64,000 nucleotides of DNA from Bythopirellula sp. Lineage in GTDB: Bacteria; Planctomycetota; Planctomycetia; Pirellulales; Lacipirellulaceae. The notes under the pieces were generated by a model. It searched no databases. It had not been told where the DNA came from and was given only the letters and a program-made list of their open reading frames with translations. A program made the position numbers and the translations under genes. The stretch spans positions 2,304,001 through 2,368,000 of the forward strand of contig OZ244170.1 of the NCBI GenBank assembly GCA_965216565.1. The letters are read 5' to 3'. Of this stretch, positions 1 through 64,000 are shown one piece after another (position 1 is the first letter of the stretch; each line of letters begins with the position of its first letter).

Positions 1-356
1 TAGTGAATGCGGGTCATATGCCTCCCTTGCTACGACAGCGGGAAGGCGAGGTGCTGGAAATTGGTGGCGAAGAGGCCGGATTGCCGCTCGGCGTAATGGA
101 AGATTACGAGTACGAGGCGTACAAGCGCAAACTGGAACCGGCCGACTTTCTTACCATATTCACCGACGGCTTTAGCGAAGCGATGGATTCCAACCGCGAT
201 CTATTCGGCATGGAAAAACTCATCGAAGTCGTTGGCAATCGCGAAGTAGGCTCGCACGACCTGGGCAAGCATGTGCTGCAGAATGTTCGCGACTTTGCAG
301 GAGACTATCCCCAAAGCGACGACATGTGTCTAGTTTGCTTTGGTCGCGACGAATGA
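1..356 (+). CDS. SpoIIE/PP2C-type serine phosphatase, C-terminal part (5' truncated by window edge)
   Basis: Motifs NAGHMPP, LPLG, FTDGFSEA and QSDDMCLV are typical of SpoIIE/RsbU phosphatase domains. Confidence 0.9.
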   Translation, partial: VNAGHMPPLLRQREGEVLEIGGEEAGLPLGVMEDYEYEAYKRKLEPADFLTIFTDGFSEAMDSNRDLFGMEKLIEVVGNREVGSHDLGKHVLQNVRDFAGDYPQSDDMCLVCFGRDE

Positions 357-365
357 CCAGAGTTT

Positions 366-444
366 GATGTGAGATCTTTGATCGACGATGTTAGTTCTTG
401 TAGCCTGAACTTTTTCTTACATCAACAATCACAGATCTTACATC
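366..444. repeat. Imperfect inverted repeat between convergent genes (possible bidirectional terminator)
   Basis: GATGTGAGATCTTTGATCGACGATGT (366-391) versus ACATCAACAATCACAGATCTTACATC (419-444): 21/26 complementary. Confidence 0.5.
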
Positions 445-453
445 ACACATCCA

Positions 454-681
454 TTAGGCCCAGTTGACTTGCAACTGATTCTCAACGCGTTCGACTCCAT
501 CGAGTCGCAACACGATTTCTTGGGCCATCTGTTTCTGAAAGAATGAGGCAACTGTGCCTTCGATGCGAACATGTCCCTCATCGTGCTCGACAACCATGTC
601 TTGATTGACGATATAGGGGCTATTGGAGAGTGCCCCGTGAATTTTTTCGATGAGTGGCTGAGAGGTTAGGATCGCTTCCAT
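454..681 (-). CDS. BON domain protein
   Basis: GHVRIEGTVASFFQKQMAQE...GVERVENQLQV fits a BON domain. Start placed at MEAIL (681) rather than 741. Confidence 0.8.
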   Translation of the reverse strand: MEAILTSQPLIEKIHGALSNSPYIVNQDMVVEHDEGHVRIEGTVASFFQKQMAQEIVLRLDGVERVENQLQVNWA

Positions 682-1082
682 TGTTTGCTCGTGCTCGGTA
701 GAAGGGCGGGAGGGGCCAGGCATTCCGAAGGGCGGAGACAAGCGTCAGCAGACTGCTGCTCCAAATCAATATCGGCCATGAATTGACTCCAGGCCCAGTT
801 CAGCAGACTTCCGATCAGGAAATTGCAGAAAACTTGTCCGGTCGTGCGGGGTCTGCAGATTGCACGAGGATTTTTCAGGGGCGGGACCCCACCAAAGGCC
901 CACCTCGCCATAGCAATCCCCCGGCTCCGCCGGGGGATTGCGGCTGGTTACATTGTTGCGCGATGCCCTGATTCTACCCGCGGCTAGCGCCGTCGGCTCA
1001 CGGTGCCGCTGCTGGGCATTGGCACACATTAAGAATTCGACCTTCCGCCATCCGCAATCCAAAATCGGCGATCCGAACTCTT

Positions 1083-2711
1083 CTAAGCCTGCAGCCAGGA
1101 GGGCAGTTCGCCCGCGGGTGGTAGATGAATGACTTTGGCGCTGGTGATCGATCCCATCTGCCGCACTTCTTCCAGGGCTTCCTGCGAAGGTTCGCCGTCG
1201 ATGTTTAATACACCCACCGCATTGCCGCCTGGTTCGTCGGTAGCCCGACCGACAGCCATTTGCGCGATATTTACTCCGTGCTTGCCAAACACCGTACCGA
1301 CGCCGCCGATGATCCCCGGCACATCTTCGTGACAGAAAATGAGCATGCAGCCGTCCAAATAGGCTTCGAGCCGATAACCATCCAACGCCACCAGCCGCGC
1401 CATCGATTGGCCGAAGATGGTCCCGGTCGCCTCATGGGTCGACTGGTCGGAAATCACTTCCACGGTCATGGAAGATCGGAACGAACCCATTTCGGTGGTC
1501 GACTCCGTCGACAGATCGATGCCGCGCTCCTGCAACAGCAACTCGGCATTGACAAGGTTTACCTCTTCGTCGAGCGCGTTTTGCAACAGTCCCGCCGCAA
1601 AGGCTGAATTGAGAACCTTGGTTTCGCGGCTGGCCAATTCGCCACGATAGTGGAGCCGGCAAGTCTTGATGCCGCCTTCCTGCAGTTGTGCCAGGAGTTG
1701 ACCCAGGCGATAGGCAACATCGGGATAGCCGTGCAACGACTCGAGCGTCTTGGCGTCGATGGGAGCCACGTTCACCGCGTGACGGATTGTGCCGGTGTTG
1801 AGGTACTCGGTCAGCAGCCCCACGGCCTCGACAGCCACTTGGGTTTGAGCCTCATCGGTGCTCGCTCCCAAATGCGGCGTGCAGAGCACTCCTGGCATGC
1901 CAAACAGCGGGCTATCGGTGCAGGGCTCCTCGGCATAGACATCGAGCGCGACGCCAGCGATTTTTCCCGACTCGATTCCCGCGGCTAACGCCTGTTCGTT
2001 GTAAATGCCGCCCCGAGCACAATTCACGAGCCGAGCGCCCGGCTTCATGATCTCTACCTGATCGACATCAATTAAATTTCGAGTCTCGTCGGTCAGGGGA
2101 GTATGCACTGTCAGATAGTCAATCTTCGGTAGCATCTCGGCAACGGTGTCGACCGCTTCGATGCCAAACTCTTGCGCTCGTTCTTTCGACATAAAAGGAT
2201 CATAACCGAGTACACGCATTTCCAAGGCTTGAGCCCGCTGCGCCACGGCCAAACCGATGCGACCCAGTCCCACCACGCCGAGGGTTTTGCCTGCGACCTG
2301 GGTGCCCATGTATTTTTTGCGATCCCAACGCCCTTCGATCAAACTCTGATTGGCAGGTGCCACGTTACGCGACATCGCCAGCATCAGCGTGATCGCATGC
2401 TCCGCCGTGCTGAGCGTGTTACCCGCGGGAGTATTCATCACCACAATACCGGCACGCGTGGCTGCGGGCTTGTCGATGTTGTCCGTCCCCACCCCGGCAC
2501 GGACGACCGCCTTCAAGCGTCGATTGCCTTCCAGCACATCCGCTGTCAGCTTCACACCACTTCGGCAGATGGCGCCATCGAATTCATTGAGCGTGTTGCG
2601 AAGCTCATCACCCTTCAGCCCGGTGCGGACTTCATAAGTGATGCCGTCACTGGCATCGAGCAAAGCGAGGCCGTCTTGGGAAAGGTCGTCGAGAACTACT
2701 ACGCTGGGCAT
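1083..2711 (-). CDS. serA: D-3-phosphoglycerate dehydrogenase (with ASB/ACT domains)
   Basis: RAGVGTDNID, GLGRIG, NCARGG, TPHLGAST and a C-terminal ACT domain (DVPGIIG); adjacent to serC. Confidence 0.97.
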   Translation of the reverse strand: MPSVVVLDDLSQDGLALLDASDGITYEVRTGLKGDELRNTLNEFDGAICRSGVKLTADVLEGNRRLKAVVRAGVGTDNIDKPAATRAGIVVMNTPAGNTLSTAEHAITLMLAMSRNVAPANQSLIEGRWDRKKYMGTQVAGKTLGVVGLGRIGLAVAQRAQALEMRVLGYDPFMSKERAQEFGIEAVDTVAEMLPKIDYLTVHTPLTDETRNLIDVDQVEIMKPGARLVNCARGGIYNEQALAAGIESGKIAGVALDVYAEEPCTDSPLFGMPGVLCTPHLGASTDEAQTQVAVEAVGLLTEYLNTGTIRHAVNVAPIDAKTLESLHGYPDVAYRLGQLLAQLQEGGIKTCRLHYRGELASRETKVLNSAFAAGLLQNALDEEVNLVNAELLLQERGIDLSTESTTEMGSFRSSMTVEVISDQSTHEATGTIFGQSMARLVALDGYRLEAYLDGCMLIFCHEDVPGIIGGVGTVFGKHGVNIAQMAVGRATDEPGGNAVGVLNIDGEPSQEALEEVRQMGSITSAKVIHLPPAGELPSWLQA

Positions 2712-2776
2712 GTCGAATTAGGGGCTAGGTGTTAGGGGCTAGAGGCTAGGGATTCTTCGATTCAGGGATTGCGAAA

Positions 2777-2905
2777 GTCCCTCTCCCCTTTGGGGAGAGG
2801 TTAGGTGAGGGGCTTCTGCGTATGAGAACGGCCTCAGCAAAGAAACGTAATATCGTATAACAAATTCAACCCTCTCCTAACCCCTCCATTTCAAGGGAGA
2901 GGGAT
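2777..2905. repeat. REP/REPIN-like pair of inverted GC-rich palindromic units
   Basis: GTCCCTCTCCCCTTTGGGGAGAGGTTAGGTGAGGGG (2777-2812) and a near reverse complement CCCTCTCCTAACCCCTCCATTTCAAGGGAGAGGGA (2870-2904), between serA and serC. Confidence 0.7.
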
Positions 2906-2910
2906 GCGAG

Positions 2911-4005
2911 CTAGGAATTCTGGCCGCGGAAGCGGACCATAAAGTCTCTGAGTGTCTCCGCGCCGGCAACCGGCATGGCATTATAGATCGATGCGCGGAT
3001 GCCGCCTACCGAACGATGTCCCGCCAGGGCCACCATGTTCTCACCATCGGCCTCGGCAACGAATTTTTTAGTCAGCTCATCGCTGGGCAGACGGAATACC
3101 ACATTCATCAACGAACGAGAGTCTTCGTCCGCATGGCATTCATAAAAACCTTCGCTGGAATCGACCGCATCGTACAGCATCTTCGCCTTAGCCTGATTCT
3201 GCTGGTGCATCTTCTCCAGCCCGCCGATCTCATTCTTCAGCCAGTCCGTTACTAAGCGCACCACGTAGATGGCAAACGTGGGGGCGGTATTCATCAGCGA
3301 ACCCGCCTCGGCATGGACACGGTAATTCATGTAGCTGGGCAGTTCGTCGCGACTCCGCTCAAGTAAGTCTTTACGCATAATCACAATCGTCACGCCTGCC
3401 GGGCCGATGTTCTTCTGGGCACAGGCGTAGATCAGTCCGTAGCGATTTATGTCCAGAGGCTTGTAGAGCAAATCGCTAGAGGCATCGCACACCAACGGCG
3501 CGTCGCCACCGGTTGGCTCGTCGGCAAACTGAACACCTTGAATGGTTTCGTTGGAAGTGTAGTGCAGGTACGCGGCATCGGACGTGTGTTGAATTTCTTC
3601 GGCCTTGGGCACCCGCGTGTAGTTGGAGTCGCTACCGTCCCAAACGACCTTGGCTTCGCCTTCCTTCTTGGCTTCCTTCAGTGCGTGTTTTCCCCACGAC
3701 CCGGTCAGCAGATAATCCGCGCCGGAGTGTTGGTCCTGGAGCAGGTTTTGGGGGATCATCGAAAACTGCAGCCGGCTACCTCCCTGAATAAACAGGACGG
3801 CATAGTCCTCTGGGATCGATAGCAGCTCGCGCAAATTGGCCTCCGCCGCCCCGATGATCTCCTTAAAAGTCGCACTGCGATGGCTGATTTCCATGACCGA
3901 AGCACGCGCTGCGGGCAACGCCATCATTTCTTTTTGCACCTGGGCCAGCACCGGCTCTGGCATGGCGGCGGGTCCGGCCGAGAAATTGAAGGCTCGTTGA
4001 GTCAT
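2911..4005 (-). CDS. serC: Phosphoserine aminotransferase
   Basis: FNFSAGPA, SHRS, NETIQG, AQKNIGPAG (PLP lysine) and GHRSVGGIRASIYN. Confidence 0.98.
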   Translation of the reverse strand: MTQRAFNFSAGPAAMPEPVLAQVQKEMMALPAARASVMEISHRSATFKEIIGAAEANLRELLSIPEDYAVLFIQGGSRLQFSMIPQNLLQDQHSGADYLLTGSWGKHALKEAKKEGEAKVVWDGSDSNYTRVPKAEEIQHTSDAAYLHYTSNETIQGVQFADEPTGGDAPLVCDASSDLLYKPLDINRYGLIYACAQKNIGPAGVTIVIMRKDLLERSRDELPSYMNYRVHAEAGSLMNTAPTFAIYVVRLVTDWLKNEIGGLEKMHQQNQAKAKMLYDAVDSSEGFYECHADEDSRSLMNVVFRLPSDELTKKFVAEADGENMVALAGHRSVGGIRASIYNAMPVAGAETLRDFMVRFRGQNS

Positions 4006-4171
4006 TGCGAAGTGTCTCTCTAGGGGTTGGTCAGTGCCTCGAACTAGGCGGCGAGGCGAGATATTCTAATGGTTCCCGCGGGCGTTGGCGATGGGGACGC
4101 GCACTGGTATCTAAGGCCTGGGGAGATTACGCTGACGGGAGCCCAATCTCCCTGCGAGTTTTTTCCAAATC

Positions 4172-6160
4172 ATGCAACCCCCTCCCGCCAGTCCCTCCTC
4201 CCGATCGCCTGCTCCCAGTGGCCCCGCTTGGCGCCGCATTCGGCAGCGGCTCCGCTGGCTGGGGCTGTCGTCCGATGGCCTCACTGTTTTTCTGGCAGGG
4301 ATTGTGGGAATCCTTGCTGGCTGCGGGGCGGCGGTTTTTACCTGGTTGATCGAACTTGTTACCGAATCGAGCATCGGTGCCGCGACAACTCGCGCCGCCA
4401 GCGAACCTCTGTGGACCTGGACACTGCTATTGATCCCCGCGTTCGGTCTGCTCTTAGTTTCGTGGTTCACGCGTCGCTTTGCCCCCGAAACCCAGGGGCA
4501 TGGCGTACCGGAGGTCATCACGGCTGTGGCGCGCAACGATGGCGTCGTCCGGCCCCAGGTGGCTCTGATCAAAACTCTAGCCAGTGCGTTTTGCATCGGG
4601 ACAGGTGGCTCGGTGGGTCGCGAAGGGCCCATTGTGCAAATCGGCTCGGCACTTGGCAGTACGGCGGGACAGTGGTTCGGCCTCACCCCACGCAATGTGA
4701 AAGTTCTGGTCGCCGCCGGCGCCGCCGCTGGCATAAGCGCTACGTTCCACGCCCCCATCGCCGGTGTGATGTTCGCCAGCGAAATCATTCTGGGTAGTTT
4801 TGCCGTGGAGAGCCTCACTTCGATTGTCATCGCCAGCGTCCTGGCCGACGTTGTGCAGCAGCACATTGGCGAACACCGCTTCGAACCTGCCTTTCGCGAG
4901 CTACGCAACTACAATTTCGAAGGGGCCTGGCAGCAACTCCCCTCGTATATCTTGCTGGGGCTTTTCGCGGGAATCGCTGCGGCGGGGTTCATCAAGCTGC
5001 TCTACAAAACCGAAGACCTTTCCGCGAAGTGGATTCCCGCCTGGTGGCAAAGGGCGCTCACACTCGGTGCAATTGTCGGACTCGCAGGAATTCTCTATCC
5101 AATCTCGCCACCGGTACTGTCGCTTGAATCCCAAAAACATGCCGAGCATCACGAAGCCCAGCTTCCGCCCTTGATGGGCGTGGGCTATGGAGTGGTGGAT
5201 CATGCGCTGCACCTCGACGTGGAACAGGAAAAACGAAACTCGAAAAAGTCGTTGGCCGAAGCTACCAAGAATCTGCTCGGCAAATTCACAGGCACCAAAG
5301 CCACCAAGACCGTGATGGTCGAAGGCAAAGAGCTTTGGTCTGAGTTTTGGTGGCTACTGCCATTGGTCTTTCTTAAACCGTTGCTAACGAGCATCACCTT
5401 GGCAGGGGGAGGCTCGGGGGGCGTGTTCGCTCCCTCGCTCTACCTGGGAGCAACACTCGGCGCCTGCGTGGGACTTTTGGCTAATATTTGGTTCCCCGAA
5501 TACAGCAACGCACCGGGCGTATATGCCATCGTAGGAATGGGGGCTGTGGTTGCCGGGACCACCCACGGCATACTTAGTGCCATCTTGATCGTCTATGAAA
5601 TGACCAGCAACTACCAAGTGATCTTGCCCATCATGGCGGCCGCCGGTCTCGCCAGCCTCGTTTCGCGGGCCATCCAACCCGAGAGCATCTACGAGAAAAA
5701 ACTCAGCCGACGGGGTGGATCCATTGCCCGCGGGCATCATTTGCATGGACTCGATCACATCATGGTCCGCGACGTGATGATCCGCGAATTCCCCTCGCTC
5801 AAACACTCCGACACCGTGCTGGAAATCATCCGCGTCGCCCGAGCCAACGCACACATCGAAAGTTTGCCGGTGATGGAGGATGGCAAGCTGGTGGGCATCA
5901 TCCGCAGTTCCGATTTGCACCGCATTCTAGATACCGACGTCGCTCCTCACTTGGTGAATGCCGAGGACATCGCTTCGCGGTCGCCCGTGACTGTTTCTCC
6001 CTCAGAAAATCTCGTCGAAGCACTCCGCGACTTCGGCACGCGCGACGTAGAAACGCTGCCCGTGGAAGTCGGCACAGGAGCCAACCGCCGCCTGGTGGGG
6101 CTACTCTTACGCAACGACGTCATGCGCCGCTACCGCGAGGAAGTGTTGGCGCGGCACTGA
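4172..6160 (+). CDS. ClC family chloride channel/H+-Cl- antiporter with tandem CBS domains
   Basis: GHGVPE, GREGP, GGVFAP and IYE motifs, followed by a CBS pair. Confidence 0.93.
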   Translation: MQPPPASPSSRSPAPSGPAWRRIRQRLRWLGLSSDGLTVFLAGIVGILAGCGAAVFTWLIELVTESSIGAATTRAASEPLWTWTLLLIPAFGLLLVSWFTRRFAPETQGHGVPEVITAVARNDGVVRPQVALIKTLASAFCIGTGGSVGREGPIVQIGSALGSTAGQWFGLTPRNVKVLVAAGAAAGISATFHAPIAGVMFASEIILGSFAVESLTSIVIASVLADVVQQHIGEHRFEPAFRELRNYNFEGAWQQLPSYILLGLFAGIAAAGFIKLLYKTEDLSAKWIPAWWQRALTLGAIVGLAGILYPISPPVLSLESQKHAEHHEAQLPPLMGVGYGVVDHALHLDVEQEKRNSKKSLAEATKNLLGKFTGTKATKTVMVEGKELWSEFWWLLPLVFLKPLLTSITLAGGGSGGVFAPSLYLGATLGACVGLLANIWFPEYSNAPGVYAIVGMGAVVAGTTHGILSAILIVYEMTSNYQVILPIMAAAGLASLVSRAIQPESIYEKKLSRRGGSIARGHHLHGLDHIMVRDVMIREFPSLKHSDTVLEIIRVARANAHIESLPVMEDGKLVGIIRSSDLHRILDTDVAPHLVNAEDIASRSPVTVSPSENLVEALRDFGTRDVETLPVEVGTGANRRLVGLLLRNDVMRRYREEVLARH

Positions 6161-6179
6161 TCTCTGCCATCAACCTGGG

Positions 6180-7556
6180 TCAAACGTTTTCAGCTACAGC
6201 TCGATATACTCCGTAGGCACTAGCTACGAGTATTGCCACCGAGCTGATCCAGAATGCTATGTCGTACAGTACGCTGGGCCTCAATTCTGGTAGGGAGCGA
6301 ACATAGCGGAAATGAATCGCTGCAAACACGACCAGAACCAGAATGACAGAGGTCGCCACGCCGCCCATAATGACCATCATCACTGGCTGTTCTACGAAAA
6401 GAAACGAAGCCGCCCAGCAGGCTGGAATCACCCAGGCTAAGACTGTCATCGTGCGGCGTCGACTATCGACATCGAAGAAATTTATCCAGCCAATTTGCCC
6501 GAAAGCATCTACATACATTCGGGCCCACGCACTCATTGCTGCAAATAGTGACGAAAACAATACGACGAAGGCTCCGCACAGAAACAGGTTCTTTCCCCAC
6601 TGACCTAGCGATTCGGTATACATGGTCGAAAGTGTTTCGATCAACGCATAGCCTTGCGGAATATCGCCCCGTTGATGCAACACCGAGGCACCTAGCACAT
6701 AGAAAGCAGCCGTCACTACCGTGTAGGCGAGCATCGAGAGAATTGCATCCAGATACATCACCCGTGTCCAACCTTGTGCACGAGCCACCCATTGACGATC
6801 GTCAGCCTGGTAGGGTCCGGTCCACGCCGCGTAGCCTTTCTCGATCAACCAATAGTTATAGTGGAGTATTTCGTCGCCGCCGACGCCAGTCAGGCCAAAG
6901 GTTCCGATAATGAAAACCATGGCCCCAGTCGGCAGAGTTCCTTGGAATCCGGTGACCATCGAAGCCCAACTTGTAGCGTACGGGGTCCATTGCAGTGAAA
7001 CGACTGACGCCAGTGTCAACAATGTGAAGAGTCCCAGCAGCACCAGACAAACGCGTTCTACAAACCAATACTGCCTGACCGCAACCAATACTGCCGTTAT
7101 CAGTGCCGCAATCCAACACCAGCCACCAATGGAGATTTGTGGGACCCACACATGCATCACCATGGCTAGTCCCCCCATGATGCCTCCCATCTGCAGAATT
7201 TTGATGGGCTGCAACGCCAACACAATCCAAATCACCCAATGAGCCTTGCCGAGTCGTCCGCCCGGCAACTCGTTCAGAGCCGCCATGCATGTTTGACCGC
7301 TCTGAATCGTATAACGACCAAACTCTAGTTGCAGGGCAACTTTGACCGTGCAGCTGAGCAAGATGATCCACAGCGCGGTGAAACCCGCTTTCGCGCCCAA
7401 CGTTGTGGTTGCGACCAATTCTCCAGATCCAACCACCGAGGCCGAGAGAATAAGCCCCGGTCCAATATGCCGCAAGCAACCCAACCAGGTTGTTGGCGGC
7501 TCGGTGATCCGAGACCCATCGAGTACATAAGGGTCTGCATGAGGAACTAATTCCAT
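6180..7556 (-). CDS. Nramp-like (divalent metal/APC fold) membrane transporter
   Basis: IGPGLILSASVVGSGEL motif and about 11 hydrophobic segments. Start uncertain; MELVPH chosen. Confidence 0.8.
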   Translation of the reverse strand: MELVPHADPYVLDGSRITEPPTTWLGCLRHIGPGLILSASVVGSGELVATTTLGAKAGFTALWIILLSCTVKVALQLEFGRYTIQSGQTCMAALNELPGGRLGKAHWVIWIVLALQPIKILQMGGIMGGLAMVMHVWVPQISIGGWCWIAALITAVLVAVRQYWFVERVCLVLLGLFTLLTLASVVSLQWTPYATSWASMVTGFQGTLPTGAMVFIIGTFGLTGVGGDEILHYNYWLIEKGYAAWTGPYQADDRQWVARAQGWTRVMYLDAILSMLAYTVVTAAFYVLGASVLHQRGDIPQGYALIETLSTMYTESLGQWGKNLFLCGAFVVLFSSLFAAMSAWARMYVDAFGQIGWINFFDVDSRRRTMTVLAWVIPACWAASFLFVEQPVMMVIMGGVATSVILVLVVFAAIHFRYVRSLPELRPSVLYDIAFWISSVAILVASAYGVYRAVAENV

Positions 7557-7745
7557 CAGCTCGTTCCGCGAGAAAAGAGGAGTCGTCGCCGAGTCTAAGG
7601 AACGGGCCATTGCAAAGCAAGAGGTCAACTGCCCCCCAGACAAACCACCCCGAATCCGATAAAATACGGTAGCTGGCCTGGGATTCGGATTCTTCTCGGG
7701 CTACAGCAGATCCCAAATGATCCCGCCGAGTAAGGACCCGTTGCC

Positions 7746-10556
7746 ATGGCAGCCGAAGCAAAAACCGATCCCTTTTCCGCCCGCGATACCTTTGATACCG
7801 GATCCGGACAGGCTGGCATCTATCGTCTCAGCAAATTGGAAGAGGCGGGGCTGACCAAGGTCGCCGAACTGCCGTTTTCCATCCGCGTCTTACTTGAGTC
7901 GCTCCTGCGAAATTGCGATGGATACGTTGTCACCGAGGATGACGTCAAGAATCTTGCCAATTGGACCGCGAGCCGGGGGGTAATCGCCGAGGGCGAAAAC
8001 GGTGTCGAAGTCCCCTTCAAACCAGCCCGCGTGGTACTGCAGGACTTCACTGGCGTCCCTGCCGTGGTAGATCTCGCTGCGATGCGTAGTGCCATGCAGC
8101 GATTGGGTGGCGACCCGAACAGAATCAATCCGCTGGTACCGGCTGACCTCGTGGTCGATCACTCCGTGCAGGTCGACCACTTTGCCAGCGACGACGCGCT
8201 CGATCTCAATATCGAATTGGAGTTTGCCCGCAACCGCGAGCGTTACGAGTTTCTGCGGTGGGGTCAGGACGCGTTCGATAACTTCCGAGTCGTTCCGCCC
8301 GGCACCGGTATTGTGCATCAAGTAAATCTCGAATACCTGGCTAAGTGCGTCTTCCTGCGAGAAGACGACGCCGGCACCGTCGCGGTCCCCGACTCCCTGG
8401 TGGGAACCGATAGCCACACCACCATGATCGACGGCCTCGGCGTCGTTGGCTGGGGCGTCGGTGGCATCGAAGCGGAAGGGGTGATGCTGGGCCAACCGAT
8501 CTACATGCTAATGCCGGAAGTTGTGGGTATGGAACTCACCGGCAAACTCCCAGCCGGGGCCACTGCCACCGACCTGGTGCTAACCGTCACCGAAATCTTG
8601 CGGAAAGAAAAGGTCGTCGGTAAGTTCGTCGAATTCTATGGCGAAGGCGTTTCGAATATGTCGCTAGCCGATCGGGCCACCATCGCCAATATGTCGCCCG
8701 AGTATGGCGCGACCATGGGTTTCTTCCCAATTGATGACGAAACGCTCAGCTACCTCCGTCGGACCGGTCGCACCGAGGAAGAAGTGACGCTCGTCGAGCG
8801 TTACACCAAGGAGCAGGGTCTCTTCCGCACCGACGACACACCGGCACCGAAGTTCACAAAAACAGTGTCGCTGGATGTCTCGACCGTCGAGCCCAGTCTC
8901 GCGGGGCCCAAACGTCCCCAAGATCGGATTGCCCTGTCGGACATGAAAGAAATCTGGCAACGCGATCTGGCCGAGGTCTACGATAAGCATTCTCCCAACG
9001 GCACGCCCGCTGGTCGCTGGGAAGCCGAGGGCGGGCAGCCCGCTCTACCGGGTGCTGCCGAGCCGGATCCTGCCGTGGCGGTGGCCGATCCTGGTTTCGA
9101 TGCCGTGGAGGTGGAGTGGAATGGTCAGCAATTCCCCTTGAAACATGGCAGTGTCGTCATCGCGGCGATCACAAGCTGCACAAACACCTCGAACCCCTCC
9201 GTCATGGTCGCGGCGGGATTGGTGGCAAAAAATGCCGTCGAAAAAGGTCTCACGGTCCCTCCGCACGTGAAGACCAGCCTTGCCCCCGGTTCCCGAGTGG
9301 TGACCGATTATCTGGAAAAGTCGAAGTTGGATGACGACTTGGATCAGATCGGATTTCAGACCGTGGGCTACGGCTGCACAACTTGCATCGGCAACAGTGG
9401 GCCGCTTCCCGAGCCGATCGCGGGAGCCGTCATGGAACACGACTTAGTCGTTGCGGGCGTACTCTCCGGCAATCGCAACTTCGAGGGTCGCATCAACCCC
9501 CACGTCAAAGCCAACTACCTGGCCAGTCCGCCGTTGGTGGTCGCCTATGCCTTGGCAGGCACAACCGACATCGATCTCACTTCCGAAGCGCTCGGCCTAG
9601 GCAACGACGGACCGGTATTCCTCAAAGACATTTGGCCCACGCACAGCGAAGTGCAAAGCGTTGTCGATGCCTGCGTGCTGCCGGAGATGTTCCGAAATCA
9701 ATACGACAACGTTTGGCAGAAGAACGAAAAATGGAATGCCATTGAAGTCACCGGCGGCGACCTCTACGACTGGAACGACGAGAGCACCTATATCCAAGAG
9801 CCGCCGTTCTTGGTCGATATTTCGCCGGAAGTCGATCCGATTGAACCGATTGCAGACGCTCGCTGTTTGGCATTGTTGGGCGATTCGGTGACGACCGACC
9901 ACATTTCGCCGGCGGGAGCCATCGCCACCGACAGCCCGGCGGGATTGTTCTTACAAGCCGCCAGCGTCGAGCCGCGCGACTTCAACAGCTACGGCAGTCG
10001 TCGTGGCAACGACCGGGTAATGACCCGCGGCACGTTTGCCAATATCCGGATCCGCAACCAACTTGCCCCGGGCACCGAGGGCGGCGTTACACGTCACCTC
10101 CCCGACGGCAAACAGATGTCTATCTACGATGCTGCGATGCAGTACCGTGACGACGGCGTGCCGCTAATTGTGCTCGCCGGCAGCGAGTACGGCACCGGCT
10201 CCAGCCGCGACTGGGCCGCCAAAGGGACATTCCTCCTCGGAGTGCGGGCCGTGATTGCCACCAGCTACGAACGCATCCACCGCAGCAACCTGGTCGGTAT
10301 GGGCGTGTTGCCGCTGGAGTTCTCCGCAGGGGAGTCCTGGCAATCCTTAGGGCTCAACGGCGAAGAAGAATTTTCCATTCCCAGCCTCGACGACAACCTC
10401 AAACCGCGTCAATCGCTGAAAGTGATCGCCAAGGCCGGTGACGGTTCCACCAAAGAATTCGACACCACGGTGCGTATCGATACTCCCGTCGAGCTCGACT
10501 ACTACCGTAACGGCGGTATCCTACAAACGGTGCTGCGGAAGTTGCTCAAAGATTAG
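7746..10556 (+). CDS. acnA: Aconitate hydratase A
   Basis: [36 protein letters not shown] and [10 protein letters not shown]. Confidence 0.98.
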
Positions 10557-10657
10557 CCGCAATGCCACGCATTGCACGGCCATGTGCCGCGTGGCGAGCA
10601 TGAACGGCGATAAGGGGCTCGCATCGCCCGGCCATGTGCCGCGTGGCGGCACGGCTA
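10554..10657. repeat. Small REP-like element: 20-bp direct repeat inside an outer inverted repeat
   Basis: CGGCCATGTGCCGCGTGGCG at 10577-10596 and 10629-10648; outer TAGCCG..GCCACGC / GCGTGGC..CGGCTA. Confidence 0.65.
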
Positions 10658-10682
10658 TTCTCTAATAGCTATGCTTTGACTG

Positions 10683-11129
10683 CTACTTGAAGATTCCCGT
10701 CTTCTGGAACGCTTTGCGTGCCGCCGCTTCGTCTTTTTCGATGTCGAACATCTTGTGTAGCTTGGTGATTTTGAACACCTCGTAGATCTCTTTGGTGATG
10801 CCCGCGAATTTGACCTTGGCGCTATATTCCTTCGATTTCTTTTGAAACTGCACGAGCTTCCCCAGCGCCGACGAGGCCATGAATTGCACGTTGCGGAAAT
10901 CGATGATCACCCGGTCCTCGGTCGACTTGTGCAGCAGAGTGTCGAGTTCCTCAAACATCCGCGTCAGCACAGAGGGGTCCACAAGCCGATCGTCCTCGAT
11001 CCGAATGGTTAGAATTCCATCTTTAGAAGCAGATTGCAAAGCCACGATGCGGTTTCTCCCACGTAGAATGAATAGATCAATTTCCGATAAGACCACTGAT
11101 AGCATCGCACGGCGTTCGGCTTCCTGCAA
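10683..11129 (-). CDS. STAS domain anti-sigma factor antagonist (true start probably ~11044)
   Basis: VIIDFRNVQFMASSALGKL and EVFKITKL. Confidence 0.88.
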   Translation of the reverse strand: MQEAERRAMLSVVLSEIDLFILRGRNRIVALQSASKDGILTIRIEDDRLVDPSVLTRMFEELDTLLHKSTEDRVIIDFRNVQFMASSALGKLVQFQKKSKEYSAKVKFAGITKEIYEVFKITKLHKMFDIEKDEAAARKAFQKTGIFK

Positions 11130-11231
11130 GCATTTCCCGATTCATCTACGGATCTACTTGCAATCAGGCCGATGATACACAGCAGCGAGTCTAGAATCTC
11201 GATGTCGCTTTAACCCCTATCCAAACAGACT

Positions 11232-12050
11232 ATGTTTCTCAACTGGTGGAAAAATGATCGCCGCAAAGAGTGGCTTGCCCAGCCGCAGCCTCCCCAGTGG
11301 GAGCGCTGGCTGGAGAACAATGTCTGGCAATACCGTCAGCTCCCCGGGGAACTACAGCAGCATGTACGCGAAATTGTCTGCGTGATGTATCACGAAAAAA
11401 ACTGGGAAGGCGGCAGCGGTTTTCAAATCAACGACGAAATGCGAGTCGCCATTGCCGGCCAGGCTGCGCTTCTGACCTTGGGTTTCGAGAAGCCTTATTA
11501 CTTCGACAAACTCAAGTCGATCATCATCTATTCCGGCTCCTACGAGCAGCGCCCCGCATCGCACGACAATCTGCTGATGGGACGACTGCAAGATTCGTTT
11601 CCGCGTAGCGGCACGTTGCTCGGAGAAGCCTGGCAAGGGGGCCCCATTGTGCTCGCCTGGAATGTGGTCCAGCGCGATGGCCGCAACGCCCGTCGGCGAC
11701 GTTCCGTGGTACTCCACGAATTTGCCCATCATATGGATGGGCTCGACGGTTCGACCGACGGCAGCCCTCCGATGACGAGCTTTCGTTTTGAAAAACGCTG
11801 GTACGAAGTCACAACCAAGGAATACCAACGTCTGCTCCAATTCGCTCAGCGCAAGCAGAACACGCTACTCGACCACTATGGCGCAACCAATCACGCCGAG
11901 TTCTTTGCCGTTTCGACGGAGTGCTTCTTCACCACCCCCCATGAGTTTGCCGAACAGCATGGCGAACTCTATGAGATCATGGTCCAGTTCTTCGGACAAG
12001 ATCCCCGCGATTGGCTTTCCTCACCGGTACGCGATAGCGATATTGCTTAA
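11232..12050 (+). CDS. M90 family zinc metallopeptidase (MtfA-like)
   Basis: GEAW, HEFAH and YGATNHAEFFAV. Confidence 0.92.
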   Translation: MFLNWWKNDRRKEWLAQPQPPQWERWLENNVWQYRQLPGELQQHVREIVCVMYHEKNWEGGSGFQINDEMRVAIAGQAALLTLGFEKPYYFDKLKSIIIYSGSYEQRPASHDNLLMGRLQDSFPRSGTLLGEAWQGGPIVLAWNVVQRDGRNARRRRSVVLHEFAHHMDGLDGSTDGSPPMTSFRFEKRWYEVTTKEYQRLLQFAQRKQNTLLDHYGATNHAEFFAVSTECFFTTPHEFAEQHGELYEIMVQFFGQDPRDWLSSPVRDSDIA

Positions 12051-12086
12051 CGCTCTTGGTGGGTGATGATTCGCAAACTGGCTCGG

Positions 12087-12605
12087 CTAGTTCACCGGTG
12101 CAGGGGAGGGCAGAGTGTTTTCCACAGGTGCCAGGCTTTCTTCATAGCGCTCGAGCGACGCTGCCGGTTCGAGATTGAATACCGACTGGCCATCCGAACC
12201 CCAGGTCCCCCGTCGATTGACGAAAAATACGGTCGCGTAGCGCAAGTTGCCCACGGCTTCGACGTCTTCCATACCACCTCCGGGAATCGCCGCGAAGCTA
12301 ATCGTTGCACCGCAGAGCGCGTAGAGCTCGCCGGTCACGCGATCTGTGGCAAACAACACCTGGTCGCTCATTTCGCAACCGATCCATTCCAATCCCCGCG
12401 GTTTTCCAGTGGCGTTTGCCGCCTTCAGGAAAGCATCGACATAAGTGTTCTGCTTTTCCAAAAACTCCAGCTGAGCAAGTCGATACTGAGCCTGTCGCTG
12501 GGCAGTGCGACCCCGGCGCCAAATCCAACCAGCAACGAGCGCAAGTGCCAGCCCAACTCCGAATGCGACCCACACATTGCCCATAAATACAAATTCCTCA
12601 GCCAC
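12087..12605 (-). CDS. Hypothetical membrane-anchored protein
   Basis: N-terminal TM helix followed by globular-looking sequence (GKPRGLEW, GGGMEDVEAVGNLR). Confidence 0.7.
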   Translation of the reverse strand: MAEEFVFMGNVWVAFGVGLALALVAGWIWRRGRTAQRQAQYRLAQLEFLEKQNTYVDAFLKAANATGKPRGLEWIGCEMSDQVLFATDRVTGELYALCGATISFAAIPGGGMEDVEAVGNLRYATVFFVNRRGTWGSDGQSVFNLEPAASLERYEESLAPVENTLPSPAPVN

Positions 12606-12792
12606 TACGCGAACCTGGCTTTGCTCGACTATCTAGGATGAAGGCTAGATTGAAGTCTAGAATGGAGTGCCACTCACCACAAACAACATACGGAAGTGTA
12701 TACACCAATCAGCAGACCAATAGTCCATGCGCAGTCAAGCGAATCTTGAACTGATGCCCATGCTACCGAATTGCAGCGGCATGTGTAACCGG

Positions 12793-13137
12793 CTATCGGG
12801 CGAAGTTGGCCGCTGGGTACGTGCGTTGCGCAACCGGAGCGGGACCATACTGTGGTCGCTGGGCACAGGCGTAAAAAGTTGGTGAGGAATAGCTCGGCTG
12901 CGGTGCCCGATAGTGGGGGTAGCAATTTGCCGGCGCGAGGACCAACCGACGCGGCGACGGTGCGCGATGACATGGATACCGAACCATCGGAGCATGATGC
13001 CCAGGACCGTATCCGTAGCCAAAGTATTGCGCGGGCGTTCCCGGTACATTCCATCGTCCAAACGAAGCACCAAAAACAGAAGTCGCAACCAAGCACAAGA
13101 TACCGATGGCAAACAGAAATGTCATAGGTCGTCGCAT
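12793..13137 (-). CDS. Small secreted Pro/Tyr/Gly-rich hypothetical protein
   Basis: Signal-peptide-like N-terminus, then AQYFGYGYGPGHHAP. Confidence 0.6.
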   Translation of the reverse strand: MRRPMTFLFAIGILCLVATSVFGASFGRWNVPGTPAQYFGYGYGPGHHAPMVRYPCHRAPSPRRLVLAPANCYPHYRAPQPSYSSPTFYACAQRPQYGPAPVAQRTYPAANFAR

Positions 13138-13471
13138 GGCAGGCTTCCAGCTAGGCAGAGAATGGTTTGGAGAATACGGCCCTCATTGCCTAGCATCGAA
13201 CCACGCGCCTCCCATTCAACAGTCCGAAACGCCCTTGTGAGCAACTCCAGCAACCCCCGGTCATGCCGTGGCCCGACCATTGGGCTCAATCGATGCTATC
13301 ACCAACGGCCGAAAACTTTACCTAAGCTATCATCTAGCCGTTCCGACTAGGCCTAATCGCTGCACTCCATTAAGATCCCTCCCCACCAGCGTAGGCCACG
13401 ATGTCCTTGGCCACTGGTTCATCGGACACTTGGTCATTGGACAATTGATCATTAGACAAGGCATTCCTCCC

Positions 13472-14383
13472 ATGAAGGTCTCCGGCTTCAGCATCATTCG
13501 CGATGGCGTCCAGTTTGGGTATCCGTTTCTCGAAAGCATTCGGTCGGTGCTACCCCTAGTCGACGAGTTCATCTTGGCCGTGGGTAAAAGCAACGACGCG
13601 ACTCTCGAGGTAGCCCAGTCGCTCAATTCTCCGAAGCTGCGGATCATCGAAACCGTTTGGGACGAAAACCTGCGACGGGGCGGTCAGGTAATGGCCCAGC
13701 AAACCAATCTTGCCCTGGATGCGTGCTCGCACCCCTGGTGCTTTTACATCCAAGGCGACGAAGTGATTCACGAGCAGGACCACGAGACTATTCGACAATC
13801 GATGCGTAAGAATCTCGGAAACCCGAAGGTCGAGGGCCTTAGCTTTCGGTACCGACACTTTTTCGGCAGCTACCACCTCATCAATCCATTGCCCTACCGA
13901 CGTCAAATCCGCGTTGTTCGCAACGGCATCGGAGTTCGATCCGTAGGCGATGCATGTGGTTTCGCCATCAATGGCCGCAAACTTCGCAAGAAAAATACAG
14001 GGGCGGAAGTCTACCACTACGGTTGGGTACGCCAGCCGGAAGTGATGGGACGCAAACATGCCCAATTTTTAAGATTCTACTGGGACACACTCCGAGGCCA
14101 CGAAGCGGAACCGGCACCCGAAGTCACCACCGCCAGCGCCTACGAATTCCGCACTAGTGCCTGCGTACCTTTCCGCGGGTCGCACCCTGCGATTATGCAC
14201 GAGACGATTGCCGCCCAGGATTGGCCCGAGCCACCGTACAATTACATCCCGCTGTGGAGAAATCCGCAATGGTGGGATGGTTTTCTGCAAAAGAACTTCG
14301 CCACACTCTATCGGCGACTGCCACAAGGCAAAGAGGCCACCAGTGGCAAGACGCACCGAGAAGGTGAGCTTCACGCTGTATGA
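13472..14383 (+). CDS. Glycosyltransferase family 2-like protein
   Basis: MKVSGFSIIRD..YPFLESIRS, QGDE and YHYGWVR. Start placed at MKVSG. Confidence 0.88.
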   Translation: MKVSGFSIIRDGVQFGYPFLESIRSVLPLVDEFILAVGKSNDATLEVAQSLNSPKLRIIETVWDENLRRGGQVMAQQTNLALDACSHPWCFYIQGDEVIHEQDHETIRQSMRKNLGNPKVEGLSFRYRHFFGSYHLINPLPYRRQIRVVRNGIGVRSVGDACGFAINGRKLRKKNTGAEVYHYGWVRQPEVMGRKHAQFLRFYWDTLRGHEAEPAPEVTTASAYEFRTSACVPFRGSHPAIMHETIAAQDWPEPPYNYIPLWRNPQWWDGFLQKNFATLYRRLPQGKEATSGKTHREGELHAV

Positions 14384-14468
14384 TGAACGCAGGTTCCCGA
14401 CGATCTATTAGATTGCGGCCAGATTGAGTTGCGGTCTACGTGAAAAGTGAATCCTCATCCGTGAAGAG

Positions 14469-15143
14469 TTAGACTTCTATTAATCGCCCCGCCTCCAGGC
14501 GAGTCTTGCGGCCCATCGCGCCGGCCAACGATTCGCTATGCGTCACCACAATCAGCATTGCTTCTGATTGCGTTTGCAGTTCGACGAGTAGCTTGGTGAT
14601 TTCGTCTGCCGTCTTGGCGTCGAGGTTCCCCGTGGGTTCATCCGCCAATATTAGTTGCGGCTTGCGAACCAGTGCCCGCGCGAGGGCCACCCGCTGACGT
14701 TCGCCTCCGGAGAGCTGCGCGGGACGATGCAAACTCCGCTCGCCCAAACCGACACGATTGATTAACTCCTGCGCTTGCTCAATTTCTGCACCCTGCGCTG
14801 ACCCATCCGACAGAAACGGGACCAGCACGTTTTCCAAAACCGTACATTGCGGCAAGAGATGATGATCCTGAAAGACGAAGCCAATGTTAGCACTCCGAAA
14901 CGCCGCCAGCTTGGCCTCGCTAAGTGAGAAGGGATTGCAGTCTCCCAACGTGACACTGCCCGACGTGGGCGACTCCAGGGTGCCCAGGATAGCCAGCAGC
15001 GTGCTCTTTCCCGAACCACTAGGGCCCAAGATCGCAATGCTCTCACCTGCCTCAACCACCAGCGACGCCTCGGCCAACACAACCAATTCCCGATCGCCCG
15101 AGGGATACGATTTTGAAATGCTCTCCGCAACAAGCTTGCTCAT
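14469..15143 (-). CDS. ABC transporter ATP-binding protein (LolD-like)
   Basis: GPSGSGKST, LSGGERQR, ADEPTGNLD and VTH. Confidence 0.93.
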   Translation of the reverse strand: MSKLVAESISKSYPSGDRELVVLAEASLVVEAGESIAILGPSGSGKSTLLAILGTLESPTSGSVTLGDCNPFSLSEAKLAAFRSANIGFVFQDHHLLPQCTVLENVLVPFLSDGSAQGAEIEQAQELINRVGLGERSLHRPAQLSGGERQRVALARALVRKPQLILADEPTGNLDAKTADEITKLLVELQTQSEAMLIVVTHSESLAGAMGRKTRLEAGRLIEV

Positions 15144-15431
15144 GCCGCCATTGTGGCTGCCGATCGCGGAAAGTGGAAGGAGTCCCGCAGAAAGCAGAGG
15201 CGAAGTACGCCGCGGCCCAATCAGGTGGCCAAAAATAAGACTACATTTCTTTGGCCAATATCGATAATCAACTTCGACAATTTGCGTAGCGAAGACAACC
15301 AGGCAGAGGGCGCCAGAAGACGTAAAAATCCTCAGAGGCGAAAAACGGTAAATCTCGGATTTCGATTTACACTAGATCGTGTGTGACACTTTTAAGACCA
15401 CACAAAATATGCTTGGCCTCTATTTTTGAGC

Positions 15432-17132
15432 CTAAGCGATGATATCTCGGCGACGCTTCAGATAGTCCCATACCACATAGCGGTCCAAATCTTTTCCAGC
15501 AGTAAAAAACACGCGACCTTGGGTCGACTCTGCCAATCGATACGCGAAACGGACATCCTCTTCGGTCTGAGACCAACTGGGCAGCAGAAACATGTTGATC
15601 GTGATTCCATCCCGATGGCAAAGTTGGCCTTCCCGCATCGTCGCCTGTTCGGTTTGCGGATCGGGTGGATACAGCAGGTAGAGCATTTCACCTTCAAAGT
15701 GGGCCGTCGGCAGGCCATCGGTAATGAGCACAATCTGCCGATTCGGCGTGTCCTGCGTCGCCAACAGACGCCGCGCCGTGGACAACGCATGTTGGATATT
15801 CGTGAAATGCGGCGGCACTTGGTACTCGCTAACATCTTCGCGGCTCATATCCGCCCGCAAACGCACCACCGGATCGTGCACGGTGACCGGTTTAGGCATA
15901 AGTTCAACAATCCGCCCCCGTTCTACCGGTTTGGCGAAGCTAGACATTTCGATAAACTGCAGAAAATCGCCAGGATACTCGCTCCGAATGAGGCCCTCGA
16001 GCGTCAAGGCCATTCGCTTGACGTTGATATACTGCCCGTCGTAACGCATTGATCCACTCATATCCATCAACACACAAGTCGCACACTTGGGGTTGTTGCG
16101 AGTCGTGTGGATCTGCATGTCATCTGCTGAGAGCCGAATCGGCAACCCAGGCCCCTGGCGGACAAGCGCATTGATAAACGTACCAGGGATGTCGAGATGC
16201 GTGACGGAGTCGCCGAATTCGTAATCTTTGGTCTGTTGCGTTTCAACGGCGCCTTCGCCCACAATAGGCCCTTGATGCCGTCCGCTCCGTGAGGCTTCAA
16301 TCTCGCTAAACAGTCGGTCAATGAGCTTTGCTTGAAAGATTCGGTATGCTTTGGGCGTCACCTGGTAGTGCTCGCCGCGTTGCTCCAGCCCCTGCCGTTC
16401 GGCTTCTTCGCGGAGGTAGTCCTGGACCTGTTGCTGCAAGGCACTGAGCTGGTCGATATCCCCCGGCTCGGCAAACTCGGCCAGTGCTTCCATATCGATA
16501 ATGCCAATTTGGGCCGTTTCTCGGGCTTCTTCAAGTTGCTTGATCAACTCGTCAATCCGCTCGAGCTCCTCCTTGATTTCCAGCGCCTGGGGCACAGTCA
16601 TCGACTCCCGCCCCGTGAATTCGTAGTCCGCGGCTAACTGCTCAATTTGATACTTGTCTCCCAAGGTTTCAATCAAACTGACGAGAGCCCGGGCAAATGG
16701 AGACTGATCGTCCCCCGTGGCGTACCACAGGCGTTCCAGCTCACGTAGTTGCTCGTTCGCAATCGCTTCCTGATAACGCTTGCGATGTGGTTTAGGGGCT
16801 GCGACGCTCTGTGCATGCTCGACAAAGGCACTGTGAGCTCGCTGACGAACCTTGCGGGTTTCGTACTTTTCGAGAATCTTCCGGCGGCGTTCCCGAAGCA
16901 AGGCCAGTAAAGCGTCAATGCTGGGCCCGAGCCCGGAGATTTGGCTAGGATCGATTCGCACCGCCCGAGCAAGCTCTTCTTCCGTTAGCTCTCGCCGTTG
17001 GCCGAACATGAGCATATGTTCAAATGCCGAGGAAACTAAGTCGGGCGGTGGTTGTGTGGGACTAGGAAATCGCCGCGGATCGTATTTCTGGTAGGTATGA
17101 ATCACACCGCCCAGCGTGTTGCGATTGGCCAT
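15432..17132 (-). CDS. vWA domain-containing protein
   Basis: MIDAS motif DMSGSM, TNIQHAL and ITDGLPTAH. Confidence 0.88.
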   Translation of the reverse strand: MANRNTLGGVIHTYQKYDPRRFPSPTQPPPDLVSSAFEHMLMFGQRRELTEEELARAVRIDPSQISGLGPSIDALLALLRERRRKILEKYETRKVRQRAHSAFVEHAQSVAAPKPHRKRYQEAIANEQLRELERLWYATGDDQSPFARALVSLIETLGDKYQIEQLAADYEFTGRESMTVPQALEIKEELERIDELIKQLEEARETAQIGIIDMEALAEFAEPGDIDQLSALQQQVQDYLREEAERQGLEQRGEHYQVTPKAYRIFQAKLIDRLFSEIEASRSGRHQGPIVGEGAVETQQTKDYEFGDSVTHLDIPGTFINALVRQGPGLPIRLSADDMQIHTTRNNPKCATCVLMDMSGSMRYDGQYINVKRMALTLEGLIRSEYPGDFLQFIEMSSFAKPVERGRIVELMPKPVTVHDPVVRLRADMSREDVSEYQVPPHFTNIQHALSTARRLLATQDTPNRQIVLITDGLPTAHFEGEMLYLLYPPDPQTEQATMREGQLCHRDGITINMFLLPSWSQTEEDVRFAYRLAESTQGRVFFTAGKDLDRYVVWDYLKRRRDIIA

Positions 17133-17250
17133 CGACGAAGTCCCCTGAATGAATGCCTGTAAAAGATTGGTATCGCTGCGGCATCAGCGCATCTTGGGAC
17201 ATTCTAGACGCTCGCAGCAGGCGAGGCCATGCGCAGCCAGTGGAGAAGCC

Positions 17251-18243
17251 TTATTGAACGAATCGAGAATAGATTTCGTGAATGTGCCACTTGAGCATGG
17301 TGACATGCCCAGCACGCGGATCTACGATCAGCTCGCTTTCGGCAATGGTGCGGTGAAAATAACGGCCCATCGACGGCGTCGCAATTTGATCGCAGCCACC
17401 TTGCCAAATAGAGACCGGCACTCCTTGCAGCTGACAAAGCTGAAAGCCCCAACACGAACCTAGTAGCCGAATGTCCTTGACCATCCCCGCAGCACCGCAC
17501 CGGCCCGCTTCGTTCAAATTTTCGATCAAATGCCGGTAGTAGTGAGGATTGCATAGAACGAGTTGCCTGTCTGCTGCCGTCCACTTCTTGGCAATCATGT
17601 TCACGATCTTATCGGGACGGCGATCGAGACGTCGATTGATGAAACCAATACCCATTTTCCCCAGTCGAGGACGTTTTGTGATCAATCGGATCATCTTGTC
17701 TTGGCTTCCCGAACAGACACCGGGGGAACCAAGAGGCGAATGGCCCGAGACAATCGCAGCATGATTGATACGGTGCGGCATCCTCAGCACACAAGCACTG
17801 GCATAGGGAGCTCCTCCAGAGAATCCGAGGACGCCAAATTGTCGGTCTGTGTAGCCAAATGAATCAGCGAGTGCGGCCACATCGCTGGGCCAGTCCAGTA
17901 TCCGTCGGCATGGATCATAGGTCGATCGACCTAGTCCCGGTCGGTCGACGGCAATCAAGTGAATCCCTGCGGAATAAGCTTCGTCCGAGACCAGAGCTAC
18001 TTCCAGCCGTGAGCCTGGAGTACCGTGAAAGTAGAAAACCAACTGGCCATGTGGATCGCCATATTCTCGATAGGCCAAGCACCGCCCGTCGCAAAGCTTT
18101 AGGCTTCCCTCGCGACTGAGGGATTCATCATCCGCGCGGGCGAATTGGCCAGAGCAAACCAACAGCAGCAAAGCTGCAATGCGAGTGGGGAGAGCAGAGA
18201 GCATTTCAATATCTTGGGCGGGACGGATCGGGGAGGGGCGCAA
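17251..18243 (-). CDS. Secreted alpha/beta hydrolase (start possibly 18204)
   Basis: FHGTPGS, DRPGLG, GFSGG nucleophile elbow and C-terminal AGH. Confidence 0.88.
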   Translation of the reverse strand: MRPSPIRPAQDIEMLSALPTRIAALLLLVCSGQFARADDESLSREGSLKLCDGRCLAYREYGDPHGQLVFYFHGTPGSRLEVALVSDEAYSAGIHLIAVDRPGLGRSTYDPCRRILDWPSDVAALADSFGYTDRQFGVLGFSGGAPYASACVLRMPHRINHAAIVSGHSPLGSPGVCSGSQDKMIRLITKRPRLGKMGIGFINRRLDRRPDKIVNMIAKKWTAADRQLVLCNPHYYRHLIENLNEAGRCGAAGMVKDIRLLGSCWGFQLCQLQGVPVSIWQGGCDQIATPSMGRYFHRTIAESELIVDPRAGHVTMLKWHIHEIYSRFVQ

Positions 18244-18321
18244 GCAAGACTTGCGACTATATAAATCTACACCCTAATTGTCATCTAGGCGCTGGCTAGC
18301 TGATTGTAAAATGTTCGGAAT

Positions 18322-19111
18322 CTAACAAATCCAACGATTAGAGGGACCAATTAGGGCCAGCAAGGGCAATAGAAGTATTCCTAGATTCGGCTCGGGCACT
18401 GCGGACAGGTTTGGAGTGAGCGGTATGCCCGTTCCAAATTCTTGCTGCCAGTCCAGAAAATCCAATCCATTGAGGTCCACTCCATAGCGAGCCTCCCAGC
18501 CAAGCGTTGGATGCGTGAGATCATTTGAATCGACATCACCATCGCCATCAAAATCCGCTTTTAAGTTCTGGAACAGAAATAATCCGCTGTCTCCATTGGT
18601 GAAGTCGACTGAAAACAGCAGATTGCCCAAATCGTTTAAGGCGGTAGGACTGCCGTCGTTTCCACCTGAGCCGCCTACGAAATCGAGTGACGCGATCGTT
18701 CGACCCGCCAGATTATCGCCCTCCTGGGCAATCAATACACCTGCTCCTCCTGAGTCCATCAGCCACAATCCCGAGTCGTTGCTGGCCCCCACCGCACCGC
18801 CAAGCTGTAAGGAAGCTTTCAGTGCGATCTGACCGGCAGAGTTTAATACATACTTTTCAAAATCGTCGAAGCTGGCCCCCACAATGCCAGGCACGCCTGC
18901 ACTTCCACTACGGGCAATTTCGTTTGATGTAACGCCATCAAACGACCAGATTCCACGGCTGTCGCTGGCTGTAACTCCTCCCACACCAGCCACAAGTTCA
19001 CCATGGACGATAACATCTCCGCTATCACTCAATAGAGGAGTCTCGAACGACTCAAAATCAGCATCTGCAATCCCCGGCACCCCTCCCGACCCCGTTTGTG
19101 CAATCCGTTCC
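18322..19111 (-). pseudogene. 3' half of an IS-interrupted PEP-CTERM protein with NxxGxxAF-type repeats
   Basis: Repeats (LNSAGQIA, LNDLGNLLF), ADFDGDGDVD..DFLDWQ and VPEP plus TM segment. Joins in frame with 23011-24007 once the IS is removed. Confidence 0.9.
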
Positions 19112-19277
19112 GGCACTGGTAACCTTCCGTGTGGGATTTCTTCGTATTCCCCGTGATTCCCAGCCGTTGGCGGATTGTTTGCATTTTATTCCGCTAGCAA
19201 TGCTATAGTACCAATTGCGTTGGCCTGGACTTGGGGTGTCTATCACGCAACAATTCCAATCCGCTCTAACTCCCCAA

Positions 19278-19311
19278 CAAAAAAACCCGGTTGCCATTAC
19301 TGACAACCGGG
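19278..19311 (-). terminator. Rho-independent terminator
   Basis: Minus strand reads CCCGGTTGTCA-GTAA-TGGCAACCGGG followed by a T-run, just downstream of the 19337-19507 ORF. Confidence 0.85.
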
Positions 19312-19336
19312 CTCGATAGAACAAGTTTACTGCACT

Positions 19337-19507
19337 TTAGGCGTACTGGATCAGCTTCCATGTCACGGCTTTACCATTGTATGGGGGCATCACATTGCCC
19401 TCTGCAATGGGTGCAGTTGTGGATGGCGTACCTTCCACTTTCCACACTCCGCTCTCTGGACATCTTTGACCAGTAGTCGCTGTAGTGCCTATCGGTTTTT
19501 TGCTCAT
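19337..19507 (-). CDS. 56-aa small protein (YjzC-like TGQxCPxSGxW motif); absent from the ORF track
   Basis: Translated by hand: MSKKPIGTTATTGQRCPESGVWKVEGTPSTTAPIAEGNVMPPYNGKAVTWKLIQYA. AAGGAG RBS upstream, terminator downstream. Confidence 0.8.
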   Translation of the reverse strand: MSKKPIGTTATTGQRCPESGVWKVEGTPSTTAPIAEGNVMPPYNGKAVTWKLIQYA

Positions 19508-19541
19508 CTCAAACAAACTCCTTTAAAAAAGAGGAAAAAAA

Positions 19542-19811
19542 GTGGCCAGCTTCGGACTAATAAAGCCCTTCGACATCGACCACGGGGAACTCGATGGACT
19601 CCGCCAACAAGATTGTTTTGTCCTTGGCTATGAACTTGCTCAGATCGACCAACTGCTAAAGCAGCCAGAGTCCATCAATAAACCAGTTCACGCTGACAAC
19701 AATAATCGTATAAAAAAAGCCTGTGTCGAATCTGGTCGCCAATACAGCTTGACGTGGATGTCCGGTGACTCGTCAGAGTCATGGATGCATCTTCAAGTTG
19801 ACGGCTTGTAA
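19542..19811 (+). CDS. Hypothetical IS passenger protein (89 aa)
   Basis: GTG start with GAGG upstream; globular composition; divergent from the 56-aa ORF. Confidence 0.6.
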   Translation: MASFGLIKPFDIDHGELDGLRQQDCFVLGYELAQIDQLLKQPESINKPVHADNNNRIKKACVESGRQYSLTWMSGDSSESWMHLQVDGL

Positions 19812-20092
19812 AACGACAACGACTCCCAAATCTAATAATTAAGCATCATTGCACGCATGCGCGGCAACTCTATCGGTGCTATTTGGGGATGCTGTGCCAG
19901 AGGCGGCGAGATGTGAATAACGTCCGCTACTCCATTAACAGTCAATTCCTACTCAGAATATACATAATTGGAACGCGGTCGCAAGGGGCAAAGCCAACTT
20001 GCGACCGCATCCAATAAAGACGTTATTCACGGGCAACTTTGTACCATTTTTCACAATGTCTCGTCAACTAGTTTTTGCACTATTCCGTGCTG

Positions 20093-21037
20093 TTAGTTTG
20101 CGGCATTTATCAGCAATTCTCCAACACCCCAGGCTTTTTCTGTCAAACCAGCGGCCATTGCTGGGGTCTCGCCTAGCGAGTCATGCTTGCGAGCAAAGTT
20201 GTAGTAGCAGAGATAGATTGCTTGCATGGCCTTGTGATGCTCTAGGCTCTTGCTGTGGGCATTCGTGAGACGGGTGAACCGTCGCAGATGCATTCTATAC
20301 TTCTGGTTGAAGGATTCGATATGGCTCGTGCAGACGTTCTCTTGCTTGGGGTTACCGTAAACAGCTTTCTTCTCAGAGTTTATTATCGTGGCCGGGCTGT
20401 AGCGGGTCTGCGTTTGGGTAGATGCGTAGTTCTTGACGATCTGGCCATAGTCTACCCGATTGCCGAAGGTGAACGGCACGTTGTTGGTGTAGGTCGATAG
20501 GCCGTCAGTGGACAGTTGGAAGCGGCCAGCGGTCGCACGGTCTAACTTCTCCAAGAATCGAACAGTGGTTTCGCGATCCCGGCCACCAATCTCATAGGCC
20601 AGAACCATTTTCGTATTCCGCTCGATTCCAAGAAACGTCCAGGAGTCGCCGTACTCTTCCCCGTAGCCATTGGCTTGACGGGTTTTTTCTTTACAGCCAA
20701 CGAAGCTCCAGATTTCATCGGCCTGCACGTCCTCAACTTCGATGTCGCGTAGGCTGTTCATCAGGCGTTCGCAGTTGTTGCCGACTGTGAGAATGAGATC
20801 GGCCAGAGTTTGACGGCAAAGGCCGGTCACACGCTGTACTGAGCGAATCGACATGCCCTCTAGCAACAGGGAGATAGCGGTAGCGGCTTGCTTGATATCG
20901 GTTCGCATGGCCCCTAGTGGGCTCTCTGGCTTGTCAACGAAAGTCTTGCCACACAGCGAGCACTTCAAACGGGGGTGACCTTGACGGTCTTTCCCGTGTT
21001 TGTGGCAATTTTCGTGTTGGCAGGCGGTTACTATCAT
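20093..21037 (-). CDS. IS1-family transposase (single ORF)
   Basis: N-terminal Cys cluster (C..C...CSLC), HTH (GMSIRSVQRVTG), DDE residues in VQADEIWSFVG, STDG and HIES, plus RRFTRLTNAHSK and TPAMAAG. Confidence 0.92.
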   Translation of the reverse strand: MIVTACQHENCHKHGKDRQGHPRLKCSLCGKTFVDKPESPLGAMRTDIKQAATAISLLLEGMSIRSVQRVTGLCRQTLADLILTVGNNCERLMNSLRDIEVEDVQADEIWSFVGCKEKTRQANGYGEEYGDSWTFLGIERNTKMVLAYEIGGRDRETTVRFLEKLDRATAGRFQLSTDGLSTYTNNVPFTFGNRVDYGQIVKNYASTQTQTRYSPATIINSEKKAVYGNPKQENVCTSHIESFNQKYRMHLRRFTRLTNAHSKSLEHHKAMQAIYLCYYNFARKHDSLGETPAMAAGLTEKAWGVGELLINAAN

Positions 21038-21047
21038 TGTTCTCTCG

Positions 21048-21118
21048 TTGATTTCAGTATACTTTAATCAAACGAGGGCTGCAATAGATTAGGGTTGATT
21101 TTTGGAAACTTTTATCAA
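21048..21118. promoter_or_regulatory. Two TTGAT-N14-ATCAA palindromic operator-like sites between divergent genes
   Basis: TTGATTTCAGTATACTTTAATCAA (21048-21071) and TTGATTTTTGGAAACTTTTATCAA (21095-21118). Confidence 0.6.
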
Positions 21119-21128
21119 ATAATCTGGC

Positions 21129-21320
21129 ATGGCTAAGAAAGCAACAAAACGGGGCGGAAAACGCCCAGGCGCAGGACGACCCGCCAAAGCCCCTAGCGAG
21201 AGGCGAGATCAGGTCTTTTCCGTCAAGCTGACTGCTGACGAGAAGAAGCTACTAGACGATACAGAGGCGCGCACGTGGGCACGCGACGTATTGCTACGAT
21301 CCGCTCGCAAGAGACAGTAA
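21129..21320 (+). CDS. Small basic DNA-binding protein (AT-hook-like RGGKRPGAGRP plus possible ribbon-helix-helix)
   Basis: Basic tail, then strand VFSVKLT and two helices; divergent from the transposase. Confidence 0.7.
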   Translation: MAKKATKRGGKRPGAGRPAKAPSERRDQVFSVKLTADEKKLLDDTEARTWARDVLLRSARKRQ

Positions 21321-21321
21321 G

Positions 21322-21412
21322 CGGAGAGTGGGGGAGTCGAACCCATCCGATGGACGGACCCCTAGCACAGTGTATAAGGCTGCTGCATCAACCGAGATGC
21401 GGGCCGCTCTCC
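21322..21412 (-). ncRNA. tRNA-like (degenerate class II, tRNA-Ser-like) sequence, TAT at the anticodon position, no CCA
   Basis: Acceptor GGAGAG/CTCTCC+G; D-like stem GCATC/GATGC; anticodon arm GCAG..CTTATAC..CTGT; variable hairpin TCCG/CGGA; GGG-TTCGACT-CCC T-arm. Confidence 0.6.
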
Positions 21413-21499
21413 AGAGTGGCCCAAATTCAGATGCTAAAATCGCAATGTATTCATGGCGTCCACTAGACTTGAATACTGGAACAGAGGTTCACTGCAAGA

Positions 21500-21769
21500 T
21501 CAGGAGGGTAGCTCTGTGGAGATGTACGAACCTGTGATCCTCGTTATAAAATGCTCTCCCTGGTGTTCGCAGTAATCAACATTCAGCGCAGCAGTCCATG
21601 CCCTGCCTTCATGGGTGCATGTGATTTGAATGTGCACAGGAGATGATTTAGTTGTAGAAGAGATAACTGAGTCAATTCTTTCAGCAAAAATAATGCGGAT
21701 GGCCTCAGGCACATCCGCATCATTGCTAAAAAACTGCTCAATTGTCCTAAGAAGCCATTGAACGTTCAC
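21500..21769 (-). CDS. Hypothetical IS passenger protein (89 aa)
   Basis: Overlaps the stop of the upstream ORF, suggesting translational coupling. Confidence 0.5.
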   Translation of the reverse strand: MNVQWLLRTIEQFFSNDADVPEAIRIIFAERIDSVISSTTKSSPVHIQITCTHEGRAWTAALNVDYCEHQGEHFITRITGSYISTELPS

Positions 21770-22025
21770 TCATAAATTCCTTTAAGGACGTAAATTCCTT
21801 TCGTTCAATGCACTCTTGGATGTCTTGAATCTCGCCAGTGTCTATTTCCATAGACTCAGAGAGAGACTCTAGAACCTTGTAGACACCAACATTGATGTCT
21901 TCTAGGGTCAAGTGACCCGTACCCGAAGACTGCATATATGCTTCCAGCCATGCCGTCAACTGGCGACGGATGGTTGGCTCATACGCGCGTAGGATTCTCT
22001 TGGCATCAAGTGGAATTGTAGACAT
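21747..22025 (-). CDS. Hypothetical IS passenger protein (92 aa, acidic C-terminus)
   Basis: ATG start MSTIPLD; helical composition. Confidence 0.55.
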   Translation of the reverse strand: MSTIPLDAKRILRAYEPTIRRQLTAWLEAYMQSSGTGHLTLEDINVGVYKVLESLSESMEIDTGEIQDIQECIERKEFTSLKEFMSERSMAS

Positions 22026-22312
22026 TTTAATAACCCGTGAGAGATTGCTTACATGCTGTACCGATACTCCATTAACCGCTATCGGCTGCGGCACTCCCCA
22101 ATATTTAGAACGCAACAGACGCTCAAAAGTTCGCTAAACAAAGAAAAGCCCCGCAATGTATAAAGCTTAGGGACCATTGTCAATCCATAGTTGGTCGGCA
22201 CCCTAAGTCTAGAATGGCAAGCGAGTTGTGTCAATAATAGAGTTGGTGGATTGTGACAAATAAGTGATACATCCGACCGAAAGCATTGGCATAACAGGAT
22301 TTATTGCTAGCA

Positions 22313-22936
22313 CTATTCTCCCGCAGGGGTGCCAAGGTTACCACTACATATAGTCCAACCGGACACTTCGGATCGGATAAACCGCCGTGGATTTGCATGA
22401 AGGGATTTCCTGACGCACCGCAGAACCTTCCCCGGATCGTCCTCGGCACGACAGCCCAACGCCTGAATTGCTACTACTAGCTCTGCTGGCTTCATACCCT
22501 TCGACCCCTCTAGCACCTCTGCGATGACATCCGACATCGGCATCACGGCATAGGGAGGGGCGGCAGTGTCGTTGTCGAAAGTGACCCAGAGAATATGCCC
22601 CTTGTCGTCCTTGGCAATCCGCCTCAGTTCCTTGCGGTCGGCGAGGGTATAGACAGCAGCTTTGACGGACCCACGATTCCAGTGGCGTTCTGGCTCAGCA
22701 GCTTGGAGAATCTCAAGCACTTCACGATTCGAGAACGGACGATCACGGGGCATAAACTCACGCACCGCGTCTATGGCCGTCTTGCGAACTCTCAAGCCTG
22801 GTTCTGGCTCGTCGCCTAGTTCGCGTCGCAGTGAGTTGATCTTGTCGCAGGTGTCCCGGTACTCTTTGCGCGCCAGCGTGATTGCTTTATCAAGTTTTTC
22901 CGCTGCCTGTTTCTTTAGTAGTTCGTAGGCGTCCAT
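22313..22936 (-). CDS. Hypothetical IS passenger: coiled coil plus two putative winged-helix domains
   Basis: N-terminal heptads; FSNREVLEIL..GSVKAAVYTLA and MSDVIAEVL..MKPAELV patterns. Confidence 0.65.
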   Translation of the reverse strand: MDAYELLKKQAAEKLDKAITLARKEYRDTCDKINSLRRELGDEPEPGLRVRKTAIDAVREFMPRDRPFSNREVLEILQAAEPERHWNRGSVKAAVYTLADRKELRRIAKDDKGHILWVTFDNDTAAPPYAVMPMSDVIAEVLEGSKGMKPAELVVAIQALGCRAEDDPGKVLRCVRKSLHANPRRFIRSEVSGWTICSGNLGTPAGE

Positions 22937-23010
22937 GCCCAAGATGGTAGAATGATCGGAGGGGCTAGCAAGTGGGTCGATTAAATCCCACACACTAGGT
23001 TACCAGTGCC

Positions 23011-24007
23011 TCCGTTCCCCAGTGGTTCCTGTATAGAGCCAGATGCCTTTGTCGTTGGTCGAGCTGATTGAGCCAGCGTGGGTAAGTTCTGAATAGAATG
23101 CCAACTGATCAATACCATTGATCACCGGGTCGCTCAATTCCGTAAAGTCAGTCGAGGCCACGCCTGGTACCGCACCAGCCCCTTGGCGAGCAATCACATT
23201 TCCACCCAACGGGGAATACTTCCAGATCCCGATGAAGTTGGTCGAATTGATACCACCCCCTTGTACTAAACTTGCTCGGAACGCAATCTGTTGATCGTCG
23301 TTGATGGTTGGGCCAACGAAATTATTGAAGATGCTTGATAGATCGGCAGCGACCGTTGTGTTCTCGCGTGCTAAAAGTGTCCCGCCCAATGCGTCGTAAG
23401 TCCAAATGCCACCATCGTCGTCTGAGGTTACGCCTCCCGTCGTGGCAAGCGAGGCATCGACTGCAATCTGGCCGATATCGGAAACATGTAAACTGTTCGG
23501 TAGGAAGTCAAATACTCCGTTAGTGACGCCAGGAGCGGCAGAATCCCCAGTACGGACGACAAGTGAATCGCTGCCAGAAAATCTCCAGATACCTTCACGG
23601 TTGGAAGCGTCCACCCCGCCACTGCCCGTCTCAAGAGAACCACGCACGAACACATCCCCAGCATTGCTAACAGAAAGGTCTCGAAATAAATCATAACTCG
23701 CACCGGCAACCCCTGGGACGTTTCCCGAACCCTGGCGGGCAAGCAACGAAATACTCCCTTGATCGAAGCTCCAGATACCATTTGCATCGCCAGATACGAC
23801 TCCGCCAACGCCGGTCTGAAGTTGTGCAGGGAAAGCAATGGTGCCACTATTATTGATGACTCCGGCTTCGAACGTATCAAATAACCCGCCCGCTACTCCC
23901 GTGGCCGCGTCGCCCGACACGGCAATTGTTGTTACCGTAGCGTGGATAGGTTCACTAAAATATGTAGATAACAAGAGAACGAGCCAAAGTGATTTAGAAT
24001 AAGACAC
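23011..24007 (-). pseudogene. 5' half of the IS-interrupted PEP-CTERM repeat protein
   Basis: Signal peptide, then repeats (INNSGTIAF, INDDQQIAF, INGIDQLAF, GIW). Ends WLYTGTTGER at the target duplication. Confidence 0.9.
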
Positions 24008-24150
24008 AAACGATCTCGCTTTGGGACAGACAACAAGATGAGTATAAGGTCGATATGTTCGAGGAATACCCAATCTAACGGCCAGCAGGAAGGAATGCAA
24101 AAATTTGCACTCAAATCGTGCGCATCGCTTTTACTGATGGGTAGATTCTC

Positions 24151-25617
24151 CTATAGCAATGGGCCTAACAGCCGGGTGCAATTCTCTGCGAATTTCTGTG
24201 GCAGGGGGCGATTTTCCCACTGCCCCAAGTCCATCAATTCGGACTGGTCGATGTAGCTTTGCTGAAGGTCGCGGAGTTGCGAGGAAAACGGCGAATCATA
24301 CACGGCCAACGATATTTCAAAGTTAAGTCGCAGGCTGCGGGGATCGAGATTAAGCGAACCGAAAATACACATCTCCCCGTCGACACTAATGCTCTTCGTG
24401 TGCAACAGACCTCCGTTGAAGTTGGCGATCCGCACTCCGGCGCGGAGTAGATCCCCCTTAAAAGCCTGGCTCGCATAGCGAACTAGTAGCGAATCAACCT
24501 TAGCAGGGACGACGAGTACGACATTCACACCACGGCGGGCTGCTGTCGTGAGGGCAATTCGAAGTGATTCGCTTGGGACGAAATACGGCGTTGTCAAAAT
24601 CAATTCTTGGCGTGCTGCGTAGACAGCCATAAGCAGTACATTCTCGATTGCTTCCGCCTGCGAGGCAGGACCCGACGGGAGTACCTGTATGGCACAGTCT
24701 CCATGATTATGCTGCTGAATCACGCCACTATTTTGACGCAGTTCATCGAGAGTGCTCTCGGTTTCCACGTACCAATCTGCCAGAAAAGTAGTGGCCAACG
24801 ACTCCACGGCTGGCCCCTGCACACGCACCATGGCGTCAATCCATTGTCCAACCCCGGCGTCCTTCTTAAAGAATCGTGGATCGACCATATTTAAGCTACC
24901 GGTGTAAGCAACTTTGCCGTCGATCAGAACGATCTTACGATGCATTCTCAGATCAAATCTTACGAAAAGTGCCCGCAGAAGCCCGCCAGCCAGTGCAGGC
25001 TGCAGCTGGATACCCTCGGCGATCATCCTGTCAGCCAAATCACTTTTAAGAAATGCTCGACTTCCAATGGCATCGAGCAGTACACGGCAGATAACGCCCC
25101 GGTTGCTAGCCCGAATGAGTGCTTCGACAACCTCGTCAGCTCTGCCGCCCAAATGCCAAATATAGAATTCCAGATGACATATGGATTGCGCCTGCTCGAT
25201 GTCGGCTAACATCTTGTCGAACGCTTCTTCCCAACCGCCAATCAGTTCCAAGTCGTTTCCCGGCTGAGTGGGCAACCCCAAGGTAGAATGCGCAAGACGC
25301 GCCAGAGGTTCGCACTCAACACCTAGAGCCGACCAATTAACGGGCTGGCGCCGTGTGATGTCTTCCAACCAGCGTTCGAAAGGAGGAAATAACTCGATGA
25401 ACCGGCGTACCCGACGTTCGCCCAATCTTAACTCACCGATCATCAGATAGGCCAAGGGCCCGACTAGTGGGAAGATAAAAATCACCAGGATCCAAGAAAG
25501 CGACTCACCGACGCTCCGGCGTCGCATAATAACGCGAAAAGCCAGTGCAACCTGGACCGCCAGCATCGCCAGCAGCGCCAACCACACCTGCCATTGATCG
25601 TTCCAGGACCAGCTCAA
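24151..25617 (-). CDS. cls: Cardiolipin synthase
   Basis: Two N-terminal TM helices; two HKD motifs (HRKIVLID, HTKSISVD) with GSLN. Confidence 0.95.
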   Translation of the reverse strand: MSWSWNDQWQVWLALLAMLAVQVALAFRVIMRRRSVGESLSWILVIFIFPLVGPLAYLMIGELRLGERRVRRFIELFPPFERWLEDITRRQPVNWSALGVECEPLARLAHSTLGLPTQPGNDLELIGGWEEAFDKMLADIEQAQSICHLEFYIWHLGGRADEVVEALIRASNRGVICRVLLDAIGSRAFLKSDLADRMIAEGIQLQPALAGGLLRALFVRFDLRMHRKIVLIDGKVAYTGSLNMVDPRFFKKDAGVGQWIDAMVRVQGPAVESLATTFLADWYVETESTLDELRQNSGVIQQHNHGDCAIQVLPSGPASQAEAIENVLLMAVYAARQELILTTPYFVPSESLRIALTTAARRGVNVVLVVPAKVDSLLVRYASQAFKGDLLRAGVRIANFNGGLLHTKSISVDGEMCIFGSLNLDPRSLRLNFEISLAVYDSPFSSQLRDLQQSYIDQSELMDLGQWENRPLPQKFAENCTRLLGPLL

Positions 25618-25669
25618 CGTCTACTCGTTCATGTGCAACTAGTTTATTGGAATGGTCTCTCGACCCACT

Positions 25670-26401
25670 CTAACTCAGTTCAAAATCAGCAACCAACGGG
25701 AGGTGATCGGATGCCTGCCTAGCCATCTGTGTTCGTTTGGCAAATGCTCTTCGGAGCCTCAATGACCCTCGATAAAAAATCCGATCTAGTGATCTCACCG
25801 GAAGCAATGCCGGAAACGTGCGGATGGCTTTTCCCGCAGATGCATACCCTTGAGGAAACATGACTCGACGGCCCAGACTTCCGTAGAAATCATTGTAGTC
25901 CCCACCCACAATTATCGGAATCTTGCTCGATGCTCGCGACAATGGATGCTTGGAGAGTAGCCGTTTGAGTTGCATCTTTCGCTCAATCCCTGCCAATCCT
26001 AAATGAAGATTTACTACTACTAACGATCGAAAGTGATGCCCGACATCGATTCGACAACGTGCCACAATCGCTCGTCGACGCTTTTTGGGACGCACGGTGA
26101 GATCGATATTCTCAACCGAATTGAGTGGGAACCCGCTCAAGATGGCATTTCCATAATGACCTTGTTTCAATCGAACGTTTTTTTGATACGCGTGATGGGG
26201 CATTCCCAACGCCTCGGCTAGTAGTTCAACCTGACAATCGCGGTGAGAGCGTGGTACCCCATCGTCGACTTCCTGGAGAAGTGCGATATCAGGCCGCAGA
26301 TCGCCTAACACCGATCGAATACGCTCGATCCGATAGAGTCGATCTGTGCCGCCAATACCCTTGTGGATGTTATAAGAAACAACGCGGAGTTTTGTGGGCA
26401 T
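25670..26401 (-). CDS. Endonuclease/exonuclease/phosphatase (EEP, YbhP-like) protein
   Basis: SYNIHKG, LQEVD, GNAILS, GGDYN, LDRI and SDHLP. Confidence 0.92.
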   Translation of the reverse strand: MPTKLRVVSYNIHKGIGGTDRLYRIERIRSVLGDLRPDIALLQEVDDGVPRSHRDCQVELLAEALGMPHHAYQKNVRLKQGHYGNAILSGFPLNSVENIDLTVRPKKRRRAIVARCRIDVGHHFRSLVVVNLHLGLAGIERKMQLKRLLSKHPLSRASSKIPIIVGGDYNDFYGSLGRRVMFPQGYASAGKAIRTFPALLPVRSLDRIFYRGSLRLRRAFAKRTQMARQASDHLPLVADFELS

Positions 26402-26552
26402 CGGCGAGCATCGCAGTCGGTAGGAATCAGCGTGAGATGTGAATTGCTGATTGTACAGCCTACAATACGAAATCTCAAAGTATCGCGACATCGCGGGACG
26501 CGACATGGCTGCAGAGACTTGAAACGATAGGAGCCACTCAGCAGTATCCGGC

Positions 26553-27398
26553 CTAAGCAGCTTTTCCTAGCGAAGCTTCCGTGTCGCTGGACTTCTGGCG
26601 GTTTTTTTTCTTGCGACTCAGATGATTGGCCCAATCAAGAACCCCAGGTACCAGACGTTTACCCAAGTAGGCCAATCGCGCATAGAGTTGGGGAATCGAC
26701 AAGGCGCGATTCCGATAGATTGAGACAATTGCCTGATCGGCAACACGCTCTGGTGTTGTCAGCGACCACTTGGGAGGAAGCTTCGGTTGCTCCCGATCAT
26801 CGCCAAGTGCTGCTGATTCGAACAAACGAGTATCGACGAAACCGGGGCACAAAGCCGAGACGCCAAGCCCGCTCCGGGCGTACTCGGCTCGCAGTGATTC
26901 GCTAAATCCCACTAGTCCAAATTTACTGGCGGTATACAGTGCCAATCGCCTAGTCCCAATAAGTCCGAGGAAGCTTGCTACATTCACAATGTGAGCTTCA
27001 TCCTGTGACAACATTGTGGGAAGCAATTCGCGAGACAGTTGAATCGGAGCATGCAGGTTGATCTTGAGCAAGCGACTGGCGTCAGCTGCAGACATCTTTG
27101 CTGTCTCGCCGTAGTACGCTATCCCCGCGTTGTTTACCAAGACATCGATGCTAGAGCACCGGGAGCGGGCATCCTCCGCAGTTGTTGTTATCTGAGCTGA
27201 GTTTGCCAAGTCGCAACACTGCGTCAGCACTTGGACGCCTGAGCGAGCGGCCTCAATGGCTACGTTCTCCAAACCCTCTTCGTTAACGTCGATCAGATAG
27301 AGGTGGGCCCCCTCGCCAGCGAGACGCAGAGCAATCGCTCGACCAATCCCAGAAGCGGCACCTGTGACAACTGCAGTTCTGTCTCTGAGAGTTTGCAT
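26553..27398 (-). CDS. Short-chain dehydrogenase/reductase
   Basis: TGAASGIG, NNAG and YTASK. Confidence 0.93.
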   Translation of the reverse strand: MQTLRDRTAVVTGAASGIGRAIALRLAGEGAHLYLIDVNEEGLENVAIEAARSGVQVLTQCCDLANSAQITTTAEDARSRCSSIDVLVNNAGIAYYGETAKMSAADASRLLKINLHAPIQLSRELLPTMLSQDEAHIVNVASFLGLIGTRRLALYTASKFGLVGFSESLRAEYARSGLGVSALCPGFVDTRLFESAALGDDREQPKLPPKWSLTTPERVADQAIVSIYRNRALSIPQLYARLAYLGKRLVPGVLDWANHLSRKKKNRQKSSDTEASLGKAA

Positions 27399-27413
27399 CC
27401 TGCCTCGAACTTG

Positions 27414-28514
27414 TTAGGCCACGCGCTTGGAATCGACGGGAATATCGTGGCCCAGTTTAGCGGCATCGACAGAACGGCTCAAGTTGAAGTGGTCGTGGCC
27501 CCGCAACAGCGCGACACCCCAGTTATCCAAATGGTACTTCCCGCCATTGTAGACCGAACGGTAGTACTTCTTATTGGGATACACCGGCACGTTCGTCGGA
27601 ACGATCCGCATATTGAATGCTAGCCTATGGCGATCGGTCGTGTTCGGAGGCGAGCCATGAATACAGCGTTGGGTAAAGATGACAATTTGCCCTGCTTTCA
27701 CCGGCAGCGTGACCAGGTTGCCAGCATCTCTGTCAAATTCCAAGGTAAACTTCGCATTGTAGAACGCTTCCTCGCCACCGAATCGAACAGTCCGTATCTC
27801 GCGATGACTTCCGCGCACAAATTGCAAGCAGCCGTTTTCAGGCACTGCATCGTCCACAGCAACCCATACCGTCAGCTGGAACATCTCGGACTTGTTTGGT
27901 GGAAAGATGGCAGGATCAAGATAATCTTCTACCATGAAAGTACTCGCCTGATGGCATTCAATGGCTGGCGCATGAGGTGGTTTGAAAAACATTTGCGAAC
28001 GCCAACAAAGCAAGTTGGGCCCCAGGAGTTGAGCCACTCGTTCCGTGATGGCGGGATGCGACATGTAGTTCCATAAACGAGGCATTTCTAAGTGCCGATC
28101 TCGTGGAGAACGGAATCCATAAGTCCGCGACTTAGCATTCTCCTGTGCAAGCATTTCGCCTCTAAAATCGGCCATTTCTCGTGGGTCGAACGCGTCGAAC
28201 GGGCCAATAAATCCGTCCGTGTATAGACTGCGAATCTGGTCTGACTCAAGGCGATACTTTTGATCGACCAACACCTTGGGCTCAAAGGATGTAGGCATCT
28301 TGAATTCACAGGGCTCGTCGATATAGGCCCGCGTAACACCCGATTTAATCAACATCCAAAACATACTGTAGTGCCAATGGGTTACTATCGATCTCAGTGC
28401 GCGCGGCAGAATCGCCTTAGGTAATCGAAGCGCCTTGTAGGCCATCAATACCAAGAGCGAAGGAACAATAATAAGACGTTGCCAAACAGGGCGTATTTTT
28501 GGATGGAGATTCAT
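27414..28514 (-). CDS. Non-heme Fe(II)/2-oxoglutarate enzyme of the SyrB2/BarB halogenase type
   Basis: GFIGPFDA, DRHL, LGPNLLCWR, HQA (Ala in place of Asp/Glu), NGCLQF, KAGQ and distal H in IHGS; recalled to closely resemble SyrB2. Confidence 0.85.
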   Translation of the reverse strand: MNLHPKIRPVWQRLIIVPSLLVLMAYKALRLPKAILPRALRSIVTHWHYSMFWMLIKSGVTRAYIDEPCEFKMPTSFEPKVLVDQKYRLESDQIRSLYTDGFIGPFDAFDPREMADFRGEMLAQENAKSRTYGFRSPRDRHLEMPRLWNYMSHPAITERVAQLLGPNLLCWRSQMFFKPPHAPAIECHQASTFMVEDYLDPAIFPPNKSEMFQLTVWVAVDDAVPENGCLQFVRGSHREIRTVRFGGEEAFYNAKFTLEFDRDAGNLVTLPVKAGQIVIFTQRCIHGSPPNTTDRHRLAFNMRIVPTNVPVYPNKKYYRSVYNGGKYHLDNWGVALLRGHDHFNLSRSVDAAKLGHDIPVDSKRVA

Positions 28515-28890
28515 GGATCAATTCAACTCAGCTAGGAACATATTCGGAGAATAGTGGTCTTCTCAGGTAGCAGTTAGGTAAACTTGGCTGTCATTTCAGG
28601 GTGCGTAGCCTGAAACAATTATCGGAAGACTGCAGGCGACCAGATAAATGAAATTACGGTAAATGGACTGCGCTGCGACCACTGCAGGCATCGTGGACTC
28701 AGGCATGCTGAATCTCTCCACCCACTGCTCGTCCTGTGCAATTGATGCAGTTGCGATCCGCTGACAGACGCCTGTCATTAGCATGAATGCCCCCAGAGGC
28801 AGAATCGCCAGAGAAATCGGCAGAAGTTTTTTGGGTTTGCTAGCACTTTCGTTTAGAATGGGCGAGAGCCAAGTTCTTTCGGGGAGTTAC

Positions 28891-30354
28891 ATGACTGCTG
28901 GATTGCCCAACTCTGAGCAAGACAACACCGACGATCTGTCTGCTAGCGATCCTGACTTAGAAGGTGTCGAGAATTTCATTTTCGAAGCCACGGCAGGCGT
29001 CCGCACTGACGCCGCGCACGAAAAGGGAGAAGTTGCTCCCCGTCTGGCGAGGATTGCAAACAGCAATCCACCCGGCAACGATTCGAACGCTAAGGAGTCC
29101 GCCACTTCTTCCCCCGCGTCTGCCAGGCAAGGAAAGCGTGGAGTTACAACAAATTCCTCCATCCAGCCAGCAGTGCCTGAGGCAGCATTGGCTGAGGCAA
29201 CCCTCACCCAATCGAAAGTCATCAACAAGGCAAAACGGCATAGCCGGAAAGCCACGGCTTATGAGAACTCATTAAACCCCGCTAGCCGCTATGCATTGAA
29301 AGAGCGCAAGTCGGGCGCCAAAAAGCGGCGACGCAGCGCGCCTCCTTGGGCAGTGAGTCTGGGGATACATGCTGCCATTCTTTCCGTGTTAAGCCTATTT
29401 ACTCTCGCGACTCTCGAGCCGGATGAATTCCTCGTTTGGTCCAACGCCCCCGTAATGGACGATGTGGAAGAATTTCAAGAATTGGAAATCGAGTCACAGC
29501 TTGATCTGGAGGAACTGGAAACAGAACTCCCAACTGAGTTAGAAGACGCAGGGATGGCAGCGTTGGGAGATGTTTCGGCGGACAGCGTCTTTTCCGAAAT
29601 AAGCCATAGCGGTCCGCTATCTGGTGAATCCATCGGTGAGTGGGGCTCCATGTTTGGCGATCAGGGCTCGGGCTTGGCAGATCTTGGGCTAGGTGAAGGT
29701 AATGCGCTGACAGAGTTTTTCGGTACCAAGAGCAAAGCTCGCAATGTCGTGTTCGTGATCGATAACACAAGCAGCATGGCCTCGGGTGGCCTGGAAACGG
29801 TGATTGTAGAGATGATGAAAACCGTCGAATCACTCGATTCTAAGCAGCGGTTTTACGTCTACTTCTTTAGCGATCAGGTTTACCCACTGTTCTATCCTCA
29901 ACCAGTGAGCACGCTGATTCGCCCCACCGCCGCGAACAAGAAAAGCTTGAGACGCTGGCTAGATACGGTTGAGTTCTGCACTGGCGGTGTCTGGCAGTTG
30001 ACGCAAGCTCTCGAGGCAGCCTATAAGTTGGATCCGGACGTAGTTTACTTGCTAACCGACGGTAGGCACTGGGGGGCAGTGCGTGCTGATTACAAAGTTG
30101 AAGCCGTCAAGAACCTGCGATCCACCGCGAACCCGCAGGGAATTCCAGTACACACTCTGGGGATGGGCTGCCAAACGGACTTCGATCGCGAGAATCTCGC
30201 CCAGGTGGCCGAGGCCAATAGCGGAACATTTCGAGAAGTCGCCGTGAGCCCCGCGATGGTTCGTGTGGCGGAGACGATGAACCGTCCGAAGCACGACTAC
30301 AACACAGGACCGGGACCGGTCTGGGGAACGTTGGTACCGAAGCGGCGCAATTGA
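28891..30354 (+). CDS. Membrane-anchored vWA domain protein
   Basis: Disordered N-terminus, TM (WAVSLGIHAAIL), acidic linker, VFVIDNTSSM and LLTDG. Confidence 0.8.
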   Translation: MTAGLPNSEQDNTDDLSASDPDLEGVENFIFEATAGVRTDAAHEKGEVAPRLARIANSNPPGNDSNAKESATSSPASARQGKRGVTTNSSIQPAVPEAALAEATLTQSKVINKAKRHSRKATAYENSLNPASRYALKERKSGAKKRRRSAPPWAVSLGIHAAILSVLSLFTLATLEPDEFLVWSNAPVMDDVEEFQELEIESQLDLEELETELPTELEDAGMAALGDVSADSVFSEISHSGPLSGESIGEWGSMFGDQGSGLADLGLGEGNALTEFFGTKSKARNVVFVIDNTSSMASGGLETVIVEMMKTVESLDSKQRFYVYFFSDQVYPLFYPQPVSTLIRPTAANKKSLRRWLDTVEFCTGGVWQLTQALEAAYKLDPDVVYLLTDGRHWGAVRADYKVEAVKNLRSTANPQGIPVHTLGMGCQTDFDRENLAQVAEANSGTFREVAVSPAMVRVAETMNRPKHDYNTGPGPVWGTLVPKRRN

Positions 30355-30423
30355 GGCGCCTTTGATGTCTTGCCTTCGCTAGATCTGCGAAGAGCCCACT
30401 GCTGTTCGAATTCTGGGGCTAAC

Positions 30424-30648
30424 AAAAAAAGCGGGCCTCGAACGAGCCAAATACGTTTGACTTAATAAAACGGTCAGGGGCAATTGAACCGCTTCATCAC
30501 AGATCGTTCGGGGCCCGCAGGCCAGTAAGTTTGGTTAGTTTGTTGGTAGAGCCGACTATCTCGAAACTCCCATTGTCGAGAGTCTCGAGACAATCGCCCA
30601 ACAAACTAATGAGGCCCACGATCGAGGATCCACGTCCGCCAGCCTCAT
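30424..30648 (-). ncRNA. Candidate structured small RNA (~225 nt, three stem-loops, U-tract)
   Basis: Stems ATGAGGCT/GGCCTCAT; TTAGTTTGTTGG/CCAACAAACTAA enclosing a 19-bp helix with 4 G-U pairs; GCGGGCCCCGAACGA/TCGTTCGAGGCCCGC followed by T7. Confidence 0.65.
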
Positions 30649-30659
30649 CTGTATATAAG

Positions 30660-30674
30660 GCACTTCACGTGCCA
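30660..30674 (-). promoter_or_regulatory. Sigma54 (-24/-12) promoter
   Basis: TGGCACGTGAAGTGC versus consensus TGGCACG-N4-TTGC; GG-N10-GC spacing is exact and +1 falls at about 30648. Confidence 0.65.
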
Positions 30675-31221
30675 ACCTGGGGGGCATAGAGCGTTGGGCA
30701 GAGCCCAACCACCTTGCTTAAATACCTAGTGGCAATAGATTTAGAGTGAGACAAATTTCCCGGCTGTCAGAGATAGCTCTGCTCCTCGTAAGTCGGGTCT
30801 GTCCAATAATGACTAGGGCGGAATACTGCACTCGAAGGTGAATTGTCTTAAATGAACACACCGCTTGAAACACCTCGACTTTCGGCACCAAATGGACCCG
30901 ATTTCGTCTCATTTTGCGATGCTCCGTTCCAGATTGAACGTCACAAACTTAAACCATACAATGAGATACGCAAATTACATGCGGCAGGCGAAAGGCTTGG
31001 GATCTGCGGAAATGTCCGTTTCTCAATAGCTGGCCTGGAATTCGGCGGATTCTCGTTTCGAGACACGATTGCATTGCCAATTCTTGGTCAATCGAGGGTC
31101 CCGTTAGAATTCCTCCGCACTGCGGAACCAATACACCGCGTAGTCCGTAGGGAGTAGTGAGGTTATATTGCTCCCTCCTGCGATACTAATTCACACTTAT
31201 AACGTCCATGGAGTCTGACTG

Positions 31222-32064
31222 GTGCCAAACTATCCCGCCGCGATCGGTCCCCATCAGTGCGGAGCAGATCAGCCCTTGCTATGGATCGCCGGACCTTGCG
31301 TGCTGGAAAGCCAATCGGCTGCCCTTGAGATCGCCGAAGAGCTGCAGCGCATTGCCGACCTACTCTCTGTGCAGTTAGTATTCAAAGCGTCTTACGACAA
31401 AGCTAATCGCACGAGCGGCGATGCCTATCGCGGCCCAGGCTTGAAAGCTGGCCTAGAAATCCTGTCTGAAGTACATCGCGAGACGGGGCTACCGGTTACT
31501 ACCGACATCCATGAGCCTTCCCACGCAACGGCCGCAGGAGAGGTTTGCCACTTGCTTCAGATTCCCGCCTTTCTTGCGAGACAAACTGACCTGTTATTTG
31601 CAGCTGCTAAAACCGGTCGTGCCGTTAACGTGAAAAAAGCCCAGTTCATGGCGCCCAGCGATATGAAACACGTCGTCTCGAAGCTAAGCACGGCAGGTTG
31701 CCAAAATATCTTGCTCTGCGAACGAGGCACGTTTTTTGGATATGGAAAACTAGTCAACGACATGAGAGCCATCCCACAGATGCAACAGTTCGGCGTGCCC
31801 GTTGTTTTTGACGCAACGCACAGCGTTCAAGAACCCGGTGGCTTGGGCGGAGCAACCGGTGGCAACCGCGATATGGTAGAACCACTGGCACGCGCAGCGA
31901 TAGCCTTGGGAGCCGAAGGACTGTTTACCGAAACCCATCCTGATCCGGAACAATCTCCAAGCGATGGCGCTAATATGATTGCGCTATCCGATCTGGAGTC
32001 GGTCATGCGACGGTTGGTCGCCATTCGGCAGGTAGCCAGCAACTTGATTGAGATACCTTCGTGA
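31222..32064 (+). CDS. kdsA: KDO-8-phosphate synthase
   Basis: [32 protein letters not shown] and DATHSVQ. Confidence 0.97.
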
Positions 32065-34151
32065 CCACCTCCAATAGACAGCTTTTTCCTCTATCGCTCC
32101 TGCTGGCAATTGTCGCGAACCTGCTGGCGATAACCACAGGCTGCGACAAGCCACATGCCCAACCCGGCTACCAGGGTGGGTCGATCCTTGCCGAAAACCA
32201 AAGCAAGACTTCCCGCGTATTGATCGATTCCATCGCTCGCACGCTCAATCATTTGCCTTCCGAGGTCGTCACCGACCTCATGCCGCCCAAGAATGTGCTC
32301 GATGATTCAAAGAGTGCTGACGGACAAGAAATCTTAGCCGTCCTTGGCCCCACTCCCGGTGTACCCAATAGCCCGTTCAATTACCTCAGCGTGCCGGAGG
32401 GCAATGGCAATTTCCGCACGCAACAGGTCCAACCGGGCGACATCGTGCGCTATTTTGTCAAATACAATCAAGACGATCTGGAGCACGGGTACGAGAACGT
32501 CACTTACTTGGAATTGATCGTTCGCCGACTCGACGTAAACAACCCTCAGAACGCTTTGATCCTTGAAGTGGGTTTGAATGGTCCTGTGGAGATTCCCCAC
32601 CGTGTGGAGGTCTGGAGGTTTTCTGATCGTCGGATGCGTGAGATCCGGACCCGATTGAATCGGTATCTAGAAAAGCCAGACACCATGATCGGTTGGGAAC
32701 CTAGCCCTGATGAATCAGCTTTGGTGCAGCTGACAGACCGTCTCAACCAGTGGTGGCGTAACCTACCTGCCGATACAGGAGATTGGAGTGCTTCTCCGCT
32801 GCTGGCCTCACTCCCCTCGGAGCTGATGAAAGAGGCAAAAGTCTCTCAATACTGGCAACCCGAGTCTTTGGCTGATGATGGATTCGAACTTTGGGAAACG
32901 AGGCTGCTACAGCAAGCCATTTGGCTGCGCGACATCTCAACCTGGGCTAAGAAGAACGCACTGACTGATCTCGAAGTGGCCCGCGCGCTTTTCGATTGGA
33001 CCATCCGCAATATCCAGTTGGATGGCCCCGACGAAGAGGCCATCGTCCACCATCCCTGGCAGGCCCTGATGTACGGACATGGCACCGCTGAGGATCGAGC
33101 GTGGGTGTTTGCCGAACTATGCCGTCACCAACAGTTGGATGTCGTCATGTTAGCGGTCGAGGACAATGGGAAGCCGCAGTGGTGGCTACCAGCTTTGCTC
33201 AGCGAAGGCCAACTCTATCTATTCGATACCCGTTTAGGATTGCCAATTCCAGGAGACTCCGCTGGGGAGATCGCCACGCTTGACGAGGTATTGGCTAATC
33301 CTGAAACTCTCGATCGCCTCTCAATAGAAGGGAAAGAGAGTTACCCCTTCTCTTCCGAAGCATTCCAGGGTGAGGACTCACCTGAAATTACAGCTTGGCT
33401 CGTTGGCTCACATCTGCAACTATCCCAGCGAGCCGCGGTCCTTCAGCAAGAACTGGAAGGTGAAGATTTTGTCACACTCACCGCCGACCTTGAAACGCAA
33501 TCTGACACGCTCGATGACATCGAAGCGATCGATCAAGTGCAACTCTGGGCCTATCCACTCCAGTCTCTGATGGAAGAACAAGGGATGTCCAGGTTGGCCC
33601 GCCTGAAGGCGGCTCAGCGGTTCTTGATATTTGCCCAACGTCCCAAATTGTGGGAGGCTCGTGTGTTGCATTTTCAGGGCACAAAAGATATCCCGCTTGG
33701 AGAACGCAACGATCCACTCGCTCAGGCCGACAGGGGACACCGACGTGCGACTGGACTCTACCAGGATCGTGGCATTCGACCCTCCGATCGAATCCTGGAA
33801 AAACTCGATCCCACTAAGCAGGCGATCTACCGCATATCTAAGCAGGACGCCAGCTATTGGCTCGGACTGCTAAAGGCAGACGAGGGGAATCCATCCGTGG
33901 CCCGACATTGGCTCGAAGAGCAGACGCTAAAAGCCAATCCTGATGGGCGTTGGTCCACTGGCGCTAGATACAATCTGGCACGCGTTTACGAAGAGCTTGG
34001 CGAATTGCAAAAAGCCATCGAACTTCTCGAGGCTGACAAGTCTCCTCAGCGATTGGGAAATCTTCTACGTGCTCAGCAGCTGAAAGAGCAACTCAATAAG
34101 CAGGACGGCTCCTCAGAACAGGCGAGTGAGGAGGAATCGGCCGGGGACTGA
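32061..34151 (+). CDS. Putative lipoprotein with a transglutaminase-like fold and C-terminal TPR
   Basis: Lipobox-like [31 protein letters not shown] and ARYNLAR TPR motifs. Overlaps the kdsA stop. Confidence 0.7.
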
Positions 34152-35543
34152 TTACTCAACGAGGGAGGCGGGAGTCAACTTTAGTTCCACCTTACTTTTT
34201 TTGACAGTGCTCGCCAGCTTGCGATCTGCTTCAATGAAAAGCCACCCATTTTCGCAATGTAAGCTTGTGGGTGATAGTGGCTGAAAAAGACTGCTTGGAA
34301 TCGGCAGTTCCAACTCGCTCACGGCGATTCGCTCGGGTAGATCTCGCTTGAGCACATTCACCAGAATTCGGCGTAACGACAGATCGCGAAGACCGAGCTT
34401 AGGTCGTTTGCCCGCCTCGTCAGTGGGACGTTGGACTAGGGGTTGCCCGGCGAGAACTAACACTTGCTCATCTTGTTCAACCTCCGAACGATAGGCAAAC
34501 GAAATCTCCATTCCTCCATACGCCTGTCCGGCACGCTCAAAACCCTCGGCTGACAAGGTAACTGTGAGAGTTTCGTCTGCGAAAGAAACGACAAATGGGG
34601 AATGCTCTGCGAATTTGATTTTAAGGTCCGATTCGCTCCCTGCCGCGTCCTGATCGCCTGATACTACATTTTGTAACGTTGCACTTAGCGACTTGGACTT
34701 GCCGGCCAAAGGCTTCGAAGTGTAATTCACCGCATCTTGATGCACAGCTAAACGCAATTGCTTTCCTGCGTAAAACTTTTCCCTAGGCGTAGTAAAGCGA
34801 TTCTGCGGCGAGGGGGCAAAGCAGAGAGCTACTTGCACTGCCTTATTGTGGCTCACAACACTTGTTCGTATCGGATAGATATCGTTTTTCACTAACGGTG
34901 TGATCACTTCTCTCTGGTAGTCGCGATTCATCTTACTCACCGCCGATTGCAACTCGCGACGAAAAGAGTTGGAAACGTCGCGGAGCCCAATTCTCTCAGC
35001 AATCCGCCGATTCGAGCCACTTTGGTTTCTTACTTTCCGCAGCGCAATGCGACGTCGCAAACCTTTGAACGGCGTATAAATCGAAGTCGTTCTAGTTCTC
35101 AGTTTGCCAGAGGTAGAGACTTTTCCGGTTCGGAATCCAGAAAAGTCAAAGCGAACTTTCCCATTGGAATCGAAGTTCAATGTCCCGTGCTGACGGACAG
35201 TCACACGCTGCTGAGTGGCGCGCGTTCGCGAAAAACTTGTTCCTTGAAAGTCGACATCCCATAGAGCCGATTGATTGCTACTGATCAATTGCTGCTGGTA
35301 GTTGCCAGTGAGATTTCCAGATCCTCGCACGCGCGATCCGGCGATGCACTGCGAGACGGGAAAGCTCTGTTGCACATTATCCTCGCCAGATATACGGATC
35401 AGGTGACTAGGAATATGCAGCATGAAGTTCTCTTGCGTCTTTGGTCGTGAGAGAGGGACGACGGACGTAGAATCATCCGCACTTTCAATCGAAAGAGGCA
35501 ACAAGAGCAAAAGCTTGATACTGGAGACAAGGATAGCGTTCAT
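34152..35543 (-). CDS. Secreted hypothetical protein (beta-rich)
   Basis: Signal peptide MNAILV..ESA; ATGA overlap with the stop of the MMPL gene. Confidence 0.7.
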   Translation of the reverse strand: MNAILVSSIKLLLLLPLSIESADDSTSVVPLSRPKTQENFMLHIPSHLIRISGEDNVQQSFPVSQCIAGSRVRGSGNLTGNYQQQLISSNQSALWDVDFQGTSFSRTRATQQRVTVRQHGTLNFDSNGKVRFDFSGFRTGKVSTSGKLRTRTTSIYTPFKGLRRRIALRKVRNQSGSNRRIAERIGLRDVSNSFRRELQSAVSKMNRDYQREVITPLVKNDIYPIRTSVVSHNKAVQVALCFAPSPQNRFTTPREKFYAGKQLRLAVHQDAVNYTSKPLAGKSKSLSATLQNVVSGDQDAAGSESDLKIKFAEHSPFVVSFADETLTVTLSAEGFERAGQAYGGMEISFAYRSEVEQDEQVLVLAGQPLVQRPTDEAGKRPKLGLRDLSLRRILVNVLKRDLPERIAVSELELPIPSSLFQPLSPTSLHCENGWLFIEADRKLASTVKKSKVELKLTPASLVE

Positions 35544-38500
35544 GGTTGTGTCGTCGTTTGGGTACTGGAGTAAAACTTGAGGCCATCTTCGCTGAGATAA
35601 CCAATCGTGCAATCAAATGAATCGGAAATCGGCATCACCACCGAGAACAGCTGACTAGTCGGCGCGTCTCGATCTCCTTCGTCTACGGATGAATAGCCTT
35701 TAAATAAGGCCACAAACGGATTGGCCGTCGACCTCCGCTCGTTCTGTGATTCTCCCGAAGGTGAGCCTCGAACTACAATGACGCCAGGCTGCTCCTCGCT
35801 AGCTGAACTCGCATTCTCGATGCATTGCTTTACCTGCAGACTACCGGCTAGTGAGTTGCCCGCTGCTGTGTCCAATACCTGTCGCATGAGAGAAACGTCA
35901 TTGGTGTAAAACAAATAGTCATGGGCAACCATCATGACGAAATCTTCCCCACCCTCACTTTGCGGGGGAACGTGGTACATCGGAAACTCGACGCCGGGAA
36001 CTTCGATCGTCTGCTTTTGATCGTCTCCATCCATTAGCTTAAATACTACTTCAGCTGCCTTTTCGGGGGCAGCTGTTTCGACGGCGATTAGAAACCCCTG
36101 GGGGCGATCATCCGAAGGGACGCCGCGAATGATGTAAGCCCTGCTGAGGAAATCTGCGTAGAGATCCTCAACCATCTCCACCTCAATCCCTTGCTTGATA
36201 TCCGTGAGCAGATCACGGTAGGTGCCTGCGACGCCCTCCGCAAAACCATCGTCGAACACCGCATCGATATGATCAAATGCCCGGGGCAAGTCGAGAGAGA
36301 GGAGAGTTACGCTCTCTATTTGTTGTGGAACCCATGTTGCTAACTCGGTCGATTCCATAGGCTTTAAAAACTTCAGCATTTTCAGCGTCGATTTCCATTC
36401 ACCGCCTACCGTGCATTCGACTTCTGCAGAATGAGCCTTTAAACCCACAACAATAATAGTGCCCGCAAGTGCCTCGATGCTGGAAAGCCCATGGCGCTCT
36501 GCCTCTCGATAACGCTTACTCGCCCTGAGTTTCGGCTGCTGCTGGGCCAATATCCGATCTTTTAGCCAAGGGTCTACATACCAGGACAGACTTAGTTCGC
36601 CGCTATCTTTCGAGTCGAATTGCGTGAGTGCCTGCTGCCAGGAAAACGTGGCATGTTCCTGTTGTGGTTGTTCAATCTTATCAATCACACCCTGCTGTAT
36701 TTTCTTGTTGGTAGCCGCTAGGAACACTCCACCGTGAATGTACTGCTTGAGCGACTCTGCGCTATTCTCCTGAACTCGGACGACGACCAGTTGCTCTTCT
36801 TTCAGGTTGTGCAATATCTTGGCCCGAATCAGAGGCCCCTCGCTAACCTCGGCCAATGTCGGCGGAGAAATACCGAATAGCTTCTCGAAATCGCCCCATC
36901 TATCTTGCTGGTCGCCGGGGAACTCGGCCTGTTCCGCAACGGCCAGTGAGAAGTCGCTTACACAGGCCAACGACAAGACTTTCTCGGGCAAGATCCGAGC
37001 GAGAGCATCTCGTTGCTCGGCGAGTGTCTGAGCATAGGTTTCTGAGGCGACGAGGCTCCCGCCAATGATGAGTATTAGAACGATTCCCTTACGCAGTGCA
37101 CCCCGCGCCTCCGCCGACTGACTTGCCGAAGTCGCTCGGTTGTCAGCAGGAACGAACAGTCGGCCGAGGGGGCTGAGTAGAATCGCTGGCAATACGACTA
37201 AGTCGGCAACTAGTGCTAGAAACAGTAGCGTGAACATACACCAACCAAATCGTGATATCGGCGAGAAACCACTTCCCGCAAATACCAGGAGTCCCAATCC
37301 ACAGACTAAAGTTGTTTGGAGCATCGCGGCACCGCAACGTCGATAAGCACTACCCACAGCTTGTGGAATGGATTTGCCAGCCGAGAGAGCCCTTTGGAAC
37401 CAGGTGATGAAATGAAGCGAGTCGTCTACTGCAATCCCTAAGGCAGCACTCGCGGTGAGGACCGTGCCTACTTCGACCGACCATCCCAACCAGCCCATTA
37501 GACCAAATACAATCGCGCTGGGCAGTAGATTTGGGATCATGCACACCAGTCCGCACCACACACTACGGAACAGAAGCATTAGCGCTAATGAAACCAAAGA
37601 AAAGGCGAGTAGGAAACTATCGATCAGATCGTTCAGAAGCTCTTGCTGAACGTTGTAAATCAAAGGAATTCCGCCGCACACAAGTACCTGCTTGGGAACA
37701 ATCTTAGGACTATCAGCGAGAACGGCATCGACCACAGTTTCCGCCTCAGCAAGCAAGGCTCCGTAATTCACATCCTGCATCGAGGGTGCTCGCAGTGTGA
37801 TGCGCCAGTAGTTACTGGCATCCGTCAAACGCAAGTAGCCAAGATTACTCAACTCTTCCTGATTGCTCACCAATTGTCTCCTGAAAGCTGCCGCCCTCGC
37901 GAGTTGACGGAATCCGCCGCCGGGCGGAGGTGGATCTGGAGACAAAGTCGCTGAGCTGATTACGGCGTACCCTGGGTCGATTTCGGCGAGCTTTTCGTGT
38001 AATCGATGGACGACTCGAAATTGAGCCAGCAATTCATAGGCATCCCCAGTTGGCAATTCCAGTACAAGTTCCACTGGTACGAGAGGACCGATATTATTTT
38101 CTAACCATACGAAATCCTGGGACGATTGCATCTGGGGCGAAACTAATTCACGAAGTCCTACCGCCGTTTGAAGTCTTTTGACTCCCAGAGCCCCAACAAC
38201 TAATGTCGCGGCAACGACTAGCAAAAGCGGGACAGCTATCTTCGGGAGCCATTTGAGGGCAGACGTTTCGACTACTGCGTCTTTTGGTTCTTCGAGACCA
38301 CCTCCCAGCGACACCCTCCGCATTGGCCAGATCCGAAAGTGAGTCGGAACGAACACCATTACGACAGCCGTGCCTATGAGAATCGACAAGGCCGAAAAGA
38401 GCCCAAACCTCGATAGTGGCAACACATCGCTGATGCCTAATGACACCAACCCTAATGCTGTTGTCGCAGTTGCGACCAGTGTCGGACGCAACGCTACCCG

Positions 38501-39373
38501 CAGGGCCATCGCGGGGGCCTGGTCTGCGTCATACTCATCCACCGCGTCGCGGTAGTAATTGACAAGATGGACACCAACAGAGATCGTCAACACAAACGTT
38601 AAATTTGCCGTCAATAATAGAATAGAATCAAGATTCGATCCCAGATAGTGAATGAGAGCGAGACTTAGCTGCTCGTTGAACAACGCGAGCAAGAATACTA
38701 GCAAAGCCGCTCGCAAACTCTTTAAACAGACAACCAATATCGTCAGGCAAATTACATAAGAATAGAGATTTAGTTTTAGTAGCCCTTCTTGACTGGCGTT
38801 GTCGATGGCCACTCCTTCGATCGTTGGACCCGCCATACGCAGCGACTGGGGTTCAAGGCCTTCGACATTGTTCGCCGCGTTTCGCGCAAACGCCACGGCA
38901 CGGTGCCGATCAGCAGCTCCTGCGTATGACACCAAGGCGATGACGCAAGTGGTTGCATCGTCTGCGCTTACGATCCACCCTCCCATGCGATCCAACGCCT
39001 CGTCGCGGTCCATCTCTAGTGGCTCAGACTCGTAGAATTCTAAGATCTCGGGCCCTGTGATCGCATCGCGGTAAAAGACATCGCCAGCACTATTCGGACT
39101 TTGTAGAGCTTCGGCGTAAAGAGCAATTCTTGGATCATCAAGTGAGCAACCCTCCCAACTGATCATCAACAATTCGTCGCTACCAAAAAGCCCGACAAAC
39201 TCGGTGAGTTGCTCATCAATAGGCAACCAATCTTCCACGTTGTTGCTATTGCTCAGCCAAGATTGCCAAGCCGCATTTAGCGAGAAAGGCAAGAAAGCAA
39301 ACAAGGCCACAATCAACGCCCAGCGGTATGAGAGTAGGCGTTCGATGCGACCAACATGTTTATCTTGTGACAT
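35540..39373 (-). CDS. MMPL/RND-family lipid transporter fused to a ~500-aa C-terminal soluble domain
   Basis: Two RND halves (ATTALGLVSL, GIAVDDSLHF, PISRFG), then an extra hydrophobic segment and a soluble domain in the same ORF. Confidence 0.88.
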   Translation of the reverse strand: MSQDKHVGRIERLLSYRWALIVALFAFLPFSLNAAWQSWLSNSNNVEDWLPIDEQLTEFVGLFGSDELLMISWEGCSLDDPRIALYAEALQSPNSAGDVFYRDAITGPEILEFYESEPLEMDRDEALDRMGGWIVSADDATTCVIALVSYAGAADRHRAVAFARNAANNVEGLEPQSLRMAGPTIEGVAIDNASQEGLLKLNLYSYVICLTILVVCLKSLRAALLVFLLALFNEQLSLALIHYLGSNLDSILLLTANLTFVLTISVGVHLVNYYRDAVDEYDADQAPAMALRVALRPTLVATATTALGLVSLGISDVLPLSRFGLFSALSILIGTAVVMVFVPTHFRIWPMRRVSLGGGLEEPKDAVVETSALKWLPKIAVPLLLVVAATLVVGALGVKRLQTAVGLRELVSPQMQSSQDFVWLENNIGPLVPVELVLELPTGDAYELLAQFRVVHRLHEKLAEIDPGYAVISSATLSPDPPPPGGGFRQLARAAAFRRQLVSNQEELSNLGYLRLTDASNYWRITLRAPSMQDVNYGALLAEAETVVDAVLADSPKIVPKQVLVCGGIPLIYNVQQELLNDLIDSFLLAFSLVSLALMLLFRSVWCGLVCMIPNLLPSAIVFGLMGWLGWSVEVGTVLTASAALGIAVDDSLHFITWFQRALSAGKSIPQAVGSAYRRCGAAMLQTTLVCGLGLLVFAGSGFSPISRFGWCMFTLLFLALVADLVVLPAILLSPLGRLFVPADNRATSASQSAEARGALRKGIVLILIIGGSLVASETYAQTLAEQRDALARILPEKVLSLACVSDFSLAVAEQAEFPGDQQDRWGDFEKLFGISPPTLAEVSEGPLIRAKILHNLKEEQLVVVRVQENSAESLKQYIHGGVFLAATNKKIQQGVIDKIEQPQQEHATFSWQQALTQFDSKDSGELSLSWYVDPWLKDRILAQQQPKLRASKRYREAERHGLSSIEALAGTIIVVGLKAHSAEVECTVGGEWKSTLKMLKFLKPMESTELATWVPQQIESVTLLSLDLPRAFDHIDAVFDDGFAEGVAGTYRDLLTDIKQGIEVEMVEDLYADFLSRAYIIRGVPSDDRPQGFLIAVETAAPEKAAEVVFKLMDGDDQKQTIEVPGVEFPMYHVPPQSEGGEDFVMMVAHDYLFYTNDVSLMRQVLDTAAGNSLAGSLQVKQCIENASSASEEQPGVIVVRGSPSGESQNERRSTANPFVALFKGYSSVDEGDRDAPTSQLFSVVMPISDSFDCTIGYLSEDGLKFYSSTQTTTQP

Positions 39374-39375
39374 GC

Positions 39376-40833
39376 TCAGCGACCTGCCTGATCATTAAAA
39401 CTATCGGTCGATCGCTGGGATGTGCCCCTCTCAGTTTTCAGCACCTGTTGCACATACTTTGCAAGAAATACCCGAACGTCGGATTCTGAGATCACTTGGC
39501 TATCGTACTGAGCACAAAAGTTGAGTTTGCCTGCACATCCTGTTATTGCCAGTGCCAGAGAAGTTCCTGGGCGAACTGGGGGGGCTGCGGTCAGGTTGGT
39601 GAGTGTTAAGTTGCCCACCACTACCTGGCCATTTTTTCGAGGGAGCTTGGCTGACATGCGGCGTGTGACTTCTCCCAAATTGGAAAGCACCGCGGACACA
39701 AGGCGTCGCCTGCGTCGCGTGACAAAACTCAACATGCCGGGGAAACGATCGACAAATGCCACCGCAGCGGAAAACATCGTGCCCATGGCCCACCGCTGTA
39801 CAAAATTGACTTCCTCGACGATTCCTTTCAGTAGATCTCCTGAATTCTTGCACTCACTCCGATGGCGCGTAAGGAATGTGTAACCCAGAATATTCGTGGC
39901 CGGCGTAGCGCGGTCTTGCCTGGAACGCAGACTTGTAGGTATGGCAAGACGTAACCATGGGCCGCTCCGAGCAGATTGCCCCTCTGTCCACTCGCCCATG
40001 ATCTGAAACAAGTCGCGAATCAGCACATCGTTGAGCGTTGCGCCACTTTGTGACGCCAGCTTTCTAACCGGGGCTAGATCCTGATCGTCGACAGTCACTA
40101 CGACATAGTCTCTCTGAACATCCGCTGAGGGCTTCAGGCCATTTCGGGCAGTTATTAGTGCAGGTTGGCGCGAGAACATTTTCCAAGCTTCGCCGATCAT
40201 GCTTTTGACGACAGTCCAAGCTGAGACTGGATGAGGAATCGAAACCTGATAGACGCCCCGATTGCGAAGACGCGACGGGTCGAGTTCCACCAATTCTGGT
40301 TGCCTTTCGCTCACACTCTTCTCAGCTGCGTAAGCCGCCATTGCATCGCCTACGATTTGCAGCAGCCCCAGGCCATCCGTCACAGCATGGTGCGTGGAGA
40401 AGACTAAATAAGGACTCTCACCCGTGGAGAAACCATCGATTCGAAAGCAGGACTCGGCAGATGGATCAACTCTCTGACCGGCAAATGGTAAACGCGAGGG
40501 AGGTACATCATGCCATGTCACTGGCTGCTGCGGTAGCGAACCCAATACCCAGCAGTCCTGCGTTCCAATCTCCCGAACTTTTGAGCAAGTAAGCGGATGT
40601 CGGGCCAATGCAGACAGAATCGCAGATTCCATTGCTTCACGATCAAGCACTCCGTGGAGATCAACCACATAGGCATATGTCATTGGATAGTCGGGGCGAT
40701 CGTCTACCAACATATAGCGTTCGAAAGGCGTTAGCGGGAGAGGGAACACTGCTGCTGCTCGCTTCAGTTGCGCAGCATAACTCTGTTCGCTCCCTTTGCT
40801 CTTATCAGTTTCTCTGGATACGACTTGGCTCAT
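39376..40833 (-). CDS. Condensation-domain/PapA-like acyltransferase
   Basis: HHAVTDG (HHxxxDG), GATLNDVL and LSNLG. Confidence 0.8.
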   Translation of the reverse strand: MSQVVSRETDKSKGSEQSYAAQLKRAAAVFPLPLTPFERYMLVDDRPDYPMTYAYVVDLHGVLDREAMESAILSALARHPLTCSKVREIGTQDCWVLGSLPQQPVTWHDVPPSRLPFAGQRVDPSAESCFRIDGFSTGESPYLVFSTHHAVTDGLGLLQIVGDAMAAYAAEKSVSERQPELVELDPSRLRNRGVYQVSIPHPVSAWTVVKSMIGEAWKMFSRQPALITARNGLKPSADVQRDYVVVTVDDQDLAPVRKLASQSGATLNDVLIRDLFQIMGEWTEGQSARSGPWLRLAIPTSLRSRQDRATPATNILGYTFLTRHRSECKNSGDLLKGIVEEVNFVQRWAMGTMFSAAVAFVDRFPGMLSFVTRRRRRLVSAVLSNLGEVTRRMSAKLPRKNGQVVVGNLTLTNLTAAPPVRPGTSLALAITGCAGKLNFCAQYDSQVISESDVRVFLAKYVQQVLKTERGTSQRSTDSFNDQAGR

Positions 40834-40928
40834 TCTTAAAACGATCCCAGAGTTCCCGATCTCGTAGTTTCTCCGGCCCTGACAGCCTAGACACAACTCA
40901 CTGCCACATGCACATACTTTAGATTGAT

Positions 40929-41693
40929 TTAGACATGCACTGCTGCGCCACCATCGACGGTGAGTGTTTCGCCCTGCACAAGATCACTCAGTGGACTAGC
41001 CAGGTAGAGGACCGCATTGGCGACATCCTCGGCCTCTAGCAGTCGCTCGCCGGTCATGCTCTTATGCTCCCGCCCAGCAAACATTTGCTCAGCACCAGGG
41101 AGCCGTTTCGTCGAGTCTGTCGGCACAAGCCCCGCCCGGATTACGTTGAAATTGATATTCCGATCACCAAGTTCCAAAGCAAAGTGCCGCATCACCGATT
41201 CCAAGGCTGCCTTCGAACTGCCAATCGTCCCATACATGGGCAGTGCCATGAATGAACCATGGCTAGAGATGGCTACCACTTTGGCTCTCTGTTCGGAGGA
41301 TTCCAGCAAGGGCAATGCAGCCTGGACTAGATATATAACCGGCCGAACATTCGTGTTCATCGCTGCTTCAAAATTTCGTTCCGTCGTAGCAATTAGCGGA
41401 CGAAACCCTCCCGTGGCTGCGTTGCTGACAATAATGTCTAACGAGCCGAAAGCGAGTTTGATTTCGTTGATCATCTCGTCAACGTCTTCGCGCTCGCTCA
41501 CGTCGGCCCGAATGACCGCCACCGACCTACCCATGGCATGAATCTGTTCGCCGACTTCCATGGCAGCGTCTTTGGAGCTCACATAGTTTATAATCACATC
41601 AGCACCGGCATCGGCCAATGCAAGAGCGGTTGCTCGCCCAATGCCACGCGCGGAGCCAGTCACAAGTGCCACACGTCCTGTTAGATCGATCAT
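40929..41693 (-). CDS. FabL-like enoyl-ACP reductase (SDR)
   Basis: TGSARGIG, VSNAATGGFRPL and YGTIGSSKAALE (Y-x6-K enoyl reductase type). Confidence 0.8.
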   Translation of the reverse strand: MIDLTGRVALVTGSARGIGRATALALADAGADVIINYVSSKDAAMEVGEQIHAMGRSVAVIRADVSEREDVDEMINEIKLAFGSLDIIVSNAATGGFRPLIATTERNFEAAMNTNVRPVIYLVQAALPLLESSEQRAKVVAISSHGSFMALPMYGTIGSSKAALESVMRHFALELGDRNINFNVIRAGLVPTDSTKRLPGAEQMFAGREHKSMTGERLLEAEDVANAVLYLASPLSDLVQGETLTVDGGAAVHV

Positions 41694-42487
41694 TGCAGAA
41701 TTGCCTCGCGTCGCAGGTGTTTATGAACAGCAGAGTTGTTCTTTGAGTTGAATGCTAAGTTGCTTAACTCCCCATCGGTACTAGGCTCCACCAAGAGGAG
41801 CAGCTCTCGATCGAAGTGTTCCCAGTGGATGATTCCTAGCCCGTCGATGGGCATGCGATTGTTTACGCCGAAGTTCATGCCGGTCGAGTGACTGGCAATA
41901 CTCCCAGCAATTTGCTGCATGTGTTCCAAGCGAAACCAACGGCTTGTGTCCAACTTCCTAGGTTGAAAACGTGCGTTGTTTCCAATTGACTTATAAATAG
42001 CTTCTTTCAATGCCCACACAATGGCCGGGATGACCCCATCACCCGAGCTTGCATCGCACCAAGCAGCCTCGCGTGGCGTTAGCCACATACGTTCGATTCG
42101 CGTGCAATCAGATTCAAGATTGACGATGTCGAGGCCCAAGCTCGTACTCAGATCCAGCGATATTGCGGCCGCACAGATGTAATCTCCGTGCGAGATTGTA
42201 AGCTTCCACGGCTGGAGCCGGCCCTGAATAAGGATCCGTGGCGCGATACCTTGCCGGAGACCGTTGCGTGATTCGATGTGGATATCGCTAAGCCCCATCC
42301 TCTGGCAATTTGGCAATTTCTGTAGCAGTTGTTTAGCACACCAACGCCCCCCCAGCCAGGCAAGAGTAGATCGGTTCGAAGGTAGATCGACGTAGTGGGT
42401 CCACTCAGCGTTAGACAGCCAAGACTCAGCGGGGCATTCTTCCGCAAGCTGGTTCAATTCAATAGCATGAGTGAGGACGTGCATCAA
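41690..42487 (-). CDS. 4'-phosphopantetheinyl transferase (Sfp-like)
   Basis: GRWCAK, TISH, GLD and WALKEAIYK; translationally coupled to the PKS. Confidence 0.87.
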   Translation of the reverse strand: MMHVLTHAIELNQLAEECPAESWLSNAEWTHYVDLPSNRSTLAWLGGRWCAKQLLQKLPNCQRMGLSDIHIESRNGLRQGIAPRILIQGRLQPWKLTISHGDYICAAAISLDLSTSLGLDIVNLESDCTRIERMWLTPREAAWCDASSGDGVIPAIVWALKEAIYKSIGNNARFQPRKLDTSRWFRLEHMQQIAGSIASHSTGMNFGVNNRMPIDGLGIIHWEHFDRELLLLVEPSTDGELSNLAFNSKNNSAVHKHLRREAILQ

Positions 42488-45400
42488 TCTGCATCCACAA
42501 CGAGTGACGATTGATAGCCCTTCACGTCCATGATCACATCACCTGCTTCACCAAGAACTACAAAGTCGTGTACGTCGCCTACTTCGTTACTCGACTGGTA
42601 GAAGAATCTCAAAGTGCAAGTTTCAAACTCCCGGGGTAGTCGCACCTGTCGATACTGCTCGATGGAGTGAGGGAGACCCACGCTCGTTTCCAACATGCAA
42701 AAACCATAGAATCCGCAACAAACCATCGACCCATCTAGGACTAAACTGGCCACCTTCATCGCTCGCGGCTGCCGATCACCCATCACTTGCTGGATCGATC
42801 CACTATTGAGTCGCGCCCTGCCTCCCCCGTGCTTGTAGTCCAATTGGTTCAGGCACTGCATGGGCTGGCCGTGAGAAATTACAATCTCTTCCGGATAGTA
42901 AAACGGGGACCAACCAAAAATTGGCGTTCCTGGATTAATGGGTTCAATCTGTGGAGGCTTGCCAAAGCGAGCTATTGCCGAGGAATAAACTCGCTCTTCA
43001 TTGATTACATCGCCCTGTGAATTGGAGAACGGAGCAATCACTTTACACGAGATACCATCAGCGACAGATTCGACCCGAACACGAACTTCACGAGCTTGGT
43101 TATCTTGAAATGCCATGCCCTTTTCCATATGGACATTTGCAAATCCGATGAACTCCTCGTCTGGGCACAGCAATTGGGCTGCCTCGGCCATCATCTCCAT
43201 CGAGATCACACCGGGCAAGAATGGTCGATCACGGAAGCGATGCTGCGCGAGGAACGGATCGTTTACCGGATCCAGTAAACAGGTGGCCTCGAAAACATTC
43301 GGCTGATTCCCAGCCACGAACGACTGAATCATCGGCAAGTCCGACGTATCGGAATTCGGAGATTCGATTGAGAGTGATGCAGCGCTACGAGGCTGCCGCT
43401 TAGGCTCGTCGCGTGGAGGTGTGGGTACAGCGGACGGTGGCAATGGAGCCGGTACTGTAGTGCGGGTCATCGTGCCATCCGTGTCGAGTATGCCACCTTG
43501 GTCAAGCAGCAAGACCTCTCGCTCCGGCGCACCTGCCAGCAATTCATTGATTAAATGGTTCGCGCCCTCATTAGCTGGCATGTAGGCAAGGCCACTGGCC
43601 TCGAGTGCCATGCGACTCTCTGGTCGCATGGCCATTCCTACATCGCCCCAAGCAGGCCAGTGGAAGCACACAGCGTGAGTTTCGGGTCGTTCCTGAGCTA
43701 GTCGGCTAGTCATTTTGGCCAACAAGTCGGACGCCAAAGAGTAGTCCGCTTGTCCTAAACCGCCGAAGCGACCGCTCGTTGACCCAAAGCCGACAAAATA
43801 CTGCAGCGGATCGTTTTGCGTGAGCTCCATCAGCAGCGCGGCTCCATCGCATTTCGAAGCGATCGTGCGGCGAACATTTTCTGGTTTTTTGCTGACAAAT
43901 TTACAGGCCGCTTCGATTCCTGCCCCGTGAATAATTCCCTCAATGGGTCCCTGCTCGGAGCGAATGCTTCGAAGTGTCGATTCCAGCTCTGTTCGATTGG
44001 TGATATCGCAACTGTGATATTGCCAGTCGATGCCCTCTTCGCTGAATTGCCGCAAACTTCCGTCCAACTCGATCGCTTTTTCGATCCGACTCCACTCGTC
44101 GATTGGCGATAAGCCATTAGCCCGCGCTTCGATGGCAATCTCTCGCTTCAACTCCTTGAGCTGAGCCTGATCCATTCCACGCCATCTAGCATCAGCAGCA
44201 GGTTCTGGAGCTGTGCCAAATAGGTGCAACTTGAGTTGGAATCGACGACCGATCTCGCGGGCGACCACGGAAGTCACGCCCCGTCCGCCACCGGTGCAAA
44301 TCCACACTCCGCCCGCGCGTATCGCGGATTGATCGCCTGCAGGCACTTCTTGTTGTACCGCTTGAACTACATACCGCTGACCATCTCGGTAGGCGACTTC
44401 TAAGTCTCCGGTACCACCGGCTAGTTCTTCCAATAGCAAATTCGCCGCTTCAGTCGGGCTCGGACTCGCATCACAATCGACAACCTTCACTTGCAACTGA
44501 GGATGTTCCCGACGTAGTGCTTTGGCGAAGCCAGTGAGACCTCCCCCAGCGAAGTCCGTGATCGCTCCGCCAAAACCCAAATCCCCGCCTAGGCGAGTGA
44601 CAGCGGAAACGGTGACACTCTCCGAAACATCTTGGGTTGCTAAGGTGATGAGCCATTTCTGGACGTCAGCACACAATTGCACAAACTCGTCAGACGGATT
44701 CGAACCAGCTAGCTGTCGACCTAAATCTTCGCCGCAGCAAGCGAGTATTAAATGTTCGGGAGCTTCTCCACCGAACTCGTTCATCACTGAATCTATGTCG
44801 GCATGGACAGAAGCTGTGCCGCCTTGCTCTCGAATTGCAACGGAACATGCCTTGGCAAATTCGCCTTCCCCCAACACTCCGTAACGCTTTCCAGCACAGA
44901 CGCTACGCGGGTTGGCCGGCGGTAGGTTTTCTACAGTCGTCCTTAAAACCCAGCGTTTCATGACTGTAGTAATCTGATCTTCTTCGACAAAACCCTGCGT
45001 TCGTTTTGGTTGCGGTAGATATTCGGATAAGTTGAGTGTAAACGTACCACCAGATTGTTTGTGTACGAACCGAATTACTTGGGAATCGTTTGTCTGTGAT
45101 TCGTGAAATGCACGTTGCATCTCTGTGCCCTGCTGGACCGGCACCGCTTCTCTAGCCCCACCATCGAAGCTCAGGTATTCAGCACTTCGTCGAGTGGGGC
45201 TGCTTAGGCCGATACACCATTGGCCCTGGATTGCTAACTCGCTCAGCTGGGACTTGGCATCTGCCAAGGTGGTCGACTTCGCTAGAATCTGATGCAAACG
45301 ACCTGTTACCTTCACCACGTCTTCGGCCAATGTGTTTGCACTGAGAGGTTCGCAACTCACAGCAAGCCCTGCCGAGTTGACGCCAGCACGAATATGAATC

Positions 45401-48400
45401 TGACCCACTTCGGCAATACCCAAGTAGGGAAGTTGCTCGACTTCATGATGAACATGTACTGCTACGGGAACCGCAAAAGCTCCGGTACCACTAGCGGTTG
45501 CCGTATCGTCGCTAAATCCGCAGACCCAGTTGCTCATTGGTGCGAACTGTTGGTTGAGCTTTACGACTGACTGCTGCGGGACACTCGCCCCAATGGCTGC
45601 CCCTACCAGTGCGTCATTCAAGGCACAGGGCCATTCGACTAGTTCGTTCGTTGCGCTCGTCGACCAACTATCCATCATACGCGCCAGAGCAGCCTGAACC
45701 TCGTCGCGCAACATTTCGCCGTACTGGCGGCCTCGCTGATCCGCAGTTCCATAAAGTTCAACGACCTGCACGACGTCTTGCTGTGTGTTGCCACTAGAAT
45801 TCCGCTCAGTTGCTATTGGTGCCGTCACTTCGGGCGCAGAAACGGGAGTTTCCACAGGAGCTGAAGTAACGGACGTCACTACTTCCACAGACACGATTTC
45901 CGAAGCGGCCATCGGTGCTGCGGAGGCCCCTAATTCTTCCTGGAGGAAACACAATACATGGCCAAGGGTGGGGAAGTCGTCCAAAGATAAATCTTCCCGT
46001 GGGGCAATCTGGAAATGGGCTCCCACTTCACCAAACAGCTGAGCTTTCTTGATGCTATCGATACCCAAATCGGCTTCCAGATCGGCATCAAGTTCAATGA
46101 TCTCCTCGGGATAGCCTGTCTGCTCAACCACGAAGTCGACCAGGACACGACGAATCTCGCTATCGTCGATGGAAGTCGATGTTTCCATGCTCGATGGAAT
46201 TGGTTCCGCAGATACCGACCCATTAGAGTGGCTGAGCGTTTCGGCAGAAGTTTGGGAACTGGAGGGGGGAGTCTGACTCTCGATCAGGCCCACAGTGGGA
46301 TTGCTGGCCGGCTCTGGCGATGAAGCGGAGGAGGCACTGAGTTCTAAACACAGAAATTCCAGTACATGCCCCAAGGTAGGAAAATCATCCAGAGACAAAT
46401 CTTCGCGGGGCGCGATCCGAAAATGCGCGCCCACCTCGCCGAAAAGTTGGGCCTTTTTGATACTATCGATTCCCAGATCCGCTTCCAGATCAGCATCGAG
46501 TTCGATGATCTCTTCCGGATAGCCCGTCTGCTCAACCACAAAATCAATTAATACCTGACGGATTTCCTGCTCTGCAACAGCTCCACTTGTGGGAGCCACG
46601 ACACCAGCAGGCGTTTGTGCCACGGGCGCCGGCAATGGAGCAGAGTCGTGGACAGAATCCTGAATTCGAGAGGCAGGCATTTGAATCTCTTGCTCGACCG
46701 TCGTTGTACTCCCATTCGCACTAGATTCGATACTCTGAGTCGTGACAGGGTTTGAATCCGTTCCGGCTCCCAGTTCTTCTCGCAAAAATGCTAATACATG
46801 CTCTAGAGTAGGAAAATCATCCAGAGACAAATCTTCGCGCGGCGCGATCCGGAAATGTGCACCCACCTCGCCGAATAGTTGAGCCTTCTTAATGCTATCG
46901 ATTCCAAGGTCCGCTTCCAAATCGGCATCCAACTCGATGATTTCTTCTGGATAGCCGGTCTGCTCTACAACAAACTCTATCAGCACCTGACGGATTTCGG
47001 CTTCTGCTACGGCGGTGCTATCCGAAGCAGCGGCCACTGGGGAAGTGTGTTCAGTTTGTTGCACAACCAATTCCGACGACGTACTTGCAGGTTGTGGGGA
47101 AGCAGGCTGTGTTGATGTCGCTGGAGCACTGACGGACTCGGTCGAAAAGCTCGATTGAGTCGTGGAGCCGTTGCTATGCGTGTTTTCGTATTGGTTGACG
47201 GATCCATTCGATCTGACTGACGCCTCTGGAGAAGCCGCAGGGGCAGCACCCTCGTTCGCTTTAGCTTTGCGGACCTGGGACCCTACTGAATGGCTCTTAC
47301 CCGGAGCAGTGCCGCCCTTCGATGCGGCCCGTAAACGTTCGCGTCGTTTCTCAGTTGCATCAAAGACTATAAACTGAGCGTCTCCTCGTCGGCCTCGGAA
47401 GGTAGGATCTTGGGCCCGTGTTCCTGGAACAAGACAATCAAGGCACTCTGCCTGGGCTTGAATATCGATGATCGCCAACTCACCCGGACGCTGGGAGTTG
47501 TCCGTAGACATGAATACAACTTCTGATTCGGGAAGATTCCGCTTACCAAGTCGGGTAAGTACCTGTTTGGGCCCCACTTCTACCAACAGGGCCGGACGGT
47601 GGCTGAGAACTTGATTGAGAATCTGCGGGAAGTCGACCTTAGTCACCAATTGTTTTTCCAGACTCTGCAGGAACTGTTCCCGCGTGTTCATCTCACCCAA
47701 TTGTGCGGTAGAAACCACAGGAACAGAAGTTTCCTGGAGCGGCATCGATTGCAAACGCTCCATCAGGTTCTCCGCCACAGGCTGCAGCAAGGGAGAATGG
47801 AAAGGGCAGGGCACGTTCAATTTGACTGCTACTTGCTTGCGTTGGGTGAGACTCTGGGCCGCCTGCTCCATGGCGATGGTTGAACCGGAAAGCACAACTT
47901 GGTCGCGACTATTAAAATTGGCAACATAGGCATCTGGTATGTCCTGCAGCACTTCTTCGACGACCTCGATGGGAGCAGACGTTGCGACCATGTGGCCGCG
48001 AGCGCCTGCCGACTGCTCGATCGCTTCAGCGCGGTGAATTGCTGCTCGAATGGCATCGGTTATACTCCAGCCACCTGCGGCAGTGATCGCAGGGTATTCG
48101 CCAAAGCTATGGCCCGCTATTACACTTGGCCGCACACCCCGGCTGCGCAGCGACTGCTCGACAATCCAAGCGGAGACCAACATCGAAGTTTGCGTTCGCC
48201 AGACGGCTTCGCCCAAACCCACCGCCTCGCTGCCTATCAGTTCTTCTAATGCGCCTAGGCCAAGCAGATCAAATGCTGCCTGCACTTGCTCGGCGGCACT
48301 TTGAGCAGCTTGATTGCTAGAAATCAACTCGTGAAACATGCCCGGGTATTGCGAACCAAGTCCGGGAAACATAAATCCCGTACAGCAATAGTCCGCCCGG

Positions 48401-51400
48401 GGCACACCGAAGAAAATTCCCTCCGCGGACCAACGATTTCGCAATTCGTGGCGAAGCTTATCGAATTCCGCGCTGGCTTTTGCAATTTGATTTTGAAGCT
48501 GTGCAGCATCCTGGCAAACAAATGCCATCCTGGCCCGATCCTGTACCTGGAAGCTCCTGCGTTGTTGGAACAACTCTGCCGCGTTCGCATCTGCAAGGGC
48601 GGCAGGCAACGACTTCCAACTGGACGCGCCAAGGCGAATTACTTCAACACTAGAATCATCTTTCAAATTCATTGATTGGAACTGAGCTTTCTGAGGCGGG
48701 CTGACTGCAGGAGCAGGTTTATGGACTGTATCTACGATGGCATGATAGGCGGTGCCTATTTCCATTGCGGAGACGATCCCAATTGAACTGGCTCCCGCTA
48801 CATCAATTGCCTTAGCTTCTTGCAATGGTTGGACGGCAGATGATGGAAATAAACTGGGACGGGGATTCTGTGGGACGATACCCGCGGGAAGCTTCTTATG
48901 ATCCTCAGCCAGGCAAGCCTTGATGACCGCCGCCATTGAGTGATTGGCCCCCATATATCCGAACTGCGAGACCAGCGAACTAACGGGCAGAGGCTCGCTA
49001 TCGGAACGCTTTTCGCAGCAGGCCGTCACCTGATGCAGCATTTGTTCTTCTAAATCTGGGACCGAACCAATGACGTCCATCATGCACAAATCGTCGGGAC
49101 CGATGCCAGTTTGCTCCCACGTTCTTGTGATGGCCTGGCGAATGGCATCGCCCGGCTGCTGCCAATTGGCCCCGCAACCGATACCGCGGATGACCGAATA
49201 AATTTTGTCGCCATCACGCTCGGCATCGCTTAGCCGTTTCAAGGCAAGGACTCCGCAACCCTCACCCGGCACAAAACCTTGGCCATCAGCTTCAAAGTCT
49301 GCCTGAGGATTTCGGGCCAGCATCTTCTGATTGGTGAGGCTCTCATAAATAACGAGGTCCATGCTCCGCTCGCCTACCGCACAAAGCATCATGTCGCAAT
49401 CGGTGCTTCGGAGTGTATCGAGACATACCGAGAGTGCCGCCATCCCTGTGGGCAGACTACCATCGAGGCTTAGCGCTCCGCCTTTGAGATTGAAAGTCTT
49501 CGTGATTCGCGACGCAAGCGTACTGCTGGTGAAGCTACCGGTTTCGTCAATCAGCGCTGGCATATCCTTCAGCACTTGTTTGTCGAATTCGCTTAGAACT
49601 TCCTCGACATTGGACAGGGCGATGCCATTAGTGGCAAAGAGTCGACGCAGCTTTTGAGCAAGCTCTGGCAGGCGCAGACCCACCTGCAATTGATTGGCGA
49701 ATTCACCGCCAAATATTGAGCCCACGACAACGCCGATCCGCTCCCGAGGAAGCTTATCGCCGTAGTAGCCGGAATTCTTGAGGGCCCTGTCGGCCGCATC
49801 GAGGAGTTGGAATTGCAATGGATTCGCGTTGGCCACCTGCTTGGGTGGTACCTTGTGCGATCGCCAGTCGTATTGATAGTCGGTGATAAATCCACCGCGT
49901 GCGCCAATACTGCGGTACTTCTGCGGGCTCGACGAGCAATAGTGCTGGACATTCCAGCGATCTTTGGGAGCGTCGCGTTTGGGATCTTGACCTGATTTCA
50001 GAAGTTGCCAAAACTCTTCGGGAGACTCGGCACCCGGCAAAATCGTGCCAATGCCGATCACCGCGATGGGTTCCAGGGGTTCGGATTTGAGCCGCGACTG
50101 CGGACTGCCCTTCACACCGTAATGTTCGAGTGGCTTGGAAGCGTCGTATTCCTCTAAGACAACATGGACGTTGAGGCCGCCGATACCGAAAGCGTTGACA
50201 GCCGCTTTGCGAGTTTCTCCCTCCGTTCTCCGCGGCCAAGGCTGTGGAGCGTTTGGAAGCCGAAATGGGAGTTCATCCCAAGCAACGTTCTTGTTCGGAT
50301 TCTCAAGGTTAGCGCAAGGAGGAAACGTTTCGTGCTCCATCGCCAGAATTGTCTTAACCATACCTGCCATACCAGCAGTCTCCAGCGTGTGACCAACGTT
50401 GGCTTTGACACTGCCGATGGGTATCTTTTCTTGGCCTGGCTCCGGCTGTGGAAATGTATCGGCCAAGGCAGAAAGTTCAGTGGCGTCTCCCACCTGTGTG
50501 GATGTGGCATGGGCCTCGACATATTGAATTTCAGCAGGCGTAAACTGGCATTTCTCGTAAGCGCGCTGAACTGCCAGTTTTTGTCCTGTTTTTAGAGGTG
50601 CCCAGAGGCTTTTGCCTTTGCCATCGGCACTCATTCCGATGCCTCGAACCACACATCGAACGGGATCACCGTCGCGAACTGCAGCTTCCAGGGTTTTGAC
50701 GATCACATTCACGTAACCTTCAGATGTCACCAGTCCACTGGCGTCTTCGTCAAACGGCCGAGACCTACTATTCGTCACAGACTGAGCTGCTGAGAAGAGG
50801 ATGAGCGATTCCTTTTTGCAAACAGAGGCTCCCCCGACAACCGCCATGTCGATGTGCCCTTGCTGCAGGGCCCGCGAAGCTAAGGCTAGAGCCTGCATTG
50901 ACGATGCACAGGCCGCATCGATCACCATCGACGGGCCCTCAAGCCCAAATGCCCTACTAATCAGTTGCGCACCTGTGCTTGAATCTAGCTTTAGCTCTGC
51001 GTTTGAATCTCGATGGTCGTTCTCGCGCCGTACTTCCTCGATCAACTGGTCGACAACCGCACGCCGTTGTTCAACGGGAAGATGAGCCAACGAATCAAGG
51101 TCCATCAGGTAATTTGCAACTTGCTCGATGTAGATCGCAAATACCACATCGCCAGCTTTGTTCGTTCCGCCGGTATGGCCTATATAGACACCGACGTTTT
51201 TGGTCGGCAAGTTAAATGGATCGAGTTTCGCATCTCGTAAAGCGTCTGAGGCAACCTCGCAAGTCGTTAGATGTGCGGGATCGTAGTCACCCAAGATTCC
51301 CTCGGGCAGACGACATTTGGTATTGTCGAAGGGCAAACGATCGACGAGTCCACCCATAAACGAATAGCTCTTGCCTAGGACTCCCTTCTCTGGATCGAAA

Positions 51401-51549
51401 TAGAGTTCTCGATCAAGAATCTCTTCTGGCAGTTCGCCGGTTGCATCTCGAGCCGAACGAATCAATTCCCAATACTCGTCGGGGCCATTCGCACCGGGCA
51501 CCCTGCAAGAGATACCAATAATTGCGAGTGGTTGAGATAAGGAACTCAT
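42484..51549 (-). CDS. Iterative type I PKS/PUFA-synthase-like megasynthase: KS-KS*(CLF)-AT-ACPx3-C45-like-KR-DH
   Basis: KS1 DAACASS/EAHATST/NVGH; KS2 lacks the Cys (DGSLPTG); AT GHSFG plus PFHS; three DLGIDSIKK; KR TGGGRGVT..YSLAS; DH HRFRDRPFLPG. Confidence 0.95.
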   Translation of the reverse strand: MSSLSQPLAIIGISCRVPGANGPDEYWELIRSARDATGELPEEILDRELYFDPEKGVLGKSYSFMGGLVDRLPFDNTKCRLPEGILGDYDPAHLTTCEVASDALRDAKLDPFNLPTKNVGVYIGHTGGTNKAGDVVFAIYIEQVANYLMDLDSLAHLPVEQRRAVVDQLIEEVRRENDHRDSNAELKLDSSTGAQLISRAFGLEGPSMVIDAACASSMQALALASRALQQGHIDMAVVGGASVCKKESLILFSAAQSVTNSRSRPFDEDASGLVTSEGYVNVIVKTLEAAVRDGDPVRCVVRGIGMSADGKGKSLWAPLKTGQKLAVQRAYEKCQFTPAEIQYVEAHATSTQVGDATELSALADTFPQPEPGQEKIPIGSVKANVGHTLETAGMAGMVKTILAMEHETFPPCANLENPNKNVAWDELPFRLPNAPQPWPRRTEGETRKAAVNAFGIGGLNVHVVLEEYDASKPLEHYGVKGSPQSRLKSEPLEPIAVIGIGTILPGAESPEEFWQLLKSGQDPKRDAPKDRWNVQHYCSSSPQKYRSIGARGGFITDYQYDWRSHKVPPKQVANANPLQFQLLDAADRALKNSGYYGDKLPRERIGVVVGSIFGGEFANQLQVGLRLPELAQKLRRLFATNGIALSNVEEVLSEFDKQVLKDMPALIDETGSFTSSTLASRITKTFNLKGGALSLDGSLPTGMAALSVCLDTLRSTDCDMMLCAVGERSMDLVIYESLTNQKMLARNPQADFEADGQGFVPGEGCGVLALKRLSDAERDGDKIYSVIRGIGCGANWQQPGDAIRQAITRTWEQTGIGPDDLCMMDVIGSVPDLEEQMLHQVTACCEKRSDSEPLPVSSLVSQFGYMGANHSMAAVIKACLAEDHKKLPAGIVPQNPRPSLFPSSAVQPLQEAKAIDVAGASSIGIVSAMEIGTAYHAIVDTVHKPAPAVSPPQKAQFQSMNLKDDSSVEVIRLGASSWKSLPAALADANAAELFQQRRSFQVQDRARMAFVCQDAAQLQNQIAKASAEFDKLRHELRNRWSAEGIFFGVPRADYCCTGFMFPGLGSQYPGMFHELISSNQAAQSAAEQVQAAFDLLGLGALEELIGSEAVGLGEAVWRTQTSMLVSAWIVEQSLRSRGVRPSVIAGHSFGEYPAITAAGGWSITDAIRAAIHRAEAIEQSAGARGHMVATSAPIEVVEEVLQDIPDAYVANFNSRDQVVLSGSTIAMEQAAQSLTQRKQVAVKLNVPCPFHSPLLQPVAENLMERLQSMPLQETSVPVVSTAQLGEMNTREQFLQSLEKQLVTKVDFPQILNQVLSHRPALLVEVGPKQVLTRLGKRNLPESEVVFMSTDNSQRPGELAIIDIQAQAECLDCLVPGTRAQDPTFRGRRGDAQFIVFDATEKRRERLRAASKGGTAPGKSHSVGSQVRKAKANEGAAPAASPEASVRSNGSVNQYENTHSNGSTTQSSFSTESVSAPATSTQPASPQPASTSSELVVQQTEHTSPVAAASDSTAVAEAEIRQVLIEFVVEQTGYPEEIIELDADLEADLGIDSIKKAQLFGEVGAHFRIAPREDLSLDDFPTLEHVLAFLREELGAGTDSNPVTTQSIESSANGSTTTVEQEIQMPASRIQDSVHDSAPLPAPVAQTPAGVVAPTSGAVAEQEIRQVLIDFVVEQTGYPEEIIELDADLEADLGIDSIKKAQLFGEVGAHFRIAPREDLSLDDFPTLGHVLEFLCLELSASSASSPEPASNPTVGLIESQTPPSSSQTSAETLSHSNGSVSAEPIPSSMETSTSIDDSEIRRVLVDFVVEQTGYPEEIIELDADLEADLGIDSIKKAQLFGEVGAHFQIAPREDLSLDDFPTLGHVLCFLQEELGASAAPMAASEIVSVEVVTSVTSAPVETPVSAPEVTAPIATERNSSGNTQQDVVQVVELYGTADQRGRQYGEMLRDEVQAALARMMDSWSTSATNELVEWPCALNDALVGAAIGASVPQQSVVKLNQQFAPMSNWVCGFSDDTATASGTGAFAVPVAVHVHHEVEQLPYLGIAEVGQIHIRAGVNSAGLAVSCEPLSANTLAEDVVKVTGRLHQILAKSTTLADAKSQLSELAIQGQWCIGLSSPTRRSAEYLSFDGGAREAVPVQQGTEMQRAFHESQTNDSQVIRFVHKQSGGTFTLNLSEYLPQPKRTQGFVEEDQITTVMKRWVLRTTVENLPPANPRSVCAGKRYGVLGEGEFAKACSVAIREQGGTASVHADIDSVMNEFGGEAPEHLILACCGEDLGRQLAGSNPSDEFVQLCADVQKWLITLATQDVSESVTVSAVTRLGGDLGFGGAITDFAGGGLTGFAKALRREHPQLQVKVVDCDASPSPTEAANLLLEELAGGTGDLEVAYRDGQRYVVQAVQQEVPAGDQSAIRAGGVWICTGGGRGVTSVVAREIGRRFQLKLHLFGTAPEPAADARWRGMDQAQLKELKREIAIEARANGLSPIDEWSRIEKAIELDGSLRQFSEEGIDWQYHSCDITNRTELESTLRSIRSEQGPIEGIIHGAGIEAACKFVSKKPENVRRTIASKCDGAALLMELTQNDPLQYFVGFGSTSGRFGGLGQADYSLASDLLAKMTSRLAQERPETHAVCFHWPAWGDVGMAMRPESRMALEASGLAYMPANEGANHLINELLAGAPEREVLLLDQGGILDTDGTMTRTTVPAPLPPSAVPTPPRDEPKRQPRSAASLSIESPNSDTSDLPMIQSFVAGNQPNVFEATCLLDPVNDPFLAQHRFRDRPFLPGVISMEMMAEAAQLLCPDEEFIGFANVHMEKGMAFQDNQAREVRVRVESVADGISCKVIAPFSNSQGDVINEERVYSSAIARFGKPPQIEPINPGTPIFGWSPFYYPEEIVISHGQPMQCLNQLDYKHGGGRARLNSGSIQQVMGDRQPRAMKVASLVLDGSMVCCGFYGFCMLETSVGLPHSIEQYRQVRLPREFETCTLRFFYQSSNEVGDVHDFVVLGEAGDVIMDVKGYQSSLVVDAD
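45930..47000 (-). repeat. Three tandem near-identical ACP-coding repeats within the PKS
   Basis: FVVEQTGYPEEIIELDADLEADLGIDSIKKAQLFGEVGAHF occurs three times, separated by Ser/Pro/Thr linkers. Confidence 0.9.
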
Positions 51550-52048
51550 CTGATGCTGCCCCCCTGGAAGCTTAGGCACTGATGTCTTTCGAGAATGACT
51601 GCGGACCACGGGATATCTGAACCAACCCAATGGATTGGCAAGTGCACGACGACTTAGCTAGCTGAACCAGACGCATGCTGAATTCTTACTGCGTTAACCC
51701 AACAAAAATCCGTAGTAGGTGCAAATATGGAAGACTATCATTGTATTTTAGTGGTGGGCCGGTACAAGGGTTTAGGCTATCTAGAGTAAATAGAAAACCC
51801 GGATGGACTGGCTCACTTGTGCACTGATCTCTTGTTGTGCGACTCCTAGATTCGACGGAGAGGCCATCAGCCACCCACCAAGTGCGACAGAATCTTGGTA
51901 TACTGCGAACTTTAAGTAGAATGAGGCAACTGCACTATGGACCATTCACAGCTTCTGGCAGCCCTATTCCTGACGGTTGCGAGTGAGTTTCAGACAGTCT
52001 GGAGCCCAGATTGGCCCTGCAATTCGAACTACTTGGCCAACAAATAGC

Positions 52049-53560
52049 ATGAATCACACCCTGTTAACTGGTGCTACGGGCCTTCTCGGGAGATACCTGC
52101 TGCGCGATCTGCTGCTGCGAGATCATCCGATAGCAGTCGTAGTTCGTCCAACCAAGTACGAGAGTGCCGCCCAGAGAATCGACAATCTACTAGCTCACTG
52201 GGAGGATCAATGGCAACGTTGGTTGCCTCGACCGGTGATTCTTGCCGGGGACATCAACCAACCAGGCTTGGGTCTAGATGCTTCGCAGAGAAGGTGGGTG
52301 CAAGACAACTGCCGTCGCGTGTTACATAGTGCCGCCAGCCTGGCCTTTCAGCAGGAAGGCGATGAACCATGGCGCACCAACGTTGATGGATTGAGAAATC
52401 TCCTCGGCTTCTGCGAAGAGAATTCACTGCGAGACTTTCTTCACATCTCGTCTTGCTATGTGTGTGGATTGAGAGAGGGGAGCGTTCGTGAAGAGGAGTT
52501 AGACGTCGGGCAAGCTTTCGGGAATATTTACGAAGAATCGAAAGTCGCAGGCGAGAAACTAGTCCGTGCCGCAAGTCACCTTGATTCCTTCACTATCTTC
52601 AGACCATCGATTATTGTGGGTGACACCGAGACTGGATTCTCTACAACCTTTCATGGGTTCTACACACCACTGAGGCTCTTGAGTGCGCTCGCCAATTACG
52701 TGCCGCATGAGCTACTGTTTTCTGTGAACCACATGGAAAATCTGGGGCTGGAAGGGCACGAGGGTAAGAACTTTATCCCAGTTCAATGGCTCAGCGACGC
52801 GATGGTTGCTTTGATGGAGCGGAGGGAAAGCTGCGGCCAGACCTACGCACTTGCCGCGGAACAGCCAGTGCGGGTAGACCACTTAACCGAAGTCTTCAAC
52901 AAAGCAATCAAACAGTATCAGTCTCCTAAGGACTTGCCAGTCGCCGCAAGCCAGGAGCTGAACCTCGATTCCCCCGAAATCCAAGCCAGCCTGAACACTT
53001 ACCTGGAGAGTTTTGCCGTCTATCAAAGCTACTGGCGAGACGACCCCGTGTTCGACATGCGTAACACGCTGGAGGTTATCCCCGATAAAAGGCCTCCTAA
53101 ACTCAATGATGCCCATCTACTCAAGTTATGCGAGTACGCTATCCACAACAACTTTGCCTGGAAGCCGTTTCGCCAGAAACTACAACAAACTACTGCGAGG
53201 GATTTCTTCTTGCAGTGGGAGAATCAGTCGGCCATCCAGACCTCGAATGGGAGTCACATTGGCAACGATTCTCCGCTGGCTGCAACCAACGGAGCGAATG
53301 GCACAACTTTAGAAGTTGTCGTTACTGGCCCCGGAGGAGGATGCTGGACCATCTGCGACAATGGAATAAAGACACACTGCCAACCCGGAAAGCAGGGGCA
53401 ATCGGCTATGGTTCGGCTCAATAGCAAATCGTTCCATGAATTGACCGCAGGAACTATAACTCTAGAGGATTCGATAGCGGCCGGGCAACTTTTCTATACC
53501 GGCGGGCCGAAAGAGATTGAGATCTTGCGAAATGCTCTCAGTCAATCTGCCAAGACGTAG
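52049..53560 (+). CDS. Thioester/fatty-acyl reductase (NAD_binding_4 extended SDR) with C-terminal SCP2-like domain
   Basis: TGATGLLG, HSAA, YEESK and RPSIIVG; C-terminal GPGGGCWTI...AGQLFYTG resembles SCP2. Confidence 0.82.
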   Translation: MNHTLLTGATGLLGRYLLRDLLLRDHPIAVVVRPTKYESAAQRIDNLLAHWEDQWQRWLPRPVILAGDINQPGLGLDASQRRWVQDNCRRVLHSAASLAFQQEGDEPWRTNVDGLRNLLGFCEENSLRDFLHISSCYVCGLREGSVREEELDVGQAFGNIYEESKVAGEKLVRAASHLDSFTIFRPSIIVGDTETGFSTTFHGFYTPLRLLSALANYVPHELLFSVNHMENLGLEGHEGKNFIPVQWLSDAMVALMERRESCGQTYALAAEQPVRVDHLTEVFNKAIKQYQSPKDLPVAASQELNLDSPEIQASLNTYLESFAVYQSYWRDDPVFDMRNTLEVIPDKRPPKLNDAHLLKLCEYAIHNNFAWKPFRQKLQQTTARDFFLQWENQSAIQTSNGSHIGNDSPLAATNGANGTTLEVVVTGPGGGCWTICDNGIKTHCQPGKQGQSAMVRLNSKSFHELTAGTITLEDSIAAGQLFYTGGPKEIEILRNALSQSAKT

Positions 53561-53565
53561 TTTAA

Positions 53566-54033
53566 TTACCTAGGCGCTGGGGCCGCCTGGTAGTCCGGCG
53601 AGAGTGCCACCAAGGTATCGACGATTCCAGTTTGCACGACCTCGTCTCTTTGATTGTGCAATGTTCTTCGCCAAGTAACCTGTCCGCGTCGGTTTATATT
53701 CGGACGTTTTTCAAGGACCTCTGCGGTGCTATAGACTGTGTCGCCAAAGTAGATGGGTTTGAGAAATTGCCACTCTTTTATTGTGATGAAGGCGACGGTA
53801 TGAACTGCAGGAGCATCGATGTTAAGCCCTGCCATGTACGAGATTCCCAGCAATCCATGCGCGACGCGCTGACCAAAAGGTCCCTTGCTGGCATACTCGG
53901 CATCCATGTGCAATGGATCGAAGTCTCCCGTTAAGGTTGCGAAATTCAGCACATCTGCCTCTGTAATCGTGCGACCCCGCGAACGCCAGCTTGCGCCGAT
54001 GTTGAGTTGATCGAAATAAAGTGGCTCACTCAC
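53566..54033 (-). CDS. MaoC-family dehydratase
   Basis: RTITEADV..FATLTGDFDPLHMD..AHGLL..PIYFGDT. Confidence 0.92.
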   Translation of the reverse strand: MSEPLYFDQLNIGASWRSRGRTITEADVLNFATLTGDFDPLHMDAEYASKGPFGQRVAHGLLGISYMAGLNIDAPAVHTVAFITIKEWQFLKPIYFGDTVYSTAEVLEKRPNINRRGQVTWRRTLHNQRDEVVQTGIVDTLVALSPDYQAAPAPR

Positions 54034-54303
54034 GATAATTAACTCTTTGTGCTGAATAGGGAACTGATAACTAACAATAGTCTATCTCTGATTCAGTTTA
54101 TCTGAGTGTTGGGCCGGTCTCAACAATATCCATGTCAATCTTTGCAGATGGAAAAGCCACCTAGAATACACTGCGAGAGGGAGGCCCAGCGAATGGTGAA
54201 ATTCCTGATATTTAGTATTAAATACTCCTGGATGGTCGAAATAGAGTCCGTCCAGCGTTAGGCTGAGGTGGTACAGATTCTTCTAAGCCTCATGTTACCT
54301 CAC

Positions 54304-55224
54304 ATGCTTTCAGATTTTCGCAATCGAGTCGCGGTCATCACAGGAGCTGCCAGCGGAATCGGCAAGGCATTGGCCGAGGCATTGCTGGTGGAAGGCGCCA
54401 ACGTGGTATTGGCCGATGTCGATGCTTCCGCGCTCGAGCACACTGCCAATGAGTTTCGCCACTCGGGTTACGAGCCATTAACGGTTCAAACTGACGTTTC
54501 GCAGCCCGCCCAATTGGAGCGTCTTGCAGTCCAGTCGTTCAGACAATTCGGCAAAGTAGACATTCTATGCAATAACGCAGCCGTCACTCCCGGGGGACCT
54601 TCAACGTGGGAAAATTCACTGGAAGACTGGGAGTGGGTCTTAGGGATCAACCTCATGGGGGTGGTTCATGGCATCAAGAGTTTTGTGCCGCGGATGATTA
54701 AGCAGGGAACCCCCGGGGTAGTGCTGAACACTTCGTCCATTCTCGGACTCACATTGGGTTCCACCAATGCGGCCTATCCTGTATCGAAGCATGGCGTGGT
54801 TGTGCTCTCGGAATGCTTAAGTAATGAATTTCGAAGACAGAAAGTCCCCATCTCGGTGCACGTTCTATGCCCTAGCTTCGTTGCTACTAATATTCTTAAA
54901 TCTACGAGCGAGTTGCCTTCCTCAGCAGGTGACACGAACAGAAAGCCCGTCAGCGAGCAGACCGAAACATACAACGAGTGGTTTGCCCGACAACATAACC
55001 GGGGGATGTCGCCCCAGGATGCCGCCGAATTAACGCTCGACGCGATACGAGCAGGTCGCTTTTATATCCTAACGCACCCGGCTATGAAGCGGTTGGTCGA
55101 GCATCGAATGCAAGCGATTCTCAACGATAGAGAGCCATCGGACGACGAATTCTTGAAGCAGCATGCGCTCGATCTCGGTTTCGAGTCCGCCCCACCTCCA
55201 CGGCCGGACGAGGTCATGGAATAG
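54304..55224 (+). CDS. Short-chain dehydrogenase/reductase
   Basis: TGAASGIG, NNAA and YPVSKH. Start uncertain (54268-54304). Confidence 0.92.
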   Translation: MLSDFRNRVAVITGAASGIGKALAEALLVEGANVVLADVDASALEHTANEFRHSGYEPLTVQTDVSQPAQLERLAVQSFRQFGKVDILCNNAAVTPGGPSTWENSLEDWEWVLGINLMGVVHGIKSFVPRMIKQGTPGVVLNTSSILGLTLGSTNAAYPVSKHGVVVLSECLSNEFRRQKVPISVHVLCPSFVATNILKSTSELPSSAGDTNRKPVSEQTETYNEWFARQHNRGMSPQDAAELTLDAIRAGRFYILTHPAMKRLVEHRMQAILNDREPSDDEFLKQHALDLGFESAPPPRPDEVME

Positions 55225-55409
55225 CCATGCCCTCCGACACCTAGCTGGCGATCCTGCCCATAAATCCTGCCCATAAGTCGTCTTGGTTCGGCCCTAAAAT
55301 GGCGAATCGACTCTTTGCGTATTCGTCCTTGTTTGGCAAAATAGTTGCACGACCCGTCGGTCGAGCATCATTCAGACAAACTAGAAACAATTTTGGGAAT
55401 TGAAACGAA

Positions 55410-55991
55410 ATGAGCAAGAAAAAGCAGAAGAGTGCCAAGGAAGCACTGAAGGCGCTGAAAGAAGGCAACAAGCGATTTGCTAGCGACAAGCCCATTTACG
55501 ATCGTCACGACGCAGATGCACGTGCAGAGCTCGTCGATGGACAGCATCCATTCGCAATTGTCTTGAGTTGTGCCGATAGTCGGGTGATTCCGGAACTAGT
55601 TTTCGACGCCGGCCTCAGCGATCTTTTCGTGGTGCGTGTGGCTGGAAATGTTGCCAATACAAGCACAATCGCAAGCATCGAATACGCCGTAGCGAACCTC
55701 GATGTCCGTCTGGTGGTTGTATTGGGTCACGAAAATTGCGGTGCTGTGAGTGCCGCACTAGCTGGTGGCGAACATGGCCACAATCTCAATGTGCTGCTTG
55801 CGCATTTAAAACCGGCTGTTCCTAAATCAACTGCGAAGATTACAGGTACGACATTAAAAAACGCCGTTAAGAAAAACGCAAAGCTAACGGCGAAAACACT
55901 CCGCGAGCGATCGACCATCCTCGATAATAAGAGACTGGAGATCGTACCCGCCTATTACAACCTAGCTTCGGGTAAGGTTGATTTCCTATAA
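55410..55991 (+). CDS. Beta-class carbonic anhydrase
   Basis: CADSR, RVAGN, EYAV and HENCGA zinc ligands. Confidence 0.95.
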   Translation: MSKKKQKSAKEALKALKEGNKRFASDKPIYDRHDADARAELVDGQHPFAIVLSCADSRVIPELVFDAGLSDLFVVRVAGNVANTSTIASIEYAVANLDVRLVVVLGHENCGAVSAALAGGEHGHNLNVLLAHLKPAVPKSTAKITGTTLKNAVKKNAKLTAKTLRERSTILDNKRLEIVPAYYNLASGKVDFL

Positions 55992-56015
55992 ATCGGTTGG
56001 TGTCCGATAAAAATG

Positions 56016-56086
56016 ACGGGTGGCTGGCAGCCGACCTTCCAGGTGAAGGTCTCGTAAGGCACCGGTACAACTGCCGAGCCACCCGT
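56016..56086. repeat. Inverted repeat between convergent genes (REP-like/bidirectional terminator)
   Basis: ACGGGTGGCTGGCAG (56016-56030) versus CTGCCGAGCCACCCGT (56071-56086). Confidence 0.55.
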
Positions 56087-56099
56087 GCTACCCCTTCCG

Positions 56100-57935
56100 T
56101 CACCCGATCCGCACTGTACGTCGACGTATGCCCCACACGCATACGATCAGCAGCATCAGTAGTATCCAAGCTTGCGGTTCAGGGATCGCTATAAACGCAT
56201 TCGCTTGCATCACAGCGATGGAGGTATTTTGCAGAATGACATCGGATAAACGGGTGCTACTAATGTCTGGGTACAGATCCAGTAGCATCGAGTCGTTCAA
56301 GTAAAAGAACCGATCGCCATCGCGGGTGCGAGTGAACTGGTCGGCGATAATGACTTGCAAGAGCTCGCCAACCAGTCCATCTCCCACCGCGTCCTCGGCA
56401 ATTGCCCCTAACCAAAGATCGACATCTTCAATCGAGTCGTATTGGTCTGCCAAGGCAGCTGCAACCTGGGGATCGCTGGTAATCTCAGAGAAATCTGTTC
56501 GTGGCGTTAGCCCCAAGCCACGACGGGCATCGTTATAGCTTGGCAAACCGTGATCTCGGCCACGTTGGATGTTGACCGCCGGTAAGTCCAAACCGCCATT
56601 GGCCTCGGCAAACAGGAAGTTTCGCACCTCGTCGATCACTTTGGCATCGACATCCTGCGCCTGCTGCATCGAAAGGCCCTTGAGCAGCAGTTCGACTCCG
56701 TTATTTTGAGCGAAGTTGGGATCGAAAAAGGCATCCCGAAGTGCAATCGAACCTTGCGAGACACCTGCTCCATCGACCATTCGAATTTCTGGAGAAAGGA
56801 GCGTATGACCCACTCGATATGCCGCATTGGCAAATTCGTTGCTCAGCGCGGCATTGAGATTAGGGTCGTACCCGGAATACGAGGGCAGTGCCCCATTGCC
56901 CAACAACATCGGCAGGAATTCGTTGTAGGTGATGACCTGAATTTTCGCCCCCACTGCCTTGCGAGCTGTTTGATAGACAAACTCATCCACATCGGCAGCC
57001 ACGTTGGGATCGAACCCGTTCAAATCCATTAGCTGCTGAAAATCACTTCTCACAACGAGTTCTCCAGCCATTCGATTGTGTTCGCGAACAAACAGCGTAT
57101 GAACAGCCGTGAGACCCACCTGTTCGTTCGCTCGCACATCACCGGCAAGAAACAATTCTTCGGCCGCAGGTGGCGTAGCAGCAGTAGTAACGGGAGGGTT
57201 CGCATTCGGAAACGGATCCACTGCCCGATTGAATGGAAGCAGCACTTCTCCGTTGGCGGCTATGGTTGTTTTCAGCAATCCGCCTGACCCTGTCCGCAAG
57301 AAGTCGGCCCGCGCTTGGTCGGAGCCATAGACATTTGAACCATCGATATACGCAGTGAGTGCGTTGACCTGCTCGCGCGGATTAAGCGTTCCCACGCCTG
57401 TGCCGTCAGCAGGGTCATTTCGCCGGAACGGTATAAACGGGAAGCCCGGGTTGAATAGCGAATCATTGGGATCCGTAACCGGTATAAGCATGGGCGTACT
57501 TGAAGGTGTCGGTTCCTCCAAGGAGAAATCATGATCGATAAATTGCCCCCATTGCCAAAGCCAGTCGCTGGCTCCTTTGGGGTTAAGAATCGATTGTTCT
57601 TGCGAAACGACCGCATTGCTGATTGCCCGGGGATTGGGCAGCACAGAAGTGCCAACACCGCTGGGGGTATTCGGATCGCTCATCCCGCGCGGTGAGTCAA
57701 TTCCATCAAAATATGCTGGTGCCAATGCGCTATAGTCGAACCCTGGGAGAGGATTGGCTATCACATCGCGGATTCGCACGAGTGGAGTGTCGGCCCGCCC
57801 CTGGGTTACATTGATTTGATTGTTGTTCGAGCCGTCGATCGTGCGAAACTCGAGTGCGAAGAGACAAGATGTACTGGCGATTGTCAACAAAGCGGATATT
57901 AACGATATTTGGAGCCTTCTTCTCATAGTTAGCAT
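56100..57935 (-). CDS. Animal-type (peroxidase-cyclooxygenase superfamily) heme peroxidase with PEP-CTERM anchor
   Basis: RTIDGSNNN, WGQFIDHD, GDVRANE, YRVGH, NIQRGRDHG and GDRFF; C-terminal IPEP plus TM plus RRR. Confidence 0.92.
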   Translation of the reverse strand: MLTMRRRLQISLISALLTIASTSCLFALEFRTIDGSNNNQINVTQGRADTPLVRIRDVIANPLPGFDYSALAPAYFDGIDSPRGMSDPNTPSGVGTSVLPNPRAISNAVVSQEQSILNPKGASDWLWQWGQFIDHDFSLEEPTPSSTPMLIPVTDPNDSLFNPGFPFIPFRRNDPADGTGVGTLNPREQVNALTAYIDGSNVYGSDQARADFLRTGSGGLLKTTIAANGEVLLPFNRAVDPFPNANPPVTTAATPPAAEELFLAGDVRANEQVGLTAVHTLFVREHNRMAGELVVRSDFQQLMDLNGFDPNVAADVDEFVYQTARKAVGAKIQVITYNEFLPMLLGNGALPSYSGYDPNLNAALSNEFANAAYRVGHTLLSPEIRMVDGAGVSQGSIALRDAFFDPNFAQNNGVELLLKGLSMQQAQDVDAKVIDEVRNFLFAEANGGLDLPAVNIQRGRDHGLPSYNDARRGLGLTPRTDFSEITSDPQVAAALADQYDSIEDVDLWLGAIAEDAVGDGLVGELLQVIIADQFTRTRDGDRFFYLNDSMLLDLYPDISSTRLSDVILQNTSIAVMQANAFIAIPEPQAWILLMLLIVCVWGIRRRTVRIG

Positions 57936-58032
57936 TACCTCTTAGCTGTAGTAAAGTCGGTGCACCCCGTTTCGAAGGTGCGTTGTCGATAACGATCGAG
58001 TCCAGAGAAATAAATCACTTGGTTCGGATTCG

Positions 58033-58713
58033 TTAGCGTCGACCTCGGTAAGCTGCGATAACGCAACCCAACACAAAGAGGCAAGAAGTACTAGGCTCCG
58101 GTACAGAATGTACGGTTGCCGTTAAGGAAGTTCCTGAGGATTGCACCTGCCAGAGTAGAAAATCGATTCCATCAACGACACCATCAAGATTGGCATCTCC
58201 ATCGCTATGCGCCGCGCTGGTATTGGTGCCGTAGCCACCTTCCCAGATAGCCAGGTCGGCTGATCCAACTTGCCCGTTGGCACTAAAATCGCCAGGGGCC
58301 AAGATGCTAAAACTGGAGTCGCTTTCGTCGAAGTAATCGATGTCTTGGTCGTTGTCCTGACTGACCTGAATCCAGGCAGACGTATCAAAATCATCAGGGA
58401 CAAGCCAGTCGAAGAAGTGGGGAATTCCCACAGCGGGATCTCCCAAGGGCAAGTTCAACGATATCTCGGTCCAAGGTCCCGACGAGCTATCCGTGGAGTA
58501 CCACAGATCCCAGTCGACGGTGTCGTGTTGCACCTCCGCATGCCATTCGATTGTAACTGTGGAACCAGCGACGAAGGATTCACCCCCGTTAGGCGAATCG
58601 AGCCCGACGTGGGCCTCCAGATTGGCAGAAAAACATACAAATAGCACAGCGCAACTAGACGTTCGGCGCATACTCTTGCCCAGAGTAAACAACATCCTCT
58701 TCTCCTTTCTCAT
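58033..58713 (-). CDS. PEP-CTERM surface protein (SPNGGE Ig-like domain plus dockerin-like repeat)
   Basis: Signal peptide, SPNGGE, GDANLDGVVDGIDFLLWQ and VPEP-TM-RGRR. Confidence 0.82.
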   Translation of the reverse strand: MRKEKRMLFTLGKSMRRTSSCAVLFVCFSANLEAHVGLDSPNGGESFVAGSTVTIEWHAEVQHDTVDWDLWYSTDSSSGPWTEISLNLPLGDPAVGIPHFFDWLVPDDFDTSAWIQVSQDNDQDIDYFDESDSSFSILAPGDFSANGQVGSADLAIWEGGYGTNTSAAHSDGDANLDGVVDGIDFLLWQVQSSGTSLTATVHSVPEPSTSCLFVLGCVIAAYRGRR

Positions 58714-59013
58714 TGCGAAAATGAGACGGAGGGCGCATTCCTATATTGCACGACAAGCGTGCGCTACCGAATTGGAATTACCCCCAGTAACCCGTTTCCG
58801 TGGTAACGCAGAAGTTCCGTTCCTAGAAATTCTGTTCCGACGTTGAGAAGGTGCCTCAAGAAACTCACCCGCGGCGAGCTACTATTCGCAACGTTGGCGC
58901 GAATATGACAAATGGAAGGTGGCTTGTAAATCCCCTATTTCGGGGGTATTGTTTTCCAAGTTCACGTTGTGAATTCTCACGATTCAGTCATTTCATTCAT
59001 CGGCACGTGTGCA

Positions 59014-59985
59014 CTAGCAGTCGTCCGATAGAAACAATCCTAGGACGCCAATACCGTAGAAGGAATACTCGACATCAACGACATCATCCCAGGCAGCGGC
59101 TCGAAAACCGCCGGATTCTTCCTGTAATGATGTTGCGTATGACAGACATTTCTTCCTATCGAATGCTGTTATTACATCCAAATCTGCTGCGGTGTGAAGT
59201 CCCGTAAATGTGCTCAGCAAATCGGCAATCGGTATCTGCGTGTTGGCACGCAGCCCGCCTTCGTCGGTAACCGAATTGAATAGGAATTCGGCAACGGAAT
59301 TCTTGAGATCCTCGTCAACGTGGTGCTGTCCTAGCACTCGTAGCGTACCAATAGCTGCAGCTGTCGGATTGGTTCCGCTGCGACGCATCACCCTAATTTC
59401 GACAAATCCGCCATCGTCACGATGTTGGTTGAGAACGAACTCGCAAGCTCGCTCAGGATCTGGCAATGGGCGATCCATAAGCTGATACGTCAAGGCAATC
59501 AGGAACGTTTGATAAGTGCTACTAGCCTGACCCTCAAACGTCTTCGCGTATCCACCATCCTCGCGCCGCAGACTTTCGAATGTGTCGGCTAGCTTCTCCG
59601 ACCACTCTGGGGATAGTTCACCGAGAACTTCGATCCCAGAACTCGATTCCAGCAACCTTGCTGCAAACACTAGCGACATCAGGTCGATTAAGGTCGTTTC
59701 GCCCTGAAGCTGCTGCCGCAGGAAATCTGCAACGCGATTGGCGACACGGTCGTCCAATTCTCCCAGTAGAACTAATCCACGCAGCGCGAAAGCGGTGTAG
59801 TACAAATCGCTTCGAACATCCCTGCCACAAAAACCACCATCCTGAGTTTGAAAAGAAGCAATCCGTTGTGCATGAAGCTTGCGGTCACTCTCAGGAATAC
59901 GTGCGACTCCCTCTGCCAATCGCATTGTCAATTCGACGAGATAAGGAAGATTTGCGTCGATTGTATACCCCGCACACCAACTCAA
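59014..59985 (-). CDS. Prenyltransferase/squalene-cyclase repeat protein (GGTase-beta-like); start uncertain
   Basis: Repeated QxxDGGF-like motifs (QTQDGGF, EDGGY, DDGGF, ESGGF), DLYYT and DVEYSFY. Confidence 0.82.
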   Translation of the reverse strand: MSWCAGYTIDANLPYLVELTMRLAEGVARIPESDRKLHAQRIASFQTQDGGFCGRDVRSDLYYTAFALRGLVLLGELDDRVANRVADFLRQQLQGETTLIDLMSLVFAARLLESSSGIEVLGELSPEWSEKLADTFESLRREDGGYAKTFEGQASSTYQTFLIALTYQLMDRPLPDPERACEFVLNQHRDDGGFVEIRVMRRSGTNPTAAAIGTLRVLGQHHVDEDLKNSVAEFLFNSVTDEGGLRANTQIPIADLLSTFTGLHTAADLDVITAFDRKKCLSYATSLQEESGGFRAAAWDDVVDVEYSFYGIGVLGLFLSDDC

Positions 59986-59989
59986 GTAG

Positions 59990-60412
59990 CTACTCGGTCA
60001 CATACTTTCGGAGTTCATTGGCTAGCTCCGCTGGTATCGGTACAGACGCTAATGGCTGATCTGGGTCAATACGGCAACAGACACTCGTCATTTGTCCCTC
60101 CGCCACTTCACGTCCCTGATGCGTAAAGTTGAATCGGTAAGAGATGCTCTTTGTTCCCAGTCGCGTAATTCGGATTGAAATCTCTAGCAACTCCTCACAA
60201 CGGGCCGGAGACTTGAAGTCGCAAGAGACAGCGACCCGCGGGAAACTCAACGTTTGACCTTCGAACGTGGAGTAGATGCTAAAGCCCGTAGAACGTAGCA
60301 ATTCGTGCTCGGCCGATTCCATGTAATGGAAGAACGAGGCAAAGTGCATGATGCCCGCCATATCCGTGTCGTGAAATTCGACGAGTCGCGTCGTACGGAA
60401 TGGTTCGGCCAT
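59990..60412 (-). CDS. Acyl-CoA thioesterase (4HBT/YbgC hot-dog family)
   Basis: VEFHDTDMAGIMHF..YMESAE. Confidence 0.9.
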   Translation of the reverse strand: MAEPFRTTRLVEFHDTDMAGIMHFASFFHYMESAEHELLRSTGFSIYSTFEGQTLSFPRVAVSCDFKSPARCEELLEISIRITRLGTKSISYRFNFTHQGREVAEGQMTSVCCRIDPDQPLASVPIPAELANELRKYVTE

Positions 60413-60469
60413 CGTAAAGACCGGAGGGCAGGGGAGAGGCAGCGAGGACAAAGACTCTTGGCAATAAGC

Positions 60470-60712
60470 CTAGCTTCCAGAGTAAGGAAGCAACGCCATG
60501 AATCGTGCGCGTTTGATCGCCTTGGATACCGCATGCTGGCTAGCAGCCTGGCAACCTGTCTTACGACGACTGACGATACGACCGTGGCGATTGGTAAGCT
60601 TGCTCAGCAAGTCTAAATCTTTGTAATCAACATACATTGGGCGTGGACGGACACCATCGACGCACACGGGATCTTTTTTAACAGCTTTTGGAGCGGACTT
60701 TCTCTTGGGCAT
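60470..60712 (-). CDS. rpsR: 30S ribosomal protein S18
   Basis: VDYKD..LL..GRIVSRRKTG..Q..AIKRARFMALLPY. Confidence 0.96.
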   Translation of the reverse strand: MPKRKSAPKAVKKDPVCVDGVRPRPMYVDYKDLDLLSKLTNRHGRIVSRRKTGCQAASQHAVSKAIKRARFMALLPYSGS

Positions 60713-60932
60713 TTTCTGTTCTTACTCTCGAATTAAGGAGCTTTTCGATGTGACACTGGGGAGTGTGGCCTGCTGGGTACTTTCGCCGAATCGCTTATTT
60801 TAACAGATTCGGCGGTCGCCACAAGGTGCTATAGGCTCTATGTTTACGCAGTTTTCCTTAGCTTTTTCGCTATTCAGCCTCTTTGTGCGGGAGTCTTGGT
60901 GTGTGCGTTTTGCTTACGTTTTCGAGTCTTGC

Positions 60933-61565
60933 CTACGCCTGCTCTTCTTTTCTTCGTAACACGCCGGCAGTGATGGCAAAACGAACTAGCTCGGCAAGGG
61001 AGTCAGCCCCCATTTTCTGGAAAATCTTTTGACGATGGTTTTCGACGGTCCGAATACTGACATCTAGCTTTCGAGCTACTACTTTATTGGCGTCGCCCGC
61101 CACAATGAATTCCAAAACTTGGCGTTCCTTGGGCGTAAGCGTTTCGAGTCGTTGCATGATCGAGCCACGATGCTGCTCCATCTCCCAGTTTTTCACATCA
61201 TTGGCCAGGCCAGTCCGGATGGCGTCCCATAGTTCGTCGTCGTCACATGGTTTTTCCATGAGTGTCAGCGCACCGTTTCGCATGGCTCGCACTGTAGTGG
61301 GTGTCGTGGCGAAAGCGGTCAGTACGACTACTGATATTGTGACGCCTCGATCTGAAAGTTGTTCCTGCAACTCAAGCCCACTCATCCCGAGCATACGGAC
61401 ATCAGTTACCAAGCAAGCGGGTCGATGACCTTCGTAGGCTTCGAGAAACTCTTCCGCTGAGGCAAAGCCTTCACTCGGGACACCCATAGCACTAACCAGT
61501 GCCATTACCGCCTTGCGAACTTGCTGATCGTCGTCAACGACATAGACAATTGCATTCTCGATCAT
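60933..61565 (-). CDS. FixJ/LuxR-family response regulator
   Basis: VVDDD, DVRM and KP receiver motifs; LTPKERQV..SIRTVENHR HTH. Confidence 0.94.
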   Translation of the reverse strand: MIENAIVYVVDDDQQVRKAVMALVSAMGVPSEGFASAEEFLEAYEGHRPACLVTDVRMLGMSGLELQEQLSDRGVTISVVVLTAFATTPTTVRAMRNGALTLMEKPCDDDELWDAIRTGLANDVKNWEMEQHRGSIMQRLETLTPKERQVLEFIVAGDANKVVARKLDVSIRTVENHRQKIFQKMGADSLAELVRFAITAGVLRRKEEQA

Positions 61566-63142
61566 GAGTTATTTCTCTTAGGGATAGGTAAGGATACCAC
61601 GAATGTCGCTCCTGGGCCTGTGTTAGAAAAGGCACTGATCTTTCCCCCATGTGCCTCCGCAATAGTTTGGCATAAAGAAAGGCCCATGCCCATGCCGTGG
61701 GGCTTCGTCGTGTAGAAAGCGTCAAAGAGCCGTTGTTTTTGCTCGTCGGAGATACCGCAGCCCGCATCGCAAAACGAAAGTTCAACATTTTGCTTGTCCG
61801 ACTTGGTTGAAATCACCAAGTTTCTTCGTTGTTCTGGCACCTCGTTCATCGCGTCGTAGGCATTGATAAGCATATTGATGCATACCTGCACTAGTTGCAC
61901 TTGATCGCCGCGTACAGTGGGCAAATCGACTGACAAGTCCCAATGCAATCGTGCACCAGCGCGTCCTGTTTCAAACGATATTATCTCTGCAGCTTCTTGG
62001 ACAATGTCATTGAGGTCAAGAGACTCGAATTGAATCGGCTTTGGTTTCGTGAAAGTCCGCAGATGACGTATTATTTTTGCCGTGCGAGATACGGCTTCGG
62101 AGATTTCCTGCATGCAGTCTTTAGCCCGGGCGCTGCCTTCGGCTGTTCCGCTGTCGAGGCTCCTTCTCGCTGCTTCTGCAAATGTTTTTGCCGCGTGCAA
62201 TGGCTGATGAACTTCGTGAGCGATACCTGCCACTAACTCGCCCATCGTGGCAAGTCTGGATACATGAGCTAGATAAGCTTCCCGCTCGCGAATTGTATCG
62301 GCAGCTTCCTTTAAGTCAGTTATGTCGCGGCCAACAGACTGGTACTCTTCCAGATTCCCTTGGTCATCGAACAACGCGCGATTCGTCCAGTGATTCCAAC
62401 CAATCGATCCATCGGGACGGTAGACGCGATGCTCGCTCGTGATCGAGGGCCTTTCTGGCGTCAGCGATGCGATTTCTCGCTCCACTCGTGCGCGGTCGTC
62501 CTCGTGGATGGTTGGGATGAAGGTCGATCCGACAAGTTCGTTACGCGACTTATGGACATACCGACAGTAAGCCTCGTTGACGAACGTGTATTTTCCGCCG
62601 GGTAACCATCTGGCGATAAACTCTGTTTGGTCTTCAACGACGTTTCGGTACCGCGACTCACTCTCCTTCAGCTTCTCGTTAATTCGGATCAATTCGGCCG
62701 TCCGCTCGGCAACGCGTTGCTCGAGGTCCTTCTTTAGTCGCTGCAACTCTTCTGCTGTCCGCGTTTCCGTCGTGATGTCCTTGGCGATTCCTTCCATCGC
62801 CCGATAGTTTCCCGCCTCGTCAAAGAGAGCATGTTCCTGAACTTCGAGCAAACGTGTGCTGCCATCCGCGTGCGTTACTTCCAAATCGAACTTGAAGAAT
62901 GCGGTCCCAGCTTCGACAGCTTGCTGCACTTGTTCGGCTGTTTGGCGCCCGCGATTCTGCTCGCCTACCCACTCTCGCCAATTGTGCCCTAGCATTTCCT
63001 CAGGACGAAATCCCAGAACTTGTTCTACGGAGGGACTGATAAAAGTGATTTCACCTACCGGAGCATGGGTGTAAAAGATGTAGTCGCCGATTGCGGTCGG
63101 CAACATCTCGCTCCAGGTATCTGGTCTTTGATCAGTCGACAT
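61562..63142 (-). CDS. Cytoplasmic PAS-PAS sensor histidine kinase
   Basis: Two PAS/PAC domains, AHEVHQP H-box, N box, DAGCG and FYTTK..GMGLS; coupled to the regulator. Confidence 0.94.
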   Translation of the reverse strand: MSTDQRPDTWSEMLPTAIGDYIFYTHAPVGEITFISPSVEQVLGFRPEEMLGHNWREWVGEQNRGRQTAEQVQQAVEAGTAFFKFDLEVTHADGSTRLLEVQEHALFDEAGNYRAMEGIAKDITTETRTAEELQRLKKDLEQRVAERTAELIRINEKLKESESRYRNVVEDQTEFIARWLPGGKYTFVNEAYCRYVHKSRNELVGSTFIPTIHEDDRARVEREIASLTPERPSITSEHRVYRPDGSIGWNHWTNRALFDDQGNLEEYQSVGRDITDLKEAADTIREREAYLAHVSRLATMGELVAGIAHEVHQPLHAAKTFAEAARRSLDSGTAEGSARAKDCMQEISEAVSRTAKIIRHLRTFTKPKPIQFESLDLNDIVQEAAEIISFETGRAGARLHWDLSVDLPTVRGDQVQLVQVCINMLINAYDAMNEVPEQRRNLVISTKSDKQNVELSFCDAGCGISDEQKQRLFDAFYTTKPHGMGMGLSLCQTIAEAHGGKISAFSNTGPGATFVVSLPIPKRNNS

Positions 63143-63241
63143 CCGAAGACAAACTTATAAGAAAAGAAGAGGAACAACTCATTTCATTGTAGCTAAAATC
63201 AGCCCAGCTGTGGGCCCCGTTATTCTCAGCCGACTGGCCTT

Positions 63242-64000
63242 TTAAACTACCAATTCGGCATAGAGTGATAACGTTTGTTGTGCCATCTCTGCAGAATGAT
63301 ACCGATCTTCTACCGCCAACCGTCCCGAGCTGCCCAGTTGTTCCGCCTTCACTGGATTAGATATTATCTCAGCTAAGGTGTTGGCCAGATCGGTGGAGTT
63401 CTCCGGCTCGTGGAGTAGGCCCGCCTGAGTGTCGGTGATCAACTCGGTGAACGAACCATGGTTGGGTAACACGACTGGGACGCCATTGGCCATAGCTTCC
63501 AGAGCAGGGAGGCCCTTGCTTTCGCGATAGATAGTCGGTGTGCTGAAAACGTGGAGTGATTGGATAAATGCTATCTTTTGGGCTCGATCTAGCTCGCCCA
63601 CGTAGCGAAATCGACCGGCAAGGGGCCCCTCACTAACGCGCTGTTGGATCTCTGCCAAGTAGGGGCGATCGCGACTGCCTAAATAGCCTGCCGCGTGAAG
63701 CTCGAGTGCAACGAATTCTGGACGTTCCGCTAATTGCTCGCAGGCATCTACTAGCAGATGCAGTCCTTTCTCGTGACAGACGCGTGCCAGATAACCGATG
63801 CGCGGTGCGCTCGACAAATTCTCAGCGGCCCGCTGCGAGTGCCCCTCCAAATTCAGACCGTGCGGAATGACACGAATCTTTTGCCGCTCAACTGAAAGAT
63901 AGTCAGACATGAAATTTGCATAGTATTCATTCAATGCCACAAAGGCGTGGACGTCGGCTACACGTTCGCGCAATAGCTGCCTCACTTGTTGATAGTATGG
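63242..64000 (-). CDS. Glycosyltransferase family 4 (5' truncated by window edge)
   Basis: PHG, RVCHEKG and ESKGLPALEAMANGVPVV. Confidence 0.9.
   Translation of the reverse strand, partial: PYYQQVRQLLRERVADVHAFVALNEYYANFMSDYLSVERQKIRVIPHGLNLEGHSQRAAENLSSAPRIGYLARVCHEKGLHLLVDACEQLAERPEFVALELHAAGYLGSRDRPYLAEIQQRVSEGPLAGRFRYVGELDRAQKIAFIQSLHVFSTPTIYRESKGLPALEAMANGVPVVLPNHGSFTELITDTQAGLLHEPENSTDLANTLAEIISNPVKAEQLGSSGRLAVEDRYHSAEMAQQTLSLYAELVV

Follow-up and report, generated by a model that had tools for sequence, protein, structure and literature searches.

The window, a stretch of 64,000 nucleotides of Bythopirellula sp. DNA, carries a 3,899-bp element of the IS1 family (19112..23010) that splits a host gene of 623 codons, and whose transposase keeps AUA codons at positions that are fixed within its clade and that go together with a non-canonical tRNA of matching anticodon (UAU), an allo-tRNA lodged in the same element. 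This constancy of AUA, seen in related elements too, makes the tRNA a likely private control on the amount of transposase made. The fuller reading, to which the comparative sequence evidence leads us to give somewhat better than an even chance, is that of a transporter IS (tIS) in which the allo-tRNA would supply isoleucine at the fixed AUA codons and would thus throttle the output of transposase.

The element and the interrupted gene

18322..19111, minus strand, 3′ half of the host gene (DUF7453, NxxGxxAF repeats, VPEP-type tail)
19104..19111, target-site duplication, copy 1, 8 bp (TCCGTTCC on both flanks)
19112..19139, plus strand, terminal inverted repeat downstream of the transposase (25/28 match, first 14 perfect)
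22983..23010, minus strand, terminal inverted repeat upstream of the transposase (25/28 match, first 14 perfect)
23011..23018, target-site duplication, copy 2, 8 bp (TCCGTTCC on both flanks)
23011..24100, minus strand, 5′ half of the host gene

An earlier, sequence-only reading had described these 28-bp repeats and the 8-bp duplication, and direct comparison bears out both. The virtual removal of the element and of one duplication leaves a single open frame of 623 codons (DUF7453/NxxGxxAF repeats), from which it follows that the element inserted into a gene. The same reading had named closer ends belonging to the transposase itself, that is, an IS nested inside another element, as what would overturn it; this possibility is ruled out, since among the eight best inner inverted pairs shown (at least 12/14) none has a flanking duplication longer than 1 bp. 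The search of the genome for further ends that it had proposed yielded no other intact copy and one lone 14-bp match with no partner, although it did bring out a single decayed relative that contains two TGA stops and has its own UAU tRNA and the tandem AUA. The contigs of the sequencing run span the element with no joints, and as they may be its own source they are evidence neither way.

The transposase and its family

20093..21037, minus strand, IS1-family DDE transposase, single ORF of 314 aa with AUA at codons 2, 218, 219 and 310 (NF033558, NF050000)

The interior single-ORF transposase of the earlier reading stands, at 981 and 1,973 bp from the ends of the element and above the NCBIfam IS1 cut-off (NF033558, 104.8 bits against 100; NF050000 zinc finger, 29.9 against 28; PF03400, 35.5 against 24.1), and it is an IS1-type DDE enzyme with an N-terminal zinc finger. 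The ends of the IS1 family are inverted repeats of the GGnnnTG type, and the element has such repeats together with a duplication within the 8-9 bp expected. Classical IS1 (insA/insB) is under about 1.2 kb, with two frameshifted ORFs and no passengers, whereas here there are 3,899 bp, a single 314-aa ORF and six passengers; the organisation is that of a tIS, in which passengers lie inside a single pair of IS ends and are moved by one transposase. The nearest named IS in the plasmid collection, of the ISAcma3 family, is only 24% identical to the transposase. Passenger-carrying IS1 members, the ISMhu11 group, were reportedly treated by Siguier in 2009, and the name ISMhu11 was not found in the literature searched; cargo-bearing IS1 elements have probably been described already.

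Related transposases show how large this lineage is: 74 of 101 loci share the anatomy of the element, over 1.8-7.9 kb, while the cargo is exchanged between them and often consists of toxin-antitoxin, restriction or defence genes; the duplication is exactly 8 bp in 70/74, and L074 and L076 are copies of the same length in one genome with different duplications. The proposed transporter-type IS1 lineage with cargo is thereby supported, although its description as potentially new is doubtful for the anatomy alone; and the comparison of cargo between copies, which had also been suggested, shows that the cargo region is a swappable slot and not one fixed system. In Planctomycetota and Acidobacteriota the family carries toxin-antitoxin, restriction and defence genes, a role in which it is under-annotated, and it offers many unknown passengers to mine.

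The allo-tRNA

21322..21412, minus strand, allo-tRNA, anticodon UAU at 21374-21376 (covariation in 10 homologues)

What had been listed as a tRNA-like sequence, a minor extra, is a real, covarying allo-tRNA and the most conserved and most informative of the passengers. It has the marks of the published allo-tRNA(UAU) class (Mukai et al. 2017, PMC5389517; review PMC7609411), namely: (i) an acceptor branch of 12 bp (9/3 or 8/4), here a 9-bp acceptor with one mismatch and a 3-bp T stem, with compensatory changes; (ii) a long variable arm and a long D stem; (iii) the UAU anticodon; (iv) G73 or U73, here G73, with CCA not encoded; and (v) a five-stem junction variant, here an extra 3-bp junction helix. 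Default ARAGORN made no call on it, its score of 25.8 bits lies below the Rfam tRNA-Sec cut-off of 47, and as a single sequence it folds no better than shuffles (z -0.31). Over 10 homologues 95.8% of cells are paired, with two-sided changes in 19 of 29 pairs, a level reached in 0/500 shuffles and set against 46-56% in slid controls; judged by this covariation, the structure is under selection. The letters UUAUA of the anticodon loop are invariant (18/18); of the features of a translating tRNA, the sequences show the conserved U33 and A37.

The tRNA is present in at least three separate transposase lineages. A survey of 151 genomes of the phylum around G193, which used an RNA model (R1) with three helices two columns off and may miss copies, gave a UAU loop in 6/26 matches: one beside IS1, one beside IS1595, three in an IS5-like repeat, and one next to a dinD-like gene, where 13 kb of sequence give no match to an IS1-type transposase. 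An exclusive link of the UAU tRNA to IS1 is rejected by these neighbours. The local matches hold under a rebuilt model (R2). By eye, two of the 186 published UAU places, in the accessible part of PMC5389517, resemble homologues of the Acidobacteria type and not the subtype of the window, which further published rows may include; there, one copy is connected with a “transposon-related protein”, and the class is assigned no function.

AUA codons fixed where the tRNA is present

20381..20386, minus strand, tandem AUA AUA, transposase codons 218-219, fixed across the clade (14/14 and 12/14 sequences)

The tandem is kept in the window's clade at a median identity of 52%, with 34% of four-fold sites identical. 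In the Acidobacteria-type clade, seven columns hold 143 AUA against 1 AUC/AUU, while the remaining isoleucine columns exchange AUC and AUU freely, and the background share of AUA among isoleucine codons is 6.1% in 119 other transposases and 7.1% in the host. At least two signature AUAs are found in 17/18 intact elements with the tRNA against 1/53 without it, a test that is circular because the signature columns were defined on these clades; in held-out metagenome loci, with the columns fixed beforehand, the counts are 9/11 against 8/69, and of those eight tRNA-less loci three have at most 530 bp upstream, four lack a matching left end and one has no ends found. Since sequences within a clade are kin, all such counts overstate independence.

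The association goes beyond the transposase, since the end ORF in the Acidobacteria-type clade has a fixed AUA in 7/8, and beyond the IS1 family, since in IS1595 column 256 is AUA in 5/5 tRNA-bearing elements and in 0/15 others. In the IS1595-family locus L287 the codons were present and no tRNA lay within 1.5 kb, and a wider sequence revealed one (83 bits, UAU loop), so that the codons correctly predicted a missed tRNA. There are exceptions: the intact L124 has the tRNA and a single, unshared AUA; a UAU tRNA is lacking in the intact L041, L045 and L052, each of which has one signature AUA; in L034 the tandem AUA occurs with other tRNAs; and an IS5-like element with the UAU tRNA has only two AUAs. 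A separate idea, that stop codons in the transposases match suppressor tRNAs, is unsupported, given that the break in L056 is a TGA although its tRNA is of the ochre type, and that the second, decayed copy in the genome has TGA stops yet a UAU tRNA.

It could be supposed that the AUAs are fixed for a cause at the DNA or RNA level unrelated to decoding, such as the -10 box of an antisense promoter or a site for pairing, and the opposite strand of the tandem codons does read TATTAT, within a 9/12 promoter match at 20358-20386; but the seven in-frame columns scattered over one clade, the other columns used elsewhere, and the fixed AUA in a second gene and a second IS family make this very unlikely indeed. 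Only a slim chance is left, likewise, to the tRNA being cargo of a general kind, either a hitch-hiker or a tRNA that serves as decoy or substitute when toxins cut tRNAs, with codons that drifted to AUA once it was available. The slot is rich in toxin-antitoxin and defence genes, irregular tRNAs other than the UAU class travel in 10/74 elements (default ARAGORN), and some UAU tRNAs have no IS1 transposase with them; drift, however, predicts scattered AUAs that turn over, and not fixation at saturated synonymous divergence.

What the tRNA would deliver

In the reading that we favour, the tRNA of the element would be made, charged and used on ribosomes, the residue that it delivers at AUA would be isoleucine, and full output of transposase would hinge on its expression. 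The effect would be that of a throttle rather than of an on/off switch, because the host has TilS and can itself read AUA. Over ten fixed columns, the profile of residues (Val 9.8, Ile 6.4, Thr -1.8, Ser -9.2) rejects serine as the functionally inserted residue. Against isoleucine are the serine-type features of the tRNA, G73 and the long arm, the usual discriminator of IleRS being A73, and the fact that valine outscores isoleucine at the fixed columns.

The last point also speaks for a different reading, which we regard as unlikely, in which the recoding is local and AUA is decoded by the tRNA as something other than isoleucine, valine being the best candidate, so that one or other form of transposase results according to whether AUA is read by the host or by the element's own tRNA. 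Where AUA is replaced at the fixed columns it is hardly ever by AUC or AUU, the substitutes being Val, Thr, Leu and Met, and these columns rank Val first in all three clades, whereas AUC/AUU columns rank Ile first and ordinary AUA sites favour Ile (rough control P about 0.02). The lead of Val, however, amounts to 3.4 nats over ten columns that are not independent; AUA has Val, Thr and Met as its transition neighbours; and ValRS needs C36 and A73, neither of which the tRNA has. In its widest form, which we find no more probable, several unrelated IS families would have a private decoding, a valine-like reassignment of AUA by a non-canonical tRNA, with active transposase only when the tRNA is on; if true, this would be a genetic-code variant confined to a transposon.

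Serine-type features would instead suit a negative control, improbable in our estimate, in which a tRNA charged with serine, or one that jams decoding, makes the transposase faulty or halts its synthesis at the AUAs and so limits transposition, and could harm AUA-rich invaders. Related IS5-like elements carry Ser-type tRNAs with the anticodons UAU, UAA, UUA, CCA, CAA and GCA, and several fixed AUAs lie at Ile/Val columns, where serine would hurt; several others are at polar, variable columns (90, 222 and 225; in IS1595, 83, 132 and 229), where it would matter little, and a host that uses AUA at 3.5 per 1,000 codons would find misreading costly. Published allo-tRNAs of other kinds insert Ser at codons for Leu, with lethal effect on E. 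coli, and lethality is also recorded for two UAU amber variants, but none of the six amber variants of UAU allo-tRNAs tested by Mukai et al. was active or inserted Ser or Ala, and most of the class was suggested to be unused in translation. As the anticodon was altered and only Ser or Ala were scored, this test would be blind to a charging with isoleucine that depends on the anticodon.

Passengers and sites of regulatory appearance

19283..19314, minus strand, terminator-like hairpin of 14 pairs with U tail, after the 56-aa ORF (pattern match only)
19337..19507, minus strand, 56-aa ORF with no Pfam or PADLOC match (homologue in element L024)
19542..19811, plus strand, 89-aa ORF that co-travels with the 56-aa ORF (homologue in L024; only a sub-threshold DUF3045 match)
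21048..21071, 24-bp imperfect palindrome, operator-like, copy 1
21095..21118, 24-bp imperfect palindrome, operator-like, copy 2
21129..21320, plus strand, 63-aa basic ORF, oriented away from the transposase gene (homologues known from 4 other elements, with a similar ORF in a further 2)
21500..21769, minus strand, 89-aa cargo protein of two helices and three strands (homologues at 29-43%; model pLDDT 86.9)
21747..22025, minus strand, 92-aa cargo protein, its gene overlapping the 89-aa gene (one homologue at 63%)
22155..22234, minus strand, two sigma-70-like promoter matches, 10/12 each, toward the cargo pair and the tRNA (pattern match only)
22313..22936, minus strand, 207-aa end gene with helical N-terminus and HARE-HTH-like C-terminus (conserved in the clade, 9 elements)

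All six small ORFs, the number that had been proposed as a minimum, have homologues elsewhere. The 63-aa ORF, which ends two bases from the 3′ end of the tRNA, is likely a small DNA-binding protein, a prediction made with no family match, and we take its look to be ribbon-helix-helix-like; the HARE-HTH domain of the end gene is above cut-off in two homologues. A suggested likeness of the 56-aa ORF to YjzC was dropped since there is no Pfam match. For the cargo pair there is no family match in Pfam, NCBIfam or PADLOC and no meaningful sequence match in the PDB, so the proposed PADLOC check came out empty for it as for the 56-aa ORF, and the proposed structure prediction gave the 89-aa cargo protein a model with a pLDDT of 86.9, the protein atlas offering only a 0.76 lead for this protein. 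The one homologue of the 92-aa protein lies on a contig as long as that bearing the best homologue of its partner. The two are predicted to form a complex (0.81 against 0.00 for the best control, in two of three runs), under a mark that asks runs to agree in at least 10% of contacts with a partner pLDDT of at least 70, and that 116/157 solved pairs and 2/215 mismatched pairs reach. On this predicted binding the pair is probably a toxin-antitoxin-like module that would help the element to persist, in which the 89-aa protein may have the toxin-like role and the 92-aa protein the antitoxin-like one.

The terminator and operators of the sequence-only reading fare less well: the 14-pair hairpin exists, but terminator-like sites are no commoner than chance (4 against 3.6), and both palindromes are borne out, yet in 11 relatives neither turned up within the 140 bp that precede the transposase. 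Promoter-like sites are slightly above chance (7 against 3.7 +/- 2.0).

Comparison with known systems

With the single-ORF IS1 elements, the ISMhu11 group and tIS, the element shares a zinc-finger IS1-type DDE transposase, inverted ends that start with GG, an 8-bp duplication and passengers within one pair of ends; it differs from the known members in its conserved end gene, its divergent small ORF and its tRNA. The TnCentral preprint of 2021 (10.1101/2021.05.26.445724), in the passage concerned, restricts tIS to IS1595 and IS66, whereas the element belongs to IS1. For the UAU allo-tRNA, the accessible part of PMC5389517 and a search of terms in its supplement gave neither an IS family nor a codon link, while here it is found within delimited IS1 elements and next to IS1595 transposases, in company with fixed AUA codons. 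The most abundant, unexplained class of allo-tRNA would thus gain a home and a concrete target; neither such a link between a tRNA and fixed AUA codons of its element nor, if the coupling works as we suppose, a transposition controlled by tRNA supply against fixed rare codons was found in the literature searched.

The tRNA-Leu(UAA) encoded by bldA serves the TTA-codon genes of Streptomyces, and the tRNAs of phages match phage codon use. In these systems, as in the element, a dedicated tRNA and a rare codon tie the translation of chosen genes to the supply of that tRNA. Theirs, however, are canonical tRNAs and that of the element is not; moreover, in the element the tRNA and its targets lie within a single mobile unit of 3-4 kb, in a host that has another reader of AUA.

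The element and its relatives

The inverted ends and flanking duplication proposed in the sequence-only reading were borne out, since the ends at 19112 and 23010 agree in 25 of 28 bases and are flanked by identical runs of 8 bases, the insertion splitting a host gene of 623 codons. Its transposase, a 314-aa ORF at 20093–21037, had rightly been placed in the IS1 family, as it exceeds the NCBIfam IS1 cut-off, and the idea of an IS nested inside an unrelated element was rejected, none of the eight best inner inverted pairs having a flanking duplication of more than 1 bp. The element is real, and richer than that reading had it. The source genome holds a single copy together with a decayed relative of 38% identity (L030, G000:C1:4675639-4677053), an IS1 element with two TGA stops, a tandem AUA and an intact-looking UAU tRNA, for which no element ends were found; a lone perfect 14-bp match to the element end, at G000:C1:1828186, has no partner in the 12 kb downstream.

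Among 101 loci with related transposases, counting that of the window, 74 have matching ends that start with GG and a duplication, of 8 bp in 70, 7 bp in one and 9 bp in one, the remaining two having been accepted by hand (one with a mismatch, one with a register shift). These elements span 1,769–7,913 bp (median 3,308), and in all of them more than 750 bp lie upstream of the transposase. Recent movement is indicated by L074 and L076, copies of equal length in one genome with different duplications. Three clade-specific families of end genes, conserved ORFs near one element end (207 aa in the window), recur in 27, 27 and 9 elements.

At one locus (L021, G031:C236) two tRNA-bearing IS1 elements lie within 8 kb, the end-gene homologue of one being inverted and at the opposite end. 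Related elements are also found inside viral contigs (L114–L118, L120), and a Brevundimonas jumbo phage (ON529850.1) has a related, unannotated transposase. Within 140 bp before the transposase start, nine loci (L021b, L022–L027, L030, L160) share an A-run and GC hairpin with a conserved motif after it, a possible attenuator or promoter element that is absent at the corresponding place in the window.

A tRNA carried by the element

21323–21412, minus strand: tRNA with a UAU anticodon loop

This tRNA is missed by default ARAGORN, lies below the Rfam cut-off as tRNA-Sec, and by single-sequence folding does no better than shuffles. The fold holds up across ten homologues, in which pairing reaches 95.8% and both sides change in 19 of 29 pairs, an extra three-pair junction helix included; it fits the allo-tRNA(UAU) group described by Mukai et al. 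With relaxed ARAGORN, 18 of the 74 elements have a UAU-loop homologue, among them every one of the 10 delimited members of the window clade, and 749 kb of flank gave one match, which adjoins a second transposase. In 27 genomes of the genus, 11 of the 14 RNA-model matches adjoin an IS1 transposase, the other three being weak, with altered loops and not beside one. A survey of 150 further genomes of the phylum, made with the first covariation model (R1) alone, three of whose helices are two columns off so that copies may be missed, gave a single strong match, some 440 bp away from an IS1 transposase; the 28 others inspected are ordinary Ser, Leu or Sec tRNAs.

An exclusive link with IS1 was rejected, as UAU tRNAs also occur in IS1595-family and IS5-like elements and beside a dinD-like gene (L282:4907-6386; 6 AUA codons, accompanied by a small ORF), with no IS1-type transposase match within 13 kb of the latter.

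AUA codons in the transposases

In the 68 full-length transposases of the 74 elements, AUA makes up 22.9% of isoleucine codons with the tRNA versus 7.7% without, counts that, like those below, are patterns and not P values, kin sequences not being independent. A wider set comprised 162 distinct sequences, and both signature clades in it include members with no tRNA found. The window clade has AUA in 14/14 and 12/14 at codons 218–219, at a median identity of 52% and with four-fold sites 34% identical; the Acidobacteria-type clade has 143 AUA versus one AUC/AUU at seven columns; the other 119 transposases use AUA for 6.1% of isoleucine. The end gene of the Acidobacteria-type clade likewise has a fixed AUA, in 7/8. 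The tRNA is present in at least three separate transposase lineages, with partly different AUA columns. Among 80 held-out metagenome loci, 11 have the tRNA, and 9 of these have at least two signature AUAs (those at columns fixed in the two clades), the remaining two having AUAs at columns of their own; of the 69 tRNA-less loci 8 reach that number, all but one of them truncated or lacking the left end. The exceptions are L124, with the tRNA and a single unshared AUA, and three intact elements with one signature AUA and no tRNA.

In the IS1595 family a UAU tRNA lies within 1.5 kb at 4 of 26 loci, and a fifth locus, chosen by codons, has it farther out; in the alignment of 20 of the 26 (duplicates and broken copies dropped, tRNA-less loci searched to 1.5 kb only), column 256 is AUA in 5/5 tRNA-bearing versus 0/15 others. 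The elements sharing AUA columns are L286, L287/L323, L290, L291 and L292, three of them with a second irregular tRNA alongside. Against the codon link, the IS5-like UAU-tRNA case has only two AUAs.

The IS5-like elements L312–L322 (G210, with three near-identical copies, G445, G353, G426, G396, G363) have, by eye, a SWIM-like N-terminal finger and, immediately upstream, serine-type long-arm tRNAs with non-serine anticodons (UAU, UUA, UAA, CCA, CAA, GCA), possibly mistranslating tRNAs. Other irregular tRNAs lie upstream of IS1 elements or transposase loci (L028, L034, L043, L053, L054, L056, L068, L069, L075, L080–L083, L096, L104, L180, L213), of amber and ochre type, with four-base-looking UGCA loops, or NGC, GGA, GCU, ACU and GAC.

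Possible roles of the tRNA

Judged from sequence, the explanation we favour, by a modest measure, is that the element's tRNA would be expressed and supply isoleucine at AUA, this supply at the fixed AUAs acting as a throttle on transposase output. The host has TilS, which enables AUA reading, and three CAU tRNAs, and it uses AUA, its second rarest sense codon, at 3.5 per 1,000 codons, so the element's tRNA would not be strictly required. Recoding, in which the tRNA would read AUA as a residue other than isoleucine, is rather unlikely. A profile from tRNA-less transposases scores Val 9.8, Ile 6.4, Thr −1.8 and Ser −9.2 at ten fixed columns and recovers the correct residue in controls (AUC/AUU, Val, Thr and Ser codons); at ordinary AUA sites it favours Ile, which leaves a weak hint of valine. 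Equally improbable is a negative control in which the tRNA would spoil or stall the transposase at AUAs, for example with serine. Some fixed AUAs occupy polar, variable columns, a placement that would suit a codon-dose effect better than serine poisoning. Drift of codons to AUA once the tRNA was available seems very unlikely, and a nucleotide-level constraint unrelated to decoding marginally more so. The throttle supplied with isoleucine is preferred to all four.

Cargo

Cargo beyond the end genes is swapped between elements. Pfam (148 of 223 longer ORFs) and PADLOC (109 proteins) turned up PIN, MazF, HicB and Panacea proteins as well as HTH-metallopeptidases, along with restriction-modification genes, one TIR protein and genes resembling PD-Lambda-5 and PDC-M04, though the majority of what was scanned has no family. 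The six passengers of the window have no PADLOC match and no Pfam match above cut-off, and homologues exist for all six. Two of these genes, of 92 and 89 aa, overlap, and their best homologues sit on equally long contigs; their predicted complex scores 0.81 versus 0.00 for the best control (2/3 runs), at a mark reached by 116/157 solved and 2/215 mismatched pairs, and a toxin-antitoxin-like role may be proposed for the pair. A 4,622-aa record (P0003), possibly of a repeat protein or else artefactual, has 26 stretches that resemble the strand region of the 89-aa protein.

Relation to known elements

Cargo-bearing IS1 elements of up to 4.6 kb have probably been described before. The combination of IS family, allo-tRNA and fixed AUAs was not found in the literature searched, whose coverage leaves out most subscription papers. 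The allo-tRNA(UAU) class itself is already published (Mukai et al., PMC5389517), and the carriage of cargo by IS elements is well established (PMC3129680, PMC7986276, PMC9330008), a TnCentral passage (10.1101/2021.05.26.445724) listing the cargo type for IS1595 and IS66 only.

Follow-up and report, generated by a model that had tools for sequence, protein, structure and literature searches.

The window analysed here is a 64,000-nucleotide stretch of a Bythopirellula sp. contig, and the genes of interest lie within an IS1-family element of 3,899 bp that has 33-nt terminal inverted repeats (TIRs) and an 8-bp target duplication. Its insertion split a DUF7453 gene, whose two parts now occupy positions 18322-19116 and 23000-24100. 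Inside the element, passenger genes are followed by a tRNA-like RNA gene, a convergent 63-aa open reading frame (ORF) and the IS1 transposase, which is encoded on the same strand as the RNA:

19104..19111, unstranded: 8-bp target-site duplication (sequence)
19112..19144, unstranded: TIR, listed as the transposase-distal end (repeat analysis)
19337..19811, unstranded: two small passenger ORFs downstream of the transposase (ORF list)
20093..21037, minus strand: IS1-family DDE transposase with D107, D178 and E241 (PF03400, NF033558, invariant columns, model)
20381..20386, minus strand: tandem ATA codons 218-219 of the transposase, whose other ATA codons are 2 and 310
21047..21119, unstranded: putative divergent promoter region; two related 26-nt repeats (21047-21072 and 21094-21119) are candidate operators
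21129..21320, plus strand: 63-aa RHH-like regulator ORF, convergent with the RNA, its stop abutting the RNA 3' end
21322..21412, minus strand: 9/3 allo-tRNA-like gene with UAU anticodon, G73, long variable arm and extra helix, CCA not encoded
21360..21403, minus strand: extra 3-bp helix around the D and anticodon arms, 21403-21401 with 21362-21360 (RNAalifold unaided, covariation)
21374..21376, minus strand: anticodon UAU, which would read AUA (sequence; conserved in the family)
21413..21422, minus strand: 5' leader with potential to pair with the 5' acceptor strand, a possible folding switch (pairing excess family-wide, covariation not seen)
21500..22993, minus strand: three passenger ORFs upstream of the RNA, with no family above cut-off
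22978..23010, unstranded: TIR (repeat analysis)
23011..23018, unstranded: 8-bp target-site duplication (sequence)

The transposase scored 104.8 bits against NF033558 (cut-off, 100) and also matched PF03400; a fold search with it returned generic DDE enzymes only, and Planctomycetes came first among its neighbours in named genomes. In its DDE transposase, TIRs, 8-bp duplication and cargo, the element resembles the IS1 passenger elements covered by NF033558. The 63-aa ORF gave weak profile matches to NikA, CopG and antitoxins (E 0.08-0.4) and a two-helix monomer model with a low pTM of 0.28, and its TAA stop starts two bases past the RNA discriminator. We found no plasmid match to the stretch and no empty-site joint in one study's contigs, which are identical to the stretch and possibly its source. 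As the preliminary description had already held, the RNA is not an integration site for this element; we rejected such a use because the TIRs and target duplication enclose it.

The same genome holds a second copy of the RNA, 74% identical and with the same neighbours (G000 C1:4675639-4677049; L001, L142). Besides the RNA, this second cassette has an RHH-like ORF and an IS1 transposase whose reading frame is interrupted by two TGA stops.

A conserved tRNA-like RNA and its cassette

The preliminary description had reported a 91-nt tRNA-like gene with a UAU anticodon, a G discriminator, a long variable arm and no CCA, lying inside an IS1 element. The sequence is as quoted there, and all of these features are present in the window copy. 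Two of the checks proposed with it, ARAGORN and Rfam, gave little on the single sequence: ARAGORN made no call, and Rfam returned only tRNA-Sec (RF01852; 25.8 bits, E 0.09), below the gathering threshold of 47. The single-sequence folding z-score was -1.25. We rejected tRNA-Sec identity (UCA anticodon, 13-bp branch) on the Rfam score, the host's own tRNA-Sec sitting elsewhere, and tRNA-Ile(UAU) identity on the discriminator, which is G73 in the RNA and A73 in the host Ile tRNAs; host tRNA-Ser genes end in G73.

As single-sequence tools are weak, the case is carried by homologues, which we gathered by BLAST of 401 genomes of the class, by pattern scans (28 metagenome and 4 viral stretches) and from transposase-selected loci. 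They confirm that the RNA is a real, conserved tRNA-like gene. Of the 151 genomes examined from the order, 52 contained matches to a covariance model built for it (R1), with E below 1e-5 in 47 (its own genome included) and as many as six matches in one genome. The model matched 8 of 151 genomes in a class-wide draw, and in a phylum-wide draw it gave a strong match in its own genome only, with 17 weak matches besides. About a third of the sampled genomes of the order thus hold an RNA gene of a kind that standard tRNA callers miss.

Thirty homologues aligned without structure, an alignment not fitted to the model, gave a 9-bp acceptor, a 5-bp D stem, a 4-bp anticodon stem, a variable stem and a 3-bp T stem, and RNAalifold on the same alignment added a helix pairing nt 10-12 with nt 51-53. 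This agrees with the covariation in the 91 matches from the order, where, in an alignment fitted to the model, paired cells amounted to 89.7%, 24 of 27 pairs showed changes on both sides and none of 500 shuffles reached the real level. The extra helix showed both-side changes in 3 of 3 pairs in an alignment not fitted to it. Two contacts absent from the model also covary, one joining a D-loop G to C56 of the T loop (2 swaps) and the other joining U54 to A58 (12 swaps), indicating that the tRNA elbow is under selection. The 91-nt cloverleaf of the preliminary description therefore stands, with one change to its partition into stems: the window RNA has a 9-bp acceptor with a single mismatch at pair 7, a T stem of 3 bp and the extra 3-bp helix.

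Counts on the family use the 83 matches of at least 59 bits, with 8 weaker ones of the 91 dropped. The acceptor branch is of the 9/3 type (12 bp), pair 9:82 being standard in 73 of 83 copies and an alternative fourth T pair occurring in 6. The D stem, which in the allo-tRNA definition is long, tRNA-Sec-like and capped by a tetraloop, has 5 bp and a 5-6-nt loop holding UGG, a sixth pair not being regular; the variable stem of the long arm covaries; and acceptor pair 7 is mismatched in 59 of the 91 matches. The anticodon stem has four firm pairs, with the fifth unpaired in 42 of 91, and is not longer than canonical, unlike the allo-tRNA definition. The loop sequence UUAUA is kept in 73 of 83 copies and G73 in 78, while CCA is encoded in none. 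Among the 82 copies with at least 800 nt downstream, UAU is intact in 74, a conservation that is possibly somewhat overstated because the pattern used to select part of the training set included the anticodon, although variants were found nevertheless. We rejected a -10 promoter box in place of the anticodon, as the last base varies. Upstream of the RNA, 30 nt pair with its 5' strand at -13.6 kcal/mol, compared to -9.1 and -9.7 kcal/mol for controls; a Shine-Dalgarno sequence of the opposite-strand gene is not needed to account for this, the effect being present in both orientations, and no covariation of the leader with the RNA's own 5' strand was found.

The RNA is a new structural and taxonomic variant of the allo-tRNA(UAU) class, which was published in 2017 by Mukai et al. 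without a function (PMC5389517; also covered in the available part of the review PMC7609411). It shares with that class a 12-bp acceptor branch, a short T stem, a long variable arm, G73, UAU and stem mismatches. The published UAU rows inspected are of the 8/4 type, and the available text has no UAU among 9/3 forms (PMC5389517), whereas the planctomycete RNA is 9/3 with a covarying extra helix. The same paper mentions "possible five-stem-junction structures", and its figures, S5 on junction forms among them, may depict a similar extra helix (PMC5389517). A search of its whole supplement for signature motifs of the planctomycete RNA gave no match among the allo-tRNA rows. UAU genes of an 8/4-like form, similar to the published rows, are present in eight distinct transposase-selected loci, most of them titled as Acidobacteria.

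Around the RNA, a cassette recurs. An RHH-like ORF converges on it in 56 of 83 loci, with the stop at +1 or +2 in 43. Among the 78 loci whose flanks are sufficient, all of them picked by the RNA alone, 51 have an IS1 transposase 100-900 nt downstream on the RNA's strand. Where flanks are long (26 loci), TIRs and 8-bp duplications surround the cassette in 15. The upstream passengers vary and include HigB, ParE, Panacea, IrrE, GmrSD and DUF3800 families, most of 80 ORFs being without a match. A transposase is adjacent to 2 of 8 copies with a changed anticodon, compared to 50 of 74 others. From the transposase side the link is limited, with the UAU RNA in 10 (9 distinct) of 88 transposase-selected loci. 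In L101 and L121, the RNA gene does not abut IS1; a tyrosine-integrase-like ORF adjoins it instead, and use as an attachment site is possible there. In L093 and L111, the adjoining transposase is one that we take, from its sequence, to be IS4-like rather than IS1, and an RHH ORF is present in L111.

AUA codons in linked transposases

We labelled 167 distinct transposases as linked or unlinked to the RNA, partly by hand and leaving 9 unlabelled, and compared a segment (residues 196-238, the 43 residues before the catalytic Glu) that was defined after the data were seen. In the planctomycete and metagenome set, an in-frame ATA falls in the segment in 58 of 59 linked and 1 of 20 unlinked transposases, and the sole unlinked carrier, L266, proved on inspection to have a degenerate UAU tRNA. 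In other phyla, the counts were 8 of 8 linked and 16 of 71 unlinked. ATA makes up 18.6% of Ile codons in 43 linked transposases and 25% in the acidobacterial linked set, compared to 7.6% in unlinked homologues, and it is the most enriched codon in linked transposases, the rare A-ending codons TTA, AGA, ACA and GTA being depleted in the 43-gene set. The excess is local: ATA accounts for 126 of 245 Ile codons in the segment and 24 of 633 outside it, or, by reference residue, for 163 of 288 at 200-239 and 0 of 327 at 100-199. By reading frame, the segment holds 126 ATA triplets in frame and 16 and 25 in the other two. This in-frame bias, together with the lack of enrichment of GTA, CTA and TTA, led us to reject a DNA motif as the source of the pattern.

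ATA positions differ between transposase subgroups, and linked transposases are only about 30% identical to each other. In the predicted model (mean pLDDT, 90.6), the ATA sites map to two strands (195-204 and 218-227) and to residue 235, shortly ahead of the helix that carries E241. Their columns are Ile/Val sites, averaging 1% Ser and 68% I/L/V/M in homologues; Ser is absent from all six main hydrophobic ATA columns, while four minor ones (203, 222, 225 and 229) are polar, with Ser in some homologues. On these averages we rejected a reassignment of ATA to Ser in a functional transposase. Two loci collected afterwards and the genome's second copy had ATA at 203/218/219, as predicted, and the second-copy transposase has it at the same positions 2, 218 and 219 as that of the window.

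On a FastTree tree, the RNA is confined to three transposase clades. All three contain the ATA cluster, with positions differing from one to the next, and it is all but missing in the RNA-free clades that separate them. Among independent pairs, 2-4 of 7 went in the predicted direction and none against (p 0.25), or about 3 for and 1 against at a threshold of two ATA; these phylogenetic contrasts for the link between the RNA and ATA are non-significant. L040, L047 and L010 keep an ATA cluster with no UAU RNA nearby. When the genomes of five ATA-rich, RNA-negative elements were searched for an RNA acting in trans, one (that of L067) had a clear UAU gene, the other matches reaching 55 bits or less.

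At column 218, 62 of 67 linked transposases have either ATA (27) or Met (35). ATG density in the segment is about twofold higher in linked transposases (93 of 2904 codons) than in unlinked ones (66 of 4021); UAU might also read AUG, or the ATG excess might be a clade effect.

Candidate roles of the RNA

That the anticodon is fixed while its stem covaries freely, and that the matching codons cluster in frame, suggests a decoding role. The acceptor carries serine-type marks, with G1-C72, G2-C71, A3-U70 and G73 jointly present in 72 of 83 copies. According to the available part of PMC9976931, serine identity depends on the variable arm with the anticodon ignored, and the discriminator is a strong Ile determinant; G73, the long variable arm and a variable base 38 do not suit IleRS. 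In elements that lack this form, another UAU body often occupies the same spot near the regulator, these being both 7/5-like long-arm G73 forms (L257, L270, L272, L277 and L280) and short-arm G3.U70/A73 alanine-type forms (L245, L276 and L228), and the synthetases matching the marks of these alternative bodies do not read the anticodon (PMC11028032, available part). We saw no synthetase gene in the cassette. With tilS and three CAT tRNAs, the host requires no additional AUA reader, and AUA is its second-rarest sense codon (7.6% of its Ile codons). The serine marks, the TilS-bearing host, the alternative UAU bodies and the Ser-free columns together favour mis-cognate reading over a private Ile decoder and the other roles weighed below.

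We therefore lean, tentatively, toward a reading in which the element's tRNA, likely charged with Ser, puts Ser at AUA Ile sites and so damps the element's own transposase. Two of the roles listed in the preliminary description, a tRNA mistranslating AUA as Ser and a transposition-related RNA, would on this basis combine into what is our best, still provisional, account. Every step from transcription to mis-insertion is proposed on comparative grounds. The RNA would be transcribed from upstream, released by RNase P, trimmed at its 3' end and given CCA; host SerRS, ignoring the anticodon, would charge it; and at AUA the charged RNA would compete with the lysidine-bearing tRNA-Ile2 of the host. 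The transposase would then be inactivated by Ser at 235 or within the predicted beta-hairpin (195-227). Alternatively, the odd shape of the RNA could stall the ribosome at AUA sites, with the same sign of effect. A stable, diffusible tRNA could act on all copies in trans and would be absent in a newly entered cell, and the RHH protein would probably add a further layer of regulation at the divergent promoter. For the host this would come at little cost, since AUA is its second-rarest codon.

Several observations count against this mistranslation reading. The extra helix, the 4-bp anticodon stem and the pair-7 mismatch give the RNA an odd shape that may bar it from ribosomes. The association involves three clades only, some clusters occur without the RNA (L040, L047 and L010), the minor columns are polar and the segment was chosen post hoc. 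The chief published evidence against it comes from six allo-tRNA(UAU) species converted to amber suppressors: in E. coli, not one of them rescued CAT Ser146, a reporter that depends on Ser or Ala, and two were lethal (PMC5389517); the variants tested were of the related 8/4 type, not 9/3 (PMC5389517).

An unlikely, though better-placed, rival is that the AUA cluster brakes transposase synthesis and the element tRNA relieves the brake by delivering Ile or a tolerated residue. A precedent for such relief is bldA of Streptomyces, a normal host tRNA-Leu that gates TTA codons and acts positively; it too ties a rare codon in chosen genes to one tRNA, whereas the tRNA considered here belongs to the element, has an abnormal shape and is probably mis-cognate. 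The same codon-anticodon link would be expected, the ATA sites read Ile/Val in homologues, and in the published negative test the anticodon had been replaced, a change that would have removed Ile identity. The body of the RNA nevertheless does not suit IleRS, the same anticodon sits on alanine-type bodies and the host has TilS. Moreover, rescue by Ser is unlikely at Ser-free columns, and ATA-rich transposases exist with no RNA nearby.

Less probable still is a role in which the RNA delivers no amino acid but pairs with AUA or is bound by proteins that handle tRNA. Ribosomes would then stall or drop off ahead of the catalytic Glu, or a cargo toxin that cuts tRNA would be titrated. The extra helix, short anticodon stem and acceptor mismatch would suit such an RNA, as would the inactivity of the amber variants, and the passengers include HigB, ParE, Panacea, IrrE and GmrSD families. 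However, the conserved SerRS-type acceptor marks would have no clear use, and a toxin decoy leaves the AUA cluster unexplained. The passengers also vary by element, with no single toxin family accompanying the RNA, and we found no evidence for the decoy or antitoxin against tRNA-targeting toxins that the preliminary description had entertained.

We consider it improbable that the RNA is a mild toxin or anti-phage device mistranslating AUA-rich foreign genes, with the AUA cluster as an unrelated clade trait such as a translational pause. The independent clades are few, AUA is rare in the host and the two lethal amber variants would fit, but a transposase encoded alongside such a tRNA would be expected to lose its AUA codons rather than accumulate them, and the cluster recurs in all three RNA-bearing clades at differing positions and hardly at all in the RNA-free clades between. 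Very improbable is a non-decoding role, whether as a signal for processing or insulation or as a captured tRNA in decay: CCA is absent in 83 of 83 copies, the RNA lies right beside the RHH stop, its leader has the potential to pair with the acceptor and Mukai et al. labelled one such gene a pseudogene (PMC5389517), yet the anticodon is fixed while the surrounding stem covaries freely and processing (the RNase P/Z signal of the preliminary description) needs no particular anticodon, and the selection on stems, elbow contacts, anticodon and acceptor identity speaks against a pseudo-tRNA or decayed capture.

Under the mistranslation reading, an IS1 group may, on a somewhat more guarded estimate, regulate itself through the genetic code, with AUA codons planted next to its own active site and Ser- or Ala-marked tRNAs on several bodies directed against this rare host codon. 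The result would be a codon-addressed repressor acting in trans on very divergent elements, from which a naive cell, or destruction of the tRNA, would bring release. If the mistranslation reading is true, a mobile element would be using mistranslation deliberately to control gene activity. A functional parallel is RNA-OUT of IS10, a trans-acting RNA repressor that pairs with the ribosome-binding site. Like RNA-OUT, this RNA would be a diffusible limiter of transposase, but it would act via a codon and across transposases about 30% identical. The tRNA-ProX RNAs of Streptomyces, mistranslating tRNAs with a dedicated synthetase, ProRSx, likewise occur naturally in bacteria and combine a body proper to one amino acid with an anticodon proper to a different one; they differ in having ProRSx and, in the available part of the source, no known codon-marked target, whereas the candidate target here is the element's own transposase (PMC11415595). 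A link of allo-tRNA(UAU) genes to mobile elements or toxin-antitoxin systems has been suggested and one overlap with a transposon-related ORF described, but that paper reports neither a fixed IS1 cassette nor an AUA cluster (PMC5389517). Our literature search, outside which most subscription papers fell, found nothing tying allo-tRNA(UAU) RNAs to IS1 transposases or AUA clusters, and nothing on transposon-encoded tRNA or on IS1 combined with a rare codon and a tRNA. With the present analysis the allo-tRNA(UAU) class gains a fixed home, the IS1 cassette, and a candidate target, the AUA codons before the catalytic Glu.

Other odd tRNA-like genes turned up during the survey. The 7/5 tRNAs of L116, L118, L128, L134, L137, L139 and L140, some on viral contigs, have UAU, a long extra arm, A73 and an encoded CCA and are probably true Ile(UAU) tRNAs; the set was chosen by a search pattern, and its shared anticodon arm is so by construction. 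Irregular tRNA-like genes with other anticodons lie beside IS1 transposases that have no UAU RNA (L056:3671-3759, L057:3217-3300, L059:3666-3748, L068:569-639, L028:3366-3433, L019:642-714, L045:3881-3952 and L029:3774-3846), and no cognate codon cluster was seen for these eight; more broadly, no other odd anticodon was matched by a codon cluster in 11 loci. Stop-reading anticodons (CUA, UUA) occur upstream of IS1 transposases at L010:3325-3400, L032:3754-3839 and L039:2723-2810, with no matching in-frame stop in L010 or L032. Finally, two odd tRNA-like genes occur together within one element in L228 (about 2850-3096), L245:4011-4170, L042:2317-2484 and L244:5290-6484; in one example, a UUA form that would read ochre precedes a UAU form with a short arm and alanine marks.

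Follow-up and report, generated by a model that had tools for sequence, protein, structure and literature searches.

A putative sigma-54-dependent small RNA with a conserved three-way junction core in most Pirellulales

The question raised by this locus of Bythopirellula sp. is whether the gap between a VWA-domain gene and a kdsA-like gene contains a gene for a small RNA and, if so, how such an RNA might act. The window, which is the whole stretch of DNA analysed (64,000 nucleotides of contig OZ244170.1), had been predicted to encode at this position an undescribed regulatory RNA of about 225 nt. The gap, originally put at about 870 bp, measured 867 bp from the end of the VWA-domain gene (30354) to the kdsA start (31222). 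The reported TGGCACG-TGAA-GTGC element was found on the minus strand at 30674-30660, and, with its GC counted as -13/-12, the +1 position was A30648, the first base of stem 1, as had been claimed. A sequence check reproduced the perfect 12-bp outer helix of stem 2 and its 19-bp inner helix with four G-U pairs, and stem 3 paired over 14/15 bp and was followed by T7 at 30430-30424. The minus-strand fold of the unit reached -108.9 kcal/mol (z = -9.2) and the plus-strand fold -88.7 kcal/mol (z = -5.6); in either case, none of 200 shuffles was as good. The genome itself contained one copy of the RNA. No Rfam covariance model matched the window at the gathering score, so the claim of novelty stands; the best relaxed match (19.6 bits) came from a microRNA model on stem 2. 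At 17 homologous loci, Rfam returned tRNA and chance matches alone, with none on the core described below. The unit had not been recognised as 6S or SRP RNA, in line with the lack of an Rfam match, and the SRP RNA gene lies elsewhere (C1:4949683-4949777). The features of the locus are listed in Table 1.

Table 1. Features of the predicted RNA locus in window positions
Feature	Position	Strand	Remark
Predicted RNA, 225 nt	30424..30648	(-)	sigma-54 +1 to end of U-tract; promoter and U-tract family-wide
Stem 1, variable 5' hairpin	30609..30648	(-)	folds here
Stem 2, long lineage-specific hairpin	30536..30609	(-)	own genome and two congeners
Conserved single-stranded 5' tail	30519..30525	(-)	consensus CUGGCCC, here CUGGCCU
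Three-way junction	30431..30518	(-)	covariation in P1, P2 and P3
P1, ~15 bp, ending at the U-tract	30518-30504 with 30445-30431	(-)	covariation
P2, ~13 bp, 11-nt loop	30499-30487 with 30475-30463	(-)	covariation
11-nt P2 loop with near-invariant UGCCCCU	30476..30486	(-)	column identity
P3, 6 bp, 5-nt loop	30461-30446	(-)	covariation
U7 tract, predicted intrinsic terminator	30424..30430	(-)	directly after P1
sigma-54 -24/-12 promoter element	30660..30674	(-)	conserved in homologues
GTCTCA half-site and AT-rich stretch	30719..30753	(-)	~45-80 nt before promoter
Palindrome, activator-like site	30906..30920	(-)	GTCTCA-N3-TGAGAC, 246 nt before promoter, score 16.7
Second palindrome copy	31050..31064	(-)	~380 nt upstream of promoter; among the genome's 12 best sites
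kdsA-like gene (DAHP synthetase I family, PF00793)	31222..32064	(+)	divergent neighbour, synteny marker

A BLAST search with the region gave matches in 100 of the 120 genomes of the family, nearly always in the 3' ~110 nt only. A first covariance model, built from 69 family sequences, detected the RNA in 136 of 151 Pirellulales genomes, covering 27 of 28 families, and in none of 150 other genomes of the phylum. Two matches per genome were obtained in just 3 of the 136, indicating that the RNA is mostly single-copy. A second model, built from 76 order-wide sequences, matched 28 of 36 order genomes and recovered 4 of the 15 order genomes and 4 of the 5 family genomes that had been missed earlier; one further homologue was found at the kdsA position. 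Some order genomes, mainly those of families f21, f23 and f25, still gave no match. Among 114 genomes of sister orders, one match (25.7 bits) lacked the loop consensus and was judged to be due to chance. Outside the order, laxer filters yielded 0 of 20 and the region upstream of kdsA 0 of 7, in a search that covered 19 of 20 loci. Scanning named genome contigs with a pattern gave 38 stretches. The model scored 36 of them at 70-108 bits, and the titles of these name Pirellulales-type planctomycetes, including Lacipirellula limnantheis I41, except for one titled only 'bacterium'. A Streptomyces match was dropped for having no model score, and a Novosphingobium match (30 bits) was dropped because it looks protein-coding. 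Plasmids and viral contigs gave no match. These genome counts describe spread and not significance, as related genomes are not independent. The searches indicated that the predicted RNA family is kept by most Pirellulales and has no credible match outside the order. Second copies away from kdsA were observed at three loci of family f19 (L104, L106 and L113 in G137, G156 and G224); these copies have long 5' parts, a sigma-54 box each, and a P2 loop that is altered yet keeps its C run.

Comparison of the homologues indicated that the important part of the predicted RNA is its 3' ~105 nt and not stems 1 and 2, which the original prediction had stressed. Conservation was limited to this segment, which comprises a single-stranded tail and a three-way junction. 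What had been described as the 58-nt loop of stem 3 consists of two covarying helices, P2 and P3, which form the three-way junction with stem 3 (P1). Accordingly, the big loop proposed as an exposed surface is really folded, and the exposed conserved parts are the 11-nt loop and the short 5' tail. In a structure-blind alignment, 94.0% of the cells paired, compared with 85.7% after shuffling and no more than 47% after sliding; both sides had changed in 17 of the 34 pairs. The same three helices were recovered by RNAalifold. In the model-fitted order-wide alignment, which leans towards structure, 31 of the 34 pairs covaried, and the 17 strongest covarying column pairs were all predicted pairs; neither tertiary covariation nor covariation between the tail and P1 was seen in it. 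These results showed that the RNA is conserved across the order and that all three core helices covary.

The core is also conserved in its letters. Over the 76 order-wide sequences, the UGCCCCU of the P2 loop showed 92-100% column identity, and a G in the P3 loop was 97% conserved. UGCCCC was present in 115 of 126 homologues and the UGGCCC of the tail in 112 of 126, with an A-rich stretch in place of the tail in family f13. Sequence was conserved within the paired P1 and P3 as well. At the 3' end, at least four U were found in 120 of 126 homologues. The U7 tract at this locus was not called by a short-loop terminator scan, and we infer an intrinsic terminator that is closed by the whole junction; because the U-tract follows a long-range helix, termination would need the whole core to be folded.

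The 5' region, by comparison with the core, is variable. The full length of the RNA ranged from 104 to 265 nt with a median of 149 (n = 126). The prediction of a structured, sigma-54-type, non-coding RNA without an Rfam family held, whereas the length of ~225 nt is not representative of a family that is typically ~150 nt long. In most homologues, a single hairpin with an unrelated sequence occupies the 5' part (median z -2.9, n = 100). Stems 1 and 2 belong to this variable extension, and stem 2 was recognisable in 3 of 70 family-level loci; in the two congeners, its pairing was maintained while the letters had changed. The ORF of 30 codons does start at 30648 but is not conserved. The longest closed ORF had a median of 14 codons (n = 126), and a test for dual function found no conserved ORF; 11 of 126 homologues had an ATG within their first 8 nt.

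Of 128 cores, 116 had a sigma-54 element no more than 200 nt upstream; the opposite strand carried one at 2 of the 128, and shuffles gave an expectation of about 1.9. Allowing up to two mismatches, the palindrome was recognised in 87 of 126 loci, compared with 0.9% in shuffles, and mostly lay 240-260 nt upstream of the promoter, suggesting that it is a binding site of a sigma-54 enhancer-binding protein. Half-sites clustered in the -80 bin, where the 126 loci had 55 of them, and boxes rich in A and T were seen at -60/-80; the AT-rich stretch between promoter and palindrome may be IHF-like. Collectively, the fold, the distribution, the promoter and the palindrome make it very probable, at the level of sequence, that the predicted unit is a real RNA gene under the control of sigma-54 and a palindrome enhancer. 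Four sequencing runs presumed to be RNA had no reads on this DNA, a result that weighs neither way on expression. A second strong sigma-54 box (score 21.1) was noted at C1:2560989 on the minus strand; the unit behind it, which extends to about 2560780, is ~185 nt long, comprises a 5' hairpin, a C-rich-loop hairpin and a clean terminator with T7, and is a further candidate small RNA.

The genome contained just three intergenic sigma-54 boxes with a high-scoring palindrome, located before a csrA paralog (C1:2169969), this RNA, and a small membrane ORF (C1:2639918). The membrane ORF was rejected as a regulon member, as its orthologues keep the promoter (3/4) and not the palindrome. For the csrA paralog, a sigma-54 box was found ~100 nt upstream in 29 of 29 best matches in the family, the own genome included, and the palindrome (at most two mismatches) in 27 of 29, compared with 0.5% by chance; a thirtieth locus likewise carries it. 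An unbiased search for palindrome plus promoter, in which the spacing suits csrA better than the usual spacing of the RNA, gave matches in 33 of 201 order genomes and one control match. Of the 33, 18 lie before csrA-family genes (four families), one before this RNA and 13 before other sequence, and one was unread. Outside the order, the combination was at chance level (4 of 196, compared with 7 control matches). Because the same palindrome and promoter type precede both genes and are at chance level elsewhere, an order-specific activator most likely controls both the RNA and one csrA paralog. Among the 16 activator genes of the genome, none had a strong palindrome upstream (best score 13.6). 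According to the accessible part of PMC12316311, csrA genes of planctomycetes had already been predicted to have sigma-54 promoters. The csrA paralog itself (C1:2169734-2170265; also L353 and L287) is preceded by a leader of ~85 nt; in most orthologues from the family, two conserved hairpins directly follow +1, and the leader is a possible cis-regulatory element without an Rfam match.

With regard to function, we regard it as an even call that the RNA acts by loop pairing. The fuller reading, in which a stand-alone, trans-acting and Hfq-independent RNA pairs through its C-rich loop, is put a little short of an even chance. In this mechanism, an order-specific enhancer-binding protein would bind the palindrome and thereby activate this RNA along with one csrA paralog. 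The junction would leave both C-rich segments, the loop and the 5' tail, free of pairing, and the loop would then anneal, independently of Hfq, to G-rich stretches close to ribosome-binding sites by forming G-C pairs. The co-induced CsrA paralog might act on the same messages or assist the pairing. The own genome (94% complete) encodes 12 CsrA domains (PF02599) and 16 sigma-54 activator domains, and neither Hfq nor RapZ (0 PF03668 matches) was found in it. The exposed C-rich loop, the lack of GGA enrichment and the absence of a detected Hfq favour pairing. There is precedent for such steps: in the available portions of the papers, 6C RNA pairs with mRNAs through C-rich loops without chaperones (PMC6486639), and CsrA assists the SR1-ahrC pairing (PMC6546359, PMC8501984). 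Three of the CsrA domains (C1:3368667, 2179922 and 3355061) were observed to open ~250-residue proteins, in which CsrA is fused to a longer domain.

The loop complement GGGGCA was rarer around start codons of the own genome than expected (25 compared with 43.6), which is a weak signal from one of nine words in four windows and the sole hint of pairing that the target analyses gave. In duplex scans of loop and tail against the start regions of ~4,070 mechanically called ORFs, the best duplexes were unremarkable. The best local candidate, a carboxypeptidase-regulatory-like gene (C1:2181457), was rejected as a target, as it did not recur among the 30 loci read in relatives. A pattern of loop complement plus ribosome site was sought in 61 family genomes; 47 matched, and the 30 loci read belonged to unrelated genes, with three homologue pairs only among the 20 ORFs compared. 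In G116, one 36-nt stretch before ATG occurred six times and is probably an insertion-sequence end. Pairing of the RNA with csrA leaders, or with the starts of the kdsA, DAGK, fliL-like and TPR/alpha-CTD genes, was no better than with shuffles. No conserved target emerged from the duplex, pattern and neighbour-gene scans.

The empty target searches are one reason to consider that the RNA instead serves as a protein-binding decoy or scaffold, whose junction, loop and tail would form a surface as in CrcZ, GlmY and the Rsm RNAs. We hold this as a tentative second choice. Its partner would most simply be the co-regulated CsrA paralog, recognising a feature other than GGA, or else another regulator or RNA polymerase. 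The conserved letters in the paired P1 and P3 and the invariant G of the P3 loop exceed what pairing needs and thus point to protein or tertiary contacts. Together with the csrA link, the conserved paired letters favour a decoy or scaffold: the sole conserved co-member found for the enhancer encodes an RNA-binding protein, 18 of the 33 matches precede csrA-family genes, and the arrangement of palindrome and promoter is no more frequent than chance outside the order. Nevertheless, GGA was not enriched (1.54 per RNA, compared with 1.93 in shuffles), and an unpaired GGA was present in only 35 of 126 RNAs. The RNA offers a single loop and not repeated sites, neither RapZ nor Hfq was found as a partner, and co-inducing a protein together with its own antagonist requires an extra assumption. 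A further reading is doubtful, namely that the RNA and the CsrA paralog make up a single module specific to Pirellulales, in which CsrA would either recognise the C-rich loop on the three-way junction in place of GGA hairpins or act as a matchmaker that replaces Hfq.

A cis-acting leader or attenuator is improbable. In such a device, the tail would pair with a neighbouring G run, the base of P1 would open, and transcription would read through. The long-range helix that closes the U-tract is compatible with this, and some riboswitches have a U-tract likewise closed by a long-range helix. In addition, many families have a same-strand gene downstream, namely tRNA-Thr(CGU), which was present at 25 of the 60 loci scanned, or else a fliL-like or a TPR/alpha-CTD gene. 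However, downstream genes vary widely, family f13 lacks the tail, and covariation between tail and P1 was not seen. The VWA-domain gene is convergent here, and the next gene is convergent in many family members, in which the core is still highly conserved; a cis role is unlikely for this reason, and the convergent arrangement favours action in trans. Upstream of the RNA, kdsA or its DAGK-family partner was found at 66 of 70 loci in the family and at 50 of 59 in the order. A terminator-like hairpin was noted at the end of the VWA-domain gene (window 30344-30360, plus strand). At L121, L136 and ~20 other order loci, the RNA has downstream of it a gene, often placed after tRNA-Thr(CGU), for a TPR protein that carries two copies of the RNA-polymerase alpha C-terminal domain.

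It is very improbable that the RNA replaces 6S RNA, which is reported missing in Pirellulales. The accessible text of PMC5673643 describes 6S as absent in three members of the order, and we found RF00013 matches in 3 of 27 order genomes, compared with 73 of 84 in sister orders, and none in the own genome. However, the three genomes with a match (G208, G120 and G250) carry 6S and this RNA at separate loci, and the core is a compact three-way junction and not a rod with a central bubble. Moreover, a long rod-like hairpin is predicted in the own genome at the position syntenic with 6S (C1 ~1805085-1805270); the two genes downstream of it are those that flank 6S in G208, G120 and G250. This hairpin had no Rfam score and is probably a divergent 6S RNA missed by RF00013.

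Equally slight is the chance that the RNA mimics or binds tRNA ends. The tail is identical to the opening seven letters of tRNA-Gln(CUG) (C1:2302250-2302322), and the loop matches the 3' acceptor strand of tRNA-Trp (C1:3793435-3793510) and complements its 5' end. These seven-letter identities in tRNAs of the own genome are possibly due to chance: they are short, GC-rich matches among 49 stable RNAs, noticed post hoc and without a control, and the core has no tRNA-like T or D arm and no match to a tRNA model. Finally, a mobile miniature element or a DNA-level structure in place of a functional transcript is hardly credible, as the analysis found one copy here (and two matches in only 3 of 136 genomes), fixed synteny, a strand-specific promoter, covariation that tolerates G-U pairs, and no match among plasmids and viral contigs.

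An RNA that is present in about nine of ten order genomes is likely a core regulator. With the promoter, activator site, fold, invariant residues and a co-regulated RNA-binding protein defined, the expansion of CsrA and the roles of sigma-54 in these bacteria become testable, and the named cultured-strain records that carry the gene provide an entry point to regulation in a little-studied group. If the RNA and the CsrA paralog did form one module, this would represent a Csr system with a changed RNA code and the first role for one of the many planctomycete CsrA copies; as a speculation, it may help to time the life cycle.

With respect to known systems, we found no description of a planctomycete regulatory small RNA in the literature covered, which includes few of the subscription papers. 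Term searches of three motif surveys (PMC5737381, PMC8632094 and PMC11109978) gave no mention of planctomycetes in the main text, and the supplements of these surveys could list the motif. The Rhodopirellula-1 motif (PMC2864571) is likewise a candidate structured RNA from Planctomycetes; in the accessible part of that source, it is cis-regulatory and occurs also in Proteobacteria, and by eye its sequences have neither the C-rich loop nor the junction. Like 6S RNA, the present RNA is conserved, single-copy, 150-230 nt long and strongly folded, but it has a different architecture, and genomes that carry it also have a distinct 6S-like gene. It resembles CsrB/CsrC and RsmX/Y/Z in its tie to CsrA, which here runs through shared transcriptional control, but it is without repeated GGA loops (unpaired GGA: none in 91 of 126, one in 34, two in 1). 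The 6C RNA of Actinobacteria, as far as the available text describes it, is a working analogy, being lineage-wide with C-rich loops in a high-GC host without Hfq; it has separate C-rich hairpins, whereas here one C-rich loop sits on a junction beside a C-rich tail, under sigma-54 and enhancer control and with no Rfam match.

The remaining systems share the mode of transcription. GlmY/GlmZ of Enterobacteriaceae (sigma-54, GlrR, IHF) are similar in being stand-alone sRNAs of similar size, and the accessible part of PMC3045617 describes a sigma-54 promoter with upstream activator sites and IHF. In the present case, by contrast, there is no Rfam match, RapZ and Hfq were not found, the enhancer sequence is different, and the U-tract follows straight after the junction. 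Small RNAs made under sigma-54 response regulators include Qrr and CrcZ. Pxr of Myxococcus is another, according to the portion of PMC10217877 available. The RNA described here differs from Pxr, Qrr and CrcZ in its fold, in having no Rfam match and in lacking, as a rule, an adjacent activator gene (1 of 25 neighbouring proteins scanned was an activator). As a functional kind, sigma-54-dependent sRNAs are matched by the conserved -24/-12 element and the upstream activator-like site, both of which are present here. The RNA belongs to none of these known families, being from a family that is not in Rfam, and would work like the known sRNAs driven by sigma-54 and an enhancer.
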